Assembly (NCBI GenBank): GCA_041180005.1
Contig: JBEGSF010000005.1
Location: 6,158 to 70,157, forward strand
DNA: 64,000 nucleotides
Source: Verrucomicrobiota bacterium
Lineage (GTDB): Bacteria; Verrucomicrobiota; Verrucomicrobiia; Opitutales; UBA953
Reading direction: 5' to 3'
The translations under genes and the position numbers were made by a program. Numbering within the stretch: position 1 is the first letter of the stretch; each line of letters begins with the position of its first letter. Shown piece after piece: positions 1 through 64,000 of the stretch. The notes below the pieces were generated by a model. That model had not been told where the DNA came from, did no database searches, and worked only from the letters and a program-made list of their open reading frames with translations.

Positions 1-542
1 GCGAGCCGAAGGCGAAGCGCGTCGCCGGCAAGGATTCCTGGGAGAAGTGGATCGCCCCGCATCATCCGATCAACCTTGGCTATGGCTGGGACCGCACCGA
101 GAACGTGCTGTGGCGCCTCCGCCACGGCGAAATCGCCGGCCTCAAACCCAAGGCGTTCGTCGTGCTCATCGGCACCAATAACCTGTCAGGCTTCAATCCT
201 CCGGCTGAAACCGCGGAAGGCGTGGCCGAGGTCTGCCGTGAGCTCCGTCGTCAGGCCCCGCAGGCGAAGATCCTGCTGCTGGCCATCCTGCCTCGTCAGG
301 CCAAGCCGGACGCCACCCGCCAGCGCGTGACGGATACGAACAAGCTGCTAGAGGCACAAATGTTGCTCAAGTCGCAGGGGCCGCAGATCGCCGACGTCTA
401 TCTCGACCTGACGGACAAGCTCGTCGAAGCCGATGGCAGCATCCTGAAGGAGACCATGAACGACTATCTGCATCCCACGAACAAGGGATACGAAACCATG
501 GGCGCCGCCATCGACGCCCAGCTCAAGGCTTGGTCGCTCTGA
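1..542 (+). CDS. SGNH/GDSL-family esterase (PAF-acetylhydrolase Ib-like), N-terminus outside the window
   Basis: The frame of ORF 105..542 stays open back to the window edge (...GYGWDRTENVLWRLRHGE...). 'VVLIGTNN' and 'DYLHPTNKGY' look like SGNH blocks III and V. Confidence 0.75.
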   Translation, partial: EPKAKRVAGKDSWEKWIAPHHPINLGYGWDRTENVLWRLRHGEIAGLKPKAFVVLIGTNNLSGFNPPAETAEGVAEVCRELRRQAPQAKILLLAILPRQAKPDATRQRVTDTNKLLEAQMLLKSQGPQIADVYLDLTDKLVEADGSILKETMNDYLHPTNKGYETMGAAIDAQLKAWSL

Positions 543-554
543 AGGGCAGGCCCT

Positions 555-1214
555 TCAGATCCGCTTCATCACCGACTTCGCGATGCCCTGGATCGTCAGG
601 GAGCTGGTCGGGATGAGGTCGGGGTAATTCTTGTTCTCGGCCTTGAGGTAGACCTTGGAGCCCTGCTTGATCAGGCGCTTGAGGGTCGTCTCGCCGTCGA
701 TGAGCGCGGCCACGATGTCGCCGTGCTTCGGTGTGCCGGGTTCGACGATGACGGTGTCGCCGTCGTTGATGTCGGCATCGATCATCGAGTCGCCACGGAC
801 GCGCAGGGCGAAGGACTCGGGGGCGCGGCGGCGGGAACTGGGGGAGAGGGGCACCTGCATCGAGTCCAGGACGCCGGAGGATTCGGTGTAGTCGGGGAAG
901 CCCGCGGCGATGGAGCCGGCGAACTTCACGTTCTCGAAGGCGATGGCGTCGTCGCCGGGACCTTCGTAGCGGATGACGGTCTCGGAGGTGTCGCCGAGAA
1001 CTTCCGGGACGATCTTGTAAGCACGAGCGGCGCCGGGGATGCGCTGGAGGACGCCCTTGCGCTCGAGGGCCTGGAGGTGACCGTAGACGCCGTTGGTGGA
1101 CGCGAATCGGAACTTGGCCTGGATGTCCCGGATGCTGGGCCAGTAGGAGTGTTCCGAGACGTGGGCCTTCATGTAATCGAGGATGGCCCGCTGCTTCTTG
1201 GTCAGTTCTTCCAT
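555..1214 (-). CDS. lexA: LexA repressor (SOS regulator, S24 peptidase)
   Basis: wHTH 'LTKKQRAILDYMKAHV...GHLQALERKG', Ala-Gly cleavage site 'IAAGFP', Ser 'VRGDSM' and Lys 'TLKRL' of the S24 dyad. The ATG at 1212-1214 (MEELTKKQ) is preferred over the TTG at 1265. Confidence 0.92.
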   Translation of the reverse strand: MEELTKKQRAILDYMKAHVSEHSYWPSIRDIQAKFRFASTNGVYGHLQALERKGVLQRIPGAARAYKIVPEVLGDTSETVIRYEGPGDDAIAFENVKFAGSIAAGFPDYTESSGVLDSMQVPLSPSSRRRAPESFALRVRGDSMIDADINDGDTVIVEPGTPKHGDIVAALIDGETTLKRLIKQGSKVYLKAENKNYPDLIPTSSLTIQGIAKSVMKRI

Positions 1215-1216
1215 AG

Positions 1217-1244
1217 TGAACGCATGTTCGATGAAAACTTGTTC
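1217..1244 (-). promoter_or_regulatory. Two tandem GAAC-N4-GTTC (Cheo-box-like) putative LexA operators directly upstream of lexA
   Basis: Minus strand reads CGAACATGCGTTCA (1217-1230, perfect GAAC-N4-GTTC) and GAACAAGTTTTC (1233-1244, one mismatch). They lie 3-30 nt upstream of the lexA ATG. Confidence 0.6.
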
Positions 1245-1280
1245 ACTGTCAAGCCGACAGGCCAAAAGGCCATATAATCC

Positions 1281-2081
1281 TCAATATCCGCCGAACTTGG
1301 CCTCGAATTCGGCCACCGTCCGCTCCATCCCGGGGTAGCACCGGGCGGCGATGGCCAGGGAATGCTCGCGGATGGGCTTGGGCAGCCCCCAGAGGGCCTG
1401 GCTGATCGAACCGGTGATGGCGGCCAAGGTATCGGCGTCCCCGCGGATGGAGGAGGCGAAGCGGACGGCGGACTCGAAGTCGGCCGTGCCGACGGCGATG
1501 GCCAGGCACTCGGGCACGCACCCTTGGCAGGTCTCGTTATAGGTGTGGGTCTTCCGGATGACCTCGAGGTCGGGCAGGGGGCCGTAGAAGTTCTCGGCGA
1601 CCGCGCGGACGGCGGCGGGGTTGCGATACTTACGGGCGGTCCAGATCGCCGCGGCGACGGCTTGGGCTCCCTTGATGCCTTCGGGATGGGCGTGCGAAGG
1701 CCGGGCGCTCAGCGTCGCGTGCTCCAGCACGGTCTCGAGGTCGTCGAACGCCCACGCCACAGGCGAGACGCGCATGGCGGAACCGTTGCCGAAGGAGTCA
1801 CGCTCGCCCGGAGCGCCGTCGTAGACCCAGCTGCTGAAGCCGCCGCCGAAGGCCGCGGGCAGGGTGGCGTGATGACAGTTCTTCTCGTAATAGCCGAGCA
1901 TGCCGACGAGCCGCGGCTTGTAGTCGCGTTCGCCGCGCAGGATCGTCTCCGCGACCGCCCAAGTGAGGAGGGAGTCATCGGTGGGGCAGGAGCGTTCGGC
2001 GAACAACGGAAACTTCTGGTCTTCGTTGCGGCTGAATTCGTGGACGGATCCGATGATGTCTCCGGCGATGGCTCCGAGCAT
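1281..2081 (-). CDS. ADP-ribosylglycohydrolase family protein (ARH/DraG-like)
   Basis: 266-aa ORF. 'MLGAIAGDIIGS', 'PTDDSLL', 'GNGSAMRVSP' and 'IRGDADTLAAITGSI' match ARH-family metal-binding blocks. Confidence 0.85.
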   Translation of the reverse strand: MLGAIAGDIIGSVHEFSRNEDQKFPLFAERSCPTDDSLLTWAVAETILRGERDYKPRLVGMLGYYEKNCHHATLPAAFGGGFSSWVYDGAPGERDSFGNGSAMRVSPVAWAFDDLETVLEHATLSARPSHAHPEGIKGAQAVAAAIWTARKYRNPAAVRAVAENFYGPLPDLEVIRKTHTYNETCQGCVPECLAIAVGTADFESAVRFASSIRGDADTLAAITGSISQALWGLPKPIREHSLAIAARCYPGMERTVAEFEAKFGGY

Positions 2082-2261
2082 CTCGCCAAGGTGACGGTCG
2101 TTCGGCGGGCTTCCAATCCAAAGTCAGCAAGGGTGCGTCATAGCTCGGCGGGCCCGGTCATGCGGGAGTCCGCTCATATCGGGCTTTTTCTTCGGTTTCT
2201 CGGACCTTTTTACGCCGAAGGTTGCGACCTTCGTCCGGTTTGCTTGTCTCCGCATCACCCC

Positions 2262-5200
2262 ATGTCCCTCCGTCGACTCATGCCGCTGGTCGCAGCGATG
2301 CTTTGCGCCGTTTCGGCCGTCGCCCAGACCATCGTCCCGGTGCCCTCGCCGGCGGACCGCCCGCCCGTCGCCACCGACGCCTGGTATCGCACCTGGGTGC
2401 GCGTCGACGATTCGTTCTTCACCAAGCACGAGCGCAACCTCTTCGAAGAATCGGTCGGCCTGCACTTTCGCGACCTTGTCGGATCACACGAGGCGTTCGT
2501 CAACGGCGTGAAGGTCGGCGCCGGCTCGGGTCGCGAGGTCTTCCGTCACAAGGTGCCGGTGGGCACGTTGAAGAAGGGCGAGTGGAACGAGGTCGTCTTC
2601 CGCGTCCGACATCCCGAAGGGAAGGGCGGCTTCTTCGGCGAGGCGCCGTTCATCATGAACTACTTCATGGAGTGCGTGCTCGAAGGGGTGTGGGAATATT
2701 CCGCGACGCCGCTCACGCCCGGTCCGGCCCTCAAGGCGCAGCCCGCTTCGTCGTCGTTCGCGAAGTTCCGCGAGTCAAACCGCGTCCTCGGCCGCGCCGA
2801 GCAGTTCCATGGTCCTTCGCTCTCCCCGGCCGAGGCTTATGCGAAGATGCGCGCGACGCCTGACCTGGCGGTCGACTTCCTGCTGTCCGAGCCGCAGATC
2901 GCCCAGCCGACGCACTTCAGCTTCGACACCCGCGGTCGCCTCTGGGTCACGCAATACCGCCAGTATCCTTACCCCGCCGGCGTCAACATGATCAGCCGCG
3001 ACAAGTATTACCGCTCGCATTACGACCGCGTCCCGCCTCCTCCGCCCCATCACGACAAGGGCGCCGACATCGTCTCCATCCACGAATCGACGAAGCGCGA
3101 CGGGGTCTACGACAAGCACACGGTCTTCCAGGATGGCCTCAACATGGCCAACTCGGCCGTCCGCGCCCACGGCGGCGTCTGGGTGATGAACCCGCCTTAC
3201 CTGCTGTTCTATCCGGACGCCAATGGCGACGACGTCCCTGACGGCCCGCCGGTGGTGCATCTCTCCGGCTTCGGCCTCGAAGACACCCACTCGGTGGGCA
3301 ATGGGATCATCCTGGGTCCCGACGGCTGGCTCTACGGCGTGCACGGCAGCACGTCGTCCTCGCGCGTCGTGCGTCCGGGCTTCGATTCCGCCGACGCCGC
3401 CCCCGTCCACTTCGAAGGCTGTATGGTCTGGCGCTACCACCCGAAGACCCGCGAATACGACATCTTCAGCGAAGGCTCGGGCAATCCCTTCGGCCTGGAG
3501 TTCGACGGCGACGGGCGCATGTATTCCGGCCACAACGGCGGCAACACCCGCGGCTGGCACTACGTCCAAGGCGGCATCTACCTCAAGCAGGGCGTCGACC
3601 CGGGCAAGTTCGGCCCGCCGCGCAGTCCGTATTCCTTCGGCCAGCTCCCGATCCTCGGCACGCGCACAAAGGTCCCACGCTTCGCGCATTTCGGCTCCTT
3701 CATCGAAGGCACGGCGATGGCCTCGAAATACCAGGGCCACCTGTTCTCCCTCGATCCGCTCCACAACACGGTCACCGACTCCGAGCGCATCCCGCAGGGC
3801 GCGACCTACGTGACGACCGACAAGGGCATCGCGATGTGGTCCGAGGACGTGGGCTTCCGTCCGCTCTACAGCGCGAACGCCCCCGACGGCTCGCTCTTCG
3901 TGTCCGATATGTATGAATATTACATCGCGCACGGGCAGCACTACCAGAACCAGATCGACCCCACGACGGGCCGCCTGTACCGCCTCCGCGACAAGGACGC
4001 CAGGCTCGAGACCGACACGAACCTCGAGGGCAAGACCACCGCCCAGCTCGTCGGCCTCCTCGGTCATCCGAACAAGTTCCACCGCACGGCTTCGCTGCAG
4101 CTGCTGTCCGAACGGCGCGATCCCGCTTCCGTCCCGCAGCTCGACGCCTTGCTCGCCGCCGACCGGGGCCGCGGCGCCTTGGGTGCGCTCTGGGCGCTGT
4201 ATCAGATCGACGCCCTCGACGATGCCCGCGCCGTCGCCGCGCTGACCCACGCCTATGCGCCGGTGCGTTTCTGGGCCATGCGTTTCCTCGGCGATAAATA
4301 CGGCGTCAACCGCGGCCTCGGCGTGCCCGGTCTTGATTCCAAGGGCTCCCGCGACCTGCCGCCTCAGGTCTTCGCGGCGGTGCTCGCCCGCGCCAAGACG
4401 GAGCCCGATGCCGAGGTCCGTTCCCAGTTTGCCTCGTCGGCCCGTCGTCTGCCGACCGGCCAGATGCTCACGCTCGTCGCGGCGCTCGCTGCGCGCGACG
4501 AGGATACGCAGGACGCCTATATTCCTTTGCTGCTCTGGTTCGCCTTGGAGTCCCACGTGAGCCTTGACCGTGACGCCGTCGTCGGCCTGCTCCGCGACCA
4601 CGCCCTGTGGGAGCGTCCGCTGGTGCAGGAACATCTGCTGCCTCGCCTGATGCGCCGCTTCGCCACCGAAGGACGCCGGGCCGATCTCCTGGTCTGCGCC
4701 CAGCTTCTGCGTCTCGCACCGACGCCGGCGCAGAGCGTGCCTTTGATGAAGGGCTTCGAGGAAGCCTACCGCGGACGCGAACTCGCCGGCCTGCCCGACG
4801 AACTGCTGCGGGCCCTGGCCGCCTCAGGCAAAGCCCCGCTCATCCTCCGCCTCCGCCAAGGGGATGCCGCGGCGATCAAGGAGTCGCTGGCGATCGTCGC
4901 GAATCCGAAGGCCGACGTCACCGAGCGGCTCAACCAGATCAGGGTCTTCGGCGAAGTCCGTCAGGACGCGGCTCAGGCCGTCCTGCTCAAGCTCGCCTCT
5001 TCGTCCGAGGCCGCGGCTTTGCGCAAGGCAGCTCTGATCTCGCTGATGTCTTATGACGACCCCGCCGTCGGCAAGCAGGCGGTGGGCATCGTCGCCGAGG
5101 GCGCGGGCGACGTGCGCCTCGCCGCATTGGCCTTGCTGGCCAGCCGCGCCGGGTGGTCGCAGGAGCTCCTGACAGCCGTGAAGGAAGGCCGCATCGCCCC

Positions 5201-5777
5201 CAACACCGTCCCGCGCGACATGGTCGAGCGCATGCGTCAGCACGAGCCGAAGCAGGTGCAGTCGCTCCTGGCCGAACTCTATCCGGAGAAGCCGGCCGCG
5301 GGCGTCACGGACTTCATCGCCCAGATCGCCGACGTGGAAGCCAAGCTCAAGGCGGGCACGGGTAATCCTTACGCCGGCGAGGCGCTCTTCATGGAGAAGT
5401 GCGCGTCGTGCCATAAGCTCTTCTTCAAGGGCGGGAAGATCGGTCCCGAACTCACGGCCTATCAGCGCGACAACCTCGGCACGATGCTCATCAGCATCGT
5501 CCATCCCAACGCCGAGATCCGCGAAGGCTTCCAGTATTTCTCGGTCACGACGCATGACGGCCGCTCGCTCAGCGGCTTCCTGGTCGAGCGCGACGCCCAG
5601 ATCCTCGTGCTGCGCGGACTGGAAGGGGAGGACATCACCGTCCGCCAGGCGGACGTCCGTCTGCTCACGCCGTTGGGACGCAGCCTCATGCCCGAGGGCT
5701 TGCTGACGGGCATGACTCCGCAGCAGCTGCGCGATCTCTTCGCTTACCTGCGGATCTCCCAGCCGATCAGCCGCTGA
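2262..5777 (+). CDS. PVC-type heme-binding protein: membrane-bound-dehydrogenase-like beta-propeller + HEAT repeats + C-terminal c-type cytochrome domain
   Basis: The real start is the ATG at 2262 (signal peptide MSLRRLMPLVAAMLCAVSAVAQ). The upstream 300 codons of ORF 1362..5777 are antisense to the ARH gene. C-terminal 'CASCHKLFFKGGKIGPELT' is a CxxCH motif. The architecture recalls the Pirellula/Verrucomicrobium-type heme-binding and dehydrogenase domains. Confidence 0.85.
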   Translation: MSLRRLMPLVAAMLCAVSAVAQTIVPVPSPADRPPVATDAWYRTWVRVDDSFFTKHERNLFEESVGLHFRDLVGSHEAFVNGVKVGAGSGREVFRHKVPVGTLKKGEWNEVVFRVRHPEGKGGFFGEAPFIMNYFMECVLEGVWEYSATPLTPGPALKAQPASSSFAKFRESNRVLGRAEQFHGPSLSPAEAYAKMRATPDLAVDFLLSEPQIAQPTHFSFDTRGRLWVTQYRQYPYPAGVNMISRDKYYRSHYDRVPPPPPHHDKGADIVSIHESTKRDGVYDKHTVFQDGLNMANSAVRAHGGVWVMNPPYLLFYPDANGDDVPDGPPVVHLSGFGLEDTHSVGNGIILGPDGWLYGVHGSTSSSRVVRPGFDSADAAPVHFEGCMVWRYHPKTREYDIFSEGSGNPFGLEFDGDGRMYSGHNGGNTRGWHYVQGGIYLKQGVDPGKFGPPRSPYSFGQLPILGTRTKVPRFAHFGSFIEGTAMASKYQGHLFSLDPLHNTVTDSERIPQGATYVTTDKGIAMWSEDVGFRPLYSANAPDGSLFVSDMYEYYIAHGQHYQNQIDPTTGRLYRLRDKDARLETDTNLEGKTTAQLVGLLGHPNKFHRTASLQLLSERRDPASVPQLDALLAADRGRGALGALWALYQIDALDDARAVAALTHAYAPVRFWAMRFLGDKYGVNRGLGVPGLDSKGSRDLPPQVFAAVLARAKTEPDAEVRSQFASSARRLPTGQMLTLVAALAARDEDTQDAYIPLLLWFALESHVSLDRDAVVGLLRDHALWERPLVQEHLLPRLMRRFATEGRRADLLVCAQLLRLAPTPAQSVPLMKGFEEAYRGRELAGLPDELLRALAASGKAPLILRLRQGDAAAIKESLAIVANPKADVTERLNQIRVFGEVRQDAAQAVLLKLASSSEAAALRKAALISLMSYDDPAVGKQAVGIVAEGAGDVRLAALALLASRAGWSQELLTAVKEGRIAPNTVPRDMVERMRQHEPKQVQSLLAELYPEKPAAGVTDFIAQIADVEAKLKAGTGNPYAGEALFMEKCASCHKLFFKGGKIGPELTAYQRDNLGTMLISIVHPNAEIREGFQYFSVTTHDGRSLSGFLVERDAQILVLRGLEGEDITVRQADVRLLTPLGRSLMPEGLLTGMTPQQLRDLFAYLRISQPISR

Positions 5778-5793
5778 ACAAGCGGCTTACCGT

Positions 5794-6351
5794 TCACATC
5801 AATCCCTGGGCGGGGATGACGGGAGCCGGGGCGGCCGGTGCCGGGGCGGGCTGGCCGGCGGCTTGGGTGGCATCGATCTTCTCGAGCTCCGCCTTGAGCA
5901 TGCCGAGGCCTTCGTCGCGGAGTGCGATCACCTGGCCCTCGAGCTGCGCGCGTTCTTCGTCCGTCTGGGCGTTGCGCATCGCCTCGCCGATCTCCCGGCC
6001 GCGCTTGAAGAGCTCCTGCGTGGCGGGGTTGATCATCCCGTTGCGGAAGGCCTGGCCGAGCTTCTTCTCGTCGCCGCCGGCGAGGTCGAGGGCCATCTTG
6101 CGGGTCTCTTCGCCGAAAGCCTTGTAGCGAGCCTTCGTGGCCTCGTCCATCGGCGGGCGCTTGGCCTGGGTCGGGGCGACGGGCTTAGGCGCCGCGACCT
6201 TGGTCGGCTGCGTGGCCGGCGTCGGAGCGGCGACGACGGGCTTTTCCACCTTGGTGACGTCCTCCAAGTCGGACGGACGGATGAAGCGGGCGATGAGGAA
6301 ACCTACCGCCACGCAGAAGGCGGCGGTGATGGCGACGGAGGTCTTGTTCAT
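5794..6351 (-). CDS. hypothetical membrane-anchored protein (N-terminal TM, Pro/Ala-rich linker, helical C-terminus)
   Basis: 185-aa ORF with an ATG start. TM segment 'VAITAAFCVAVGFLIARF'. No recognisable catalytic motif. Confidence 0.6.
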   Translation of the reverse strand: MNKTSVAITAAFCVAVGFLIARFIRPSDLEDVTKVEKPVVAAPTPATQPTKVAAPKPVAPTQAKRPPMDEATKARYKAFGEETRKMALDLAGGDEKKLGQAFRNGMINPATQELFKRGREIGEAMRNAQTDEERAQLEGQVIALRDEGLGMLKAELEKIDATQAAGQPAPAPAAPAPVIPAQGLM

Positions 6352-6401
6352 AGGCGGACTTTACGCATGTCCCGCCCGGCTTGGCGAACTCCTAATGCGC
6401 C

Positions 6402-7727
6402 TTATCTGACCATGCAGGGCTTCTTCGGGTCGAACTTCCAGCCCGGGATGAGGAACTGCATCGCGACGGCGTCGTCACGGGAGCCGGAAGGCAGCTTCAG
6501 GTAGAGCTGGTGCGCGGCCTCGAGCTGGGCGGGGTCGATCTCGATGCCTAGGCCGGGCTTCTGCGGCACCGTGATCTTACCTCCCTTGATGAGCAGCGGC
6601 TCCTTGGTGAGGCGCTGGCCTTCCTGCCAGATCCAATGGGTGTCCATCGCGGTGACGTCGCCGGGCGCGGCGGCGCCGACGTGCGTGAACATCGCGAGCG
6701 AGATGTCGAAATGGTTGTTCGAATGCGAACCCCAGGTGAGGCCGCGCTCCTGACAGACCTGCGCGACCTGCACCGAGCCCTGCATGGTCCAGAAGTGCGG
6801 ATCGGCGAGCGGGATGTCGACCGCCTGCAGCTTCAGCGCGTGGTCGAGCTGACGCCAGTCGGTGGCGACCATGTTCGTGGCGGTGCGGAGGCCGGTGGCC
6901 TTCTTGAACTCGGCCATGATCTCGCGACCGGAGAAGCCGGCTTCGGCGCCGCAGGGATCTTCGGCGTAGGCGAGCACGCCCTTGAGGTTCTGGCAGACTT
7001 CGACGGCTTCCTTCAGGAGCCAGGCTCCGTTGGGGTCGAGGGTGATGCGGGCCTTCGGGAAGCGGGCCGCGAGCGCGCGGACGGCTTCGATTTCGCGGGC
7101 GGGGCTCAGCACGCCGCCCTTGAGCTTGAAGTCCTGGAAGCCGAAGCGCTCCTGTGCGGCCTCGGCCTGGCGGACGATGGTTTCCGGGGTGAGGGCTTCT
7201 TCGTTGCGGAGGCGATGCCAGGCGTGCGCCGAGCCGGCCTCGTCGCGGTAGCCGAGGGTCGTCTTGCGACGGTCGCCGATGAAGAACAGGTAGCCGAGCA
7301 TCTCGACCTCTGTGCGCTGCTGGCCTTTGCCGAGGAGCGCCGCGACGGGCTTGCCTTGGAAGTGGCCGAGGAGGTCGAGCAGGGCGGACTCGATCGCGGT
7401 GACGGCGTGGATGGTCACGCGCAGGTCGAAGGTCTGCAGGCCGCGGCCACCGGCGTCACGGTCCGAGAAGGCGGCGCTGACGGACGCGAGCAGCTGTTCG
7501 TAAGCGGCGATCTCCCGGCCGATCAGCATGGGGGCGGCGTCCTCGACGGTCTGGCGGATCTTCTCGCCGCCGGGGACTTCGCCGAGGCCGGTGCGGCCGG
7601 AGTTGTCGGTGATCAGGACGATGTTGCGCGTGAAGAACGGCCCGTGCGCGCCGCTGAGGTTGAGCAACATGCTGTCATGGCCGGCGACGGGCACGACACG
7701 GATGGATTGGATGAGAGGAGAGGACAT
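6402..7727 (-). CDS. gudD: D-glucarate dehydratase (enolase superfamily)
   Basis: The N-terminus '[50 protein letters not shown]' closely resembles enterobacterial GudD. Length 441 aa. Confidence 0.9.
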
Positions 7728-7773
7728 TGAAGAAAGGGGTGGGGGTAGGGGTAGGGGTAGGCGTGGGGACGAA

Positions 7774-9120
7774 TCAGGCCTTGGCCTTGGGTCGGGTGAA
7801 GAAGACGAGTGCGGCGGTCAGCAGCGAGGTGAAGGCGAGGCCATAGAGGCCTCCATACACCGAGCCGGTGGACTGCTTGATCCAACCGAAGCCGATGGGC
7901 GCCGCCCAGCCGCCCAGGTTGCCCAGGGAGTTGATGAGGGCGATACCGGCCGCCGCGATGCGCGGGTCGAGGTTCTGCTGCGGGATCGGCCAGAACAGCG
8001 AAGCGGCGGACTTGAAGCCCAGGGCGGCGAAACAGATCGCGCCGAAGGCGACGGCCGGGGTGGAGTGTCCGGCGACCAGCATGCCGAGGCCGGCGATCAC
8101 CAGGGCGGTGGCCACCCACGCCTGCTGGTTCTTCCAGCGCGCGGCGGCGTAGGCCGCGGCGATCATGCCGAAGACGGAGACGATCCAAGGCAGTGAGTTC
8201 AGGAAACCGGCGGACATCACCGCGACGGCCTTCGGTTCGGTGTAGCCGAGCCAGCGGACGAAGTCTTCCGTGACGCCGAGCAGGCCTCCGTGCGGGCCGG
8301 GCGTCGCCAGCATTTCCTTGATGATCGTCGGCAGCCAGAAGGTCACCGCGTAGATGGTCAGCTGGATGGCGAAGTAGACGCCGCAGAAGCCGAGCACGGC
8401 GGGAGAGGTGAGGAGGGCGAGCTTGTCGACGGGCCCGGGGCGTGCCGAGCGGGCGCGTTCCGCCTCGAGCGTCTGCTCGAGCGAGGTGCGTTCGCCAGAG
8501 GTGAGCCAGCGCGCGTCGCTGATGTGCGAATCCAGCAGCAACCAAAGGACGCCGGCCATCAGCACGGAGAAGGCGCCCTCGAAGACGATCATCCACTGCC
8601 AAGGCTGCAGGCCGGGGACGTTCAGCTGGAGCAGATAGGACGAAAGCGGGCCGGAGATGATGGTAGCGATGGCGGAGCCGCTCAGGAAGATCGCCATGGC
8701 CTTGCCGCGTTCGGCGGAGGGCAGCCAGCGGGTGAAGTAATAAACCACCCCGGGGAAGAAGCCGGCCTCGGCGGCGCCCAGCGCGAAGCGGAGGGCGTAG
8801 AACTCATATTCGTTGCGGACGAACGCCAGGCCGGTCGCGAGCAGGCCCCAGGTCACGGCGATGATCGTCAGCCAGCGGCGGGCGCCGAGGCGTTCGAGCG
8901 CGAGGTTGGCCGGGACTTCGAGCAAGGCGTAGCCCCAGAAGAAGAGGCCCGCTCCGAAGCCGTAGGCGAGGTCGCCGATGCCGAGTTCGCTGCCGAGCTG
9001 CTCCTTGATGAAGCTGATGTTCACCCGGTCGATGTAGTTCACGATGAACATCACGACGAACAGCGGAAGGATCCGCCACTTGACCTTGGAGACCGCCGAC
9101 TGGAGTTCCGGCTCGCGCAT
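7774..9120 (-). CDS. MFS transporter, ACS (anion:cation symporter) family; probable glucarate/galactarate or hexuronate permease
   Basis: 448 aa, about 12 TM. '[21 protein letters not shown]' is typical of ACS-family MFS. It sits between gudD and kdgD. Confidence 0.8.
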
Positions 9121-9126
9121 GCCGGC

Positions 9127-10038
9127 TTACTTGACGCCGGCCTTGGCGATGAGGGCGGCGAGCTGCTCGACCTCCGCGGGCTTGAGGTCCGTCAGCGGGG
9201 CGCGGACGGGGCCCGCGCCGTGGCCGACGATCGTGGCGCCGGCCTTGATGATGCTGACGGCGTAGCCGGCGCTCTTGTTGCGGATCTCGAGGTAGGGCAG
9301 GAAGAAGGTGTCGAGCAGGCGGTTCTGCGTGGCGTGGTCGTCCTTCGCCACGGCGTGGTAGAAGTCCATCGCGGCCTGCGGGATGAAGTTGAACACGGCG
9401 GAGGAGTAGACCGGCACGCCCATCGCCTTGTAGGCCGCGGCGTAGACTTCGGCGGTGGGCAGGCCGCCAAGGTAGCTGAAGCGGTCGCCCATGCGACGGC
9501 GGATCGAGACCATGAGCTCGATGTCGCCGAAGCCGTCCTTGTAACCGATGAGGTTCGGGTTGTTCGCGGCGAGCTTCTCGAGGTGGTGCGGCTGGAGGCG
9601 GCAGACGTTGCGGTTGTAGACGACGACGCCGATCTTGACTGACTTGCAGACCTGGTCGACGTGCGCGGCGACGCCTTCCTGGTTGGTCTCGGTCAGGTAG
9701 TGAGGGAGGAGCAGGATGCCCTTGGCGCCGAGGCGCTCGGCTTCCTGGGCGTATTGGATGGCCACGCGGGTCGGGCCGCCGGCGCCGGCGAGGATCGGGA
9801 CGAGTCCGGCGCAGGTGTCGACCGCGGTCTTGATGACGGCCGAGTATTCCTTGGGCTCGAGGGAGAAGAACTCACCGGTGCCGCCCGCGGCGAAGAGCGC
9901 GGTGGCGCCATAAGGAGCCAGCCACTGCAGGCGCTTGGCGTAACCCGCGGCGTGGAAATCGCCGTTGGCCTGGAAGTCGGTGATCGGGAAGGAGAGGAGT
10001 CCGGACGAGAGGACCTTCTGGAGTTCGAGGGGGGACAT
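9127..10038 (-). CDS. kdgD: 5-dehydro-4-deoxyglucarate dehydratase (DapA/NAL family)
   Basis: '[48 protein letters not shown]' is characteristic of KdgD. Length 303 aa. Confidence 0.9.
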
Positions 10039-10076
10039 GGAGGGAAGGTGGAAGCGGTTAGCGGTTGGCGGTTAGG

Positions 10077-11666
10077 TCAGATCGCAGAATTCGAGCGGGT
10101 GCCGTTGACGAGGCGGGAGAGGCCGAGGGGGTTGGCGTTGCGCAGTTCGGCCGGCAGGGCGGCGTCCGGATAGTTCTGGAAGCAGACGAGGCGCGTGAAG
10201 CGGTAGATGGCGTTGGAGCCGACCGAGGTGGTGCGTCCGTCGGAGAGCGAAGGATAGGGGCCGCCGTGCACGATGGCGTGCGAGACTTCGACGCCGGTCG
10301 GGAAACCGTTGATGACGACGCGGCCGGCGACGGCTTCGAGGCGGGCGATGAGCGCCGCGTGCTGCGCGAGCTCGGCGTCGGTGCCGTGGACGGTGGCGGT
10401 CAGGTTGCCGTGCAGGGCGCCGAGGACGGCGTCGACCTCACGCTGGTCGGCGCACCAGATGACGAGCGAGCTCGGCCCGAAGATTTCTTCCTGCAGCGAG
10501 GCGTCGGCGACGAAGGTCTTGGCTTCGGTGGAGAAGAGCGTGGCGACGGCGCGGTTGGGCTGGCCGCTCGACTTGCCTTGGGCGATCACCTTGACGCCGG
10601 CCTGGGCGGCGCGGGTCGCGACGCCTTTCTGATAGGCCTGATGGATGCCAGCGGTGAGCATGACGCCATCGGCGCAGTCGGTGAAGAGCGCGGAGAGCTT
10701 GCTGACGAAGGCTTCGGCGGCGGCGGAGCGGACGAGGACGATCAGGCCGGGCTGGGTGCAGAACTGGCCGACGCCCAGGGTGCAGGAGCCGACGAGGCCG
10801 GTGGCGATGGTCTCGCCGCGCGCGGCGAGGGCGCCTTCGAGGAGGACGACCGGATTGACGCTGCTCATCTCGGCGTAGACCGGGATCGGGGTCGAACGGG
10901 CCGCGGCGGTGTCCATGAGCGCGCGGCCGCCGGCGCGGGAGCCGGTGAAGCCGATCGCACGGAGGGCCGGATGCTTGGCGACCTGCTGACCGATGATGCG
11001 TCCTTCGCCCATGAGCAGGGAGAACGTGCCTTCCGGAAGTCCGGCCGCCTTCACGGCCTCGACGATGAGCCCGCCCATGATCTCGGCGGTGCCGACGTGC
11101 GCGTGGTGGGCCATCACGATGACCGGGCAGCCGGCGGCGAAAGCGGAAGCGGTGTCTCCGCCGGCGACGGAGTAGGCGAAGGGGAAGTTGCTCGCGCAGA
11201 AGACGGCGACGGGGCCGACGGGACGGAGCAGCGAGCGGTGGTCGGGCTTGGGCAATGGCTTGCGGTCCGGGTTCGCGGTCTCGATGCGGGCGTCGATCCA
11301 ATCGCCTTTCTCGACGAGGTCGGCGAAGAGGCGCAGCTGGCCCATCGTGCGTCCGATCTCACCCTGGCAGCGGGCTTCGGGGAGGCCGGTCTCCTGTGTC
11401 GCGCGGGCGACGAGGGCGGGCGTGGCGGCTTCGATGCGGCTCGCGATGTCGCGCAGGAACGCGGCCTTCTTTTGCCCGGAAAGAGCGGCCAGAATCGGGG
11501 TGGCTTGGGCGGCGAGATCGCCGGCGCGGTCGGCTTCGGCGGCGGTCGCCGGGAAGAAGTCCGGCTCGAGCGCGGTCGCCGTGGCGGGGTTGGTGGCTCG
11601 GTAGGGGGAGGCGGTGGACTGACCGCGGGCGAAACCGATGAAAGAGAGGCCGAGGAGGGACGACAT
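10077..11666 (-). CDS. aldehyde dehydrogenase, probable alpha-ketoglutarate semialdehyde (2,5-dioxovalerate) dehydrogenase
   Basis: 'CASNFPFAYSVAGGDTASA', 'GFTGSRAGGRAL' and 'YAEMSSVNPVVLL' are ALDH blocks of the KGSADH type. The ATG at 11664-11666 is preferred over the longer ORF to 11741. Confidence 0.85.
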   Translation of the reverse strand: MSSLLGLSFIGFARGQSTASPYRATNPATATALEPDFFPATAAEADRAGDLAAQATPILAALSGQKKAAFLRDIASRIEAATPALVARATQETGLPEARCQGEIGRTMGQLRLFADLVEKGDWIDARIETANPDRKPLPKPDHRSLLRPVGPVAVFCASNFPFAYSVAGGDTASAFAAGCPVIVMAHHAHVGTAEIMGGLIVEAVKAAGLPEGTFSLLMGEGRIIGQQVAKHPALRAIGFTGSRAGGRALMDTAAARSTPIPVYAEMSSVNPVVLLEGALAARGETIATGLVGSCTLGVGQFCTQPGLIVLVRSAAAEAFVSKLSALFTDCADGVMLTAGIHQAYQKGVATRAAQAGVKVIAQGKSSGQPNRAVATLFSTEAKTFVADASLQEEIFGPSSLVIWCADQREVDAVLGALHGNLTATVHGTDAELAQHAALIARLEAVAGRVVINGFPTGVEVSHAIVHGGPYPSLSDGRTTSVGSNAIYRFTRLVCFQNYPDAALPAELRNANPLGLSRLVNGTRSNSAI

Positions 11667-11774
11667 GGAGAGAGGTGAGGGGATAGGGGAGGACCCGGGC
11701 GGAGGCAAACAAGATAGGGCCGAGGTGAGGGTTGCGGTCAAGGAACCTGCGGCCTAATAAAGGGTCACCCCACC

Positions 11775-13313
11775 ATGCGCCTTACCCTGTTATGCGGCTG
11801 GCTGATGTGCCTGACCGCTCTCGCCGCCGATCGGCCCAATATCATTGTCATCCTGGCCGACGACCAAGGCTTCGGCGACCTCGGCGCGAACAACCCGCAG
11901 AGCAAGATCGCGACCCCTCATCTCGACGCCTTGGCCAAGGCCGGCGTGCGCTTCACGGACGGACATACCTCGTCGGGCGTCTGCACGCCGACCCGTTATA
12001 GCCTGCTGACCGGACGTTACCACTGGCGCACGCGCCTGCAGAACGGCGTGCTCGGCGGCTTCTCTCCTCCGCTTATCTCTCCCGGGAGGCTGACGCTCGC
12101 CGGCCTGCTCAAGCAGCAGGGCTATGCGACCGGCTGCTTTGGGAAGTGGCATCTCGGGATGAGCTTCCCTCTCGCCGGCGGCGGTCATGCCGATGACGGC
12201 GGTGATTTCTCGAAGAACCCCAAGGACGTCAGCAAGATCGATTTCGCCGGCGACATCCTCGGCGGACCGGTCGATCACGGTTTTGACACCTTCTACGGCA
12301 TCAGCGCCTCGTTGGATATGCCTCCGTTCGTTTGGATCAAGGACCGCCGCATGACGGAGATCCCGAGCGCGACCAAGACCTGGCTGCGCACGGGTCCCGC
12401 CGGCCCGAAGTTCGAGGCCGTGGACGTGTTGCCCTCGGTCATCGACCAGACCATCGCCTTCATCGAGGGCCAGCAGAAGGCCGATCCTGCCAAGCCGTTC
12501 TTCGCCTACGTGCCGCTGAACGCCCCGCATACGCCGATCGTGCCGACCAAGGAGTTCCAAGGTTCGAGTGGCATCAGCCCCTACGCCGACTTCGTCAAAC
12601 AGGTCGACCATGACGTCGGCCGTCTGCTGGCGGCTCTCGATAAGCAGGGCTTGGCCGAAAATACCCTGGTCATCTTCACCTCGGACAACGGCTGCTCGAC
12701 GGCGGCCAACATTCCGGAGCTCCAGAAGGCCGGTCATGAGCCGAGCTATATCTATCGCGGCAACAAGGCGGACCTCTACGAAGGCGGCCATCGCGTGCCG
12801 TTCCTCGTGCGCTGGCCGGCCAAGGTGAAGCCGGGCGTCAGCGACGCGCTCGTCGGCCAGATCGACTTCCTCGCGACCTTCGCCGAGATCACCGGCGCCG
12901 CCGTCCCTGCGACGATGGGCGAGGACAGCGTGAGCTTCCTGCCGGTCCTGCGCGGCGAGAAGCCGACGGTCCGCCAGGGCATCGTGAGCCAGTCCATCAA
13001 CGGCAGCTTCGCCTTCCGCGACGGCCCGTGGAAACTCTGCCTCAGCGCCGGTTCGGGCGGTTGGAGCTCGCCTAAGCCAGGTCCTGAGGAGGCCGGCCTG
13101 CCGCCCGTGCAGCTTTACGACCTGTCCAAAGACCCCGGCGAGAAGACCAACCTGCAGGCCCAGTTCCCTGAACGTGTCGCGGCCATGAAGGCTGAGCTCG
13201 AGAAGATCATCGCTCGCGGACGAAGCACGCCCGGCGAAGACCTCAAGAACGACGTCCCCGTGCAGCTGATCAAGAAGAGCCCCGCCGGTAAGGCCAAGGC
13301 GAAGAAGAAGTGA
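11775..13313 (+). CDS. formylglycine-dependent sulfatase (arylsulfatase family), secreted
   Basis: Signal peptide. 'PNIIVILADDQGFGDLG' and the 'CTPTRYSLLTGR' CxPxR motif. Confidence 0.92.
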   Translation: MRLTLLCGWLMCLTALAADRPNIIVILADDQGFGDLGANNPQSKIATPHLDALAKAGVRFTDGHTSSGVCTPTRYSLLTGRYHWRTRLQNGVLGGFSPPLISPGRLTLAGLLKQQGYATGCFGKWHLGMSFPLAGGGHADDGGDFSKNPKDVSKIDFAGDILGGPVDHGFDTFYGISASLDMPPFVWIKDRRMTEIPSATKTWLRTGPAGPKFEAVDVLPSVIDQTIAFIEGQQKADPAKPFFAYVPLNAPHTPIVPTKEFQGSSGISPYADFVKQVDHDVGRLLAALDKQGLAENTLVIFTSDNGCSTAANIPELQKAGHEPSYIYRGNKADLYEGGHRVPFLVRWPAKVKPGVSDALVGQIDFLATFAEITGAAVPATMGEDSVSFLPVLRGEKPTVRQGIVSQSINGSFAFRDGPWKLCLSAGSGGWSSPKPGPEEAGLPPVQLYDLSKDPGEKTNLQAQFPERVAAMKAELEKIIARGRSTPGEDLKNDVPVQLIKKSPAGKAKAKKK

Positions 13314-14161
13314 GGCCCTTTTTCTTCCTTCTCTTCGGTGCCTCCATGGCGTTCGCCGCCGCGCCTAAGGTGCCGGAAGGCGTCGAGGTGCTGCGTGACC
13401 TTGAGTACGCCCAGGTGAAAGGCCTCAGCCTCAAGCTCGATCTCTATCGTCCGAGCGCCAAGCCTTCCGCGCCGATGCCTTTGGTCATCTGGGTGCACGG
13501 CGGCGGTTGGGGTAAAGGGACGAAGGCCGGGTGTCCGGTCGCCTGGCTCGCCGCGAAGGGCTACGCCGTCGCGAGCCTGGATTTCCGGCTCCTGCCTGAG
13601 CATCCTTGGCCAGCGCAGATCGAGGATCCGATCGCGGCCCTGCGTTGGTTGCGCCAGGAGTCCGGCAAATATGGCTTTGACGCCGAGCGTACCGCCGCGA
13701 TCGGGGGTTCGTCCGGCGGTCACGTGGTGGCTTTGTGGGGCACGCTGCCTTTGCCTCCCGGCGACAAGGTGAAAGCCGTCGTCGACTGGTATGGCCCGAC
13801 CGACCTCCTCACGATGCCGCCCAACGTGCTTTCGGAGAAGCGTGGTCGCGCCGAACTCGCCAAGGCGAACGGCGCCTTGCTGCTCGGCGGCATCGTCATG
13901 GACCAGCCCGAGAAGGCCAAGGCCGTCAGCGCCCTGCACCAGGTGACGAAGGACGACGTGCCGTTCCTGATCATGCACGGAACCAAAGACACTTCCGTGC
14001 CGGTCGATCAGAGCGAGCGTCTGCATGCGGCCCTCCAGCTCGCGGGCGTGGAGTCGACCTTGAAGCTCCTGCCGGGAGCCGGGCATGGCGGCAAGGAGTT
14101 CGATTCCGCCGAATCGCGGGCGCTCATCCAGGGATTCCTGGACAAGCACCTGAAGCGATAG
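13310..14161 (+). CDS. alpha/beta-hydrolase (esterase/lipase, HGGG type), secreted
   Basis: The GTG start overlaps the sulfatase stop (GTGA). Signal peptide. 'VHGGGWGKG' oxyanion motif and 'GGSSGG' nucleophile elbow. Confidence 0.8.
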   Translation: MRPFFFLLFGASMAFAAAPKVPEGVEVLRDLEYAQVKGLSLKLDLYRPSAKPSAPMPLVIWVHGGGWGKGTKAGCPVAWLAAKGYAVASLDFRLLPEHPWPAQIEDPIAALRWLRQESGKYGFDAERTAAIGGSSGGHVVALWGTLPLPPGDKVKAVVDWYGPTDLLTMPPNVLSEKRGRAELAKANGALLLGGIVMDQPEKAKAVSALHQVTKDDVPFLIMHGTKDTSVPVDQSERLHAALQLAGVESTLKLLPGAGHGGKEFDSAESRALIQGFLDKHLKR

Positions 14162-14168
14162 GGCGAGC

Positions 14169-15539
14169 TTACTTCACGGCCTTCTTCTTGCCCTTCTTGC
14201 CGGCGCCGGGCTCAGGCCCGTCGTTGTCCTGGCCGCCGCTGCCCCAGAGAGGCTTCACGTTGGTCTTGTTCCATTCGTCCCAGCGGGCCTGCAGTTCCTT
14301 CACCTTCTCCGGCTGTTCGGCGGCGAGGTCCTTGTCCTCATGGATGTCGGCGGCGAGGTCGTAGAGCCTGACCGACGAGACGGGCGCCTTCTTGCCCTTG
14401 CCGGCGTTGGTGTCCGCATTGGTGTCATAACGCACTAGTTTCCAATCACCCTGACGGATCGCCATCTGCTCGCCGAAACGCCAGAAGAGGGCGTCGTGCG
14501 GGGCGGACTTGTTTTCTCCGGAGAGGAAGGGGAGGAGGTCGACGCCTTCCAGTTTCCATTCTGCCTTGGCGGGGACGCCGGCCGCGGCGAGGGCGGTGGC
14601 GTGCAGGTCCATCTGCACGGCCATGGGCGCGAAGGCGGCGGGCTTGAGCTTGGCCGGCCAGGACACGACGAAGGGCACGCGGATGCCGCCCTCGAGGGTC
14701 GTGCGCTTGGAGCCGCGGAGCGGGGAGTTGACCGAGCCGTTGACGGTCACGCCGTTCATCGTCGGTCCGCCGTTGTCGCTGATGAACATCACCAAGGTAT
14801 TGTCGTATTGTCCGCTGGCTTTGAGCGACTGCATGACCTTGCCGATGTTGTCGTCCATCGCCGACATCATCGCGGCGTAGGTGCGGCGGGTCTTGTCCTT
14901 GATCGACGAGAATTTCTCCAGCCGCTCCTTCGTCGCGTCCATCGGCGTGTGCACGGCGTTGAAGGCGAGGTAGAGCATCCAAGGCTTGCCCTTGTTCCGC
15001 TCGACGAACGCGACGGCTTCGCGGCCGAAGGCATCGGTGGCGTAGTCCATCTCCTTCACCGGTTCCGTCCCGCGGAGGAAGCCGCCGGCGTCGAAATAGC
15101 TGTGGGCGCCGGCCAGGAAGCCGTAGAAGTCCGTGAAGCCGCGGCGTTGGGGCACCTGTTCGGGCGCGGAGCCGAGGTGCCACTTGCCGACCATGCCGGT
15201 CGCGTAGCCGGCTTCGCGCAGACGTTCGGGCAAGGTGCCTTCGTTCAGCGGCAGCCCATTACGGCCCGAGGGGTTGAATTCATGGCCGAAGCGGGTCTGC
15301 TGGCGGCCGGTAAGCAGAGCGGCGCGGGTCGGCGAGCAATACGGACCGGTGACGTATCCGTTGGTGAAACGGACCCCCGAGGCGGCCAGCGTGTCGAGGT
15401 GCGGCGTAGGGATGTCCTTGCAGCCATGGAAGCCGACGTCGGCGTAGCCCATGTCGTCGCCGACGATGAGGAGGATGTTGGGCCGGTCGGCGCCGAAAAG
15501 GCCGGCGGCGAGCAGCACGAGCAGGGCGGGGAGCTTCAT
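14169..15539 (-). CDS. formylglycine-dependent sulfatase, secreted
   Basis: 'PNILLIVGDDMGYADVG' and 'CSPTRAALLTGR'. The ATG at 15537-15539 (MKLPALLVLLAAG signal peptide) is preferred over 15635. Confidence 0.9.
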   Translation of the reverse strand: MKLPALLVLLAAGLFGADRPNILLIVGDDMGYADVGFHGCKDIPTPHLDTLAASGVRFTNGYVTGPYCSPTRAALLTGRQQTRFGHEFNPSGRNGLPLNEGTLPERLREAGYATGMVGKWHLGSAPEQVPQRRGFTDFYGFLAGAHSYFDAGGFLRGTEPVKEMDYATDAFGREAVAFVERNKGKPWMLYLAFNAVHTPMDATKERLEKFSSIKDKTRRTYAAMMSAMDDNIGKVMQSLKASGQYDNTLVMFISDNGGPTMNGVTVNGSVNSPLRGSKRTTLEGGIRVPFVVSWPAKLKPAAFAPMAVQMDLHATALAAAGVPAKAEWKLEGVDLLPFLSGENKSAPHDALFWRFGEQMAIRQGDWKLVRYDTNADTNAGKGKKAPVSSVRLYDLAADIHEDKDLAAEQPEKVKELQARWDEWNKTNVKPLWGSGGQDNDGPEPGAGKKGKKKAVK

Positions 15540-15633
15540 CGATAGAATAACACCATCAGGGTGCCGGAGTTTCGTGCCCGTCATCCGTCGGGCTAAATGT
15601 TTACAACCTAAGGCGACCCAGTAAGGTCGGGAC

Positions 15634-16785
15634 ATGGATCACCCCCTCCGTACGCTGTTTTGCACGTTGGTCCTGTGGGCGTCGGGGGACGTCGCCGCCT
15701 TCGACCAGGCGCCCTTCGACGTCCCTCAGAATCGGGTGCTCCTGACGCTCGCGCCCGCTCCGGAGAATCCCCGTAACTCCGAGGGGGCTTTCGCGACGCT
15801 TGGCTCCGGGCGGATCATCTTCTGCTATTCCTCCTATTACGGAGGAAAGGGGGAGGATCATGGGCCGGCGCGCATCGCGCAGATCTATTCCGACGACCGT
15901 GGACTCACGTGGAGCGCCCCGCGCACGATCGTGGAGAACGAAGGCCGCTGTAACGTGATGAGCGTCTCGCTGCTGCGCGCCGCCAGCGGCAAGCTGCATA
16001 TGGTCTACCTGGTGAAGAACAGTTGGGTGGATTGCCGTCCGTATCTGCGGACCTCGGAGGACGACGGCGCGACCTGGTCCGCCCCGAGGCTCATCCTGCA
16101 GGCGCCGGGTTATTTCGTGGCCAACAACGATCGGCTCATCCAGACCTCCAAGGGCCGGCTGATCCTGCCGGTGGCATTCCATCGTTCCCGTGGACAGGAT
16201 CCGTTGAGCAGCCGTTCCTTCGACGCGCGGGCGATCGCCCTGTGGATCACCTCGGATGACGACGGGAAGACATGGCAAGAAGCCGCCAACTGGTGGGCGA
16301 TGCCGGTGCGATCAGGCAGCGGCCTCCAGGAGCCCGGAGTGGTCGAGCGGGCTGACGGCCTGCTTTTTTCCTGGGCGCGGACCGACGCGGGCTTTCAGTA
16401 CGGCTTCGCCTCCAAGGATGGCGGCAAGAGCTGGGAAGCCCCCGCTCCCACGACGCTCGCTTCGCCCGTTTCCCCCGCCAGCATCAAGCGTATCCCGGGT
16501 TCGGCCGAACTCCTGGCGATCTACAACGACCACTCGGGCCGCTTCGCGTTTACCAAGGGCCGGCGTAGTCCGCTCGTGGCCGCGATCTCGACTGACGGCG
16601 GGGCCACCTGGGGCCGGCACAAGCTCCTGGAGGGCGACCCGGATGGCTGGTATTGCTACACGGCTATCCACTTCGTCGGCGACGACGTGCTGCTTGCCTA
16701 CTGCGCCGGTGACAGCGCCAAGAAGACCTACCTCAACGTGATGCGCCTGCGGAAGACCTCGCTGGCCTGGCTGCGAAGCGAGTGA
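15634..16785 (+). CDS. BNR/Asp-box repeat exo-alpha-sialidase-like glycosidase
   Basis: Five Asp-boxes: SDDRGLTW, SEDDGATW, SDDDGKTW, SKDGGKSW, STDGGATW. Signal peptide present. Confidence 0.8.
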   Translation: MDHPLRTLFCTLVLWASGDVAAFDQAPFDVPQNRVLLTLAPAPENPRNSEGAFATLGSGRIIFCYSSYYGGKGEDHGPARIAQIYSDDRGLTWSAPRTIVENEGRCNVMSVSLLRAASGKLHMVYLVKNSWVDCRPYLRTSEDDGATWSAPRLILQAPGYFVANNDRLIQTSKGRLILPVAFHRSRGQDPLSSRSFDARAIALWITSDDDGKTWQEAANWWAMPVRSGSGLQEPGVVERADGLLFSWARTDAGFQYGFASKDGGKSWEAPAPTTLASPVSPASIKRIPGSAELLAIYNDHSGRFAFTKGRRSPLVAAISTDGGATWGRHKLLEGDPDGWYCYTAIHFVGDDVLLAYCAGDSAKKTYLNVMRLRKTSLAWLRSE

Positions 16786-17247
16786 TCAGTCCGACAGCTG
16801 AGCGATCAGCTTGAGCGTCTCGGTCGGCGTCTGGTGCGACTTCGCGGCGTTGTGCAGGCCGGGAGGCAGGAGGTCGGTCGCCATGGCCTTCAGTTCTTCC
16901 AGCCGGGCGCAGAGCTTGTCGAGGCAGGCCTCGGCCTGCTTTTCGTCGGCCCAGACGTCGTAGATGGTCACCATTTCGCCGGGCTTGTCGCCGTCGATCT
17001 CGCCTTCGCCGACCTCGTAGTCGCAGTCGAGGAGCTCGTCCCAGAAGTTGGCGTCGAGGTCGAGGGCGTCCTCGAGCTCATAGAGGCGGATGCCGCTCAT
17101 CCATTCGTTGAGCAGCGTGAAGGCCTCGCGGTGCGCGGGGAGGACTTCGGTGAACGTATCCCGGATGCCGACCGCGATGAGCGTGAGGCCTTCGACCGTG
17201 TCGCCCAGCTGGGGGCCGTCGAAGGGAGGAGTCGGTTCGGAGGACAT
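16786..17247 (-). CDS. hypothetical acidic protein
   Basis: 153-aa ORF with an ATG start, immediately downstream of the isomerase gene on the same strand. No motif recognised. Confidence 0.5.
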   Translation of the reverse strand: MSSEPTPPFDGPQLGDTVEGLTLIAVGIRDTFTEVLPAHREAFTLLNEWMSGIRLYELEDALDLDANFWDELLDCDYEVGEGEIDGDKPGEMVTIYDVWADEKQAEACLDKLCARLEELKAMATDLLPPGLHNAAKSHQTPTETLKLIAQLSD

Positions 17248-17289
17248 GCGCAGAAAGGAGGAGCGGTCGGGGGCGGAGCGCCAGCTAAA

Positions 17290-18168
17290 TCACTTCGCGC
17301 CGCCGACGATGCCGGCGAGGAGCTTCTCCAGACCGCGTCCGTAGCGGACGTAGGAGTCGAAGCGTTCCTGGGGCGAGGCCTTGGTGCCTTCGCCAAGGTG
17401 GACGATGCTGGCCACGTGGGGTTCGATGGAGACGCCGGCCTTGTAGCCGCGGGCGATGAGGTCGGTGAGGATCTCGCGGACGAGTGCGTCGCCTTCGCCG
17501 GCGTAGGTGAAGGCGCTGCTCTTACCGCCCTCCGGGTTGCGACGGCAGTCCTTGATGTGGACGTATTCCACGTAGGGCAGGATCTCGCGGTAGAAGGGCA
17601 TGGTCTCCTGGCCGTACGAGACCGTGTTGCCGATGTCGAAGAGGTAGCGGACGTTCGGATGATCCACGCTCTCGATGAAACGTCGGGCGTGCGTGCCGGA
17701 GAGACCGCCCCAGCCTTCGCAGTTCTCGTGCAGGAGCATGATGCCGCCGTCGGCGGCGTGCTTGGCCATCTCCTGGTAGCGGCGGACGCCTTCTTCGCGC
17801 CACGCGTCTTCCGAGACATCGCCGCGGACCCAGCTCATCGTGCGGATGAACTTCGTGCGGGTGCGCTGCATGCGCGGGATCAGGACCTTGAGGTCGGCGA
17901 GGTCGGTGGCGAAGTCGCCCGTGATGGGCCGGCTCCAGTTGCCGATGGCGGACGCGTAGCTGCTGACCCGCATGCCTGCGGCTTCGATCTTGTCGACGGC
18001 CCGCTTGAAGTCGTCGTCGCTCACGGCCGGTCCCGAGAACTGCTTGCCGTTGAGGAGGCGGAGTTCGATGGCCGACCAGCCAAGGGCCTGATGGGCCGCG
18101 ATCTGGCCGTCGATGTCGTCAGCGGCTTCGTCGGCCAGTCCGGAAAGGGGGAAGGGGGCGGTGGACAT
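17290..18168 (-). CDS. sugar phosphate isomerase/epimerase (xylose-isomerase-like TIM barrel)
   Basis: 'GWSAIELR', 'MLLHENCEGW' and 'YVHIKD' are typical of the AP-endonuclease-2/xylose-isomerase-like TIM family. ATG at 18166-18168. Confidence 0.75.
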   Translation of the reverse strand: MSTAPFPLSGLADEAADDIDGQIAAHQALGWSAIELRLLNGKQFSGPAVSDDDFKRAVDKIEAAGMRVSSYASAIGNWSRPITGDFATDLADLKVLIPRMQRTRTKFIRTMSWVRGDVSEDAWREEGVRRYQEMAKHAADGGIMLLHENCEGWGGLSGTHARRFIESVDHPNVRYLFDIGNTVSYGQETMPFYREILPYVEYVHIKDCRRNPEGGKSSAFTYAGEGDALVREILTDLIARGYKAGVSIEPHVASIVHLGEGTKASPQERFDSYVRYGRGLEKLLAGIVGGAK

Positions 18169-18314
18169 GGCAATCAAGATGGCGGATGAAGGATGGAAGA
18201 TGAAGGATGAAAAGACTCTGAATCGAGGTCTGAATTGACCAAGAGTCAGGGCAAAGAGGACTTGTCTAAGGGGATGGGCTTGCGGGGTGGAAGGGAGAGA
18301 AGGATAAGTGGCTT

Positions 18315-19907
18315 ATGAGATTCGCCCCGATCTTGCTCTGCTGGACCGTCCTGTGCCTCGCCGCCGAGCCGGCCCGGAAACTCAAGGTCTTCATCCTCGT
18401 CGGGCAGTCCAACATGCAGGGGCAGGGCGTCGCGGACCTTGCGGGACGCAATTACAACGAGGGCAAGGGTACGTTGGTGGACGTGATGTCCAAGCCCGAG
18501 GCGGGCACGCGTTACGCTCACTTGAAGCAGCCGGATGGATCTTGGACAGTCCGGAATGATGTCTGGGTCCGTTATCAGCGAGAAGGGCAGCCCTTGCAGG
18601 CCGGTCCGCTCTCTCTCGGTTTCGGTGCCTACGTGAGCAAGCATCACTTTGGCCCCGAATATCAGTTCGGGCACGTCGTCGGCCAGGCCTACCGCGATCA
18701 GGTGCTGCTCATCAAGACCGCCTGGGGAGGCAAGAGTCTCTATCGCGATTTCCGTCCGCCGAGCGCTGGCGGTGAGGTCGGTCTTTATTACACGAAGATG
18801 GTCGCCGAGGTGCGTGAGGCGCTGGCCAACCTGAAGAAGGTTTTCCCGACATACGACGGCGCGGAGGTCGAGCTCGCCGGCTTCGTCTGGTATCAGGGTT
18901 GGAATGACGGCGTGAATCCGAAGACCGCCGTGCCGGAGTATGAGCAGAACCTCGCCCATCTGATCCGCGATGTCCGCAAGGAATTCGGCGCGCCGAAGCT
19001 GCCGGTCATCGTCGGTGAGCTCACCGGCCCATGGGTCGATGCGCCCAAGGAATGGACCGCTCTGCGTAAAGCTCAGGCGAACGTCGCGGAATACCCTGAG
19101 TTCAAGGACAACGTCGTGTTCGTCCCGACCCGTTCCTTCGTGCGTAAGCCCGAGGACTCGCCGAATCCCGGCCATGGCCATCATGAGTTCGGCAACGCCG
19201 AGACCTACTTCCTCGTCGGCGACGCCCTCGGCAAGGCCGCCGTGCAGATGGCCGGTCGCGATCGTCAGGTGCGCCAGGTCCGCGGCTGGACGCTACGGAT
19301 CGACGAACGCCTGATCGCCAAAGATGCTGCGGCCGTCGAGAAGGCGGTCGTCATCTTGGATGCGCAACTGGCGAAGGTGGAGCGGCTTATCCCGGCCAAG
19401 GCGGTCGAACGGCTCCGCTCGGTGCCCTTGAATTTCTCGCTTCCTTATCCCGACCGCCGACCCACCGCCGAATATCACGGCGGCCTGGCTTGGGTGAAGC
19501 AGGTCGGGCGGGAGATCGCCTTGGCCAAGGCAATCGAGTTCACGAATGTCGATCGCTTCGAGCCGGAGATCCGGCGCATGCCCGTGCTCGTCCTCCATGA
19601 GCTCGCCCATGCCTATCACGACCAGGTCATCCCCGGAGGCTATCAGAACAAGGATATCCTCGGGGCCTTCCAGCAGGCCAAGGCGGCCGGGACTTACGAT
19701 GCCGTCAAACGTTGGACCGGTGAGAAGTATGCGGAGAAGCCCAGCAAGGCCTACGCGATGACCAATCAGATGGAATATTTCGCCGAGGTCACCGAGGCCT
19801 ATTTCGACCGCAATGACATGGAGCCGTTCAATCGCGCCGAGCTGCAGGCCAAGGATCCCGGCGTCGTCCCGGTTCTCGCCAAACTCTGGGGCGTCGAGCC
19901 GAAATGA
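18315..19907 (+). CDS. fusion protein: sialate O-acetylesterase-like (SASA/DUF303) domain + C-terminal HExxH metallopeptidase-like domain
   Basis: N-terminal 'KVFILVGQSNMQGQG' and 'FVWYQGWND' (SASA type). C-terminal 'VLVLHELAHAYH' (HExxH at 19596-19610). Signal peptide present. Confidence 0.75.
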   Translation: MRFAPILLCWTVLCLAAEPARKLKVFILVGQSNMQGQGVADLAGRNYNEGKGTLVDVMSKPEAGTRYAHLKQPDGSWTVRNDVWVRYQREGQPLQAGPLSLGFGAYVSKHHFGPEYQFGHVVGQAYRDQVLLIKTAWGGKSLYRDFRPPSAGGEVGLYYTKMVAEVREALANLKKVFPTYDGAEVELAGFVWYQGWNDGVNPKTAVPEYEQNLAHLIRDVRKEFGAPKLPVIVGELTGPWVDAPKEWTALRKAQANVAEYPEFKDNVVFVPTRSFVRKPEDSPNPGHGHHEFGNAETYFLVGDALGKAAVQMAGRDRQVRQVRGWTLRIDERLIAKDAAAVEKAVVILDAQLAKVERLIPAKAVERLRSVPLNFSLPYPDRRPTAEYHGGLAWVKQVGREIALAKAIEFTNVDRFEPEIRRMPVLVLHELAHAYHDQVIPGGYQNKDILGAFQQAKAAGTYDAVKRWTGEKYAEKPSKAYAMTNQMEYFAEVTEAYFDRNDMEPFNRAELQAKDPGVVPVLAKLWGVEPK

Positions 19908-19959
19908 GCCCCGGCGGGATGCTCTTGCCCGGGGCCGCGCTCGGTGAGAGTAATATCCC

Positions 19960-20721
19960 ATGAGCTTCGCCACGCTTGCCCGCTTTCTCGCCATCTTCTG
20001 CCTGACGTTGGCGGCTTTCGGCGAGGACCCGCGCCGGGTCCTTTTCATCGGTAATAGCTATACCGGTGTCAATAAACTGCCCGAGGTCTTCTTGGAGGTC
20101 GTGAAGAGCTCCGGCGGGCCGGCGCCGGTGGTGAAGTCTTCGACGCCTGGTGGGCGCACCTTGAAGCAGCATCTTGGCATCGCCGGGAGCCTTGCGCTCA
20201 TCGACGAGGGCGGTTGGGATGTCGTGGTGCTTCAGGGCCAGAGCCAGGAGCCGGCCATCGCGGAGAAAGATGAGTCCGTACGGAAGGATTTTCTCGAGAG
20301 CGCCGCGGCGCTCTGCTCACGTGTTCGCGCGAAGAGTCCGCAGGCGCGGATTTTCTTCTACGAAACGTGGGCCCGGCATGCTGATTATTGGAAGGCGGCC
20401 AAGAAGGGGCCTGATGTCGGCGCCGACCCGAAGGAGATGCAGGCACGCCTGCGTAAGTGGTATGGCATCGCGGCCAAGGAAAATAGCGCGACCGTCGTGC
20501 CTTGCGGCGACGCATGGGAACTCAACTACGGCGCCCCGCAGCCTCTGCGTCTGCATACCAAGGATCATTCCCACCCGGAATTCGCCGGCACTTACCTCAA
20601 CGCCCTGATCTTCTTCGGGAAGATCTATGACCAGAAGACGCCGGCCCCGAAGTGGATGGGTAAGTTGGACGAGACCCAGGCCAAGCTCATGCAGGGCTTC
20701 GCCGCTCAGGTGCTGAAATAG
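19960..20721 (+). CDS. SGNH-like hydrolase (DUF4886-like), secreted
   Basis: Signal peptide. 'VLFIGNSYTGVN' (block I variant) and 'KDHSHPEFAGTYL' (block V-like). Confidence 0.65.
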   Translation: MSFATLARFLAIFCLTLAAFGEDPRRVLFIGNSYTGVNKLPEVFLEVVKSSGGPAPVVKSSTPGGRTLKQHLGIAGSLALIDEGGWDVVVLQGQSQEPAIAEKDESVRKDFLESAAALCSRVRAKSPQARIFFYETWARHADYWKAAKKGPDVGADPKEMQARLRKWYGIAAKENSATVVPCGDAWELNYGAPQPLRLHTKDHSHPEFAGTYLNALIFFGKIYDQKTPAPKWMGKLDETQAKLMQGFAAQVLK

Positions 20722-20725
20722 CCGA

Positions 20726-21838
20726 TCAAGGCGTCAGGCCCGCGGCGCGCAATGCCGTGGCGTGGACGTTGATGTCGTGGTCGGCCGACCAAGCGAACGG
20801 GGCGCCGTTGACGAGCACGCGGTGCAGGTCGCGGAATTCTTCGTCGTAGCGTCCTTTGGGGACATCCAGCGCGAAGGTGTTTTCACCCTTCTTGAAGCGG
20901 GGTTCGGCGAACATGATCATTTTATCGCCGACTTGTCGGCAGACCTTCGACGTGTCGCGAGGTTCGTCGAGCCGCAGGACGCCTTTGCCGGATTCGAGCG
21001 GGCGGATCTCCATGTCGCCCTTGGTGCCGCGGACGGAGATACAGCGATTAGGTCCGCCGAACGGGTCGGCATGGTTGCAGCGGATCGTCACGGTCGCCTT
21101 GGGGTAAGTGAGCACCGCGAGCTGGTTGTCGACGAAGGCATCCTGCGGGGCGCGGGTGGCGTTGCCGAAGGCTTGGACCGAGAGGGGCGGGCCCATCAGC
21201 GTCACGACCGTGTCCACGAGATGGCACGCGAGCTCATACATCCCGCCGCCGGGAATCTGGGCGAAACGCTTGCGTCCGGCTTCGTCGAGCAGCTTGCCCA
21301 TCGAGGCGTCGATTTCCATGACGTCCCCGAGCCAGCCTTCCTTGACCGCGCGGAACAGCAGCTGGATGCCGGGGTTGTAGCGTAGCATGTAGCCCATCTG
21401 GACGGTCAGGCCTTTTTCGGCGGCGTAGCGACGGAGCTCCACGAAGTCGGCGTGCTTTTCGGCGCCCGGTTTGTCCAGGTGGATGTGCTTGCCGGCTTTG
21501 AGCGCGGCGAAGGCCGCCCGCGCGGAGTCTTCGAGGGTCGTCTCGATGACGACCACGCGGATGGAAGGGTCGGCGAGGATCTCCGCTTCCGTCAGGTATT
21601 TCAGGCCGGCGAAGGATTTCGCCTTCTGCGCGCTCGCCTGGCGGGAGGCGATGGGCTCGGCGAAGCCGACGACGTCGTAAAGGTCGGGCAAGGAGCGAAG
21701 CGCGTCCATCTTGCCTGCGGCGTGGGCGTGCGAGGTGCCGATCTGGGCGACGCGGAGGCGTTCCTTGTTCTCGGCGGCGAGCAGGCCGGCGAACGGGGTC
21801 AAGGCGAGGCCAGTGAGGAGGGTGCGGCGGTGGATCAT
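20726..21838 (-). CDS. Gfo/Idh/MocA-family oxidoreductase with Tat-like signal
   Basis: 'MIHRRTLLTGLALTPFAGLLAA' and Rossmann 'RVAQIGTSHAHA'. The stop of the upstream gene overlaps by 4 nt. Confidence 0.8.
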   Translation of the reverse strand: MIHRRTLLTGLALTPFAGLLAAENKERLRVAQIGTSHAHAAGKMDALRSLPDLYDVVGFAEPIASRQASAQKAKSFAGLKYLTEAEILADPSIRVVVIETTLEDSARAAFAALKAGKHIHLDKPGAEKHADFVELRRYAAEKGLTVQMGYMLRYNPGIQLLFRAVKEGWLGDVMEIDASMGKLLDEAGRKRFAQIPGGGMYELACHLVDTVVTLMGPPLSVQAFGNATRAPQDAFVDNQLAVLTYPKATVTIRCNHADPFGGPNRCISVRGTKGDMEIRPLESGKGVLRLDEPRDTSKVCRQVGDKMIMFAEPRFKKGENTFALDVPKGRYDEEFRDLHRVLVNGAPFAWSADHDINVHATALRAAGLTP

Positions 21839-23931
21839 TTGAGGAGCCAGGTGGCGGCGGCGGTCTTCGCGTCGGTGCCGTCGACGTGCGGCGTGGCGGC
21901 AGGGAAGAGCGTGGCATTAGGTTCGCCGGCGACCCAGAGCGGCTGGGCGGAGGCGAGGCAGAGGAGGCCGGGGACATCGAGATACTTCGCGCCGCCGGGC
22001 AGGAACATCGGGTCGCGGTAATCGAGCAGCTGGCCGAAGCGGAAACCCTTCGTCTCGACGGCGGCCTTGGCGATGGCTCCGCCGGTCACGGCGCGGGCGG
22101 CGGCGGCGACCGGGCCCATCTGACCGAAGCCGGCCAGCGAGACCTTCTTCACGGCCGGCTGGGTGGCGTCGCGTTTCGAGAGCAGGTAGCTCGTGATGGT
22201 CATGACGTCGTGCACGCGCTGGGCGAAGAGCGCGTGGTTGTAGCCGAAGGTATAGGCCGGGACTTCGCGGGGACCGGCGACGACGCGGGTCTGCTTCAGC
22301 TTCTTGTCGTCCTGAAGGAAGAGATCGGCTGTGAGCACGCCGATGCCGCGGTCGATGAGTTCCTGCAGTTCGGGACGGATCGTGCCGTCGGGCAGGCGGG
22401 CGGATCCCTTGCCGGCGTCGTCGAGCCAGATCACCACCTCGCCGGTGGGATTGATCGGTTGCAGCCAATCGACCGTGACTTCTTCGCCGTAGGTCGAGTT
22501 GACCAGATGGCCCTGCGTGCGGAAGTGGGAGTCGCGCCATTGGGCGCTGGCGTCGGGGAACGAGATGGATCCCGCCTGGGCGTAGGACCGGCCGATGAGG
22601 GCTTCGACGGCCGGACGCAGGATCTGCTCACGACCTTCGGTGGTCTTCGCCGCGGCGAGCAGCTGCTGCTGGGCGTCGGCCTTCAGCCACTTGAGCAGGT
22701 TGCGTTCGAATTCCGGGTCGCCGGCCTTGGGCGCGGGGTGGGACTCATCCCACACGGTCAGCTTCTCCTTCGGCAGCGGCTGGTAGTCCCGTTCGATGAT
22801 CGGGGCTTCGAAGCCCAGTTTGAAGTGTTTGTTGAGCGCCGCGTAGAAGCCCGAACGGGTGACCGCGTTATAGTTGTGCGGGAAGTGTTCGCCGCGCTGG
22901 AGCGTCACGTAGTCCTTCTTGCCGTAGAGCTTGTACAGCGCCTGCAGGTCGGGGAAGCCCTTCGTCGCCATCTCCTTGGTCCAGTCGTTGGCGGTGTTCA
23001 TGCCTTGCGGCTTAGGCGCGAAGAGGGCCGCGATCTCGACGTTGCCGGAGTTCACGCGGAGCAGGGTGGCGTTCTCGCAGGTGCAGCCGCCTTGCATGGC
23101 CGTGCTCACCATCACCACGGGGTAGGACAGGGCGAGGCGAGGATCGGCCGCCGCCAGGAGCATCGTCTGGGTGCCGCCGCCGCTGGAGCCGGTAACGGCC
23201 AGGCGAGTCGGGTCGACCTCAGGCAGCGTCAACAGGAAGTCCACGCTGCGGATCGAGTTCAGGGTCTGGAGGCCCATCACGTTCTGGAGGTTGGCCTCGG
23301 CCTGCGGGCTGTAGAGTCCCCAGCCTTCGGTGCGGTTCATCTCGGCCCGCTGCTTCGCGAACTTATGGATGACCTCCGGCGAGAACTGCTTCGAGTCGGA
23401 GTCGCTGAGCGCGTCGATATGCCAGACCACGCAGCCCATGCGGGCGAGCTGGACGCACATCGATTGGAAGCGGGACTTGCCGCCCTGTTCGAAGCGCTCC
23501 TGGCCGGTCGCGATCTCCTCGCGGACGTATTTATCGGGTTGGATCAGGAAGCGCGCGTCGGTCCAGTGTCCGTGCGGGAAGATCACCGCCGGCACCTTGC
23601 CGGTGATATTCTTGGGGCGGTAGAGGTTGCCCGTGACGAAGAAGCCTGGCGCGCTTTCGAAATAGACCTTCTCGATCGTGTATTCGCCTTGGTCGATCTT
23701 CCCGTGGATGACCGCGTTGAGCGGCGTCTTGGTCGGCATCGGCCAGAGGCCTTGGGAGACCAGCAGCTGCCTGCGGACGAAATCACGGCGCGGCTCCCAT
23801 TCCTGGACGGACTTCGGGGCGGGGAAGGGGAAGTATCCGTTGAGGTCCTTGAGCGGGCCGAGGCGGGCGTCCTCCGCGTGGGCGAGGTTCAGCAGGCCTA
23901 AGGCCGCGAGGGCGAGCGTGGGGAGGCGCAT
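21835..23931 (-). CDS. secreted alpha/beta-hydrolase (acetyl-xylan-esterase / glucuronoyl-esterase-like)
   Basis: 698 aa, signal peptide, 'VTGSSGGGTQT' nucleophile elbow. The N-terminal region resembles PVC acetyl xylan esterase-like proteins. Confidence 0.7.
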   Translation of the reverse strand: MRLPTLALAALGLLNLAHAEDARLGPLKDLNGYFPFPAPKSVQEWEPRRDFVRRQLLVSQGLWPMPTKTPLNAVIHGKIDQGEYTIEKVYFESAPGFFVTGNLYRPKNITGKVPAVIFPHGHWTDARFLIQPDKYVREEIATGQERFEQGGKSRFQSMCVQLARMGCVVWHIDALSDSDSKQFSPEVIHKFAKQRAEMNRTEGWGLYSPQAEANLQNVMGLQTLNSIRSVDFLLTLPEVDPTRLAVTGSSGGGTQTMLLAAADPRLALSYPVVMVSTAMQGGCTCENATLLRVNSGNVEIAALFAPKPQGMNTANDWTKEMATKGFPDLQALYKLYGKKDYVTLQRGEHFPHNYNAVTRSGFYAALNKHFKLGFEAPIIERDYQPLPKEKLTVWDESHPAPKAGDPEFERNLLKWLKADAQQQLLAAAKTTEGREQILRPAVEALIGRSYAQAGSISFPDASAQWRDSHFRTQGHLVNSTYGEEVTVDWLQPINPTGEVVIWLDDAGKGSARLPDGTIRPELQELIDRGIGVLTADLFLQDDKKLKQTRVVAGPREVPAYTFGYNHALFAQRVHDVMTITSYLLSKRDATQPAVKKVSLAGFGQMGPVAAAARAVTGGAIAKAAVETKGFRFGQLLDYRDPMFLPGGAKYLDVPGLLCLASAQPLWVAGEPNATLFPAATPHVDGTDAKTAAATWLLK

Positions 23932-23959
23932 GAGGGCAATATGAGCCTCCTTTCCGACG

Positions 23960-23978
23960 ATGGGAAATAAAAAGGCCG
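23960..23978. repeat. left 19-bp direct repeat ATGGGAAATAAAAAGGCCG bounding the low-G+C islet
   Basis: An identical 19-mer occurs at 26858-26876. Confidence 0.9.
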
Positions 23979-24105
23979 GGCTAAGTCAGACCCCCTCAGG
24001 ACGCCTTTTTCCTCGGTAGGGTCGGGACCGCGTCACGACATAGCCGCCTTTGGAAGGGGTGATTGCCTTCGCTCAATCTCCCGCCCGGTATGCATCAGTA
24101 ATCCC

Positions 24106-24322
24106 ACTCAGTCAACGGGGTCAGTCAGCTGCTCGATCAGACAGCGACTAAATTCGATAACAACACGTGATTAAAGTCACACTCCCAAGAAGGGGGCGGC
24201 CTGACCCCGTGCTCGAGCTCAATGTTAATCACGGAGGCCTTTCGAACAGCAGGCTCACCTGTTGACTCTTGTAGCAGGTTAATCATAACACTCAGCCACC
24301 CCCTTGAATGAGCCTCGCCGGA
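24106..24322 (+). repeat. copy A of a ~217-bp conserved leader/promoter module preceding islet ORF1
   Basis: About 90% identical to 25796-26011. It ends 27 nt before the ATG at 24349. Confidence 0.9.
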
Positions 24323-24348
24323 CCAAGAACGGAATTGTCCCACAACCC

Positions 24349-25707
24349 ATGAGTGCTCAAGTAAAACGCCTCACTATTGCGCTTGGAGTACTCATTGTTC
24401 TCATGGCTGGAATCTATCGGTGGAGCATGGCAAGGCAGGACGCGAAGCCTCAAACTATCGCTTCACATAAGCCACAGACGTCAAAGGCTAAGGGGCAACT
24501 TTCACCATCATCAAAACCAGCGCTGCTTCGGTATGATCCGCTTAAGGATCCAGGGATGAGCGCCGAGGCGGCGGCCATTTATTATCAGCGCAGAGAGCAA
24601 ATGATTAGGGAACAGCACGGCGATGGGCAAATTGAAAAACCACTTAAGGTTCTTGAGGGCAGGACAGGAACAAAGTCAGATCTTATTACTGCAATTGGTA
24701 GTGTCACGCGTAACGGTTCGGTACGAGCTATACCATATCTTTTGAAGTTATTAGAGCATCAAGAATTACTCGTAAGATGGAGCGCAGCAGAAGGCTTATG
24801 TTCATTCGGCGACAAGCGGGGCTTTGACTACATTCTTCAACATTACGGACTCGTTACCGGCGCCGACTGGGCATCAGTGTTCAACGATGTTTTTGTCCAA
24901 TATAAACCTCCTGGATACAATGATGCGTTGATCAAACTAATTTCAGAAGTTAAACGTGAGGATGAGGAGTCGCGGAAGCTTGCCGCTCTGGAAATCTCCA
25001 CGGTGTTGGCTGAGATGGGTGAGCCTGCTTCTCTCGATGTGCTGCTTCCCAACCTTAAGCAATACCCTCCGTTGAGCGCTGCTAGGGTGCTAGCCTTGCG
25101 CAATGTCAACGATCCGAGGGTGACTCGATTTGCGATGGAGCTCATGCAAAGCGGCAAAAGCAGCGCCGTAAAGCAGGCTGCTGTAATCGTCTTGGCCGCA
25201 CGAGGCGATCAAGCGGCCCAGACAAGCATTGTCGAAGCGGCGAAGAGACTCATTGATCTGCCGCAACCGCAGAACGCCGATGGCACATACAAGCCAGGGA
25301 TGAATCCGGGATCCGTAGGCGCTGTAACTCCCGCATGGGACAGTGATGCCATGCTCGCGCTAGAGCGAGGCATGGAGTTCGTTCCCGCTGCTCAAGCAGT
25401 GCCGGCGCTCAAGCAGATTGCCATTAGTGCGAACAACGTGCGCTTTAGTAAAATTGCTATCATAAGGCTTGCGAAGATCGGTAACGAAGCGGCTCGTGAT
25501 GCCCTTTGGGAAACGGCCCAGGCTTTACAGAAGAGAAACCGTGTTTTTGAAAGCTCTATCTTCACGGCTGCAGGACAGGCGCTAACGTTGTTTGATGACG
25601 AAACTTCGATGAGTATGGCCACAATTCTTTTTGGCGGTTACCAGTACGGTTTCGAGGAGGCTAAACTTATTTCGGAGTCCAAAGGATGGGATGGTTTGTT
25701 CAAATGA
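24349..25707 (+). CDS. HEAT-repeat protein with N-terminal TM anchor (islet ORF1)
   Basis: 'RLTIALGVLIVLMAGIY' TM segment. Repeated 'xxVRxxAAxxLxxxGDxRG'-like HEAT/PBS-lyase-type units. The ATG at 24349 is preferred over the TTG at 24304, which lies inside the repeat. Confidence 0.7.
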   Translation: MSAQVKRLTIALGVLIVLMAGIYRWSMARQDAKPQTIASHKPQTSKAKGQLSPSSKPALLRYDPLKDPGMSAEAAAIYYQRREQMIREQHGDGQIEKPLKVLEGRTGTKSDLITAIGSVTRNGSVRAIPYLLKLLEHQELLVRWSAAEGLCSFGDKRGFDYILQHYGLVTGADWASVFNDVFVQYKPPGYNDALIKLISEVKREDEESRKLAALEISTVLAEMGEPASLDVLLPNLKQYPPLSAARVLALRNVNDPRVTRFAMELMQSGKSSAVKQAAVIVLAARGDQAAQTSIVEAAKRLIDLPQPQNADGTYKPGMNPGSVGAVTPAWDSDAMLALERGMEFVPAAQAVPALKQIAISANNVRFSKIAIIRLAKIGNEAARDALWETAQALQKRNRVFESSIFTAAGQALTLFDDETSMSMATILFGGYQYGFEEAKLISESKGWDGLFK

Positions 25708-25795
25708 AGGTGACCCTGGCCTGACCCCCTAAAGTTTGACAGTTCATGACTGGAGTTCCGCATGCACCTGAATCCCAAGGACAAAACCCGAGGAG

Positions 25796-26011
25796 ACTCA
25801 GCCAACGGGGTCAGTCCGCTGCTCGTTCAGACAGCTATCAAATTCGATAATAACACGCGATTTACGTCACACTCCCAAGAAGGGGGCGGCCTGACCCCAG
25901 GTTCGAGCTCGATGTTAATCACGTCGGCCTGTCGAACAGCAGGCTCACCTGTTGACTCTTGTAGCGGGTTAATCATAACACTCAGCCACCCCTCAAGTGA
26001 GCCTCGCCGGA
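25796..26011 (+). repeat. copy B of the ~217-bp conserved leader/promoter module preceding islet ORF2
   Basis: It aligns end to end with 24106-24322 (about 20 mismatches, 1 indel). It ends 26 nt before the ATG at 26037. Confidence 0.9.
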
Positions 26012-26036
26012 TCGAGGCCGGCTTCACCTCGTCACT

Positions 26037-26732
26037 ATGAAAACTTTATTCAAAGTAATCGTTTTAATATATGTTTACATGGGGACTGTAACGGCTGCAG
26101 AGCCCATACCTTCCCTGAATCAAACCCGTCAAATAGATCTTTTGACGGCAGATAGTGGATGGATTTTAAGGATAAGACCGGATGGCTCGGCTCATCTCCA
26201 GTTCGGTTCACTGATGGAGGATGGCGCTAGATGTCCTGCCGGAACCTTCGCTTTTAGTGATGTATATGCTTTCTTGGTTCCTAAAATTAAGGAAAATAAT
26301 TCTGCAGGCGATGTTGCCGTTGCCATAGTTCCTGAAACGGCGACTTCCGTAACGTGCCAATATATCAATGAATTCGAAGCTAAGCCATTCTTCTTAAAGG
26401 CGCAGCAAACATGCATGCCAATTTGGGACAAGGTTCGATTTGACGAGCTGGTGCATAAATACCCCATCGAGTCAGAGTTCAGCTTGAGTAAGCCTGCCGA
26501 ACCGGGCGCATTACAGCCTAAAGCCTTGTCGCAAGAAACGCCCACACCGAAGCCGCAGCCCGAGGTGCAGCCTACAAAGTCAACGAAAGCCACTGTTACT
26601 TCAGCGACAACTATCATAGCCAAGGATACCGCGACCGAAGCTCCTACCGCAATAACGCCATGGAACATCATCATTGTGCTTTTTCTGGCGTCACTTGGCC
26701 TGCTGTGGTGGATTCTCAAGCGGCGTCGATGA
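26037..26732 (+). CDS. hypothetical secreted protein with Thr/Pro-rich linker and C-terminal TM + RRR tail (islet ORF2)
   Basis: Signal peptide 'MKTLFKVIVLIYVYMGTVTA'. C-terminus 'PWNIIIVLFLASLGLLWWILKRRR'. Low G+C. Confidence 0.65.
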   Translation: MKTLFKVIVLIYVYMGTVTAAEPIPSLNQTRQIDLLTADSGWILRIRPDGSAHLQFGSLMEDGARCPAGTFAFSDVYAFLVPKIKENNSAGDVAVAIVPETATSVTCQYINEFEAKPFFLKAQQTCMPIWDKVRFDELVHKYPIESEFSLSKPAEPGALQPKALSQETPTPKPQPEVQPTKSTKATVTSATTIIAKDTATEAPTAITPWNIIIVLFLASLGLLWWILKRRR

Positions 26733-26857
26733 CTTGGGATAGTCCAGCTTTTTGATCCAGCTGAATACGACTCTCGAGTTTTGATTCGGTCACGATAGCT
26801 GGGCCCGGCTGGAGTGCGGCGGGTCGGGCGCCTGACCGCCAAGTTGGTTCTGGTAAA

Positions 26858-26876
26858 ATGGGAAATAAAAAGGCCG
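26858..26876. repeat. right 19-bp direct repeat ATGGGAAATAAAAAGGCCG
   Basis: Identical to 23960-23978. It overlaps the terminator at 26861-26892. Confidence 0.9.
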
Positions 26877-26892
26877 ACCTTGCGGCCGGCCT
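26861..26892 (-). terminator. rho-independent terminator of gene 26914..27675
   Basis: Minus-strand RNA: AGGCCGGCC-GCAA-GGUCGGCCU (9-bp stem with one G.U, GNRA loop) followed by UUUUAUUU. Confidence 0.8.
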
Positions 26893-26913
26893 TCGTTACG
26901 GATGTTTCCGTGC

Positions 26914-27675
26914 TTATTCGGGCTGCTTGCGGTCGCGACGATTGTCACCCTGCGAGCGGCGCGGTTCGCCGGCCTTGCGCATCTTCTCGAAGAGCGGCGC
27001 GATCGAAGGGTCGGCCTGGCGGGCGACGTCCTCGGCGATCTCGATCGCCTTGCGCTGGGCCGCGGCGGCGGCTTCGCGGGCTTCGCGCACGGCAGGGTTT
27101 TCGTTGGCCTTGGCCATGGCTTCGCGGACGCGACGCTGTTCGTCGGGAGAAAGTCCGGGGATCACGCCAGGACGGTCGGGACCGGGCTCACGGACGTCGC
27201 CGCGAGGGCGATCGCCGTTCGGCTGATTCGGGCCACGGTCGCGAACGGGCTGGTTGGGCTGGCCTTCAGGACGGCGCGGCTGCTCGCCGCGAGGCTGCAC
27301 CTGCGGCTGGCGGTCCGGCTGTTCAGGCTGACGGCGCTCCATGGCCTTCTTGATTTTTTCCAGGATCGGGGCGACTTCCGGGTCGGCCTTGCGGGCGGCT
27401 TCGTCGGTGAGCTCGCGGGCCTTCTTCTGGGCCTCCATGGCGGCCTGCTGGGCTTTGGCCGCCTGTTCGTGGGCTTCCTTCACCGCGGGGTCCTGTTTGG
27501 CCTTCTCCATGGCTTCATGCAGGCGCTTCTGTTCGTCGGGGCTGAGTTGGACAGGTAGGCGCGGGTTGGGGCGACCTTCCGGGCCGGGGCCGTCGGGGCG
27601 GAACTGAGGGCGGGGGGCTTCTTCGGCGGCGAAGCCGAGGCTGGCGGCGAGGAGGAGCAGGGGCAGGTGCTTCAT
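26914..27675 (-). CDS. secreted helical repeat protein with two 'LSPDEQxR' units (possibly CpxP/Spy-like LTxxQ family)
   Basis: Signal peptide. Internal duplication: 'LSPDEQKRLHEAMEKAKQDPAVKEAHEQAAKAQ' versus 'LSPDEQRRVREAMAKANENPAVREAREAAAAAQ'. Arg/Pro/Gln-rich spacers. Confidence 0.65.
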   Translation of the reverse strand: MKHLPLLLLAASLGFAAEEAPRPQFRPDGPGPEGRPNPRLPVQLSPDEQKRLHEAMEKAKQDPAVKEAHEQAAKAQQAAMEAQKKARELTDEAARKADPEVAPILEKIKKAMERRQPEQPDRQPQVQPRGEQPRRPEGQPNQPVRDRGPNQPNGDRPRGDVREPGPDRPGVIPGLSPDEQRRVREAMAKANENPAVREAREAAAAAQRKAIEIAEDVARQADPSIAPLFEKMRKAGEPRRSQGDNRRDRKQPE

Positions 27676-27772
27676 GGTATCGATATAACAGCGGGGCGGG
27701 GGAGGAGTTTCGTCTATCTTGGGCCGTCCTTAGGACTTGGCAACCTAACGGGCTTTGGGTTGTCCTATTCCC

Positions 27773-29251
27773 ATGCTACCCCGCCTCGCACTCCTCGTGC
27801 TTTGCTGCTCCGCGCTCGTTTCGGCCGGAGAGTTGAAGCTCATCTCCCTGTTCTCCGACCACGCCGTCCTCCAGGCCGGCGACGCTGCCGTCTTCGGCAA
27901 GGCCCATCCGGGCTCGAAGGTCAGCGTCAAGCTCGGCTCCGTCGAAGCGACCGCCACCGCCGGTGCCGACGGCAAGTGGCGTGCGACCCTCGCCGGCCTC
28001 AAGCCGACCGAACAGGGCAAGGACCTCGTCGTGAGCTCGGGCGAAGAGGTCTTCACCGCCCATGACGTCATCGTCGGCGAAGTCTGGATCGGTTCCGGTC
28101 AGTCGAACATGGATTGGGTCGTCAAGAACACCTCCGCCGCCGCGGACGCCAAGGCCCGCCCCGCCGACGCCGGCCTGCGCGTCTTCACCGTCGCCCGCAC
28201 GCCCAAGGCCGAGCCCGCTGATGACGTGCAGGGTTCCTGGAAGCTCGCCGCTCCCGATACCGTCGAGGGCCTCACCGCCACCGGACTTTTCTTCGCCCGC
28301 GAACTGCGCGCCAATATCAAGCAACCGGTCGGCGTGATCCACACTTCCATCGGCGGTACGCGCGCCGAGGCTTGGGGGCCGAAGGGCATGTATGCCGACG
28401 TTCCCGAGGCGAAGGACTTCGACGCCAAGGAAGCCGCGGGCATGAAGGCCCGCGCGGCTAATCTCGAGAAGATCCAGGCCCGCCTCAAGTCCGAGAAGGA
28501 CAAGGCCGTCGCCACGAAGCTGCGTCAGGACGCGGGCAAGCTCACGCCGGTCTGGTCCAACGGACCCCACATGAATTGGAACGGCATGGTCGCTCCGCTC
28601 GTCGGTTACTCCGTGCGTGGCACGATCTGGTATCAGGGCGAATCCAACGCCGGTCAGCCCGAAGCTTACAAGTGGGTCCTCGGTTCCATGATCAAGTCCT
28701 GGCACAAGGCCTGGGGTCAGGAATTCCCCTTCATCATCGTCCAGCTCCCTCGCTTCATGGCGCGCAAGCCTGAGCTTGCTCTCGAGGAAGGCTGGCCCGC
28801 CATCCGCGAATCCATGGAGTGGATCGCGGACAACGTCCCGGGCGCGATGATGTCCGTGAACATCGACCTCGGTGAGGAGAAGGACATCCATCCTAAGGAC
28901 AAGCTTCCCGTCGGCGAACGCTTGGCCTACGTGGCCCTGCAGCGCGTCTACAAGACCCGTGAGGTCGGCGAAGCTCCGCGCGTGAAGAAGGCCGATCGCC
29001 AGGGCGACGCCTTCGTGCTCACTTACGATCGTCCGGTGGTCCTCAAGAATGACGGCAAGGGCTTCGCCCTGCTCGGCGCCGACGGCAAGTGGGCCTTCGC
29101 CCAGGCCAAGGCCGAGGGCGCGATCGTGACCGTCACCGGCGTCAAGGCCCCCAAGGAAGTACGCTATGCCTGGGCTAACTTCCCTGAGGTGAGCATCTAT
29201 TCCGCCGGAGCCGACGGTCTGCCGGCCGGTCCTTACCGCAGCAGCAAGTAA
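27773..29251 (+). CDS. sialate O-acetylesterase (SASA family), secreted
   Basis: 'LFSDHAVLQ', 'GEVWIGSGQSNM' and 'GTIWYQGESN' are typical of 9-O-acetylesterase-like proteins. ATG at 27773. Confidence 0.85.
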   Translation: MLPRLALLVLCCSALVSAGELKLISLFSDHAVLQAGDAAVFGKAHPGSKVSVKLGSVEATATAGADGKWRATLAGLKPTEQGKDLVVSSGEEVFTAHDVIVGEVWIGSGQSNMDWVVKNTSAAADAKARPADAGLRVFTVARTPKAEPADDVQGSWKLAAPDTVEGLTATGLFFARELRANIKQPVGVIHTSIGGTRAEAWGPKGMYADVPEAKDFDAKEAAGMKARAANLEKIQARLKSEKDKAVATKLRQDAGKLTPVWSNGPHMNWNGMVAPLVGYSVRGTIWYQGESNAGQPEAYKWVLGSMIKSWHKAWGQEFPFIIVQLPRFMARKPELALEEGWPAIRESMEWIADNVPGAMMSVNIDLGEEKDIHPKDKLPVGERLAYVALQRVYKTREVGEAPRVKKADRQGDAFVLTYDRPVVLKNDGKGFALLGADGKWAFAQAKAEGAIVTVTGVKAPKEVRYAWANFPEVSIYSAGADGLPAGPYRSSK

Positions 29252-29280
29252 GCCTTCGCTTAAAGGCGCAAGGCCAGCAC

Positions 29281-29307
29281 GAGACCTCCGGAACTCCGGA
29301 GGTCTCT
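29281..29307 (+). terminator. intrinsic terminator-like hairpin after the esterase gene
   Basis: GAGACCTCCGG-AACT-CCGGAGGTCTC is a perfect 11-bp stem followed by TTAGTT (weak U-tract). Confidence 0.6.
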
Positions 29308-29344
29308 TAGTTGACGGCCATGAGGGATGGGCAAGGATGCCGGC

Positions 29345-30199
29345 ATGCGCTCCGTTTGGCTCCTCCTGCTGTGTCTCCTTTCGGTTTCCTCCGCCCGGGC
29401 GGTCGAGTCCGTCGCTCCGCCGGCCGGACTCAAGGTGCTCACCGCCGGCCACAGCTTCCATGTCTGGATGCCGCCGCTGGTCGCCGAGATGGCCAAGGCC
29501 GCGGGCATCCAAGGCCACGAGCAGCTGGCGATCTCCTCCATCGGCGGCTCGAAGGTCATCCAGCACTGGGACCTGCCCGCGACGAAGAACAAGGCCAAGT
29601 CGGTCCTCGAGTCGGGTAAGGCCGATCTCTTCACGATGTCGCCGACGTTCCTGCCGGATGCGGGCATCGAGAACTTCGTGAAGCTCGGGCTGGAGCATAA
29701 TCCCAAGATCCGTTTCACGCTGCAGCAGAACTGGGTGCCGTATGAGGATCCGGCCATCTGGCTGAGCCGCGAGCGTCCGAAGCAGGTCGACCGCGACGGC
29801 AAGACGCTTGCGCAGCTGCGAGCGATGCACGACGGCTACTTCAAGATGATCGAAGATCACGTACAGGAACTGAACACGCGCATCCCGGCCGCGAAGATCG
29901 CTATCGTGCCGAGCGGCGAAGCCGTGATCACGCTGCGCGATAAGGTCATCAAAGGCGAGGCGCCGGGCATCCGTTCGCAGAACGAACTCTTCACCGACGT
30001 GCTCGGCCATCCCGGCCCGCAGATCCGCGTGCTTTCGGCCTATTGTCACTTCGCCGTCATCTACCGCCGCTCGCCGGTGGGCCTGCCGGTGAACAGCCAG
30101 CTCGCGAAGCTTCCGGAGGCCGAGAAGCTCAACCGACTGCTGCAGGAGATCGCCTGGAAGGCAGTCACCGAGCACCCGTTGAGCGGCGTCGCGAAGTAA
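29345..30199 (+). CDS. hypothetical secreted protein (possible SGNH-like fold)
   Basis: Signal peptide 'MRSVWLLLLCLLSVSSARA'. 'KVLTAGHSFHVW' is at the position of an SGNH block I. No clear catalytic Ser. Confidence 0.55.
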   Translation: MRSVWLLLLCLLSVSSARAVESVAPPAGLKVLTAGHSFHVWMPPLVAEMAKAAGIQGHEQLAISSIGGSKVIQHWDLPATKNKAKSVLESGKADLFTMSPTFLPDAGIENFVKLGLEHNPKIRFTLQQNWVPYEDPAIWLSRERPKQVDRDGKTLAQLRAMHDGYFKMIEDHVQELNTRIPAAKIAIVPSGEAVITLRDKVIKGEAPGIRSQNELFTDVLGHPGPQIRVLSAYCHFAVIYRRSPVGLPVNSQLAKLPEAEKLNRLLQEIAWKAVTEHPLSGVAK

Positions 30200-30290
30200 G
30201 TGCCGATGTTGTCGTAAATTAATCAGAAAGGACCCTTTCTGGGCTGCGGTCTTGCCAGCCTTTCGTCGGCTCCGAACACTCGTGGTCAAG

Positions 30291-31013
30291 ATGCCACGCG
30301 CCGTCTGCCTCACGAACGTCGCCCACGAGGGGCCCGGGATGCTGGGAGATCTTTTGCGTGACGCCGGTTATCAGGTCGAAGTCATCGAGGCGTTCACCGG
30401 CGTGGCCTTGCCGTCTGATTTGGGCGGCGACGATGTTCTCGTCGTCATGGGCGGACCGATGGGTGTCGCCGATATCGGGAAGCCCGAGATGCCTTGGCTA
30501 GGTCCCGTGGTTGAGCTCTTGCGTCACCGGATCGCCAAGGACTGGCCGAATGTCGGCGTCTGCCTCGGCATGCAGCTCATGGCCCATGCCGCTGGCGCCA
30601 AGGTCGCACCGATGACCGATGCGAAGGGCGTACGGGTGCGTGAGGTCGGCTGGGGTCGCCTGGATTTCGTCGGCACCGACATCACCACCTGTGGGCTGCC
30701 CGCGAGCATCGAAGTCCTGCATTGGCATGGTGATGCCTGCGAGCTGCCGGTCGGGGCGATCCGCTTGGCTTCGACGCCCGCCTGTCCGGTGCAGATGTTC
30801 CGTCTTGGCTGTTCGTTCGGCATGCAGTTCCATCCGGAGATCGACGGCCCGACGGCGTGCCTATGGGCCGAGGAGGATGCCGATTTCGTGCGTGCGGCCA
30901 ATGGTGCCGACGGCGTGGCCCGTCTGCAGGCGGCTTCGCCCGCGGCGGCGCAGCGCACCGAGGCCCATCGTCGGAGGCTCCTCGCGCAGGCCTTGGCCGC
31001 AGTGACGGCTTGA
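30291..31013 (+). CDS. class-I glutamine amidotransferase (GATase1, GMP-synthase-like domain only)
   Basis: 'VCLGMQLMAHA' (nucleophile Cys) and 'FGMQFHPE' (His/Glu). ATG at 30291. Confidence 0.8.
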   Translation: MPRAVCLTNVAHEGPGMLGDLLRDAGYQVEVIEAFTGVALPSDLGGDDVLVVMGGPMGVADIGKPEMPWLGPVVELLRHRIAKDWPNVGVCLGMQLMAHAAGAKVAPMTDAKGVRVREVGWGRLDFVGTDITTCGLPASIEVLHWHGDACELPVGAIRLASTPACPVQMFRLGCSFGMQFHPEIDGPTACLWAEEDADFVRAANGADGVARLQAASPAAAQRTEAHRRRLLAQALAAVTA

Positions 31014-31049
31014 AGGCTGGCGATGGGGTGGTTGCATCGGCTCACCCCC

Positions 31050-31871
31050 ATGAAGCGTCTGTTGCTCCTTTCCTTACTGACCGTCGGTCTCGTCGCCGCC
31101 GAGCCGCCGAAGGGCGAACCGACGAACGCCAAGGAGGCCGCTGCCCAGGCCGCGGCGAAGAAAGCTGCGCAGGACAAGGTCGTCGACGAACGTTATGCGG
31201 CATGGGTGGCGAAGCTCTCGCCCGAGGAGCAGTCATGGGAGAAGGTGCTTCAAGGGCAGCTCGGCAATTTCTACCTCCCGCTGCATAAGCGCGACAAGAT
31301 CGCGGGGAAATCGAACGCCTGGGACTTCGTGAACGATGACCCCAAGCTGCCGCGCGTGCTGCTCATCGGAGACTCGGTCTCGCGTGGCTATACCCAGCCC
31401 ACCCGCAAGGTCCTGGAGGGCAAAGCCAACGTCCACCGCGCCCCGGCCAACTGCGGGCCCACCGCTTCGGGCCTGAAGAACCTCGAAGTCTGGCTGGGCG
31501 AAGGGAAGTGGGACGTCATCCATTTCAACTTCGGCATCCATGACCGCGGCACCCCGGCGGCCGACTACGTGAAGCGTCTCGAGGCCATCGTCGCCCGTCT
31601 CGAGAAGACCGGCGCCAAGCTCATCTGGGCCAGCACCACGCCGATCCCGGATAACCCGGCGCAGAAGCAGACCGCCCAGTCGATCGTCGAGAAGAACGCC
31701 CTCGCGGCCGAGGTCATGAAGAAGCACGGCATCCCGACGGACGACCTGTTCGCCGCCATGACGCCCCGGCTGAAGGAGTTTCAGCCTCCGCTCGACGTCC
31801 ACTTCACCGGCGCCGGCTACGATTTCCTCGGCGCCAAGGTCGGCGAGTCGGTCTTGGAACGTATCAAGTAA
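31050..31871 (+). CDS. SGNH/GDSL hydrolase, secreted
   Basis: Signal peptide 'MKRLLLLSLLTVGLVAA'. 'VLLIGDSVSRGY' (block I), 'HFNFGIHD' and 'DVHFTGAGY' (block V). Confidence 0.8.
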   Translation: MKRLLLLSLLTVGLVAAEPPKGEPTNAKEAAAQAAAKKAAQDKVVDERYAAWVAKLSPEEQSWEKVLQGQLGNFYLPLHKRDKIAGKSNAWDFVNDDPKLPRVLLIGDSVSRGYTQPTRKVLEGKANVHRAPANCGPTASGLKNLEVWLGEGKWDVIHFNFGIHDRGTPAADYVKRLEAIVARLEKTGAKLIWASTTPIPDNPAQKQTAQSIVEKNALAAEVMKKHGIPTDDLFAAMTPRLKEFQPPLDVHFTGAGYDFLGAKVGESVLERIK

Positions 31872-31877
31872 GACGCC

Positions 31878-32723
31878 TCAGTTGGCGCCCGGGGGCGTCT
31901 GGAAGGACAGGGCCAGACGGAACTGGTTCAGGCAGCGCTGGTCGCTGGTGGCGTCGATGATCGCGAAGGTCACGCGGCGGAACGCGCCCTTGAAGGGGCC
32001 TTGCAGGGCCTGGCGGAAGAGGTCGGCGATCAGGGCGGGGTCGTTGGCGAAGTTGCCGCAGCCCCACGCGCCGAGCACCAGGGCGTCGTGGCCGTTGGCC
32101 TGCGCGGCGGCGAGCACCTTGACGATGCGGGCGCCCATCGCGCCGGCGATCTTCGGCTGGTCGAGCGGGGCGACGTCACGGGCATCGCAGGCGGCGGCGG
32201 AAAGGAACGCCACCTTGTAGGGTTCCTCGAGCAGCTGATGGTCGTCGCCGCGGAAGACCGGGACGTCCGGCGAATAGATCATCGCGTCGGAACGCAGCGC
32301 GTTGGCCTGATGCGCGTGGAAGGCATACATCGGGCCGGCGACCTGGCAGGCGAAGAGGGCGGAGGAGCGGCAGTGGTATTCCTCCTGCGCGCGTTCGCCG
32401 GCGAGGAAGCCGCCGCCGGGCACCGTCGGCGAGGCGAAGTTGAGCACCATCGTGCGCAGGCCGGCTTCGTGATGGCGGAATGCGGCCGACAGCGACGTCT
32501 CTTCGGTCACCTCGACGAGCGTGGCGCATTTACCGGTCCGCGGGAAGGTGTGCCGGTGGTCCGGCGGCAGGTGCGTGGTGCGCGCGACGGCGGAAGCGAT
32601 ATCCGCGGCGATGTCCACCTGGCGGCTGGTCGGCGTGGCGTAGAGGCCGAGCTCGATGACCTGCATGGCCTCCCGCCCCATTTTATTGGCGAATTCTCGT
32701 GGAATCTTGGGGTCGAACGGCAT
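31878..32723 (-). CDS. bacterial-type poly(ADP-ribose) glycohydrolase-like macrodomain protein (TIGR02452/DUF2263 family)
   Basis: 'LNFASPTVPGGGFLAGERAQEEYHCRSS' contains the PARG signature GGG-x6-8-QEE. 'LGAWGCGNF' near the C-terminus. ATG at 32721-32723. Confidence 0.8.
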   Translation of the reverse strand: MPFDPKIPREFANKMGREAMQVIELGLYATPTSRQVDIAADIASAVARTTHLPPDHRHTFPRTGKCATLVEVTEETSLSAAFRHHEAGLRTMVLNFASPTVPGGGFLAGERAQEEYHCRSSALFACQVAGPMYAFHAHQANALRSDAMIYSPDVPVFRGDDHQLLEEPYKVAFLSAAACDARDVAPLDQPKIAGAMGARIVKVLAAAQANGHDALVLGAWGCGNFANDPALIADLFRQALQGPFKGAFRRVTFAIIDATSDQRCLNQFRLALSFQTPPGAN

Positions 32724-32829
32724 GGGCGAGGGGAGCCGATACCATGGAGCGGCGCGGGGCCGAAGCCAACCGCAACCTATGACAGGCGGGTCGTTTGACG
32801 CAGGGGCCGCCCGATGGCATAACATTCTT

Positions 32830-33699
32830 ATGTCGCAACCGCCTCTGACCGTCTTCTACAGCCCAGCCTACGCCGTCGACGGCAAGATGGAGACCGTCAG
32901 CAAGTCCAAGCTGGTCGCGGGCCTGATCGAGTCGGGCGCGGCCGGGGAGGTCTGGCTGGAGGCTCCGAAGCCGGCGACGCGCCGGGAGCTGGAGCTCATC
33001 CATGAGGCCGAGTATGTCCGCCATACCTTGGAGGACAAAGGCGCCTTCCTGGAGGTCGGTCCGTGGTCGCAGCCGCTGCTGGACAGCATCCTCGCCTCGA
33101 CCGGCGGCATGCGCGACGCCGTGAAGGAAGCCTTGAAGAACGGACGCTCAGGCAGCCTCTCCAGCGGCCTGCACCATGCGCGTCGCAACTCCGGCAACGG
33201 CTTCTGCCAGTTCAACGGGCTCGCCCTGGCTGCGCTCGAGGCGCTCAAGAAGGTCAAGACCGTCGGCATCCTCGATCTCGACGCCCATGCCGGCGGCGGC
33301 ACGTTCGACATCCTCGGCGACCACCCGCAGGTGTATCTCGCCGACGTCACCGTGTGTTCCTTCGATTCCTGGGAGCCGACCGACAAGAACCGGCACTTCT
33401 ACGTCGATGTCGAGAAACCGAAGTCCTACCTCGGCCACGTCGAGGACGCGCTGCTCACCCTGGAGCGGGTGGATTTCCTGATCTACAACGCCGGCATGGA
33501 CACCTATGAGAAGGCCGGCGGCATGAAGGGCATCACCAAGGAGATCATCCTCAAGCGCGAGAAACGCGTCGTCGAGTGGGCCCGCGCCCGCAAGATTCCG
33601 CATGTCTTCGCCTTGGCCGGCGGCTACAAGTGGGACGGTCTCACGCTGCAGCAGGTCGCGGAGCTGCACCTCGAGACCGTCAAGGCGTTCGCGTCCTGA
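32830..33699 (+). CDS. compact histone-deacetylase-family (HDAC/AcuC-like) amidohydrolase
   Basis: 'SSGLHHA', 'ILDLDAHAGGGT', 'YNAGMD' and 'LAGGYKW' correspond to the HDAC catalytic His pair, Zn ligands and catalytic Tyr. ATG at 32830. Confidence 0.75.
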   Translation: MSQPPLTVFYSPAYAVDGKMETVSKSKLVAGLIESGAAGEVWLEAPKPATRRELELIHEAEYVRHTLEDKGAFLEVGPWSQPLLDSILASTGGMRDAVKEALKNGRSGSLSSGLHHARRNSGNGFCQFNGLALAALEALKKVKTVGILDLDAHAGGGTFDILGDHPQVYLADVTVCSFDSWEPTDKNRHFYVDVEKPKSYLGHVEDALLTLERVDFLIYNAGMDTYEKAGGMKGITKEIILKREKRVVEWARARKIPHVFALAGGYKWDGLTLQQVAELHLETVKAFAS

Positions 33700-34038
33700 T
33701 CACTCCGGCTTCGGCACGTTCAGCTGCTGGAGCCGGAAGGCGCCGCTTTCCGTCGGGAGCACCACGAAGAGCGCGCAGTCGCGGCTCTGGGCGAGCGCGA
33801 CCATCACGTGCCACTGGTCCTGACGGACGCCCGCCACGACGAACATCGGCATCGCGCCGGGTTCGGTGCCCGAAGGCTCTTCGATCGCCACGCCCTTGTG
33901 GTCGACGTCGAAATTATGCGCCAGCCATTTGCCGAGTTCCTTGGCGAGGCCGCGCATGTCGGACTTGCCCGCCTCGACCTTGGCCTGGTCGACGAGAGAC
34001 CACAGCGGGAAGGCGAAGTTGTGGACCATTTCGGCCAT
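33700..34038 (-). CDS. hypothetical protein
   Basis: 112-aa ORF, 21 nt downstream of purA on the same strand. Its stop abuts the stop of the HDAC-like gene. No motif recognised. Confidence 0.5.
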   Translation of the reverse strand: MAEMVHNFAFPLWSLVDQAKVEAGKSDMRGLAKELGKWLAHNFDVDHKGVAIEEPSGTEPGAMPMFVVAGVRQDQWHVMVALAQSRDCALFVVLPTESGAFRLQQLNVPKPE

Positions 34039-34059
34039 CGGCGCGTCGGCGGAGAGTCG

Positions 34060-35607
34060 TCAGGCCTGCTTGATCAGCTCGGCCGTCGCGGGGACGTCGG
34101 AGATGATCTGATCGGGGTCCGGACCCACGCCGATGTAGCGGAGGTTCGGGAGATAGGGCAGGGAGCCGCCGCGGGAGGCCAGGCGGACGATCTCGGCCAT
34201 CGTGAAGGCCACGTAGCGGCGCGCCTCGGCGGGCAACTGGGCATAGGAGCGGACCTTGGTGATGTCGGCCGTCCAGCCGGGCAGGGTGGCGTAGATGGGC
34301 TGCAGGGTGCGACGCACCGCGTCGTTGCGAGGCACGCTGGAGACGACCTTGCCGGATGCGTCACGGTAGCCCGTGCACACGAGCAGGTCGCCGCCCTTCC
34401 ATTCGCCGTGGGGCGAGAGGGCGTCGAGCTTGTTGAGGACGATGTCGTCGTAGCCGCCGTAGCGGAGGGCGTCGGCCTTCTCGACGAGGTCGGACCAGCC
34501 GACCATGCGCTGGCGTCCGGTGCTCGTGCCGAACTCCAGCTTCGCGAGGGCGCGCTGGAGCGGGTGCTCTTCGGGCATCTTCGTCAGGAAGACGTGGGTG
34601 CCGACCTTGGTGTCGTAAGCCTTGCAGCAGCCGACCGTGTGGATCGCCTGGACCGGGATGCCGGCGGACTGGAAGAACTCCGGCGTGTAGGTGTGGGAGG
34701 CCGTGACGTTCGGGGCGAAGCCGGCGCGCTTGTCGAGCCAGTAGGCCTGGCCGAACTCGCCGATGATGCGGCGGTCGGCGGCGAGGTCGCCGAGGATGCG
34801 TTCGCGGACGTCGCCGATCGCGTGCGCGAGGGCGGCGCCGGCCTGCCAGTAGCAGTCGAGGACGGCGGCGTGGTCGAAGGTGAACGGCTCCTTGCCGGCG
34901 AAGCGGGTGAAATCGAATTCAGCGGCGGCGAAGACGCCGGACTCGATGGCGCCCTTGTTGGCGCGCAATTCGGCCTCGGTGAGCTTGGCGAAGAGGCCGG
35001 CCCACTTCTCGGGCGAGAGCTTGCAGACGTCGCGCACGATCGAAGCGGCGCGATGGAGGCGGGCCGAGAGGCGGACGGCGTAGTCGGACTTCGCGCCGAG
35101 GAACTCCGAGTAATGGATCTGGAACTGGCCGACCTCGTCGGCGTAGGCCGGGGTGATGCCGCGTCCGGTGGAGCCGCGGGCCTCGTGGCCGAGGACGTTC
35201 ACGCGGTAGTCTTCCCAGGCGAGGTCGAGGATGCGGTGGGAGACGTCGCTGATCATGCAGCGTTCGTCGATGAGCAGGCGCTTGAGCACCGGGATGCCGA
35301 TCTTCTCGAGGGGCAGGGCTTCCCAGAGGGCCTTGCGCGGGTCGGCGACGACGCCGGCGCCGAGGGCGAGGCAGGCCACGTCGTGTTCGGCGACGCCGCC
35401 CGGGAGCAGGTTGAGCTTCAGGCCGGCGACGGTGTGGCCGGAGTTGGCGCCGCCGTTGACCTTGAGGACGGTGCCGACGACGTCGCGACGGCCCGTGAGG
35501 GCCTGCAGTTCGCGGACGATCTCAGGGATGAGGCGTCCCTTGCCTTCGTCTCCCATGCTGATGCCGACGTCGGCGATGAGTTTGCTCTTAAAGGAGGTGA
35601 GTGCCAT
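34060..35607 (-). CDS. purA: adenylosuccinate synthase (long, divergent form)
   Basis: 'GDEGKGRLI' (P-loop GDEGKG) and 'GGANSGHTV'. 515 aa versus about 430 aa for canonical PurA. Confidence 0.8.
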
Positions 35608-35670
35608 GGGCAGGGAGGGGGAGGCGGGCGGGCCAGGCCGTCCGCAAGCGAGGAAAGGCGGCGGTAGGCG

Positions 35671-37074
35671 TCAGGCCGAGGCGCCCTTCTGGCGTTCGTA
35701 GAAGTCGTTGATCTTCTTGGCGACGTCGCGGTAACCGGAGTCGGCCATGTAGATGATCTTGTATTCGTCGACGGCTTCCTTGGCCTTGCCCATCTTCTCG
35801 AAGGTGTCGCCGAGGGCGTAGATGATCTCCTTCTTCAGGTCGTTCATCAGCTGGACCTCGCTCTTGGCGGTCGTGAGCTGCTCGACCGCGAGGTCGAACT
35901 TGCCGCCCTGGGAGAAGGCGCGGCCGATGGCGAGGAGCGCCGGCTGGCGGAACTTCGGGTTGCGCTGCGCGTACTGGAGCTGCTGGACGGCCTCGTCGAG
36001 GCGGTTGGCGGCGAGCAGGAGCGTGCCCAGTTCGTGGCGGTAGGAGAAGTCGTTCGGGTAGCGCTCGACGAGCGCGATGGACGTCTTGAGGCGGAAGTCG
36101 GCGAGCTCGGCCTCGTTCTTGGCGAGGGCGTCCTTGCTGGCGGCGTCGGAGGGGTTGGCGGCGATCGCCTCGCGCAGCTGCTTGGAGATGCGGTCGTAGC
36201 GGCGGATGATGAGGTCGCTCTCCTGGCGCTCGAGGGAGGTGTCGGCCTTGCCCTGGCTGGTGAGGCGGCCGCGCTGGAGCCAGGCGATGGCGCTGTCGAG
36301 GTCTTCGGCGATCAGGAACATGCGCACGATCTCGCGGTACAAGTCGAGGCTGTCCGGAGCGGACTGGATCTTCTGGGCGAGTTCGCCGGCCTGCGCGAGC
36401 GCGGTGGCGGCGTCGGTGACGGTGCGCGAAGCCTGGTCGAGGCGCAGGGCTTCGTCCTTGTCCTTGAGCTTGGACTGGAAGTCGCCTTTGTCCTCCCAGT
36501 TGCCCTTCTTCATGGTCTTGCTGACGGAGGCCTTGCGGACGACTTCCTGGAGGTCGCCGTTGCCGGGGAAGAGCTTGAGGCCCTTGTCGGCCGCGGCGAG
36601 GGACTGGTCGTATTCGCCGCCGGCGATCCAGGCGTTGGCGAGGTCGACGAAGTGCTGGACCTGGCCGGGTTCGTTGGTGGCGAGTTCTTCGTAGGCGAAG
36701 GCCGCGAGTTCGAAGAAGCCGAGCTTGAGGCCGGCGAGGGCGATGGTCTTGTTCGCGTTGGCGTCGGTCGGCTTCTTGGCGAGGGCTTCCTCGGCCGCGT
36801 TGATGGCGGCGACGGGGTCGGCCTCGACGGCCTTGGCGATCTTTCCGGAGGAGAGGACGCTGGTCAGTCCGTCAAAGAGACCCTTCTTGGTGCCGAGCAT
36901 GGCCTTCTGGGCCTTGCGGAGGCTGCGGCGGACTTCGATGCAACCCGGGTTGCGCGCCAGGATGCCGGAGAGGACCTCAACGGCGTACTGGGGGTTTGTC
37001 TTCAGTTGCTGGTCCGCGGCAGTGATCTGTTTCTGGAGCCGGGGATCGAGCTCGGTAAGGGCGACTTTTTTCAT
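35671..37074 (-). CDS. tetratricopeptide (TPR) repeat protein
   Basis: 467 aa, all-helical, with repeated A/G-x-x-Y/F-x-x-A-L TPR-like units (for example 'LAIGRAFSQGGKFDLAVEQL'). Confidence 0.7.
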   Translation of the reverse strand: MKKVALTELDPRLQKQITAADQQLKTNPQYAVEVLSGILARNPGCIEVRRSLRKAQKAMLGTKKGLFDGLTSVLSSGKIAKAVEADPVAAINAAEEALAKKPTDANANKTIALAGLKLGFFELAAFAYEELATNEPGQVQHFVDLANAWIAGGEYDQSLAAADKGLKLFPGNGDLQEVVRKASVSKTMKKGNWEDKGDFQSKLKDKDEALRLDQASRTVTDAATALAQAGELAQKIQSAPDSLDLYREIVRMFLIAEDLDSAIAWLQRGRLTSQGKADTSLERQESDLIIRRYDRISKQLREAIAANPSDAASKDALAKNEAELADFRLKTSIALVERYPNDFSYRHELGTLLLAANRLDEAVQQLQYAQRNPKFRQPALLAIGRAFSQGGKFDLAVEQLTTAKSEVQLMNDLKKEIIYALGDTFEKMGKAKEAVDEYKIIYMADSGYRDVAKKINDFYERQKGASA

Positions 37075-37125
37075 GGATAAATGGGCAGATTGACCCTCGA
37101 AAACTGACCTTCGCCGGACGGGTGG

Positions 37126-37587
37126 TCAATCCCTTGGACGCGAAAAACGCAGGTGCCGTCGGAGGGCGGCGCGGAGGGGTTCGGCGATGATCCGGCCGAC
37201 GCATGAGGGGGTGCGGCAGCCGCAGGGGTGGAAGAGGCTTTCCGCCAAGGAAAAGCCGTAATCAAAGGTGATTTCTTCCCCGGCGCGCAGGGGGCGGAGG
37301 CTCGTCAGCCAGGCACCCTCGGCGGGGCCATGCCAGATCAGTTCCGCGTTCGGTTCGCAGGAATGGTTCGCCCAGCGTGCCGGATTGTCGGCGCCGGACC
37401 CGTCGAGCCACAGGCCCTCGGAGACCTCCAGCGCGAAGACTTCCCCGGTCTCAGGGCGGGGCGGCGGCGTGGGGCTTATCGGGCCTCGGTAGGGAGCGAG
37501 ACGTTCGCCGGCCGCGAATTCCCGTCGGGTGAAGAGCCCTTGGCCGGCGATCGCGGACGGACGCGTCTCGACGTCGGTCGCGCTCAT
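37126..37587 (-). CDS. SET-domain protein (putative protein-lysine methyltransferase)
   Basis: 'GQGLFTRREFAAGE', 'RWANHSCEPNAEL', 'GEEITFDYGF' and post-SET 'CGCRTPSCVG'. Confidence 0.85.
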   Translation of the reverse strand: MSATDVETRPSAIAGQGLFTRREFAAGERLAPYRGPISPTPPPRPETGEVFALEVSEGLWLDGSGADNPARWANHSCEPNAELIWHGPAEGAWLTSLRPLRAGEEITFDYGFSLAESLFHPCGCRTPSCVGRIIAEPLRAALRRHLRFSRPRD

Positions 37588-38585
37588 GCCTCCGCTCGGA
37601 GGTCGCGGGTCATCAGCGCGACCACGCCCGCGCGCGGGTCGAGTCCCTTGTAGAGGATCGCGTGCAGGCAGAAGAGGATCGGCGCTTCAAGCCCGCGGCT
37701 GGTCGCGAGCTTAGAGAGCGCTTCGGCGGCGCGATGGCCTTCGACGGCTTCCTTGCGGGCGGCCAGGGCGGCCAAGGTGCCTTGCGGGTCCTTGGCGAGC
37801 TGCTCGCCGAGCGAGCGGTTACGGCTCCAGGAACCGTGGGCGGTGGCCATCAGGTCGCCGACGCCGCCGAGTCCGAGGAAGGTCTCCGGGCGGGCGCCGA
37901 GCGCTTCGCCGAGGCGCGCCATCTCCTGCAGGGAGCGCGTGAGCATCGCGGCCTTCGCGTTCGAGCCGAGTCCGAGTCCGTCGCAGAGTCCGGCGCCGAG
38001 CGCGTAGACGTTCTTGAGCGTGCCGCCGATCTCGACGCCGATGAGGTCGGTCGAGGTATAGGCGCGCAGGGTCGGGCCGCTGACGACGGCCTGGACTTCT
38101 TTCATCAGGGAATCTCCGGCGGACGAAGCAAGGACGAGGGCCGTGGGCAGGCCGCGCGCGACCTCATCGGCGTTGCTCGGACCGCTGAGCGTGGCCACCG
38201 GGATTTCGCCGAAGGCCGCGGCCATCAGTTCGGAAGGGCGGCGTAGAGTGGCGAGGTCGAGGCCCTTGCAGAGGGAGATCGCCATCTTGGCGCCGGAGCC
38301 GCGGACCGCGGGGCCGATCGAGGCCAGCAGTTCGGGCAGGCCTTTGGAAGGGCAGGCGAGGAAGACCAGGTCGGCGTCCATCAAGGCCGGCAGCGGCTCG
38401 AGTCCGATCTGGATCGAGTCGTCGAGGCGATGGCCGGGCAGGTAGTCGGTGTTCTCGCGCGTGGTGGCGAGGGCGAGGGCCTGTTCGGCTCGACGCGGCA
38501 CGAGCGTGACGGTCTGGCCTTGGCGGGCGAGGTGGATCGCCATGGCCGTGCCCCAGCCGCCGGCTCCGAAGATGACGCAGTTCAT
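37584..38585 (-). CDS. gpsA: NAD(P)H-dependent glycerol-3-phosphate dehydrogenase
   Basis: 'IFGAGGWGTAMA' Rossmann motif, 'GTLKNVYALGAG' and 'SRNRSLG'. 4-nt overlaps with panB and the SET gene. Confidence 0.9.
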   Translation of the reverse strand: MNCVIFGAGGWGTAMAIHLARQGQTVTLVPRRAEQALALATTRENTDYLPGHRLDDSIQIGLEPLPALMDADLVFLACPSKGLPELLASIGPAVRGSGAKMAISLCKGLDLATLRRPSELMAAAFGEIPVATLSGPSNADEVARGLPTALVLASSAGDSLMKEVQAVVSGPTLRAYTSTDLIGVEIGGTLKNVYALGAGLCDGLGLGSNAKAAMLTRSLQEMARLGEALGARPETFLGLGGVGDLMATAHGSWSRNRSLGEQLAKDPQGTLAALAARKEAVEGHRAAEALSKLATSRGLEAPILFCLHAILYKGLDPRAGVVALMTRDLRAEA

Positions 38586-39349
38586 TTGGATTTCTTGGTG
38601 CGCACCTTGGCGGCCCAGCGGCGGACGGCCGCCACCGCGTCACGGTGCAGGTTGGCTTCGGGTCGGGCGAAGGGCGGAGGCTCGGGCGTGAGGCCGAGCA
38701 GGTCGTGGATCACGAGGATCTGGCCGTCGCAGCCGCGACCCGAGCCGATGCCGATGGTAGGAACGTCGACCGCTTCGGTGACCTTGGGCATGAAGGCTTC
38801 GTCGACGCATTCGACGACCATCGAGAACACGCCGGCGGCGGCGACCGCCTGGGCGTCGATGAGGATCTTGCGCTGGTCTTCGGGCGTCAGGCCGCGGCGA
38901 CGGTAGCCGGCGGAGTGGACGCGTTGGGGAAGCATGCCGACGTGGCCCATGACCGGGATGCCGGCGTCGACGAGACGGGCGATGGAGGGCGCGAGCGAGG
39001 CGCCGCCTTCGATCTTCACCGCCTTGACGCCAGCCTCCTGCATGAAATGGCGGCAGTAGCCGAGGAGCTTGGGGAAACTGTCGTGAGCCAGGCCGAAGGG
39101 GAGGTCGCCGACCACGATCGCGTCGGTCTTGGCGCGGACGACGGCCGAGGCGTGATGGATCATCATGTCCATGGTGACCCCGACGGTGTCGGGCAGACCG
39201 AGGACCGCGTTGCCCAGCGAATCCCCGACGAGGATGAGGTCGGCGCCGCCGGCGTCCGCGATGCGGGCCGTGCTCACATCGTAGGCGGTCAGGCAGACGA
39301 TGGGCCGGACGCCTTTGAGGGCGCGGAGGGACCGGGTGGTGGACTTCAC
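38582..39349 (-). CDS. panB: 3-methyl-2-oxobutanoate hydroxymethyltransferase
   Basis: 'LTAYDVSTARIADAGGADLILVGDSLGN' and 'VKIEGG' are typical PanB blocks. Confidence 0.9.
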   Translation of the reverse strand: MKSTTRSLRALKGVRPIVCLTAYDVSTARIADAGGADLILVGDSLGNAVLGLPDTVGVTMDMMIHHASAVVRAKTDAIVVGDLPFGLAHDSFPKLLGYCRHFMQEAGVKAVKIEGGASLAPSIARLVDAGIPVMGHVGMLPQRVHSAGYRRRGLTPEDQRKILIDAQAVAAAGVFSMVVECVDEAFMPKVTEAVDVPTIGIGSGRGCDGQILVIHDLLGLTPEPPPFARPEANLHRDAVAAVRRWAAKVRTKKSK

Positions 39350-39412
39350 GCCTTGGGCTTACCCAGAGACGCTCCGCTTGTAAAGCGTGGGTAAAGGGTG
39401 TAAGGTGACGGG

Positions 39413-39676
39413 GTGTGGCGTCGTGTCGTCAGTCTCTTCCGCAAGCCCGATTACCGGGTCAACGCCTACGCGCACCCTGATCTCTCGTCGCAGACCCGCT
39501 TGGCCTGGCATGCGCGGCTGAAGCTGCTGCTGAGCGCCCGGCGAGGCCTGGATCATGCCGACGAGACGCCCGCCCTCTGGACGCGCCACCGCAAATGGCT
39601 GCTCCTCGTGCTCGGTGCTCTGCTCGCCTGGTTCCTCGTCGAAAGCGCCGCCGGCTGGGGCTTCTACGAAGGCTGA
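39413..39676 (+). CDS. small hypothetical membrane protein
   Basis: 87-aa ORF with a C-terminal TM 'WLLLVLGALLAWFLV'. Coding status is uncertain. Confidence 0.4.
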   Translation: MWRRVVSLFRKPDYRVNAYAHPDLSSQTRLAWHARLKLLLSARRGLDHADETPALWTRHRKWLLLVLGALLAWFLVESAAGWGFYEG

Positions 39677-39686
39677 GCGGAGGCGC

Positions 39687-40541
39687 TCAGGCCGGACCGA
39701 AGCCGAGCAGGTCGATGCCGAGCTGCTTGGCCCGCGCGATCACGGCGGGCTTGTCGATGAGGATGACCGCGTCGGCTTCGAGGGCGGCCTTGGCGACGCC
39801 GCCTTCGGCCATGCTCTCGAGCGTCTTGAGTCCGAAGCAGGGGACGTCGAAGCGCCAGTCCTGGGCATGCTTCGACGTCTTCGTCAGCAGCATCTCCTTG
39901 CCGCCCGTCTGGGCGCAGCGGCGGAGCATGTTGTCCGTGCCTTCGAAAGCTTCGACCGCGATGACGGTGCCTTTGGCCGTGACGACCGACTGGCCGACGT
40001 CTAGCCGGGCCATCTCGCGGGCCATGCGGGTGCCGAACTCGAGCTGGTCGTCGCCGACGCCGCAGCTCCAGCCGGTCATGCAGCCGGGCGAGGCGAGGTG
40101 GTCGTCCAGGAAGACGCGCGCGTCCAGCATGCGGACGCCGACCTTCTCGATCTCGGCGGAGATGGCGCCGAAGATCGTCTCGGCGTTGCGCTCCTTGAGC
40201 GAGGCCATGAGCGCGATGAGTTTCAGGTCGGGCACCATGCCCGTGAAGAGCTTGCGCGGGGTGACCTGGCCGGCCATCACCGTGCCGGCTGCGTCGAGTT
40301 CCTTGAGCGCGTCGAGCATCTGGCCGAGCTTGCCGACCGGGATGGCGCGATGGTCTGCGGGGTCGAACGTGGCGATGAGGGCCGGGTCGGTCTCTTCTTC
40401 GAAGGAGACCAGCTTGATCTTGGCGCCGCGGGCGCGGGCGCATTCGACGAGCAGGGCGGGGTAGCGGCCTTTGCCGGCGATCACCACGACGGTCTGCGTC
40501 GGAGCGAAGTCCGGGGGGAGGAATCGGGAGGCGACCGCCAT
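39687..40541 (-). CDS. lpxI: UDP-2,3-diacylglucosamine diphosphatase LpxI (DUF1009)
   Basis: 'VVVIAGKGRYPAL', 'DVGQSVVTAKGTVIAVEAFEGTDNMLRR' and 'RFDVPCFGLKT'. ATG at 40539-40541. The longer ORF to 41207 is antisense to nadD. Confidence 0.85.
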   Translation of the reverse strand: MAVASRFLPPDFAPTQTVVVIAGKGRYPALLVECARARGAKIKLVSFEEETDPALIATFDPADHRAIPVGKLGQMLDALKELDAAGTVMAGQVTPRKLFTGMVPDLKLIALMASLKERNAETIFGAISAEIEKVGVRMLDARVFLDDHLASPGCMTGWSCGVGDDQLEFGTRMAREMARLDVGQSVVTAKGTVIAVEAFEGTDNMLRRCAQTGGKEMLLTKTSKHAQDWRFDVPCFGLKTLESMAEGGVAKAALEADAVILIDKPAVIARAKQLGIDLLGFGPA

Positions 40542-40622
40542 GGGGGCAGTGTTTCGGCGGAAGGCCTCGGGCTCAAGCCTGCTTTGGGTTGCCACCGGCT
40601 CGGCGTCGGAACGTAATGAGTC

Positions 40623-41213
40623 ATGCCTGCTGCCATCGGCATCCTGGGTGGGACCTTCGATCCTCCGCATGCGGGACATGTGGCGGCGGCCGTGGCCGCG
40701 CAGAAGCAGCTCGGCCTCGACCAGGTGCGCGTCATCCCGGCGGGTCAGGCTCCGTTGCGCACGGGCGCCCCGGTGGCTTCGGCCGCCGATCGCGTCGCGA
40801 TGTGCCGTCTCGCGTTCGCGGAGCACCCGTGGGCCGTCGTCGATGAGCGTGAGACCATGCGGGCCGGCACGAGCTGGTCCGTTGATACCGCCCGCGAGCT
40901 CGCCCGGGAATTCCCGGACGCCCTGCGGGTCTGGATCCTGGGCGCGGACCAGCTTGCCCGTCTCGACCGTTGGAAGGACGTGGTCGAACTCTGCGGCCTC
41001 GTCGAGTTCGCGGTCCTCGCGCGCGACGGGATCTCGACCCAGCCGCCGGCATCCTTGGCCGCGGTCATCCGTCTGACCGTGCTGCAGGCGCCGCCCGTGC
41101 GCATCTCGTCGACCGCGCTCCGCGAGGCCATGCGCCGCGGTGATTCGCCCCGAAACGGCTTGCCCCTCGGGGTCGCCCGCCACATCGATGAGCGCTCCCT
41201 TTACCAAGCCTGA
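40623..41213 (+). CDS. nadD: nicotinate-nucleotide adenylyltransferase
   Basis: 'IGILGGTFDPPHAGH' and 'ISSTALR' motifs. Confidence 0.9.
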   Translation: MPAAIGILGGTFDPPHAGHVAAAVAAQKQLGLDQVRVIPAGQAPLRTGAPVASAADRVAMCRLAFAEHPWAVVDERETMRAGTSWSVDTARELAREFPDALRVWILGADQLARLDRWKDVVELCGLVEFAVLARDGISTQPPASLAAVIRLTVLQAPPVRISSTALREAMRRGDSPRNGLPLGVARHIDERSLYQA

Positions 41214-41215
41214 CC

Positions 41216-41770
41216 ATGTCCGCCCTTAAAAAGAAGACCACGAAGAAGACCCCGGCCCGTCCGGTCGCCAAGTCCAAGGCTAAGGCCAAGGGCGGCGCTT
41301 CCGCCAAGGCCGGCAAGCCGGCGGCTCGTCCGGCTCGTCGCATCCTTCCGGCCGTCCCGCCCCTCAAGGCCAAGAGCCGAGGAGAGAAGGCCGCCGCCAA
41401 GCCGATGGTCGTCCTCCCGAAGCTCCCGGCGCACCTCGTGGCCGCGATCCGCGCGCTCGACGACAAGAAGGCCGTCGAGATCCGCGTCCTGGAGATGGGC
41501 CAGATTTCGTCCGTCGCTGATTTCCTCGTGATCGCCACCGGTACTTCCGAGCCTCACCTGCGCGCCCTGCGTATCGCCCTCGAGCAGGCGCTCGATGAGG
41601 TCGGCGTGACGTCCCGCTCCGAATCCCAGCGCGACAGCGGCTGGACGGTGGTCGACGCCTTCGACGTGCTCTTCCACGTCTTCCGCGAAGACATCCGTAA
41701 GAGCTACGCCCTGGAAGCCCTCTGGAAGGACGGACTGGACATCCCGGTCTCGGCCATCCTGAAGGCCTGA
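41216..41770 (+). CDS. rsfS: ribosome silencing factor RsfS (iojap) with Lys/Ala-rich N-terminal extension
   Basis: 'DDKKAVEIRVLEM...ADFLVIATGTSEPHLRAL...GWTVVDAFDVLFHVF'. It starts 2 nt after the nadD stop. Confidence 0.85.
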   Translation: MSALKKKTTKKTPARPVAKSKAKAKGGASAKAGKPAARPARRILPAVPPLKAKSRGEKAAAKPMVVLPKLPAHLVAAIRALDDKKAVEIRVLEMGQISSVADFLVIATGTSEPHLRALRIALEQALDEVGVTSRSESQRDSGWTVVDAFDVLFHVFREDIRKSYALEALWKDGLDIPVSAILKA

Positions 41771-41787
41771 AGAGGAGCAGCACCCGG

Positions 41788-41864
41788 TGGTGGTAGTGGG
41801 CAGGATCGAACTGCCGACCTAGGGCTTATGAGTCCCTCGCTCTAACCAACTGAGCTACACTACC
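41788..41864 (-). tRNA. tRNA with CAT anticodon (elongator Met or lysidine-modified Ile2), CCA encoded
   Basis: Minus strand: GGTAGTG-TA-GCTC-AGTTGGTT-AGAGC-G-AGGGA-CTCATAA-GCCCT-AGGTC-GGCAG-TTCGATC-CTGCC-CACTACC-A-CCA. The cloverleaf is intact and the G1:C72 pair argues against an initiator. Confidence 0.88.
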
Positions 41865-41922
41865 GAAAACCGAGTCCGGTCAGTCCAGCCCAGCCCTTCG
41901 GCTTCGTCAAGCCGATTGAGGT

Positions 41923-42540
41923 TCAGGGGCGCGGCTGGACGATGATCCAGAAGCACCAGAGCCACAGAAGCAGGCCCAGGCAGGCCAGGACGAGGGCGAG
42001 CCCGGACTGGGTCTGGCGGATTTCAGCCAGGCCTTCCTGGTCGAGGGTGCGGCCGATCCGGCGCACGAGGGCGACCGGAAGGAAGCAGCCCAGAGCCGTC
42101 GTGAAGGTGAGCAGGATGAAGAGCGAGATCGGCGGGGTGTCCGGGGCGACGATGTGCCAGGCGTAGACCGCGAGCGCGAACAGCGGAGGCAGCAGGAAGG
42201 TCGAGCCGCACCAGAGATAACCGGCGCGCACGGTGCGTTCGAGGTTCTCGCCGGCGGCCGAGCGGGCGGTGTCGGGCATGAGCCCCGAATGTTCGTCGGC
42301 GACGAAGCCGGGCGGAGGCGGCGGCGCGTCGCCCGCCGAGACTTCGGCGGTGGGCGCGATCACGCGCGTCAGGCCGGCGCCGCGGAGGTAGTCGCGCAAG
42401 GTCATCCAGCGTCCGTCGACTTCGATGTTGTGCAGCAGGCTGATCTCGCCGGCGCGGAGGAGCTCCTGCACGCGGGCGAGCGGGAAGGGGCCGGTCACGG
42501 CGCCTTTCCAGCGGAGTCGGAATGCGTTGGTCGGAGCCAT
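41923..42540 (-). CDS. GYF_2-like N-terminal domain + three TM helices (gene 4 of the GTPase operon)
   Basis: 'FRLRWKGAVTGPFPLARVQELLRAGEISLLHNIEVDGRWMTL' resembles a GYF_2/DUF4339 domain. Three hydrophobic helices lie in the C-terminal half. Confidence 0.7.
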   Translation of the reverse strand: MAPTNAFRLRWKGAVTGPFPLARVQELLRAGEISLLHNIEVDGRWMTLRDYLRGAGLTRVIAPTAEVSAGDAPPPPPGFVADEHSGLMPDTARSAAGENLERTVRAGYLWCGSTFLLPPLFALAVYAWHIVAPDTPPISLFILLTFTTALGCFLPVALVRRIGRTLDQEGLAEIRQTQSGLALVLACLGLLLWLWCFWIIVQPRP

Positions 42541-42542
42541 GA

Positions 42543-45494
42543 TCAGAGGTCGCGCCCTTGGAGCAGGGTCTCCCAGCCGCCGTCGGGCGGATTCAATCCC
42601 TTGGGGATGCCCGCGGCTTCGGCCGCTTCGGCGACGGTGCCCGGGTAGCGCAGGAGGGGCGAGAGCGGCGCGCCGTCGGCGACGCGCTTGGGCAGGCCGT
42701 CCTCGCCGACGCGGAAGAGCACCGCGACCTTGCCGTCGTTATCGAGGCCGTAGAGCGCGCTGCCCTTGGCGGCCTCGCGCAGGCGGGGCGTGCCGTCGCG
42801 TCCGACCATGCCGGCGAAGACCACGCGGCGGGTGCGCAGCTGCGCGAAGGTGGCGCGCCAGAAACGGGCTTCCTCGGCGTAGCCCGCGCCGCCTTGCGGT
42901 ACGAGGAACGCACGGAGTTCGCCCTTCACGTCGGCCCACTTGTCGCGGAAGAGGTAATCGTAGGGCTCGAGGCCGTTCTGCGTGATGCGACGGAGCTGTT
43001 CGGCGTCGCGCTGCGCGCTCGGGGAGAAGATCAGGCCCCAGGCGTCGGGACGGCCGCCGGCGAGCTTGTACAGTTCCTGGAGCTGGAACGCGCGCAGCTC
43101 AGGGTAGGGCGAGTCGCTGCGCCGCACGCGCTCCATCGTGCGCAGCGGTGGCTCGAGGAGGCGGCCGGAGCGCGCGTCCTGGAAACGGGTGACCTGGCGG
43201 ATGAACTCGAGCTCCGGGATGGGGGCGAGCGCGGTGAGCTCTTCGCCGTTGCGGAAGCCGTTGTTGAATTCGCGGCGTCGCCAGGCACCTTCGGCGACGC
43301 TGCCGTCGCGGTTGAGCTCCTTGGCCTTCTGCGTGAATTCGACGCCGTCGTTGAAGGAGTTCTTGGTCTCCGCGACCTCGCCGACGACGTAGACCGAGCG
43401 TCCCGGAGTGACGCCGCGGACCGAGTAGAGGCTGAGCGTCGCGCGGCGCAGGCTGTCGGCGAGCGAGGTGTCCGAGAGGCGACGCAGCAGTCGCTGTTCG
43501 ACCTCGGTCAGCACGGCAGGGTGGAAGACGCCCTGAGGGTCGGCGGTCGCGGCCGCGTCCCACATCGCGGCCACGCGCGGGGCGAGGACGGGGCGGGGCA
43601 GGGCCTGGAGCGACGGGGCGCGCGTGAAGACGAAGGAAGCGCGGGCGCCGAGGTCGGTCTTCTCGCCGGCGGTGTTGGCCGAGGCGTCGGCGAGCGCGGC
43701 GAGGTAGCTGGTGAGGTCGGCCGCGGCCTCCAGCGTGCGGAGGGCGGTGGCGATCTTGCGGTCGCCGGCCAGGCGGATCTCTCCGCGGTCCGCGGCGGCC
43801 GCGGCGGAGTCGAGGTCGCGGTCACCCGCTTCGCCGAGGATCTTCAGCAGCAGGCGGAGGCGTTCGAGGGTCTCCATCGCGCGCACCGGGTCGGCGATCG
43901 CGACGCTGTCGCCGACGGCCTTGTTGAGGGCAGCCGTGCGGACGGCGAGTTCCTGGCGGAGCTTGCCGAGGTGGTTCTGGCTGGCCGCGGCCAGGCCTTC
44001 CGGATCGGGCAGCACGGCCTTGAGCCGCTCGCGCAGCCCCGGTCCGGCTTCGCCGAGGGACTTCAGATAAGCCGCGCTCCGACGGGCGACTTCCGCGACG
44101 TTGCCGTCGGTCACGCCGGACTTGCCGGTCTCGGCGAGCTGGCGGGCTTCGAGGCGGAGCTTCTGTTCCACCGCGATCTGCTGGGCGAGCGTCTCACGCA
44201 ACGGGCGGGCGGCGGCTTTGCGGCGTTCCAGTTCGGCCGCGCCGGAACCCCCGCGTTCGAATTCATCGAGCGCGCGGAGGGCGGCGTCGTGGTCGTAAAG
44301 TTCGACGAGGCGCGTGGCTTCGGAGAAGCGGCCGAGCGTCTCTTCCTCCTGCTGGCGCTGGAGGTTGACGGCGACGACGACGCCCACGATCACGAGGAGG
44401 CCGACGACCCAGGAGGAGGTCAGCAGCAGGTAGCGGCGGTTGAGGCGGGTGCGCGTGGCTTGGCGCAGGGCGCGGGCTTCGCGCAGGAGGCCTTCGGGCA
44501 GCCTTTCGGCGTGAGGCGTCGCGCGTTCGAGCCAGGCGCTCAGGCGCACGATGAGGATCGCGGGCGAGGAACCGCGGGCGGCTTCCTGGCCGAGCACCTG
44601 CCACTCCTCGAGGAGGCTCTCGACGGCGGAGCGGAGGGCGGCTTCGGCTTCGGCGGTCGCGGCGAGTTCGCCGGCCCAGGCTTCGAGCTCGGCCATCTGG
44701 GCGAGCAGTTCGGGCGAAAGGTTCAGCTGGTGGTCGCGTTCCAGCGCGCGCGTGCGGCCGAGGGCCGAGGCGCAGGCTTCCCAGTGGCCTCCGTCACGGG
44801 CCAGCGCGGCTTCGGCGACGAGGCTGATGGCCTGTTCGGCGGCGTTGGCGCGGAGCCAGGCCGCGCGACGGGCACGGGCGTCGTCCCAGCGCGGTTCGCC
44901 GGAAAGGTCGTTCGCGCCGAAGCGCTCCATGCGCTGCATGAGCTCGACGGCCTCGGCCGGGCGGCCTTCGGCGAAGAGCGCGCCGACGCGACCCAGCGAC
45001 TCGCGGAGGAACTTCGCGGACAGGCGGGCGAGTTCGGACTGCGCGTTCGGGTCGTCGGGATTGATGCGGACGATCGAACGCAGCACCGCGAGCGCGCGGT
45101 CTTCGTCGCGGCGGCGGATCGCGTCGCGGTAATCGCGGTAGAGCGGGTGGCTCTCGCCGATGACGCGTCCGTAGAGGCTTTCGACGGCGAGCACGTGCTG
45201 ACCGTCGAGCGGGAAGCCGGCCGGAAGGCCGCGTTCGCGGCAGAGCGCGTGCCAGCGGTCGGATTCCGCGAAGCTCAGCAGGGCGCAGAGGCCGAGGAGA
45301 TCGGGGTCGGCTTCGGCGGCTTGGAAGGCGGCGTGTTCGTTGCCTCCGCGCACGAGCGTGGCGCACTGCTCGAGGCGTTCGCGGGCGCGTACGCACAGCG
45401 CGGCGTATTCGCCGGCCAGCGAGCGGGCTTCGAGATCAGGCGTCCCGAGCTCGAGCTGGCCGCGGATGCGGGCGATGAGGCGTTCGGCCTGCAT
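42543..45494 (-). CDS. 983-aa single-pass membrane protein, helical N-terminal half, unknown function (gene 3 of the GTPase operon)
   Basis: ATG start. One TM 'YLLLTSSWVVGLLVIVGVVVAV' (residues about 355-377). 3-nt gap to the upstream gene and 2-nt gap to the downstream gene. Confidence 0.75.
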   Translation of the reverse strand: MQAERLIARIRGQLELGTPDLEARSLAGEYAALCVRARERLEQCATLVRGGNEHAAFQAAEADPDLLGLCALLSFAESDRWHALCRERGLPAGFPLDGQHVLAVESLYGRVIGESHPLYRDYRDAIRRRDEDRALAVLRSIVRINPDDPNAQSELARLSAKFLRESLGRVGALFAEGRPAEAVELMQRMERFGANDLSGEPRWDDARARRAAWLRANAAEQAISLVAEAALARDGGHWEACASALGRTRALERDHQLNLSPELLAQMAELEAWAGELAATAEAEAALRSAVESLLEEWQVLGQEAARGSSPAILIVRLSAWLERATPHAERLPEGLLREARALRQATRTRLNRRYLLLTSSWVVGLLVIVGVVVAVNLQRQQEEETLGRFSEATRLVELYDHDAALRALDEFERGGSGAAELERRKAAARPLRETLAQQIAVEQKLRLEARQLAETGKSGVTDGNVAEVARRSAAYLKSLGEAGPGLRERLKAVLPDPEGLAAASQNHLGKLRQELAVRTAALNKAVGDSVAIADPVRAMETLERLRLLLKILGEAGDRDLDSAAAAADRGEIRLAGDRKIATALRTLEAAADLTSYLAALADASANTAGEKTDLGARASFVFTRAPSLQALPRPVLAPRVAAMWDAAATADPQGVFHPAVLTEVEQRLLRRLSDTSLADSLRRATLSLYSVRGVTPGRSVYVVGEVAETKNSFNDGVEFTQKAKELNRDGSVAEGAWRRREFNNGFRNGEELTALAPIPELEFIRQVTRFQDARSGRLLEPPLRTMERVRRSDSPYPELRAFQLQELYKLAGGRPDAWGLIFSPSAQRDAEQLRRITQNGLEPYDYLFRDKWADVKGELRAFLVPQGGAGYAEEARFWRATFAQLRTRRVVFAGMVGRDGTPRLREAAKGSALYGLDNDGKVAVLFRVGEDGLPKRVADGAPLSPLLRYPGTVAEAAEAAGIPKGLNPPDGGWETLLQGRDL

Positions 45495-45497
45495 GGA

Positions 45498-47627
45498 TCA
45501 ACGGAATTCAAGCAGACGAGGTCCGGCGGCGCCGCCGGCATCGACGGCCTGCACGACCCAAGGGGCGCCGGCTTCGATGAACCTGCCTTCGCGGAAGGCT
45601 TTGCGGCGGGCGGCGACTTCCTCGTAAGGAGGCGAACCCGGGCCCTGCTTGGACTCGAGACGGAGCAGGTCGGTCTCGAGCAGGGAGCGGGTGGCGCGGA
45701 CGGACGGAAGGTCGCGGTCTGGGAAACTGTGCTCGGCCGGGTAGAGGCCGACCTGGCCGTGGGCCCAGACGAAGGCGTTGACGGCGGACTCGGCCCAAGG
45801 AGCCGGACGGATCACGCCGGTGTCCACGTCGTAGCGGAGCGCGCCGGCGCCGAGGTCGAGCGGGCGCAGCTGGGCGGCGTCGCCGATCAGGGCGAGCACG
45901 CGACGGTCACCCTTGGGCATGATGATCTCGACGAGGACGTTGGCGCTCGGCGCGCCTTCGGCGGCGGTGAAGTTGAGGGATACGACGTTACGGCGGGCGC
46001 CGAGGCCGATGCCGATCGCAGGCAGCTTGCCCGGCTCGGGGTTGGATTCGAACCAGGTCGTCTGCTGGGTCACCCGGATCTCGCCGTTGAGATAAGGCGT
46101 GCGGTCGTCGCGCTGGTGCGGCGTGACCAGCGGCAGCACGCGGAGGCGGATCTGCGCGCTGGTGCGGGACGAGGCGCCCGCTTCCTCGGCCCATTTCGTG
46201 AGACGATCCACCGCGGAGCGAGAGAGGGAGAACTGCGCTTCGATAGGCGACTTCGGTCCGATGTCGGAGAGGTGCCACTGGCCGGGCGCGACGAGGACGG
46301 GGCGGACGTCGAGCGTGGGGAGGCGCAGCGTGCGTTCCTTGATTTCGACGAGCTGCTTCCAGGCGGCGTCTTCGGGGACGTCGAGGAGCTTGCCGACGCG
46401 CATGACCTCGAGGGTCTCGGCGTGCGCGGCCTGGCTGGCCTTCGGGTCGTCGAGGATGTCGCGTCGTTCGATCTTGGCGAGGAGCTGGCGGACGGCACCG
46501 GCGGAGTAACCGTTGAGGATGCGCGGAAGGATCTGCTCCTTGTAGTTGCCGAGGCGGGCAGGGGAGCGCTCGTTGGTCTCAAGCCAGAGGCGCGCGGCGG
46601 GCAGCATGTCGCCCGTCTCGAGCAGGCTCTGGATTTCGGTGACGGCGCGGTTGACCCGGAGGATTTCTTCCTGCTGCGCGAGGTCGGAAGCGGAAGGCGC
46701 TGGAGCGACGTTCGCGACCGGCTTCGGTTCGGGCGCGGGGTCCGGGGAGCGATTCGAGAAGAGGAAGGCGAGGCCGGCGGCGACGACGAGCAGGACGCCG
46801 CCCACGATCCAAGGCGTGGCGGAGCCGCCTTGCGGAGCTGAGGGCGCGGCGCCAGGGCGGCGTGTGACCGCGATCGGCGTGGCCTTCGGAGCAGTCAGTC
46901 CGGCGGCTGCCTGACGGGCGAGGTCGCCGGTCGGCGCAGGCAGCGTGCGCGCTTCGACGAAGTCGATCGTCGCGGGGCGTTCGGCGTGGGCGGCCCAGAC
47001 GAAGCCGGCTTCACCCGTGATCCGGGCGTCGGTCGTGAACGTCGCGTGCCAGGCGGCCTTGCCGATGAGGGCGGAAGATTCGGCGAAGAGCTTCAGCAGC
47101 GTCGCGTTGGCCGGAGGATTGCGTAGGCCCAGCGTGGTCGCGCCGGTCGCGTCGACGAGCCACGCGGCCTTGGCGCCGGTGCCGGTGGTCTCGCGCCACG
47201 TGACGGCGGGGGACAGCGGCGTGGCGGCTTCGAGGGTCAGCGGGCGATTCTCACCTTCGAGCCAGGCGGGGGCTCCGCTCCATTCGGCGAGCCAGCCTTT
47301 CCAGCGGGCGGCCAGGGCGGCGGGCGGAGCGAGGAGGGCGGCCTCTTCGGCGGTGAAGATCAGGTGATGGGCGAGACGGTTGTCGCGTTGCGTGTAATCG
47401 AGGCCGCGGGCGACGAAGCGGGAGAGCACGAACCAATGACGGTCGCCGGCTTCGAGGGTGCGGAAGGTGAACGTCTCTCCTTCGGCCTGCTCGTGCGGCG
47501 TGCCGACGGATTCGAGCAGCTGGGCCAGACGATCCGGCACGGCGCGGTGGCGGGCGACGGTGCAATAGCCCGAACGTCCCGGGGTAAGGCCTTGCGGAGC
47601 GGAGGTGAAGACGAGTTGGAGGGGCAT
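45498..47627 (-). CDS. 709-aa membrane protein with GAP1-N-like N-terminal domain (gene 2 of the GTPase operon)
   Basis: 'MPLQLVFTSAPQGLTPGRSGYCTVA...LDYTQRDNRLAHHLIF'. TM 'PWIVGGVLLVVAAGLAFLF' (about 272-290). The start overlaps the GTPase stop (TGATG). Confidence 0.75.
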   Translation of the reverse strand: MPLQLVFTSAPQGLTPGRSGYCTVARHRAVPDRLAQLLESVGTPHEQAEGETFTFRTLEAGDRHWFVLSRFVARGLDYTQRDNRLAHHLIFTAEEAALLAPPAALAARWKGWLAEWSGAPAWLEGENRPLTLEAATPLSPAVTWRETTGTGAKAAWLVDATGATTLGLRNPPANATLLKLFAESSALIGKAAWHATFTTDARITGEAGFVWAAHAERPATIDFVEARTLPAPTGDLARQAAAGLTAPKATPIAVTRRPGAAPSAPQGGSATPWIVGGVLLVVAAGLAFLFSNRSPDPAPEPKPVANVAPAPSASDLAQQEEILRVNRAVTEIQSLLETGDMLPAARLWLETNERSPARLGNYKEQILPRILNGYSAGAVRQLLAKIERRDILDDPKASQAAHAETLEVMRVGKLLDVPEDAAWKQLVEIKERTLRLPTLDVRPVLVAPGQWHLSDIGPKSPIEAQFSLSRSAVDRLTKWAEEAGASSRTSAQIRLRVLPLVTPHQRDDRTPYLNGEIRVTQQTTWFESNPEPGKLPAIGIGLGARRNVVSLNFTAAEGAPSANVLVEIIMPKGDRRVLALIGDAAQLRPLDLGAGALRYDVDTGVIRPAPWAESAVNAFVWAHGQVGLYPAEHSFPDRDLPSVRATRSLLETDLLRLESKQGPGSPPYEEVAARRKAFREGRFIEAGAPWVVQAVDAGGAAGPRLLEFR

Positions 47628-49354
47628 CAGGAATGGGGGGTCGCGGGGAACATCGCCGGCGAGGACAGGTGCAGCAGCCAGTAGAGGGGCTCCTCCACGT
47701 GGGCCGGAGCGAGGCGCTGCGGATCGGGAGCGATGCGGCCCTTGTTCGGACCGGCCCCGATCATCACCGGCGTGTGGCCGAAGGAGGTCGCGGCGAAGAA
47801 GCAGATCTGGTCGGCGAGGGATTCCGCCGAGGCGACGAGGCCGGGGCAGAGATGGAGCAGGACCTCGCGCACGCGGTCGGAATTGCGGCGGACGGCGGCG
47901 AGGTCCAGCGCGCCGGCGCGGATCACCGGTTCGAGCGGCGAGCTGAGGAGCTTCTCCCAGGTGTCGGACTTGCCGACCACGAAGGCGAGCGGCGTCGCGA
48001 TGCGCTGGTCGTGCGCGAGGCCGAGCACGCGCTTCATGCGCGTCTCCATCTCGGCCAGGATGCTGTCCTGCTGGTCGACGCGGCCCTTGAGCGAGAGCTG
48101 CGGATCGTCGACGCCGACGAGCTTGGCCTTGAAGCGCGCGTTGGCGGTCGGGTCGAAAAGGAAGATCAGGCCGCTGGAGGTCGCGACGTGCATCGCGCCG
48201 GGCGAGTCATGGATGTCGATGCCCGGCTCGAAGTGCTCGCCGGCGTTGTCATACAGGATGACCGACGTATCGAGCGCCGGCTGGCCTGGGCGGCTCAGCG
48301 AATAGATGAACGGACGGGGCAGGGAGACCATGCGGCCGAGGCGCGGGAGCTTCTCGTAGGTCGCGCCTTCGAGGGCCGTCTTGCCGAGCAACGCGTCTTC
48401 CGGCGTCGCCGCGGAGAAGAGCGTGTTGCGCATCTGGTTGAGCAGCATGTTGCCGCTCGGGTCGCCGTCCTTGAACGCCAGCGAGAAGTCCTCGGGCAGG
48501 CGGTCCTGAAGCACGCGCGTGAGCACGGCGAGGTAGTAGGATTTGCCGGCGCTCGGAGCGCCGATGAGCGAGATGATGCGGTGCGGACGCTCGAGGTAGC
48601 CGGGCGGCAGCTGACGGCGGCAGTGCGGGCAGGCGATGTCGGTGCAGGCCAGGCCCATCGGATCGAGGGCGAGCCCTTGGTCGTTGAAGCGCGTGGGCTG
48701 GAAGCGGAGGCGCGCGTCGGAGCCTAGGATCGGATCGCCGCGCAGGTTCTCATGCACCGCGATGCTCAACGCGTCGCCGGCGTCGAAGCGCGTCCAGCAG
48801 ACCGGGCACACGTGCGCGCCTCGGTTCTGTTCGGCGGCGAGGAGCGCCGTGTTCTGCGGGCGGACCTCCGTTTCTTCCGGAGGGGAGAGGAGCGGAGCGA
48901 TCTGCGCGAGGTTGAAGCCGACCTCGAGGCCGACGGGCGTGCAGGCGAGCGCTTCGGTGGGCAGGCCGGAGCGGGCGGCCGCGGCGAGGAGTTCCGTCGC
49001 CGGATGCTCGCCGAGCTGGTCGCCGGTGCGGGCGTCGAAGAGCACCCAGAGGTCGGTCCGGATGAAGGCGAAATCCTGCTGAGCGCGGGGGGCCACGACG
49101 AGCAAGGCGGAGGGTAGCTGGACGGTCGTCGGTTCGGTGACCGCGAGACGCTGGCTCAGCGGGGCGCCGTTCACCAAGGCCACGCCGGCGCCGGAGGGCT
49201 CGAGGCCGACGGTCTCTCCCGCCGGGACGAGGGACAGGGCGGGTTGGGGCGCGTCGCCCGGGAGGGCGGCCGGCAGCTCAGCGGTGAAGCCTTTTTCGCC
49301 GCTGAGGCAATTGACCCAGGAGAGGGTGGGGGTTTTCTTGCGGGTCGTGAACAT
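47627..49354 (-). CDS. Zn-ribbon-containing P-loop GTPase (TRAFAC-type motifs), gene 1 of the operon
   Basis: CPVC (183-186) and CPHC (242-245). Walker A 'GAPSAGKS' (265-272), 'DNAGE' (369-373) and 'GKSD' (461-464). Confidence 0.8.
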   Translation of the reverse strand: MFTTRKKTPTLSWVNCLSGEKGFTAELPAALPGDAPQPALSLVPAGETVGLEPSGAGVALVNGAPLSQRLAVTEPTTVQLPSALLVVAPRAQQDFAFIRTDLWVLFDARTGDQLGEHPATELLAAAARSGLPTEALACTPVGLEVGFNLAQIAPLLSPPEETEVRPQNTALLAAEQNRGAHVCPVCWTRFDAGDALSIAVHENLRGDPILGSDARLRFQPTRFNDQGLALDPMGLACTDIACPHCRRQLPPGYLERPHRIISLIGAPSAGKSYYLAVLTRVLQDRLPEDFSLAFKDGDPSGNMLLNQMRNTLFSAATPEDALLGKTALEGATYEKLPRLGRMVSLPRPFIYSLSRPGQPALDTSVILYDNAGEHFEPGIDIHDSPGAMHVATSSGLIFLFDPTANARFKAKLVGVDDPQLSLKGRVDQQDSILAEMETRMKRVLGLAHDQRIATPLAFVVGKSDTWEKLLSSPLEPVIRAGALDLAAVRRNSDRVREVLLHLCPGLVASAESLADQICFFAATSFGHTPVMIGAGPNKGRIAPDPQRLAPAHVEEPLYWLLHLSSPAMFPATPHS

Positions 49355-49411
49355 TGGCTCCTGAAGTCGGGGTGTTAAAGAGGTTGATTAGCGAGGGGTA
49401 ATTGTAAAGAT

Positions 49412-50059
49412 ATGTCACCACGATTATGGGTCGACTCCGACCTGTTTTCCTCTACCCAACCCGTACCCATGGAGACCGAAGCCGACCAGTCCGCCTTGGA
49501 CCGAGCCCGCCAGGGGGATCTGTCGGCCTACAACGAGCTGGTCCTCAAGTATCAGGGTCGCATCTTCGCCAAGGTCTTTTCGCTGCTCCGTAACCGTCAG
49601 GACGCCGAGGAAATCACCCAGGACACGTTCATCCGGGCCCATCGGGTCCTGGCTTCTTTCCGCGGAACCGCCACTTTCTCGACCTGGATCCACCAGATCG
49701 GCACCAATCTCGCCCGCAATCGCTACTGGTACTGGCGCCGCCGCAAGCGTGACCAGTCCATGTCCCTCGACGCCGACCTCGGCGACGACCCCGGCGCGAC
49801 CCTGCACGACATCCTTTCGGACGGCGCCCAAGGCCCCGGCCATGAGGCCCAGCATAACGAATTCGTCCACAAAGTGGCCGAGTGCATGGAACAATTGAAG
49901 CCGGAACACGCTCGTATCCTGACGATGCGCAACGTCCGCAACATGTCGTATGAAGAGATCGCCGAAGACCTCGGCCTCTCGATCGGCACGGTCAAGAGCC
50001 GCATCAACCGCGCCCGCGAAGCCCTGCGCGAACTCATGGGAGAGGAGTTCCGAGGATGA
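49412..50059 (+). CDS. ECF-type RNA polymerase sigma factor
   Basis: Region 2 'YNELVLKYQGRIFAKVFSLLRNRQDAEEITQDTFIRA' and region 4 'MSYEEIAEDLGLSIGTVKSRINRAR'. An alternative ATG lies at 49469. Confidence 0.88.
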   Translation: MSPRLWVDSDLFSSTQPVPMETEADQSALDRARQGDLSAYNELVLKYQGRIFAKVFSLLRNRQDAEEITQDTFIRAHRVLASFRGTATFSTWIHQIGTNLARNRYWYWRRRKRDQSMSLDADLGDDPGATLHDILSDGAQGPGHEAQHNEFVHKVAECMEQLKPEHARILTMRNVRNMSYEEIAEDLGLSIGTVKSRINRAREALRELMGEEFRG

Positions 50060-50565
50060 GCGCCGCCGAGTTCGAATCCCTCGTCGCCCTTTTCCTGGAA
50101 GGCAACGCCTCCCCTGAGCAGGTCGCCCGTCTCCGCGCCGCCCTCAGCGCCTCTCCGGCCCTGCGCGCCCGCTTCCAAGCCAGCGCCCGCCTGCACAAGG
50201 CCCAGCTCGCCTGCCTCAGCCATCGCGAAGAGCGTTCGGCGGCCGGCGTGATGTCCTGGCTGCACGCCTATGGCCAGCGCATGGGACGTTCGTTCGCCCA
50301 TCTCTGCCTGCTCGCCCTCGTCTTCGTCGAACTGCAGGTGACCATCCCGGTCGAGTATTCCGGTTTGCTCGCCTACGTCGAAGCGCAGGTGCCCGCCGAA
50401 GAACCCGTCCTGGGTTCGGCCGAGATGCCGACCCGCCTGATCACGGACATCGTCCAAGAGGCGGATCTTTCGCAGGCCGTCGAAGTCCCCGAGCTCACCA
50501 TGCCCGTCCTCGTCATGCCCGAGATGGTCATGCCGACCGATGAGCCCGCGGCCATCGAGGTCTGA
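50056..50565 (+). CDS. putative anti-sigma factor
   Basis: ATGA overlap with the sigma gene. The N-terminal 'FESLVALFLEGNASPEQVARLRAAL' resembles an anti-sigma N-terminal helix. One hydrophobic segment. Confidence 0.6.
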   Translation: MSAAEFESLVALFLEGNASPEQVARLRAALSASPALRARFQASARLHKAQLACLSHREERSAAGVMSWLHAYGQRMGRSFAHLCLLALVFVELQVTIPVEYSGLLAYVEAQVPAEEPVLGSAEMPTRLITDIVQEADLSQAVEVPELTMPVLVMPEMVMPTDEPAAIEV

Positions 50566-50618
50566 GCCCGATATCCTGCCTTGCTTCCGTCCGCCGACGG
50601 GGGTCAATTGATGCTCGG

Positions 50619-52367
50619 ATGAAGGCCGGAGAACACAGGCCCGAGGTTCGCCTCACTGGCATCGCCGCCGCCCCTGGTGTCGCCCGTGGTCCCGCCTACC
50701 CGCTCATGCGGGGCATGGCTATCGTCGCCTGCGAGAAGGTCTCCGATCCGGAGGCCGAGATCCGCCGCCTCGAAGGCGCCCTCGCCGCCACCCGCAAGGA
50801 GATCTCCAAGCTGCGCGACGACGTCGCCCTCAAGCTCAACGAGTCCGAGGCCTCCATCTTCGACGCCCACCTGCTCGTGCTCGAGGACGTCGCCCTCATC
50901 GACGACGTCAGCAAGGAAGTCCGCCGCACCGGCTTCAACGTCGAGTTCTGCTTCCAGGAGGTCGCCCAGCGTTACATCGAGATCTTCGAGAACATGGACG
51001 ATGACTTCCTCCGGGAACGCGCGTCCGACATCCGTGACGTCACCGGGCGCGTGCTCGACCAGCTACTGGGTACCCAGCCGGAACGCGTCGGCCAGGCGGC
51101 CCAGGCCCACGTCGTCGCTGCGCGCGACCTCACGCCCTCCGACACCGCCGGCCTGCATGACGGCGGCGTGCTCGCATTCGTGACGGAAGAGGGAGGACGC
51201 ACCAGCCATTCCGCCATCATGGCCCGCTCGCTCGACGTCCCCGCGGTCGTCGGCGTCAAAGGCCTCATGGAAGCCGTCCAGGAAGACGATGTCATCCTCG
51301 TCGACGGCGAGACCGGCCTCGTCATCCTCAATCCGACGCCCGAGACCATCGACGGCTACCGCGACAAGGAGCAGGCGATCCGCCAGCGTCGCGATCGCGT
51401 CCGTTCGGAAGTCTCCTTCCCCGACCTCACCGCCGACGGCGCCGCCTTCAGCCTGCTCGCGAACATCGGCGATCCGGCCGAGATGGAAGACGCGCTCGCC
51501 TACTGCGCCCGCGGCATCGGCCTGTACCGCACGGAGAACCTTTACCTGCGCCTCGACGGCTGGCCCGACGAGCGCGTGCAGTATGAAGAATATGCCGAAG
51601 CCGTGCGCCTCGCCAAGGGCCGGCCGGTGACCTTCCGTACCCTCGACCTCGGCGGCGACAAGCGCCTGGGCGACCTCGCCGACGAAGCGAACCCGTTCAT
51701 GGGTTACCGTGCCGTGCGCCTCTGCCTCGAGCGCCCCGACGTCTTCCGTCCGCAGCTCCGCGCGCTCGTGCGCGCCGCCGCGCTCGGTCCGGTGCAGGTG
51801 ATGTTCCCGATGATCTCCGGCGTGGAGGAGTTGCGCCGCGCCAAGGCCGTCTTCCGCGACGTCGAGGCCGAGCTCGCCCGCGAAGGCGTGCGTCCCGTCG
51901 AGGCCATCCGCCTCGGCGCGATGATCGAGATCCCGTCCGCCGTGCTGGTCGCCGACGCGCTCGCCGCCGAGGCCGACTTCTTCAGCGTCGGCACCAACGA
52001 CCTCGTCCAATACCTGCTGGCGGTCGACCGCGGCAACCAGCGCGTCGCCTCGCTCTACGATCCCTGCCACCCGGCCGTCGTCCGCACGCTCCTGGCGATC
52101 TTCGCCGCCGCGCAGAAGGCCGGCATCCCCGCCGCCGTCTGCGGCGAGCTGGGCGGCGACCCCGTGTGGGCGCCGCTCCTCATCGGCCTCGGCGTGCACG
52201 AGCTCAGCATGAGCCCGGCCGCCTTGCCTGAGGTGCGTTTCGTCCTTCGTCATTCCACCGCCGCCGAACTCCGCGAGCTCGCCGCGCAGGTCGTCGCCTG
52301 CGACGACGCGGCCCGCACGCGCGCGCTGCTCCAGGAATTCGCCGCCGCCAAACTCAAGCTACGCTGA
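50619..52367 (+). CDS. ptsI: phosphoenolpyruvate-protein phosphotransferase (PTS enzyme I)
   Basis: 'GGRTSHSAIMARSL' (active-site His), 'GLYRTE' and 'FFSVGTNDLVQY'. Confidence 0.92.
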   Translation: MKAGEHRPEVRLTGIAAAPGVARGPAYPLMRGMAIVACEKVSDPEAEIRRLEGALAATRKEISKLRDDVALKLNESEASIFDAHLLVLEDVALIDDVSKEVRRTGFNVEFCFQEVAQRYIEIFENMDDDFLRERASDIRDVTGRVLDQLLGTQPERVGQAAQAHVVAARDLTPSDTAGLHDGGVLAFVTEEGGRTSHSAIMARSLDVPAVVGVKGLMEAVQEDDVILVDGETGLVILNPTPETIDGYRDKEQAIRQRRDRVRSEVSFPDLTADGAAFSLLANIGDPAEMEDALAYCARGIGLYRTENLYLRLDGWPDERVQYEEYAEAVRLAKGRPVTFRTLDLGGDKRLGDLADEANPFMGYRAVRLCLERPDVFRPQLRALVRAAALGPVQVMFPMISGVEELRRAKAVFRDVEAELAREGVRPVEAIRLGAMIEIPSAVLVADALAAEADFFSVGTNDLVQYLLAVDRGNQRVASLYDPCHPAVVRTLLAIFAAAQKAGIPAAVCGELGGDPVWAPLLIGLGVHELSMSPAALPEVRFVLRHSTAAELRELAAQVVACDDAARTRALLQEFAAAKLKLR

Positions 52368-53461
52368 TGTCTTCCCGTCTTCCCGCTGCGAACCCGCATG
52401 TCGCGGCCATGTCTCCCTACGTCCCTGGCGAACAGCCGCAGGGCGGGGGATGGGTCAAACTCAACACCAACGAGAACCCTTATCCGCCGAGCCTGCGCTC
52501 GCTCGAGGCCATCCGCGTGGCCTTGGTCAACGACGGCGCCGCCCTCCGTCTCTATCCCTCGCCCGACTCCGCGCCCCTACGCGAGGCCGTCGCGCGCTTC
52601 CATGGGTTCGATGCGGCTCACGTCGTCGCCGGCAACGGCTCCGATGACGTCCTCAATCTCCTGATCCGCGCCTATGCGGGCCCCGGCCGTCCGATTGGCA
52701 TGCTCAATCCGAGCTACTCGCTGTATCCCGTGCTCGCGGCCGCCCAGCATGCCGAGGTCGTCAAGGTCGAGGTCACCGATGCCTTGGGCGTCGACGTCGA
52801 CGCCGTCGCCAAATGCGGCGCGTCTGTTTTCTTCCTGACGAATCCCAACGCTCCGCTCGGCGTCGCCTTCGCGACGGACGTCGTCCGCCAGGTCGCCAAG
52901 GCCTTCCCGGGTCTGCTCGTGGTCGACGAAGCCTACGCCTCGTTCGCCGACGCCGATTGCGTCGCGCTCGTGAAGGAGTTCCCGAACGTCGTCGTCACGC
53001 GCACCCTGTCCAAGGCCCACGCCCTCGCCGGGATGCGGGTCGGCTACGCGCTCTGTCCGCCCGCCGTCGCCGAAGTCCTGCATCGCGTGCGCGACAGCTA
53101 CAACGTCGACCGCCTCGCGCAGCTCGCCGCCGCGGCCGCGCTGGACGACCGCGAATGGCTCGACGTCACCGTCGCGCAGGTGCGCGCCACGCGCGACCGC
53201 CTCGCGGCTTCTTTGCGCAAGCTCGGCTGGAAGGTCAACCCCGCCGCCGGTAACTTCGTGCTCGCCGCGCCCGTGTCGTCGAAGCGCGCGGCCTCGGTCG
53301 AGACCGCCGCCCATTGCTTCGAGTTCCTGCGCGCCCGCAAGATCCTCGTCCGCCGTTTCCCGAACCATCGCCTCACCGAGAAGTCCCTGCGGATCTCCGT
53401 GGGCACGGAGCAGGAGACGGACGTCTTCCTGCAGGCCGTGGCGGCCTGGATGGAAGGGTGA
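52367..53461 (+). CDS. hisC: histidinol-phosphate aminotransferase
   Basis: '[12 protein letters not shown]' and '[16 protein letters not shown]' (PLP Lys). The start overlaps the ptsI stop (TGATG). Confidence 0.9.
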
Positions 53462-53498
53462 GGTTGACAATCCCGCCTTCCGCGGGGATTTCTGGGGG

Positions 53499-54101
53499 AT
53501 GAGCGCAGCCGTCCGCAAAGCCAGCCTCCGCCGGGATACCGCCGAGACCAAGATCGCCCTCGAGGTGAACCTGGACGGCACCGGCGCCTCCGAGATCGCC
53601 ACCGGCGTGGCCTTCTTCGACCACATGCTGACGCTGTTCTCCCGCCACTCGCTCGTGGACCTCAAGGTCAAGGCGACCGGCGATACCGACGTCGACTACC
53701 ACCACACCGTGGAAGACGTGGGCATCGTCCTCGGCCAGGCCATCAAGGAAGCGCTCGGCGACAAGGCCGGCATCCGCCGCTACGGTTTCTTCATCCTCCC
53801 GATGGACGAGACCCTGGCCCGCTGCGCCGTCGACCTCAGCAACCGTCCGATGATGGTCTACCAGGTCGAGATCACCAACTACATGGTGAAGGACTTCAAC
53901 ATCGCGCTCGTCCGTGAGTTCTTCCAAGGCCTCGCGAATTCGCTCGGTTGCAACCTGCACCTGAAGCTCGAATACGGCGACGAACCGCACCACATCGCCG
54001 AAGCTCTCTTCAAGGCCTTCGCCCGCGCTCTGCGCGAAGCGCTGGAAGTCGATCCGCGCCAGGGTGGCCGCGTGCCGAGCACCAAGGGTACGCTGGCCTG
54101 A
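53499..54101 (+). CDS. hisB: imidazoleglycerol-phosphate dehydratase
   Basis: '[16 protein letters not shown]', 'FFDHML' and 'HHTVEDVGI' blocks. Confidence 0.92.
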
Positions 54102-54103
54102 CC

Positions 54104-54748
54104 GTGGAAGCCTCCGGGACAGCGCGCCGCCCGCGGGTGGCCGTCATCGATTACGGCATGGGCAACCTGCGCAGCGTCAGCCGCGCCATGGTCGCCGCCG
54201 GCGCCGACGCGTTCCTGGCCGCCACGCCGGCCGAGGCCGAGAAGGCCGAGCTGGTCGTCTTTCCGGGGCAGGGCGCCATGGCGGACTGCATGGACTGCAT
54301 CCGTCGTAACGATTTCGAATCCTTCCTGAAGCAGTGGATCGCGGCCGACCGTCCCTTCCTCGGGGTGTGCATGGGCCTGCAGGTCCTGTTCGAGCGTTCC
54401 GAAGAAGCCGACCGACCCGGCCTGGGCATCTTCCCGGGCGTCGTCCGCCGTTTCCCGTCCCAACCCGGCCTGCGGATCCCGCATATGGGCTGGAACGAAG
54501 CCATCTTCAAGCCCGGCGCCCCGCTGACCCAGGGCCTGCGGGCGGAAGGGGAGCCCTTCTATTTTGTCCATAGTTACCGGGTGGTCGAGACCGACCCCTC
54601 CTTGGTGTGGTGCGAGACCGATTATGCGGGCCGTTTCGTGAGCGGGGTCCGTCGCGGGCGGGTCTTCGCGACCCAGTTCCATCCGGAGAAAAGTCAGGTC
54701 AAAGGCTTGCAACTGTACCGCAATTTCCTGACTTTGTCTGACCGCTGA
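54104..54748 (+). CDS. hisH: imidazole glycerol phosphate synthase, glutamine amidotransferase subunit
   Basis: 'VAVIDYGMGNLRSV', 'LGVCMGLQ', 'IPHMGWN' and 'QFHPEKS'. The start is uncertain (GTG at 54104 or GTG at 54137). Confidence 0.88.
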   Translation: MEASGTARRPRVAVIDYGMGNLRSVSRAMVAAGADAFLAATPAEAEKAELVVFPGQGAMADCMDCIRRNDFESFLKQWIAADRPFLGVCMGLQVLFERSEEADRPGLGIFPGVVRRFPSQPGLRIPHMGWNEAIFKPGAPLTQGLRAEGEPFYFVHSYRVVETDPSLVWCETDYAGRFVSGVRRGRVFATQFHPEKSQVKGLQLYRNFLTLSDR

Positions 54749-54784
54749 AGGGTATTGCGACTCTCGGCGGAACCTATCCCCGCC

Positions 54785-56086
<1,302 letters not shown>

Positions 56087-56110
56087 GCGTCCTGACCGAC
56101 GCGCAAAGGG

Positions 56111-56148
56111 GGAGGGCCGAACGTTTCCGTTCGGCCCTCCGTCTTTTG
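56111..56148. terminator. strong hairpin terminator shared by convergent gltA (+) and rnpB (-)
   Basis: GGAGGGCCGAACG-TTTC-CGTTCGGCCCTCC is a 13-bp perfect stem, followed by GTCTTTT on the plus strand and CCCCCTTTG on the minus strand. Confidence 0.8.
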
Positions 56149-56520
56149 AGCCATACACTATAAGCCGGATTCTGTCCTTGGGCGGCTCTCGCCGATCCCC
56201 TGCGCGTTCATTTCTCTGACCTTGCGGACCCGCCTTGCGGCGGTGCGACAACCCGGGACCTTGGTGGGCGACCTCGGACGGTCCCTGTTCGTCTTGCACC
56301 GGATTGGGTTTACCTTGCCTCGTCGGTCACCCTTCGAGCGGTGGGCTCTTACCCCACCTTTTCACCCTTACCTCGTTCCTTGCGGAGGAGGCGGTATCTT
56401 CTCTGTGGCACTATCCGTCACGTCTTGCGACGCGCCCCGACTTGCGGCGGGAATCCTGCCCTGTGGTGTCCGGACTTTCCTCACGGATTGCTCCGTGCGA
56501 ACGCACATGTATGACTGTCC
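56145..56520 (-). ncRNA. rnpB: RNase P RNA, bacterial type A
   Basis: The minus strand contains GAGGAAAGUCCGG (56470-56482), GGUAAGGGUGAAAAGGUGGGGUAAGAGCCCACCG (about 56338-56375) and ACAGAAUCCGGCUUA (56161-56175). P1 pairs AGUCAUACAU (5-prime) with GUGUAUGGCU (3-prime). The ends are approximate, within about 5 nt. Confidence 0.9.
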
Positions 56521-56615
56521 GCCGAGCCTAGCGACCGAGAGGCCCGCAGGGAAGGGCAAAAGGCGCGACTTCGGCCTTGGAAAGGCCTTCGGGTGGCTTT
56601 GATTAGCGGGACCCC

Positions 56616-57242
56616 ATGCGAACCCTGCTTCTCGCCTTGCTCACCCTCATGACCGCCCGCGCCGCCGAACCCATCAAAGTCGCCTGCGTCGGCGACAGCA
56701 TCACCCAGGGCGTCGGCGCCAAGTCCGGCCAGTCCTATCCGGCTCAGCTGCAGGCCCTGCTCGGCGACGGCTATCAGGTCGGCAACTTCGGCGTCAGCGG
56801 CCGCACGCTCCTGAAGAAGGGCGACTTCCCTTACTGGAAGGAGAAGAAGTATCAGGCGGCCCTCGCGATGGAGCCGGCGATCGTGGTCATCATGCTCGGC
56901 ACCAACGACACCAAGCCGCAGAACTGGAAGCATGAGGCGGAGTTCGACGCCGACTACCGCGAGCTGGTGAAGTCTTTCCAATCCCTGAAGTCCAAGCCCA
57001 AGGTCTTCGTCTGCCGTCCGGTGCCTGTGCCGGGCAAGGGCAACTTCGGCATCAACGAGGAGAACATCCAGAAGGAGATCCCGCGGGTCGATGCGCTCGC
57101 CAAGGAACTCGGCTGCGGCGTGATCGACATGCATGCCGCGCTCGAGAAGTTTCCCGAGATGCTGCCGGACCGCGTGCATCCGAACACCGCCGGCGCCGGC
57201 GAGATGGCCAAGGCCGCGGCGAAGGCGATCGCGGGCAAGTGA
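56616..57242 (+). CDS. SGNH/GDSL hydrolase, secreted
   Basis: Signal peptide. 'KVACVGDSITQGVG' (block I), 'MLGTNDTK' (block III) and 'DRVHPNTAG' (block V). Confidence 0.85.
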   Translation: MRTLLLALLTLMTARAAEPIKVACVGDSITQGVGAKSGQSYPAQLQALLGDGYQVGNFGVSGRTLLKKGDFPYWKEKKYQAALAMEPAIVVIMLGTNDTKPQNWKHEAEFDADYRELVKSFQSLKSKPKVFVCRPVPVPGKGNFGINEENIQKEIPRVDALAKELGCGVIDMHAALEKFPEMLPDRVHPNTAGAGEMAKAAAKAIAGK

Positions 57243-57245
57243 GCT

Positions 57246-59612
57246 TCAGCGGACGGGGGCTGCCTGTCCGATGATCTGACCGAGCACGTCCTGGGCGGCG
57301 GCGCGCAGCTGCTGCCAGCGATGCGAAGGGTGCGCCGGTCCGTGGGCGATGAGCTGGAGCGTGCTCCGCCATTCGAGCACCGCGCGTTCGAGGTCACCTT
57401 GGCCGGGGCCTTGTCCGTCGGCGTCGACGGGCGGAATCTTGCCGTGCAGGGCGAATCCTTTGAGCGCCTCGGCGCAGCCTTCGCCGAAGCCGACGGGCAG
57501 GCCCTCGCGGAGGTATCCCTCGGCGGTCAGGGATTTATAAGTCAGGCGGCAGCAGGCTCCGAGGCGGCTGGAGTTACGACCTGCGGAAGCGACGCGTTCG
57601 CCGGCGCGGAGTTCGGCGAGGTCCCAGGCGAGGGCATGGGCTTCGTAGGTCGAATCCTCAAGCGCCGCCGCGACCGCGAGGCCTTCGCCGTGCTGGAAGA
57701 GCGAGGCGAGGTGTCCTCGCTCGGTCGGCCGGCCGGAGGCGTCGATCAGCCCGAGTTTCTTCCAGAGACGGCCGGCGCGGGCGGTGTGCAGCGTGCCGCC
57801 GCCGAGGACTTCGCGGAGATTGATATCTTGCTTCGCGACGGAGCGGCGCGGCGGATTGATGAGCGGATGGTTGTCGGCGTCGGGCCAGACGCGTACGTCG
57901 GCGCGGGAGTAATCGAGCTTCACCTGCACGCTGTCGCGGCCGAGGAAGAGCCCGCCGTGCGCGACGCCGCCTTGGGTGAGCACCGGCAGCAGCGGCAGGA
58001 TTTCTTTTTCCAGCAGCTCGAGCTTCCAGGTGCGGGGTCGGCTCCGTCCGTTCTCGTGCTTGCGGAGGGCCTTGAGCAGCCACTCCGCCGGCGTCAGCTG
58101 CGACGCGCCGGTCTCCTTCGGGAAATGGGCGAGCGTGATGGTGCGTCCGTAGCGGACCTCTCCGCCGGTCTCCAGTTTGCAAGGCGTGCCGTAGGGCAGG
58201 GCACGCAGCGAGTCCGGCTTGGTCAGCGCCGGATACCAGGCCTCCTTGACGTAGATAAGGGCCTGCGAGAGCGGTACGAGGTGGGTCGGACGTTCGCGTT
58301 GCCAGGTCCCGTTACGTCCGAGGATCTCGTGGATCTGACGGGTCGCGCCGGCCGCCGGTTCAGGGACGTCGGTGGGCGCCTCTTCGTCGAGGCGATCCAA
58401 GGCGAGGTCGATGGGCTCGCGGGTGAAGAGCGATTTGGCGAGGGATTGGGCGGCGGTCTTCGGGTCTTCGGCCCGGCGCATGACCGAGAGGAAGGCCGGC
58501 CAGTCGAGGCCTTCGCTGCGTTTGAGCTGGAGGGGCTTGGCTTCGCCGAGGCGGGGGCTGTCGCCGGTCCAGAGCGCGAAGCCGCGATCGTCGAGCCCGC
58601 GACGACCCGCTCGGCCGAACATCTGCAGCAGTTCGTCGGGGCGAATCTCACGTTCGGCGTGATCGGCCGCGTACCGCCGGTCCGTCACCAGCACCGAGCG
58701 GAGCGAGAAGTTGATACCTGATGCCAGGCCGGTCGTCGCGACGACCACGCTGAGTTTGCCGGCCTTGGCCCAGGGTTCGATGAGTTCGGTACGCTGTTCG
58801 AAGGTCAGGCCGCTGTGGTGCAGTCCCACCCCTTGGCGGAGCAGACGGTTGAGGTCATCCCCGGCGAGAGCGCGTTGGCTCGGCGAGAGCTGCGGACCGT
58901 TGCCGAGGGGGAGGCCGGCGGCGATGTCGCGGGCGATCTGTTCGGCGGCCCGCCGGCGCGGGGCGAAGACCAGGATGGGGCCGAGGTCGGCTAGGACGGC
59001 CCGGATGACCGCCCGGGCGATGTGTCCCTTGGTCCCGGCAGGCTCACGGGTCTCCAGGGCATCGAGCGAAATTTCCTCGAGCGGGATCGGGCGGGTGTGT
59101 TCCTCGATCAGGGTCACCTTGCGTCCGCGGCCGCGGAGCCACTCGGCCACGGCCTTGGGATTGGATACGCTGCCGCTGAGGAGGAGCAGCTGGGTGTAGG
59201 GTGGGGCGATGGCCAGCACGGTCTCATAAGCCGCGCCCCGGCGGGAGTCGGCCAGCATCTGGTATTCATCGACCACCAGCAGGTCGGGGTGGCGGCCTTC
59301 GAGGAACCGGTGGCGCTGGGTCTCAAGGGTGGCTACGATGACCGGGGCTCCGAGGTTGGCGCTGACGTCCCCCGTGGCGATGCCGACGTCCCAGCCTAGG
59401 GCCAGCCACTCAGCCCGCTTGTCGTTGGCCAAGGCCCGGGTCGGTACCGTGTAGACCGCTTGGCCGCGATGGCCGCCCCGGACGAGGAGTTCGAACACGT
59501 AGGTCTTCCCGGCGCCGGTCGGGGCTTGGATGATCACGTCCTCGCCCTGCCGCAGGGCGCGGAGGGCGTCCTGCTGCCACAGGTCGGGGAGGGTGAGACG
59601 TGAGTCCGCCAT
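57246..59612 (-). CDS. superfamily-2 DEAD/DEAH-box helicase (Ski2/Lhr-like) with long C-terminal extension
   Basis: Motif I 'APTGAGKT', motif II 'LLVVDEYQ', motif III 'LSGS' and motif VI 'QMFGRAGRRG'. Length 788 aa. Confidence 0.85.
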   Translation of the reverse strand: MADSRLTLPDLWQQDALRALRQGEDVIIQAPTGAGKTYVFELLVRGGHRGQAVYTVPTRALANDKRAEWLALGWDVGIATGDVSANLGAPVIVATLETQRHRFLEGRHPDLLVVDEYQMLADSRRGAAYETVLAIAPPYTQLLLLSGSVSNPKAVAEWLRGRGRKVTLIEEHTRPIPLEEISLDALETREPAGTKGHIARAVIRAVLADLGPILVFAPRRRAAEQIARDIAAGLPLGNGPQLSPSQRALAGDDLNRLLRQGVGLHHSGLTFEQRTELIEPWAKAGKLSVVVATTGLASGINFSLRSVLVTDRRYAADHAEREIRPDELLQMFGRAGRRGLDDRGFALWTGDSPRLGEAKPLQLKRSEGLDWPAFLSVMRRAEDPKTAAQSLAKSLFTREPIDLALDRLDEEAPTDVPEPAAGATRQIHEILGRNGTWQRERPTHLVPLSQALIYVKEAWYPALTKPDSLRALPYGTPCKLETGGEVRYGRTITLAHFPKETGASQLTPAEWLLKALRKHENGRSRPRTWKLELLEKEILPLLPVLTQGGVAHGGLFLGRDSVQVKLDYSRADVRVWPDADNHPLINPPRRSVAKQDINLREVLGGGTLHTARAGRLWKKLGLIDASGRPTERGHLASLFQHGEGLAVAAALEDSTYEAHALAWDLAELRAGERVASAGRNSSRLGACCRLTYKSLTAEGYLREGLPVGFGEGCAEALKGFALHGKIPPVDADGQGPGQGDLERAVLEWRSTLQLIAHGPAHPSHRWQQLRAAAQDVLGQIIGQAAPVR

Positions 59613-59707
59613 GGCGAGTTTCCATCAAACTGCGGTCGGGCGGAGAAGCAAGCCGAGGGGGTTTGCGGTTGCGGGTTTTCGCACCCCCGTGCTACGACTG
59701 TCGTCGC

Positions 59708-62455
59708 ATGGCCATCAGCAACGACCTCGCCCGCGGGCTTAAGAAAGTCGATAAGGACCTCGACTTCATGATGTCCTGTTTCGTCGAGGTGCTCGAGCAG
59801 CTCGACCACAAGGATCTCGCCGGCACCTTGCCGTGGATGGGCAAGCGCAAGCTGCGCGGCGTCCAGATCTTTTCCTATCGCGGCGTGCAAGCCTACTCGA
59901 TCGCCTTCCAGCTGCTCAACATGGTCGAGGAGAACGCCTCCGCGCAGTCCAAGCGTCTCCGCGAAGACAAGCATGGCCTCGCCTCCGATCCCGGTTCGTG
60001 GGGCCGCGCGCTCCGCGCCCTCGTCGACGCCGGCCTGACCGACAAGCAGATCGCCAAGCGCCTCAACCGCATGCGCGTCGAGCCCGTGCTGACCGCTCAC
60101 CCGACCGAAGCCAAGCGCGCCACCGTCCTGGAGATCCACCGCGAGATCTACAAGCTGCTCGTCCGCCGCGAAAACAACATGTGGACCGTCGCCGAACAGC
60201 GCGCGATCCGCGAGGAGATCAAGGTCGCCCTCGAGCGACTGTGGCGCACCGGCGAGATCTACCACCAGAAGCCCGACGTGCAGTCGGAGCTGCGTAACAT
60301 CAATTACTTCCTCTCCAAGGTCTTCCCCGACGCCGTCGTCAGCATGGACCTCCGCCTGCGTCAGGCCTGGGAGGAGGCCGGCCTCGATCCTTCCCGCGTG
60401 GAGCATCCGGACAGCCTGCCGCAGATCGTGCTCGGCACGTGGGTCGGCGGCGACCGCGACGGCCACCCGCTCGTGACCGCCGAAGTCACCGCGCGCGCCC
60501 TCAATCTCTTCCGCTCGACGGCCATCGCCATCTGCAACGAGCGTCTCGAGACGCTCGGCCAGCGCCTTTCGCTCGGCGACCATCTCCAGTCGCCTCCGCC
60601 CGTCTTCATCCGGCAGGTCGAGAAGCATGCCGCCGCCCATGGCGAAGCCGGCGAAGCCGCGCTCAAGCGCAACATCGGCGAGACCTGGCGCCAATACGTC
60701 AATCTCGTCCGCCTGCGCCTGCCCAACACCGTCGGAGAGCTCGGCCCCGGCCAGCACCGCACCCCGGAGGGCGTCATCGCCGACCTGCTGTTCCTGCGCG
60801 AGACCCTGATCGAAGTCGGCGCCGGCCGCATCGCCCGCGCGGAGCTCGATCCGCTCCTGCGCTTCCTGCGCACCTTCGGATTCCACATGGCGGTCCTCGA
60901 CATCCGCCAGAACAGCGCCTTCCACGACAAGGCCATCGGCCAGCTCCTCGCCGCCACCGGCCAGGATGACGCCAACTTCGCGCAGTGGGACGAATCCCGC
61001 CGCCTCGGCTTCCTGGATTCCGAGCTGCGCTCCACGCGTCCGTTCCTGCGCGAGCAGGCCAGCATCGGCCCGGAGGCCGATGCCGTGGTAGCCTGCCATC
61101 GCACGCTCGTCGGGCACATCGAACAGTATGGCGCGGCCGGTCTTGGTTCGCTGATCGTCAGCATGACCCGCTCGGTCTCGGACCTGCTGTCCGTCTACCT
61201 CCTCGCCCGCGAGGCCGGCCTGACCGCCGGCGGTTCCGACGACGCCTACTGCCTGCTCCCGGTCGTCCCGCTCTTCGAGACCATCGGCGACCTCGAGCGC
61301 AGCACCGGCATCATGGACGCGTTCCTCTCGCATCCGATGACGCAGCGCACGCTCAAGGCGCGCCGCGACGCCGGCCTGACGGACGGCCTGACCCAGCAGG
61401 TGATGATCGGCTACTCCGACTCCAACAAGGACGGCGGCATCCTCGCTTCGCTCTGGAACCTCTACCGCGCCCAGCAGAACCTCGCCGCCGTCGGCGAGAA
61501 GCATGGCGTGCGCATCGTCTTCTTCCATGGCCGAGGCGGCACGATCTCCCGCGGCGCCGGCCCGACGCATCGCTTCATCGACGCCTTGCCCCAGGGTTCC
61601 ATCCAGGGCGAGATGCGCGTGACGGAGCAGGGCGAGAGCATCACCCAGAAATACGCGAACCACATCACCGCGGTGAACAACCTCGAGCTGCTGACCGCCG
61701 GCGTGACGCAGAACACCTTGCTGCACGACGTCGCCGTCCGCAGCGAAGCCGCCCAGGCCAAGGTCATGGACCGTCTCGCCGAGTTCTCGCGCGAGGCCTA
61801 CCAGGACCTCATCCGCACCCCTCGCTTCATCGAGTTCTTCCGCCAGGCGACGCCGATCGACGTCATCGAGGCCAGCCGCATCGGTTCCCGTCCGTCACGG
61901 CGTACCGGCGCCGCCTCGCTCGAGGACCTGCGCGCCATCCCTTGGGTGTTCGCCTGGAGCCAGGCCCGTTTCTACCTCTCCGGCTGGTATGGCGTCGGCT
62001 CCGCGCTGGCCCGCCTCAAGGAAGAGGACCCGAAGGGCTTCGAGGTCATCCGCAAGAACTACGACGACTGGCCGCCTTTGCGCTACATGCTCAAGAACGC
62101 CTCCACCAGCGTCCTGGCGTCCAACCGCAGCATGATGAAGCTGTACGGCGGCCTCGTGACCGACAAGAAGCTGCGCAGCCTCTTCCTCAACCGCATCCTC
62201 GCCGAGCACAACCTCGCCCGCAAGATGCTCGACGAACTCTCCGGCTCTAAGCTCAGCGAAGGCCGTCCGCGTCTGCGCAAGGTCATCGCCCTGCGCGAAT
62301 CCGCGATCGACCTCCTGCACGAACAGCAGGTGGCCTTGCTCAAGGATTGGCGCAAGAAGGTGGCCGACGGCGACCGCAAGGAAGCCGACGCGCTGCTGCC
62401 GCAGATGCTCCTCTCGTTGAACGCGATCGCCGCCGGCCTTCAGGCGACCGGCTGA
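59708..62455 (+). CDS. ppc: phosphoenolpyruvate carboxylase
   Basis: 'VLTAHPTEAKR', 'MIGYSDSNKDGG', 'FHGRGGTISRGAGP' and C-terminal 'AAGLQATG'. ATG at 59708. Confidence 0.93.
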   Translation: MAISNDLARGLKKVDKDLDFMMSCFVEVLEQLDHKDLAGTLPWMGKRKLRGVQIFSYRGVQAYSIAFQLLNMVEENASAQSKRLREDKHGLASDPGSWGRALRALVDAGLTDKQIAKRLNRMRVEPVLTAHPTEAKRATVLEIHREIYKLLVRRENNMWTVAEQRAIREEIKVALERLWRTGEIYHQKPDVQSELRNINYFLSKVFPDAVVSMDLRLRQAWEEAGLDPSRVEHPDSLPQIVLGTWVGGDRDGHPLVTAEVTARALNLFRSTAIAICNERLETLGQRLSLGDHLQSPPPVFIRQVEKHAAAHGEAGEAALKRNIGETWRQYVNLVRLRLPNTVGELGPGQHRTPEGVIADLLFLRETLIEVGAGRIARAELDPLLRFLRTFGFHMAVLDIRQNSAFHDKAIGQLLAATGQDDANFAQWDESRRLGFLDSELRSTRPFLREQASIGPEADAVVACHRTLVGHIEQYGAAGLGSLIVSMTRSVSDLLSVYLLAREAGLTAGGSDDAYCLLPVVPLFETIGDLERSTGIMDAFLSHPMTQRTLKARRDAGLTDGLTQQVMIGYSDSNKDGGILASLWNLYRAQQNLAAVGEKHGVRIVFFHGRGGTISRGAGPTHRFIDALPQGSIQGEMRVTEQGESITQKYANHITAVNNLELLTAGVTQNTLLHDVAVRSEAAQAKVMDRLAEFSREAYQDLIRTPRFIEFFRQATPIDVIEASRIGSRPSRRTGAASLEDLRAIPWVFAWSQARFYLSGWYGVGSALARLKEEDPKGFEVIRKNYDDWPPLRYMLKNASTSVLASNRSMMKLYGGLVTDKKLRSLFLNRILAEHNLARKMLDELSGSKLSEGRPRLRKVIALRESAIDLLHEQQVALLKDWRKKVADGDRKEADALLPQMLLSLNAIAAGLQATG

Positions 62456-62461
62456 GGACGT

Positions 62462-63682
62462 TCAGCGCTTGGGCAGGTCGGAGCTCGCGGGGATCTCTCC
62501 GCGGAGCATCCTGCCTGCTTGGCCGGAGAGCCAGAGGTAGTGGTCGGTCGGGACGTCGGATAGGTTGACGAAATCACCGACCGGACGCGGTCCGCCGCAC
62601 TTCATGATGGCCGTGCCTTCGTCGATTTCGTCGAACATCGCGACATAGAGGGTCTTGGCCCCGGCGGCGCGCGCGGCGACAGCCTGGGACCACAGGAAGC
62701 GGCCGCCGAGGCGGGGGATCTGGTTCAGTTTGGCATTCTGACCACGGAGAGCCGACAGGTTGCTCCAGCTGAAGCCGGGGAAGATGACCGGGAGGTAGGC
62801 TTTCCTCTCGGCTTTGCACCAGGCCAGGTCCGGTTTCCAGACTTTGTCGGCCAGGTTGGCCGCTCCCTTCGGGTCGCCGAAGCGGCCGACCGTCCAGGGG
62901 CTGAGGATGTCGGCCTTTCGCAGCAGCGCGTGCAGGGCGGGTTCGGTGATGCAGTCGTTCTTCTGTTCACGCCAGTATGTCGGGATGCCGAGCATCACCG
63001 CGGCGCCCGTGGATCTGATGTCGGCGAGCAGGGTGTTCCATTCCGCCAGGGCGGGGTCGCGATCCTTGAAGCCGAGGCCCCAGAGCGCGACCAGGGGCTT
63101 GCCTTGGTGATGTTGGGCGCAGGCTTGCTTCGTCTGGCCTGCGGCGACGAGTCTGCGCCAATCCGCGGCGACCATCGGAAACTTATCGGGGGTCAGTCCG
63201 GAGAGGTCGTACATCACCGTCAGCGAGCGGCCTTCGGCGAGGGCTGCGTCGGTGCAGTTCCTAAGCACGAGGTCGAGCGACTCTGCTCCGCGGCTTTTGC
63301 CGAGGCTGGTGGCGAAGCGTTGGAGCATGGCGCCGTTGATCCCGTAGTCCTTCATCCAACGGAAGTGGCGGCGGACCGTCAGCGGATGGACGCTGCTGAA
63401 GAGATCGGCGGTCTTGCCGTCGGCGAACTTGAAGGGAGAGGGGTAGCGTTCCTCCGGGGTGAATTCGGAAAGATCGGGCCAGATATCAAAGGCATAAGCC
63501 TGCGGGGAGAATCCCTTGCCACGGCCATAATGCACCCAGCCCAGTCCGCTGGCGTCTCCTTCGGCCCGGAACCAGCCCTGGTAGCCCGTGACGACCTTTC
63601 CTTCGAGGGAGGGGTGCAACGTGGCTGCGGCTCCGGCCAGGGCCGCCCAGACGAAGCAGAGCGTCGCGACGACTGCTTTCAT
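62462..63682 (-). CDS. secreted glycoside-hydrolase-like TIM-barrel protein (family not resolved)
   Basis: Signal peptide. 'GYQGWF...W' and 'MKDYGINGAMLQRF' recall PVC/Bacteroidota glycosidase-like proteins. The family assignment is from memory only. Confidence 0.5.
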   Translation of the reverse strand: MKAVVATLCFVWAALAGAAATLHPSLEGKVVTGYQGWFRAEGDASGLGWVHYGRGKGFSPQAYAFDIWPDLSEFTPEERYPSPFKFADGKTADLFSSVHPLTVRRHFRWMKDYGINGAMLQRFATSLGKSRGAESLDLVLRNCTDAALAEGRSLTVMYDLSGLTPDKFPMVAADWRRLVAAGQTKQACAQHHQGKPLVALWGLGFKDRDPALAEWNTLLADIRSTGAAVMLGIPTYWREQKNDCITEPALHALLRKADILSPWTVGRFGDPKGAANLADKVWKPDLAWCKAERKAYLPVIFPGFSWSNLSALRGQNAKLNQIPRLGGRFLWSQAVAARAAGAKTLYVAMFDEIDEGTAIMKCGGPRPVGDFVNLSDVPTDHYLWLSGQAGRMLRGEIPASSDLPKR

Positions 63683-63689
63683 GGCCGGT

Positions 63690-64000
63690 TCAGACGTGCT
63701 TCCAGAAATCCATCAGGAAGCGGGTCGCCAGCTGGGCGAGGAAGACGATGTTCCAGAAGATCAGCTGGAGGCCGAGCGAGGGGCCGAAGCCCATGCTCAG
63801 GACCTGGGCGGAAGCGCTGGTGACCAGCAGCACGACCGTGGCGGTGCAGAGGGAGATGACGAGGACCTCGATGGATTTAGGGACGAAGCCGGAGAGGCTC
63901 GTGTCGGCCATGCAGATGGCGGCGAAGGTCAGCGCGACCGAGAGGATGCCCGTCAGGCCGATGCCGAAGAGGGTGCCGTCCTTGCCGAAGAAGTGCTGGG
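63690..64000 (-). CDS. integral membrane protein, C-terminal part (N-terminus outside the window)
   Basis: The frame stays open from 63911 to the window edge with continuous hydrophobic sequence (...FFGKDGTLFGIGLTGILSVALTFAAICMADTSL...). The stop is at 63690-63692. Confidence 0.55.
   Translation of the reverse strand, partial: QHFFGKDGTLFGIGLTGILSVALTFAAICMADTSLSGFVPKSIEVLVISLCTATVVLLVTSASAQVLSMGFGPSLGLQLIFWNIVFLAQLATRFLMDFWKHV

Follow-up and report, generated by a model that had tools for sequence, protein, structure and literature searches.

Results and Discussion

The GTPase gene heads an operon of membrane protein genes

The window, that is, the whole 64,000-nucleotide stretch of a Verrucomicrobiota contig that was analysed, contains an operon of four genes, in which a GTPase gene comes first and is followed by genes for a GAP1-N2 protein, for a membrane protein of 983 aa and for a protein with a GYF domain and transmembrane (TM) segments. 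All three partners of the GTPase are membrane proteins.

47627..49354, (-) strand: whole GTPase gene; 575 aa, cytosolic DO-GTPase2-type GTPase, 0 predicted TM segments
45498..47627, (-) strand: GAP1-N2 protein, 709 aa, downstream of the GTPase (from Pfam, TM prediction and the junction sequence)
42543..45494, (-) strand: third gene, 983 aa; helical, weakly TPR-like N-terminal part, TM segment 356-374 and a 600-aa C-terminal part
41923..42540, (-) strand: fourth gene, 205 aa; GYF_2-like N-domain, Pro-rich linker and 3 TM segments

The GTPase open reading frame starts with ATG, with AGGAG located about 5 nt upstream, and the gene has a single match in the 2.57-Mb, 96%-complete genome. Its stop codon overlaps the start codon of the GAP1-N2 gene (TGATG), an arrangement of translational coupling. 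The GAP1-N2 protein (Pfam E = 1.6e-16; 64 bits, above the cut-off) is likewise the sole copy in the genome and consists of a cytosolic N-domain, one TM segment (273-291) and a C-terminal part of about 420 aa that is predicted to be extracytoplasmic. No family was assignable to the third gene, and none of the 156 homologues of the P0003 C-terminal part carried a Pfam domain. As for the fourth gene, its orthologue in locus L011 has a weak GYF_2 annotation. The strict PPG-hydrophobic GYF ligand motif in the linker of this protein was found only in the window, the orthologues having PPPG(A), NPPGG or none, and it therefore counts as no more than a weak lead. A PADLOC-DB 2.0 search with the four operon proteins gave no match. 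Neither an FNIII-repeat protein nor an effector or toxin domain was recognised in the operon, a point that counts against the overall reading proposed below.

The operon is inherited vertically at one locus

Of the 24 genomes of a genus with small genomes (1.3-2.5 Mb), 23 have the operon, always at the same locus, which lies between housekeeping genes and has the rsfS/lpxI flank throughout the genus. The same operon accompanies a homologue of 55% identity, and in L011 the GAP1-N2 gene again lies directly downstream of the GTPase gene. The whole operon is vertically inherited at one locus. Within the genus, mean identity falls from the putative Zn module of the GTPase described below (0.94) through the G domain (0.85) and GAP1-N2 (0.78) to the predicted extracytoplasmic parts (about 0.5). 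A divergent ECF sigma/anti-sigma pair lies beside the operon in all seven genus genomes tested, in G026, which belongs to another family, and in L011; no such pair was found within 2 kb in G025 and G028. Searching with this query finds more than 1,300 clusters at 50% identity.

The N-terminal region comprises an FHA-like and a probable GYF-like domain

The initial annotation had regarded the N-domain as unknown. Residues 1-180 indeed gave no Pfam match even at E = 10, and an ESM Atlas search with residues 1-262 returned solely the protein's own cluster and no structure, but the region resolves into two domains.

49070..49327, (-) strand: degenerate FHA-like beta-sandwich, residues 10-95 (from hhalign, Pfam on relatives and the structure model)
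48875..49063, (-) strand: divergent GYF_2-like domain, residues 98-160, with a beta-beta-alpha-beta-alpha order (from profile comparison and Foldseek)

Residues 10-95 aligned with the FHA-type N-domain profile of the paralogues over 84 columns (hhalign probability 96.7%, E = 4e-10), and the AlphaFold2 model is all-beta across them. Pfam detected FHA in 27 of 83 N-terminal extensions, and close relatives score at about the gathering threshold. Judged from these profile comparisons, the domain is homologous to the FHA-bearing N-domains (PF00498) and is degenerate: the NG motif is retained, the GR and SxxH phosphothreonine-binding motifs are missing, and the segment bearing the GR loop and SxxH is deleted or replaced in the target subfamily, canonical FHA motifs being confined to distant paralogues.

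The second domain is divergent. In its putative ligand pocket, G115-E116 replaces the GP dipeptide and F147 the C-terminal Trp; intermediate relatives retain GP and GF. An alternative is that residues 98-160 form an unrelated small alpha/beta domain whose likeness to GYF is coincidental, and several results would fit it: there was no direct Pfam match to GYF_2 (PF14237), BLASTP found zero similarity between the N-domain and the gene-4 protein, and the hhalign probability was 1% when narrow profiles were compared. Moreover, canonical GYF_2 and the target-type domain, each used to start iterated HMM searches, never found one another; only a broad profile-profile comparison linked the two. That comparison, however, gave a probability of 88.5% (E = 2.7e-6) in the expected register, and GYF domains make up six of the best nine Foldseek matches among 350,542 PDB chains, albeit with TM-scores to the target of 0.42-0.54 and E-values of 0.16-1.3. 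In addition, paralogues such as P0185 and P0202 carry canonical FHA and GYF_2 domains at equivalent positions, ahead of the same Zn module. We thus consider a coincidental likeness unlikely, and the earlier speculation that residues of about 100-150 resemble GYF_2 gains moderate support.

A putative Zn module precedes the P-loop

Between the GYF-like domain and the G domain lies a segment with four Cys residues.

48605..48814, (-) strand: putative Zn module, residues 181-250, with two CPxC knuckles and a conserved all-beta insert of 55 residues
48797..48808, (-) strand: first knuckle, CPVC (C183, C186)
48620..48631, (-) strand: second knuckle, CPHC (C242, C245)

The two pairs, C183-x2-C186 and C242-x2-C245, are present as initially described, with 55 residues between C186 and C242, and G265 of Walker A lies 20 residues past C245, as had also been stated. 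Conservation was counted in 150 representatives with at most about 50% identity to one another. In this set (clustered at ≤50%), the four Cys residues occur in 138/140, 138/140, 144/145 and 142/145 sequences, respectively, the spacer between the pairs is 55 residues (range 53-64), and the C245-G265 spacer is 19 residues in all 142 sequences scored. The conserved residues of the insert are H201, D207, R217, F218 and D231. Within the genus, no part of the protein is better conserved than this module, which is modelled with a pLDDT of 96-98 and for which Foldseek found no fold counterpart in the PDB or BFVD. A Mis18 Yippee-like domain (Foldseek rank 19, probability 0.07) might have pointed to a beta-tent-type Zn fold, but this lead lacked support and was dropped. 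Paralogues bear extra compact ribbons (CxxC-x17-20-CxxC) further upstream.

The two pairs might not share one Zn ion and might instead form separate sites with other ligands, form disulfides or be metal-free. The spacer is far longer than that of classical zinc ribbons, and other residues of ligand type are partly kept (H201 in 136/145, C237 in 110/145 and H246 in 91/145). However, just one additional ligand-type residue reaches 90% conservation, so that two four-ligand sites cannot be filled, and the protein is cytosolic, without a TM segment or signal sequence, which argues against disulfides. In the confidently modelled region, short strands flank each of the two CPxC knuckles, and two of the four sequences that had lost Cys had done so in both pairs, losing three of the four ligands each. 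The absence of a shared site is thus improbable; conservation and the joint loss of Cys from both pairs make one Zn site most likely.

The G domain belongs to a divergent branch of DO-GTPase2

The C-terminal half of the protein contains the GTPase motifs.

47645..48583, (-) strand: TRAFAC GTPase domain (DO-GTPase2-like), residues 258-570 (from Foldseek and Pfam)
48539..48562, (-) strand: Walker A / G1, GAPSAGKS, residues 265-272
48377..48382, (-) strand: K325-T326, near-invariant, candidate G2 / switch-I threonine
48236..48262, (-) strand: Walker B / G3, VILYDNAGE, residues 365-373, with the family-defining glutamate E373
47963..47980, (-) strand: G4, VVGKSD, residues 459-464 (GKSD, 461-464)

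The AlphaFold2 model (pLDDT 93.7, pTM 0.79) found TRAFAC GTPases in all of its best 50 Foldseek PDB matches (EF-Tu/EF1A, Ras, Arf, GBP, atlastin, G-alpha and SR-beta). These matches belong to many different TRAFAC families, and their TM-scores relative to the query are 0.2-0.27. At the sequence level, phmmer against PDB sequences gave nothing meaningful, and the family profile found only weak Der/EngA matches. No NCBIfam family was found for the GTPase. The best Pfam family is DO-GTPase2 (PF19993), with 23, 24.7 or 26 bits depending on the fragment; these scores are under the gathering threshold of 27 bits and only fragments of the Pfam model align, which counts against the assignment. Nevertheless, 47 of 66 diverse homologues match DO-GTPase2 at E ≤ 1e-3 (best 2.3e-9), and the target is therefore placed in a divergent branch that is tied to the family by transitive homology and context. 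Among the homologues, one is fused to GAP1-N2 and GAP1-M, and others are fused to FGE-sulfatase-type and kinase domains. On this evidence, the target is a divergent DO-GTPase2 member; the literature searched yielded no experimentally characterised member of the family. A second paralogous GTPase gene was not found in the 96%-complete genome, which also counts against the assignment.

The G4 motif reads GKSD and not NKxD, as noted at the outset, but this is no peculiarity of the target gene. K462 is kept in 146/146 and D464 in 145/147 representatives, whereas position 461 varies, with G as the commonest residue (71/146) followed by S, T, A and P, so that GKxD is usual in the family. Guanine specificity would come from the Lys and Asp of xKxD, both of them invariant. 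The Walker-B glutamate (D369-N-A-G-E373) is E in 142/148 representatives. Such features go far beyond what chance would give. Taken together, the 150 representatives are near-invariant in the four Cys and their 55-residue spacer, in the distance to the P-loop, in the DNAGE Walker B and in the xKxD G4, and the odd architecture is hence normal for the family. The initial description of an atypical GTPase thus stands as to a GTPase with a four-Cys element before the P-loop; it does not stand as to "atypical", this being the standard build of DO-GTPase / GAP1-N2 systems.

That the domain is an ATPase of another P-loop class (KAP, AAA+, STAND or kinase) is hardly credible: weak P-loop-only Pfam matches to a nucleotide-kinase family and a G4 without the canonical Asn are outweighed by top 50 structural matches that are all GTPases, by the Der/EngA matches, and by the invariant Lys and Asp of xKxD, the near-invariant KT before the Walker-B strand and a DxxG. 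The prospect, raised initially, that the domain clusters with KAP or AAA ATPases was rejected on this fold evidence, no ATPase being among the structural matches.

A GTP-driven switch at the inner membrane

With a probability of roughly 85%, the product of the gene is the cytosolic subunit that acts as a GTP-driven switch in a DO-GTPase / GAP1-N2 system of four proteins anchored in the inner membrane. From its N-terminus on, this subunit would comprise a degenerate FHA domain, a GYF-like domain and, after a short linker, a Zn-stabilised beta module followed by a TRAFAC G domain. In such a switch, the two CPxC knuckles would most likely share one Zn ion around the conserved 55-residue insert, and E373 and T326 would take part in hydrolysis and switching. 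The Zn module is the most constrained part and keeps an invariant distance from the P-loop; it probably provides the surface on which the GAP1-N2 domain docks or the GTPase dimerises, and through which the nucleotide state would be passed on to the membrane partners. The FHA-like and GYF-like domains, which evolve fast, are probably adaptors; Pro-rich segments, among them the PPPPPGF linker in the fourth protein, are the likely ligands of the GYF type. Proteins 2 and 3 have variable, predicted extracytoplasmic parts, and signals that these parts sense would lead to a GTP-dependent conformational change.

Regarding the biological role of this switch, it may be part of a housekeeping machine for envelope signalling or organisation, perhaps wired to the divergent ECF sigma/anti-sigma pair, with Zn ribbon (ZnR) and GYF modules acting as in the Myxococcus GltJ switch that reads MglA-GTP. 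We give this role close to an even chance. It is consistent with a core-like, vertically inherited operon, with the conservation of the ECF pair in all seven genus genomes tested as well as G026 and L011, and with three partners that are all membrane proteins. GltJ provides an experimental precedent for a ZnR and GYF module working with a small GTPase, and its GYF domain is among the best structural matches. However, all of this evidence is contextual, the ECF pair is missing within 2 kb in G025 and G028, and the ZnR of GltJ, a compact ribbon, belongs to a different protein from the G domain.

A regulated biological-conflict system, directed against phages or other invaders, in which the variable, predicted extracytoplasmic parts sense the invader and the GTPase licenses an effector, is a serious possibility, though short of an even chance. 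Kaur et al. (2020, PMC7159879) predicted this role for the family as a whole, and the contrast between a constant core (identities of 0.94, 0.85 and 0.78) and variable sensor-like parts (about 0.5), together with the FGE-sulfatase-type and kinase fusions of homologues, points in the same direction. On the other hand, no effector or toxin domain was recognised, the PADLOC search was empty, and occurrence in 23 of 24 small-genome-genus genomes at one locus among housekeeping genes is an unusual pattern for defence islands.

A further-reaching interpretation can be offered only tentatively. In small-genome freshwater Opitutales, the operon would be a vertically inherited, ECF-sigma-linked envelope machine and no defence island, in which the GTPase, with its Zn module and GYF-type adaptor, organises three membrane proteins in a GltJ/MglA-like manner. 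The 70-residue Zn module would then be a new fold, serving either as a docking surface that depends on the nucleotide state or as the source of a catalytic or regulatory arginine, the invariant R217.

DO-GTPase/GAP1 systems are widespread. They are known from one computational study only. The locus presents a compact four-gene version with a single GTPase and a very confident structure model, and maps the constant parts (Zn module, G domain and GAP1-N2) against the variable ones. It also opens the possibility of a core envelope function in at least one branch of what was predicted to be a conflict system. Its value lies in annotation and in the choice of a test case; it offers no new principle.

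Comparison with known systems

Large TRAFAC GTPases with a non-Asn G4 include dynamin (TKxD) and septin (AKAD), in which Lys and Asp are retained while the first position varies. The target shares this retention of the xKxD Lys and Asp, and no specific relationship was found. Like a classical zinc ribbon, in which two CPxC knuckles on two beta-hairpins bind one Zn, the putative Zn module has two CPxC knuckles, each between short strands; unlike it, the module places a conserved 55-residue beta insert between the knuckles, where classical ribbons have about 10-25 residues, and has no PDB counterpart by Foldseek.

In the gliding motility of Myxococcus, the ZnR-linker-GYF switch of GltJ works together with MglA, a small GTPase (Attia et al., Sci Adv 2024, PMC11135422). 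In both cases, domains of zinc-ribbon type and GYF type, putative ones in the target, are associated with a GTPase and the inner membrane, the partner GTPase of GltJ being Ras-like, and the GltJ GYF structure (7z3c) is the second-best structural match to residues 98-160. The GltJ modules are part of a membrane protein, and this protein reads another one, the GTPase; in the target, the corresponding modules are fused to the GTPase itself. Moreover, the GltJ ZnR is compact, and no sequence homology between GltJ and the target was shown beyond the GYF fold.

Close counterparts are the DO-GTPase/GAP1 systems, which were predicted computationally (Kaur et al. 2020, PMC7159879). According to that study, DO-GTPases are TRAFAC-class proteins with a conserved Walker-B glutamate, encoded beside a GAP1 gene and usually upstream of it; 60% have N-terminal zinc ribbon(s), which are usual in the GAP1-N2 type; two paralogous GTPase genes, the source of the name, occur in 38% of systems and are not obligatory; planctomycete versions have membrane components and GYF+TM genes, with Verrucomicrobiota listed; and GAP1-N2 systems are linked to a multicellular habit (PMC7159879). 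The target differs in scoring below the Pfam gathering threshold, in having one GTPase and not a pair, in fusing FHA-like and GYF-like domains to the GTPase, a combination on which the paper's main text is silent, and in an operon without a recognised FNIII-repeat or effector component. Furthermore, its operon is core-like in a small-genome genus with a presumed planktonic lifestyle, in contrast to the multicellular habit. The similarities are the TRAFAC G domain, the Walker-B Glu and the N-terminal Cys knuckles, along with a GAP1-N2 gene directly downstream, membrane-anchored partners and a GYF+TM gene, a gene set that fits the published planctomycete/verrucomicrobial operon type.

Domain architecture of the GTPase and conservation of its motifs

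The 575-residue GTPase is encoded by the first gene of a four-gene operon (41923-49354), and we conclude that an FHA-like domain, a GYF-like domain, a Zn module and a G domain follow one another in this protein. The relevant features are as follows.

49412-50565, forward strand: ECF sigma factor and zf-HC2 anti-sigma genes, divergent, 57 bp upstream of the GTPase start
47627-49354, reverse strand: GTPase gene, 575 aa; ATG start, with AGGAG ahead of it
48605-48814, reverse strand: putative Zn module, residues 181-250 of the GTPase
45498-47627, reverse strand: GAP1-N2 gene, starting inside the GTPase stop codon (TGATG)
42543-45494, reverse strand: third gene, 983 aa, one transmembrane segment
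42304-42324, reverse strand: PPPPPGF run, residues 73-79 of the gene-4 protein, in the linker between its GYF-like domain and transmembrane region

A script check placed CPVC at residues 183-186 and, after a gap of 55 residues, CPHC at 242-245. Walker A (GAPSAGKS) occupies 265-272, starting 20 residues past C245; VILYDNAGE, which resembles Walker B, is at 365-373, and the G4 motif (VVGKSD) is at 459-464. No transmembrane segment was predicted in the protein. The two CxxC pairs about 55 residues apart, the Walker A motif 20 residues after the second pair and the GKSD sequence were thus confirmed as first annotated. The initial annotation had further considered this architecture atypical; the features are present, but they are shared by the family. 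A phmmer search against 1.84 billion cluster representatives retrieved 1,358 relatives (378 with E ≤ 1e-30), and the query was aligned with 149 relatives that are 27-53% identical to it, except for one 174-aa N-terminal fragment at 82%. The four Cys residues are kept, in order, in 138/140, 138/140, 144/145 and 142/145 aligned sequences. The two pairs stand 55 residues apart (range 53-64), and a further 19 residues lead from the second pair to the P-loop Gly, without exception in 142 cases. There is no variation at G265, G270 or K271, Walker B has the consensus Y-D-N-A-G-E (Glu in 142 of 148 sequences), and G4 reads [G/S/T/A/P]-K-x-D, with Lys in 146/146, Asp in 145/147 and Gly as the most frequent residue at the first position (71/146). 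Judged from the alignment, the Cys, P-loop and G4 features are real, under selection, and family traits rather than oddities of this gene. The alignments of most relatives begin at about residue 180 of the query, and the length ahead of the first CxxC varies from 0 to 459 aa, indicating that the conserved unit consists of the Zn module and the G domain, while the N-terminal part is variable.

Fold of the G domain and family assignment

The AlphaFold2 model built with the 150-sequence alignment had a mean pLDDT of 93.7 and a pTM of 0.79. Its top 50 Foldseek matches in the PDB were all TRAFAC GTPases (EF1A/EF-Tu, M-Ras, Arf/Arl, GBP1, atlastin, G-alpha, SR-beta and Rab) and included no ATPase, which upholds the earlier assignment to TRAFAC GTPases and rules out a KAP or AAA ATPase. 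The family profile matched Der/EngA alone among PDB sequences, and weakly. The best Pfam match of the protein, DO-GTPase2 (PF19993), scored 23-26 bits, under the 27-bit threshold, with two fragments of the model aligning and no more; the same model was matched by 47 of 66 diverse homologues at E ≤ 1e-3. Domain fusions among the 66 were to GAP1-N2 plus GAP1-M, to an FGE-sulfatase domain and to a protein kinase, with one homologue each. Close homologues belong to Opitutales/Verrucomicrobiota metagenome-assembled genomes.

The putative Zn module

We consider it very likely (probability about 0.85) that the four Cys residues form a single shared Cys4 Zn site. This arrangement is favored because each motif is a CPxC knuckle with short strands on either side, where the pLDDT is 96-98, because the protein is cytosolic, and because, of the four sequences missing any Cys, two have lost three ligands, with losses in both pairs. 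Two separate four-ligand sites could not be filled, since H201 alone among the other ligand-type residues reaches 90% conservation. Conservation is likewise high in the 55-residue insert (D207, R217 and F218 invariant; H201 and D231 at least 94%), for which Foldseek found no counterpart in the PDB or BFVD. One of the invariant residues, R217, may have a regulatory or catalytic function. Within the genus, mean identity to the window is 0.94 for the Zn module, the slowest-evolving part of the entire operon, 0.85 for the G domain, 0.60 for the GYF-like domain and 0.47 for the FHA-like domain.

The N-terminal domains

A Pfam scan of residues 1-180 gave no match, and 83 aligned N-extensions of relatives were scanned one by one; FHA was found in 27 (best E 9e-19) and GYF_2 in 17 (best E 4e-14). 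The relatives nearest in this domain have a weak FHA match at residues of about 30-87, around the gathering threshold, and hhalign comparison of the first-100-residue profile of the target subfamily with the FHA-type profile of the representatives gave a probability of 96.7% (E 4e-10, 84 columns). Residues 10-95 are thus a degenerate FHA domain: the subfamily has a deletion at the site of the GR and SxxH phosphothreonine-binding motifs and retains NG alone.

Residues 98-160 are probably GYF-like, although the evidence is mixed. For residues of about 100-150, the initial annotation had noted a faint resemblance to GYF_2-type domains. No link to such domains emerged from direct BLASTP against the gene-4 protein, from narrow profiles or from iterated HMM searches. 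Broad profiles (142 vs 29 sequences) gave a probability of 88.5% (E 2.7e-6) in the register W...G..GP...L...G. In a separate model of residues 98-262 (pLDDT 91.9) a beta-beta-alpha-beta-alpha unit was observed, and GYF domains (GIGYF2, GltJ, GIGYF1, Smy2 and Arabidopsis GYF) made up six of its top nine Foldseek matches in the PDB, with E-values of only 0.16-1.3, as expected for a domain of 60 residues. In the paralogues P0185 and P0202, these positions ahead of the same Zn module are occupied by canonical FHA and GYF_2 domains.

The N-terminal region is modular across the family: some members begin right at the Zn module, and others add canonical FHA and GYF_2 domains or one or two additional ribbons of the compact CxxC-x17-20-CxxC type (examples are the homologues P0129 (L011:4716-5951), P0185, P0202, P0216 and P0217).

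Downstream genes, genomic context and inheritance

The protein encoded directly downstream has, in residues 1-125, a GAP1-N2 domain over the cut-off (E 1.6e-16, 64 bits), the sole one in the genome, and one transmembrane segment followed by about 420 residues. The third and fourth genes follow at tight spacing. No family could be assigned to the third protein, and the best 120 of the 156 homologues found have no Pfam domain; its length is strikingly fixed across the genus (970-987 aa). The fourth product (205 aa) begins with a GYF_2-like domain, which a Pro-rich linker connects to a region of three transmembrane segments. The PPPPPGF run fits the consensus-type GYF ligand PPG-hydrophobic, and about 10 of 16 orthologues have PPPG-type runs (PPPGA or NPPGG), with nothing in the remainder; on these sequences, the linker is a weak lead as a possible GYF ligand.

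The GTPase gene is single-copy in a 2.57-Mb, 96% complete genome. Of 24 genomes from the same genus, 23 have it (66-94% identity), as do 3 of 16 other families within the order. Every genus locus with sufficient flank has the same four-gene order with rsfS and lpxI downstream; the operon is flanked by rsfS, lpxI and panB (genomes G001-G024). This type of system is reported to associate with multicellular bacteria, yet nearly all genomes of this genus (1.3-2.5 Mb) have it, in conserved synteny. The divergent ECF sigma/anti-sigma pair was found in all seven genus genomes tested, in a genome of another family (G026, 42% identity) and at the metagenomic locus L011; no such pair lies within 2 kb in G025 or G028. 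The GTPase at L011 (55% identity) lacks the entire N-domain. A SET-domain gene is found near the operon both at L011 (L011:101-595, about 4 kb away) and in the window (37126-37587, about 4.3 kb away), which may reflect conserved wider synteny.

Possible role

Building on the observed domain order, motifs, fold, GAP1-N2 coupling and conservation, we infer that the protein would act as a GTP-dependent switch, with guanine specificity conferred by the invariant Asp of xKxD, and with E373 and T326 presumably contributing to hydrolysis and switching. The Zn module, with its rigid connection to the P-loop, may provide a docking or dimerization surface, and the FHA-like and GYF-like domains may serve as adaptors. 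A housekeeping envelope role fits at least as well as a defence role, because the locus is fixed and near-universal in a small-genome genus and the operon contains no recognized effector domain and no PADLOC match.

Comparison with known systems

Kaur et al. (2020; PMC7159879) described a GAP1-N2-type "GTPase-centric system" of TRAFAC GTPases with a Walker-B Glu, usually bearing N-terminal zinc ribbons, with GAP1 downstream. According to the same authors, membrane components are common in these systems, and the planctomycete versions have a linked gene that joins GYF domains to a transmembrane-rich region; the carrier phyla include Verrucomicrobia. The operon in the window matches this description; the FNIII-repeat component expected from it was not recognized in the operon. 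Identity drops from the cytosolic core to the regions past the transmembrane segments (GAP1-N2, 0.78; N-terminal part of protein 3, 0.73; post-transmembrane regions, 0.50-0.53), which we take to be extracytoplasmic as predicted from hydropathy alone, and this gradient agrees with the "constant core plus variable sensor" picture of the same paper (PMC7159879). A literature search found no experimental studies of the DO-GTPase/GAP1-N2 family, and the GTPase is a divergent member of a kind so far described computationally. The present locus adds modestly to that description, with FHA-like and GYF-like domains fused to the GTPase, linkage to an ECF pair and core-like inheritance. ZnR and GYF modules are also combined with a GTPase, MglA, in GltJ, whose GYF domain was shown to bind AglZ, GYF domains being binders of Pro-rich peptides (Attia et al., Sci Adv 2024, PMC11135422); in the present protein, by contrast, the Zn module and the GYF-like domain are carried by the GTPase itself.

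Follow-up and report, generated by a model that had tools for sequence, protein, structure and literature searches.

GTPase-centric systems built around a GAP1-N2 protein and a DO-GTPase owe their definition to computational work by Kaur, Burroughs, Iyer, and Aravind (2020, eLife 9:e52696; PMC7159879), who proposed a conflict role for the family. Two GTPases occur in only 38% of the GAP1/DO-GTPase systems, and one or two N-terminal zinc ribbons are found in 60% of the DO-GTPases. Among GAP1-N2 systems, single Zn-ribbon GTPases and GAP1 proteins with C-terminal transmembrane (TM) segments were reported, a GYF protein is fused to a TM-rich region in some planctomycete systems, and GAP1-C and an FNIII-repeat protein were treated as typical. 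Verrucomicrobiae are among the main host phyla of these systems, which were also tied to a multicellular habit (PMC7159879). A literature search found no experimental work on any GAP1/DO-GTPase system.

The locus discussed here lies in a window of 64,000 nucleotides, the whole stretch of DNA that was analyzed, from contig JBEGSF010000005.1 (positions 6,158 to 70,157; assembly GCA_041180005.1) of a Verrucomicrobiota bacterium of the order Opitutales. The GAP1 gene, at 45498-47627 on the minus strand, encodes 709 aa and is the second of a four-gene operon. It is an ordinary member of an already known GAP1-N2 system, since this layout was described computationally in 2020. The next sections discuss the protein, its partners, and the readings that the locus allows.

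Family identity and domains of the GAP1 protein

The PF20013 GAP1-N2 profile of Pfam matches residues 4-120 with an E value of 1.6e-16 (61 bits, against a cut-off of 24), and it is matched by 56 of the 56 diverse homologues scanned. The first-pass annotation had likened two signature strings to GAP1-N domains, and had named a lack of profile similarity of residues 1-220 to GAP1-N families as the outcome that would refute this; the profile match bears the assignment out, and the subtype is GAP1-N2. Both strings occur in the protein (LQLVFTSAPQGLTPGRSGY, residues 3-21; DYTQRDNRLAHHLIF, residues 77-91), and in the alignment they fall on the best-conserved columns of the family, with S9, G20, D77, R81, and H88 invariant among 55 diverse homologues. 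The GAP1-N2 family identity of the 709-aa protein is assigned with high confidence.

The AlphaFold model of the protein has a mean pLDDT of 89 and clear domain boundaries. The GAP1-N2 domain occupies residues 1-130 (47238..47627, minus strand) on the cytoplasmic side, with pLDDT values mostly above 90 and a dN/dS of 0.073. Its modeled topology is beta-beta-alpha-beta-beta-beta-alpha-alpha, with strands at residues 3-10, 20-27, 51-60, 63-76, and 82-91 and helices at 32-40, 93-96, and 102-108. Together with this topology, weak Foldseek matches to TagF (9t0n, probability 0.98, E 9.7e-3), the Lst4 longin (4zy8, probability 0.69, E 0.14), and PAS (probability 0.5-0.8), all obtained with the full-length protein as the query and reaching E values of about 1e-2 and TM-scores no higher than 0.43, faintly suggest that the core may be longin/PAS-like. 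Profile searches against PDB sequences, run with the full-length and the N-module alignments, found no similarity to any solved structure; a lectin match to the GAP1 alignment in these searches (E 0.44) was compositional, as were those to ZipA and VirB10, which fell on the Pro-rich/TM region. A literature search of titles returned none relevant to TagF as a longin or DENN fold.

Residues 131-245 (46893..47237, minus strand), which are likewise cytoplasmic, are probably a divergent GAP1-M domain as judged from conservation and from homologues, through which it is recoverable. PF20014 GAP1-M is matched by the N-terminal segments of 12 of 55 homologues (best E 4.3e-5), and W144, L178, E183, W193, F197, and W211 are conserved among the 55 diverse homologues. 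The profile has no Pfam match in this protein itself and none in the whole genome at E ≤ 10; a Pfam search of residues 115-270 at E ≤ 10 returned noise only.

The protein crosses the membrane, as had been claimed, by a single hydrophobic helix at residues 273-291 (46755..46811, minus strand; hydropathy 2.35), which appears as helix 277-291 in the model. The linkers on both sides (residues 246-272 and 292-312) are Pro-rich and disordered, with 22-33% Pro, and the pLDDT drops below 50 on either side of the helix. These are followed by a five-helix bundle at residues 313-438 (46314..46691, minus strand; pLDDT 92-98) and by a lineage-specific, beta-rich domain at residues 444-709 (45501..46298, minus strand), both predicted to be periplasmic. 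The bundle has a dN/dS of 0.074 against the close relative L038 and, among the globular parts, varies most in more distant homologues; the beta-rich domain has weak Ig-V-like Foldseek matches. In the model, the TM helix, the helical bundle, and the beta-rich domain take the usual position of GAP1-C, which is not detectable: residues 295-709 have no Pfam family even at E ≤ 10, nor do the segments 295-450 and 440-709. The only NCBIfam match, LAETG on the TM/linker region, is spurious, and the Protein Atlas returned nothing useful on the C-terminal part. Full-length similarity to the protein is limited to a handful of clusters.

The 418-aa C-terminal part is probably periplasmic, with a predicted N-in/C-out topology. 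The protein has no signal peptide, and its N-terminal part is a 272-aa domain. Among 120 single-TM homologues, the mean K+R count is 3.79 before the helix and 2.50 after it, with the balance N>C in 73 and C>N in 25, as expected from the positive-inside rule; the flanks of this protein itself are uninformative, with two K/R on each side. Furthermore, the helix is followed in relatives by Ig, Laminin_G, RCC1, and FGE-sulfatase domains. The earlier description of the protein as largely extracytoplasmic draws support from the missing signal peptide, the positive-inside bias, and these post-TM domains.

The GTPase and the other operon partners

The operon is ordered Zn-ribbon GTPase, GAP1, 983-aa TPR-like single-TM protein, and GYF-like three-TM protein, and three of these proteins tie the system to the membrane: GAP1 and the 983-aa protein each have a single TM helix, and the GYF protein has three. 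The GTPase stop codon and the GAP1 start codon share bases (TGATG), and the two junctions further on have gaps of 3 nt and 2 nt. GAP1 lies directly downstream of the GTPase, the same order being found in eight related loci. A promoter/terminator scan remained at background level.

The GTPase (gene 1; 47627..49354, minus strand), characterized by translation, alignment, and Foldseek, is a cytoplasmic protein of 575 aa. It consists of a beta-rich N-domain at about residues 10-155, one four-Cys zinc ribbon whose residues C183/C186/C242/C245 are invariant in the alignment, and a TRAFAC G domain at 256-575; Foldseek matched it to TRAFAC GTPases at probability 1.0. Its motifs are Walker A GAPSAGKS, Walker B DNAGE with the conserved Glu (D369-N-A-G-E373, invariant in the alignment), and G4 GKSD. 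The PF19993 DO-GTPase2 profile scores 23 bits on the whole protein and 25.9 on the G domain, in both cases below the cut-off of 27; at E ≤ 0.01 it is found in nine of nine clade members, and some homologues that are 82-85% identical carry it. By sequence, the GTPase appears close to DO-GTPase2, in a clade that straddles the PF19993 cut-off. A search of the 96%-complete genome revealed no second GTPase copy. The partner is indeed a single Zn-ribbon GTPase, as the first-pass annotation had stated, with its one ribbon and its gene overlapping the start of GAP1.

The third gene (42543..45494, minus strand) encodes a bitopic protein of 983 aa, with a TPR-like, cytoplasmic N-terminal part (residues 1-355), a TM helix (356-374), and about 600 further residues that are predicted to be periplasmic. 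Its Pfam record is limited to a weak TPR_14, none of nine homologues has a Pfam family, and the Protein Atlas gave nothing useful, the neighbors being Verrucomicrobiota hypothetical proteins. Across Opitutales families, this protein family is found together with GAP1; a BLASTP comparison of the two predicted periplasmic regions gave no sign of paralogy. The product of the fourth gene (41923..42540, minus strand) has 205 aa, a GYF_2-like N-domain, and three TM helices. PF14237 GYF_2 is found in five of eight syntenic homologues (best E 4.6e-12), the 205-aa protein itself has no Pfam match, its GYF lying below detection, and a single GYF unit is present, with no pair. FNIII (FN3) was found by sequence neither in the four operon proteins nor in the nine homologues of the 983-aa protein.

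Divergent from the GTPase gene lie an ECF sigma factor (49412-50059, plus strand) and a zf-HC2 anti-sigma factor (50056-50565, plus strand), both assigned by Pfam. A sigma factor is divergent from the GTPase also in L014 and L038, of the same genus, and in L018-L020, of one other family; it is absent next to the GTPase in L022, L023, L026, and L029. A functional link of the cassette to the ECF sigma/anti-sigma pair is possible.

Inheritance, mechanism, and alternative readings

The cassette is single-copy in a 2.57-Mb genome and lies between rsfS/nadD/lpxI and ECF sigma/ptsI/his genes, and two relatives share exactly this synteny. Its flanks hold no mobile elements or known defense genes, and PADLOC returned no match to the four operon proteins at E ≤ 1. 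The GTPase, GAP1, the 983-aa type, and the GYF-TM protein occur jointly in several Opitutales families, within which presence is near all-or-none, and the distribution across the phylum is patchy (21 of 201 genomes). A sister genus has GAP1-N2 proteins with no GTPase found, and the GAP1-GTPase pairing is therefore not obligate. The dN/dS of the cassette, 0.08-0.14 as in the neighboring genes, indicates purifying selection, these values being gene-wide and still allowing for a few positively selected sites. Between genera, divergence is much faster in the C-terminal half of GAP1 than in the GTPase, and within one genus the identities are 51% for the former and 71.5% for the latter. This pattern seems to fit an inherited envelope switch better than mobile defense.

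The reading preferred here, with moderate confidence in identity and mechanism taken jointly, is that the protein is the GAP1 component of a GAP1-N2 system, in the membrane-bound form typical of Verrucomicrobiota, and works as follows. The cytoplasmic N-module of GAP1, with its putative longin/PAS-like alpha/beta core and the invariant residues D77, R81, and H88, would dock on the GTPase and, once docked, set its nucleotide state. The large regions that GAP1 and the 983-aa protein are predicted to place in the periplasm would bind an envelope or extracellular cue, to be transmitted via the single TM helices of the two proteins, and the GYF/TM protein would serve as a membrane-side adaptor or output, possibly by binding the Pro-rich juxtamembrane linkers. 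In this Opitutales lineage, the cassette would act as an inherited chromosomal envelope-sensing switch rather than as a mobile defense island.

A dedicated conflict system, anti-invader or abortive-infection, as proposed by Kaur et al., is possible and rather unlikely. In that case, a phage or other invader would be sensed at the envelope by the variable periplasmic domains, with a threshold set by the GTPase-GAP1 pair, and the effector that damages the membrane would be the GYF/TM protein or some other membrane component. The published account of the family takes this view (PMC7159879), which is consistent with the swapping of post-TM regions among relatives (Ig, LamG, RCC1, FGE-sulfatase), with the faster divergence of the GAP1 C-terminal half between genera, and with the patchy distribution in the phylum. 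However, the cassette matches no PADLOC model, has neither flanking mobile elements nor known defense genes and keeps an identical synteny in two relatives, occurs once per genome with near all-or-none presence within families, and has the dN/dS of its housekeeping neighbors. Furthermore, a recognizable toxic effector domain is absent, and the host is a small-genome (2.57 Mb) member of the Opitutales, in contrast to the multicellular habit tied to GAP1-N2 systems (PMC7159879).

A further proposal, also tentative and on balance doubtful, takes GAP1-N2 plus GAP1-M as a bacterial longin/DENN-like GEF or GAP and the cassette as a vertically inherited trans-envelope sensor rather than an anti-invader system. 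The periplasmic or surface state would be reported to the GTPase switch, which might feed the adjacent ECF sigma pair. If true, this would be a prokaryotic example of a type of pathway, leading from a membrane receptor through a longin to a GTPase, that is known elsewhere from membrane traffic in eukaryotes.

It is very unlikely that the locus is a new architectural variant, in which a membrane-spanning GAP1 is paired with a single Zn-ribbon GTPase. The first-pass annotation had suggested such a distinct variant, taking GAP1 proteins to be soluble and paired with double-GTPases; that premise fails on the published TM fusions and on the low share of two-GTPase systems. The operon's own proteins do lack Pfam GAP1-M, GAP1-C, and FNIII, and the GTPase is single and just under the DO-GTPase2 cut-off. 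Nevertheless, every named feature is in the 2020 paper (PMC7159879), GAP1-M is recoverable via homologues, and a TM helix occurs in 120 of the 122 nearest full-length cluster representatives (exactly one in 119). The single-TM GAP1 architecture is therefore the subfamily norm, and a new variant is largely refuted by the paper and the homologue survey.

Finally, a chance or compositional motif match in a high-G+C ORF that is no real gene, conceivable in a region of 70-72% G+C with long spurious ORFs in other frames, has a negligible probability and is refuted for 45498-47627 by the Pfam E value, the 2546 homologous clusters, a GAP1 dN/dS of 0.137 with dS 0.35, and the confident AlphaFold model.

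Significance and comparison with known systems

As a discovery, the locus adds detail only, the family already having Pfam models and a published architectural description. The new detail consists of the probable divergent GAP1-M, the lack of detectable GAP1-C/FNIII, the domain model, the synteny, and the purifying selection. Because no GAP1/DO-GTPase system has been studied by experiment, any tractable example has some value; this cassette is compact (four genes), single-copy, and clearly under selection, and the model gives clean construct boundaries (GAP1 1-245 cytoplasmic, 313-709 predicted periplasmic). That the cassette evolves like housekeeping genes also raises the question whether a conflict role applies to every GAP1-N2 system.

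The envelope switch preferred here resembles the bitopic envelope sensors that work with ECF sigma/anti-sigma factors in its single-pass proteins, which combine a cytoplasmic signaling domain with a large periplasmic portion, and in having a sigma/anti-sigma pair as the divergent neighbor in two Opitutales families. It differs from those sensors in lacking homology to anti-sigma factors, in having no adjacent sigma gene in other families, and in using a GTPase as its cytoplasmic output. With the longin/roadblock platforms (MglB-MglA, SRX-SRbeta, DENN, folliculin/Lst4-Lst7) and the T6SS regulator TagF, it shares a predicted core that adjoins a cognate GTPase, whereas GAP1 has no sequence similarity to solved structures, and the structural scores are weak and come from a full-length query.

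The published GAP1-N2 systems are the closest relatives. In contrast to them, GAP1-M is seen here only via homologues, no GAP1-C or FNIII-repeat protein is detectable, one GYF unit replaces a pair, and the third component belongs to an uncharacterized 983-aa TPR-like/TM family; the cassette lies on the chromosome in conserved synteny and evolves like housekeeping genes, in a host that is not evidently multicellular. Like them, it has an N-terminal GAP1-N2 directly downstream of a TRAFAC GTPase that carries the Walker-B Glu and an N-terminal zinc ribbon, a GAP1 with a C-terminal TM helix and predicted extracytoplasmic domains, a GYF-like, TM-rich partner, and a Verrucomicrobiota host, and it follows the same plan of a constant core followed by variable, nonenzymatic domains.

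The GAP1 protein and its membrane topology

The GAP1 protein is 709 aa long and is encoded on the minus strand at positions 45498-47627, as the second gene of a four-gene cassette. The resemblance to GAP1-N domains noticed in the first-pass annotation is borne out by Pfam, as GAP1-N2 (PF20013) matches residues 4-120 (E 1.6e-16, 61 bits vs a cut-off of 24). Both sequence strings quoted there occur in the protein, at residues 3-21 and 77-91, and the motif positions named there fall among the residues that are invariant across 55 aligned N-terminal modules (S9, G20, D77, R81, H88, P102 and W112). Furthermore, an exhaustive search returned 2546 related clusters at 50% identity, with 1341 of these reaching E<=1e-10, and PF20013 was present in all 56 diverse homologues scanned. 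The assignment to the GAP1-N2 family is very probably correct.

Most relatives align to residues 1 to about 260 only, and within this region the 55-sequence alignment defines a second conserved domain at residues 131-245. In a Pfam profile search, GAP1-M (PF20014) did not match the GAP1 protein itself; we read this domain as a probable divergent GAP1-M because 12 of the 55 homologous N-terminal segments match PF20014 (best E 4.3e-5). Residues 295-709 have no Pfam match, and therefore no GAP1-C is detectable.

The AlphaFold2 model (input alignment of 144 sequences; mean pLDDT 89.1, with 539 residues at 90 or higher) consists of a cytoplasmic N-module (residues 1-245), a disordered Pro-rich linker (250-276), a transmembrane (TM) helix (277-291), a second disordered Pro-rich stretch (292-304), a five-helix bundle (313-438) and a beta-rich domain (444-709). 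A single hydrophobic helix at residues 273-291 agrees with the earlier statement that the protein crosses the membrane. About 59% of the protein is probably periplasmic, because it has no signal peptide, its partner GTPase has no TM helix, positive charges are biased to the N-side of the helix, and the relatives carry Ig_3/I-set, Laminin_G_3, RCC1 or FGE-sulfatase domains after it. The charge trend was seen in 120 single-TM homologues, with 3.79 K+R on the N-side vs 2.50 on the C-side and a higher N-side count in 73 proteins vs 25 with the opposite bias. Thus, the description of the protein as largely extracytoplasmic is reasonable, if short of proof.

The core of the N-domain is modeled as two beta strands, an alpha helix, three further strands and two helices, an order that is that of longin domains and close to PAS-like folds. 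Foldseek matches to the whole GAP1 model were all weak and included the T6SS regulator TagF (9t0n; probability 0.98, E 9.7e-3, 121 columns), the Lst4 longin domain (4zy8; probability 0.69), PAS domains (probability 0.5-0.8) and Ig-V-like domains, the last presumably from the C-terminal part. Profile searches found no relative among PDB sequences. GTPase platforms built on longin/roadblock domains are established for MglB, SRX, DENN and folliculin/Lst4 (PMC3521125, PMC3747258), and such domains are not mentioned in the 2020 description of GAP1/DO-GTPase systems (Kaur, Burroughs, Iyer and Aravind; PMC7159879). The longin-like reading is a lead and not a result.

The GTPase and the other cassette proteins

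The four ORFs are closely packed on the minus strand. The 575-aa GTPase gene (47627-49354) overlaps the GAP1 start with its stop (TGATG), and gaps of only 3 and 2 nt precede the genes for a 983-aa TPR-like/TM protein (42543-45494) and a 205-aa GYF-like/TM protein (41923-42540), respectively.

In the clade alignment, the GTPase has invariant Walker A (GAPSAGKS), Walker B (D-N-A-G-E) and G4 (GK[SC]D) motifs together with one invariant four-Cys ribbon (C183/C186/C242/C245), and the Walker B Glu is the same residue that is given as the hallmark of DO-GTPases (PMC7159879). Its PF19993 DO-GTPase2 score is 23 to 25.9 bits, just below the cut-off of 27; all nine aligned clade members match this family at E<=0.01, and some homologues of 82-85% identity carry it as a precomputed label. 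The GTPase model (pLDDT 77.7) matches TRAFAC GTPases, including atlastin, EF-Tu/eEF1A, Arf, GBP, YcjX and MglA, with a Foldseek probability of 1.0. No second GTPase copy was found in the genome, an Opitutales (Verrucomicrobiota) assembly of 2.57 Mb that is 96% complete. The GTPase segment at 48890-49325 (minus strand; residues about 10-155) holds a well-modeled beta-rich N-domain and then a small alpha/beta unit, neither of which matches any Pfam family, and its dN/dS (0.18) exceeds that of the G domain (0.09).

The 983-aa protein gives a weak TPR signal and contains a single TM helix, which is flanked on its N-side by a strongly Arg-rich stretch and followed by about 600 residues; no Pfam family matched this protein or nine homologues. 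The 205-aa protein has three TM helices. Pfam did not find a GYF domain in it, and GYF_2 was matched by five of its eight syntenic homologues (best E 4.6e-12). In a related genome the homologue is 365 aa long (L023:1885-2982, minus strand), and an RDD-family membrane domain (E 6.8e-21) replaces the short three-TM tail.

Distribution, synteny and selection

PF20013 occurs in 37 of 151 Opitutales genomes, usually with one or two matches each, and is near all-or-none by family (7/7 in each of three families, zero in many others); phylum-wide, 21 of 201 genomes have it. The GTPase, GAP1, 983-aa type and GYF-TM proteins are found together in several families. Elsewhere the arrangement varies. A sister genus in the same family has orphan GAP1-N2 proteins 467-494 aa in length (L015:9801-11204, L016:9815-11284, L017:8773-10257), the first encoded between aspartokinase and L,D-transpeptidase genes: no partner-gene match lies within 10 kb, and the cognate GTPase was not found in two of the genomes; G103 gave a weak N-domain match only. 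In one Opitutales family (G045, G004, G092) the GTPase gene is separate, in G045 at C2:270969-272732, about 70 kb from the GAP1 gene (cf. L021:9827-12901), which still adjoins a 983-aa-type gene and itself follows ispH (LytB). At another locus, the otherwise tight GTPase-GAP1 pair is split by a gene for a GH3 glycosidase that includes an Fn3-like domain (L026:10292-12802, minus strand), and at a further one the GTPase is preceded on the same strand by a MotA/ExbB-family channel gene (L029:5714-6427, plus).

The cassette is bounded by the convergent rsfS gene (41216-41770, plus) and, at its other end, by an ECF sigma/anti-sigma pair in divergent orientation (49412-50565), beyond which lie ptsI and his genes. 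Near the rsfS boundary, the 506-aa ORF with LpxI domains (39687-41207, minus) is over-long as an artefact of ORF calling at high G+C; LpxI is 284 aa long in relatives, and the upstream part shares its position with a CTP_transf_like (nadD-type) gene on the plus strand (40623-41213), which precedes rsfS. Cassette and flanking core genes are all syntenic in a member of the same genus (L014) and in a closer relative (L038, GCA_049454755.1). In the comparison with the latter, the cassette genes have dN/dS values of 0.129 (GTPase), 0.137 (GAP1), 0.119 (983-aa gene) and 0.081 (GYF gene), vs 0.05-0.15 for seven neighbors, namely the ECF sigma factor and six housekeeping genes (the anti-sigma gene being left out). 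By region of GAP1, dN/dS is 0.073 in N2, 0.079 in GAP1-M, 0.38 across the linker and TM helix, 0.074 in the helical bundle and 0.146 in the beta domain. The anti-sigma (zf-HC2) gene (50056-50565, plus) is only 64% identical to its L038 counterpart (dN/dS 0.30, dS 0.89), the overlapping sigma gene being 97% identical and the other ten compared genes having dS of 0.11-0.35; the anti-sigma gene seems either to have been replaced locally or to evolve very fast. Over a longer range, the post-TM half of GAP1 diverges much faster than the GTPase; within the genus, GAP1 proteins share 51% identity, compared with 71.5% in the GTPase and 94% in the sigma factor.

PADLOC matched no defense model to the cassette proteins. 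Taken together, the family-wise distribution, synteny, selection, divergence and PADLOC result do not fit a mobile defense island; they fit a chromosomal module that is inherited and under constraint, with surface parts that change fast.

Proposed role and relation to published systems

The gene set, the domains and the topology trend come directly from the analysis, and we infer interactions among the cassette proteins, and a direction of signaling, in which the cassette would act as a trans-membrane GTPase switch. The periplasmic domains of GAP1 and of the 983-aa protein may detect a cue, the GAP1-N2/M module on the cytoplasmic side would regulate the Zn-ribbon GTPase, and the GYF/TM protein could serve as membrane adaptor or output. 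Family identity and this mechanism, taken jointly, are held with moderate confidence. Envelope-state signaling is tentatively suggested as the role of the switch. A role in anti-invader conflict is somewhat less likely.

The suggestion that the protein is a distinct variant is unsupported, because each feature cited for it is already within the published description and because of a TM survey. GAP1 proteins had been taken as soluble and paired with double-GTPases. However, only 38% of GAP1/DO-GTPase systems have two GTPases (PMC7159879), and a TM helix is present in 120 of the 122 representatives among the best 150 that are 400 aa or longer; 119 of these have exactly one, and its median position is near residue 330. 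Likewise, one or two N-terminal zinc ribbons occur in 60% of DO-GTPases, GAP1 fused to C-terminal TM segments is described, and in some planctomycete systems a GYF protein is fused to a TM-rich region (PMC7159879). The cassette differs from the published GAP1-N2 systems in having no detectable GAP1-C, no detectable FNIII-repeat component and, as its third component, an uncharacterized TPR-like/TM family. These three differences from the published generalization are details within a known, computationally predicted kind of system, of which the GAP1 protein is a further example.
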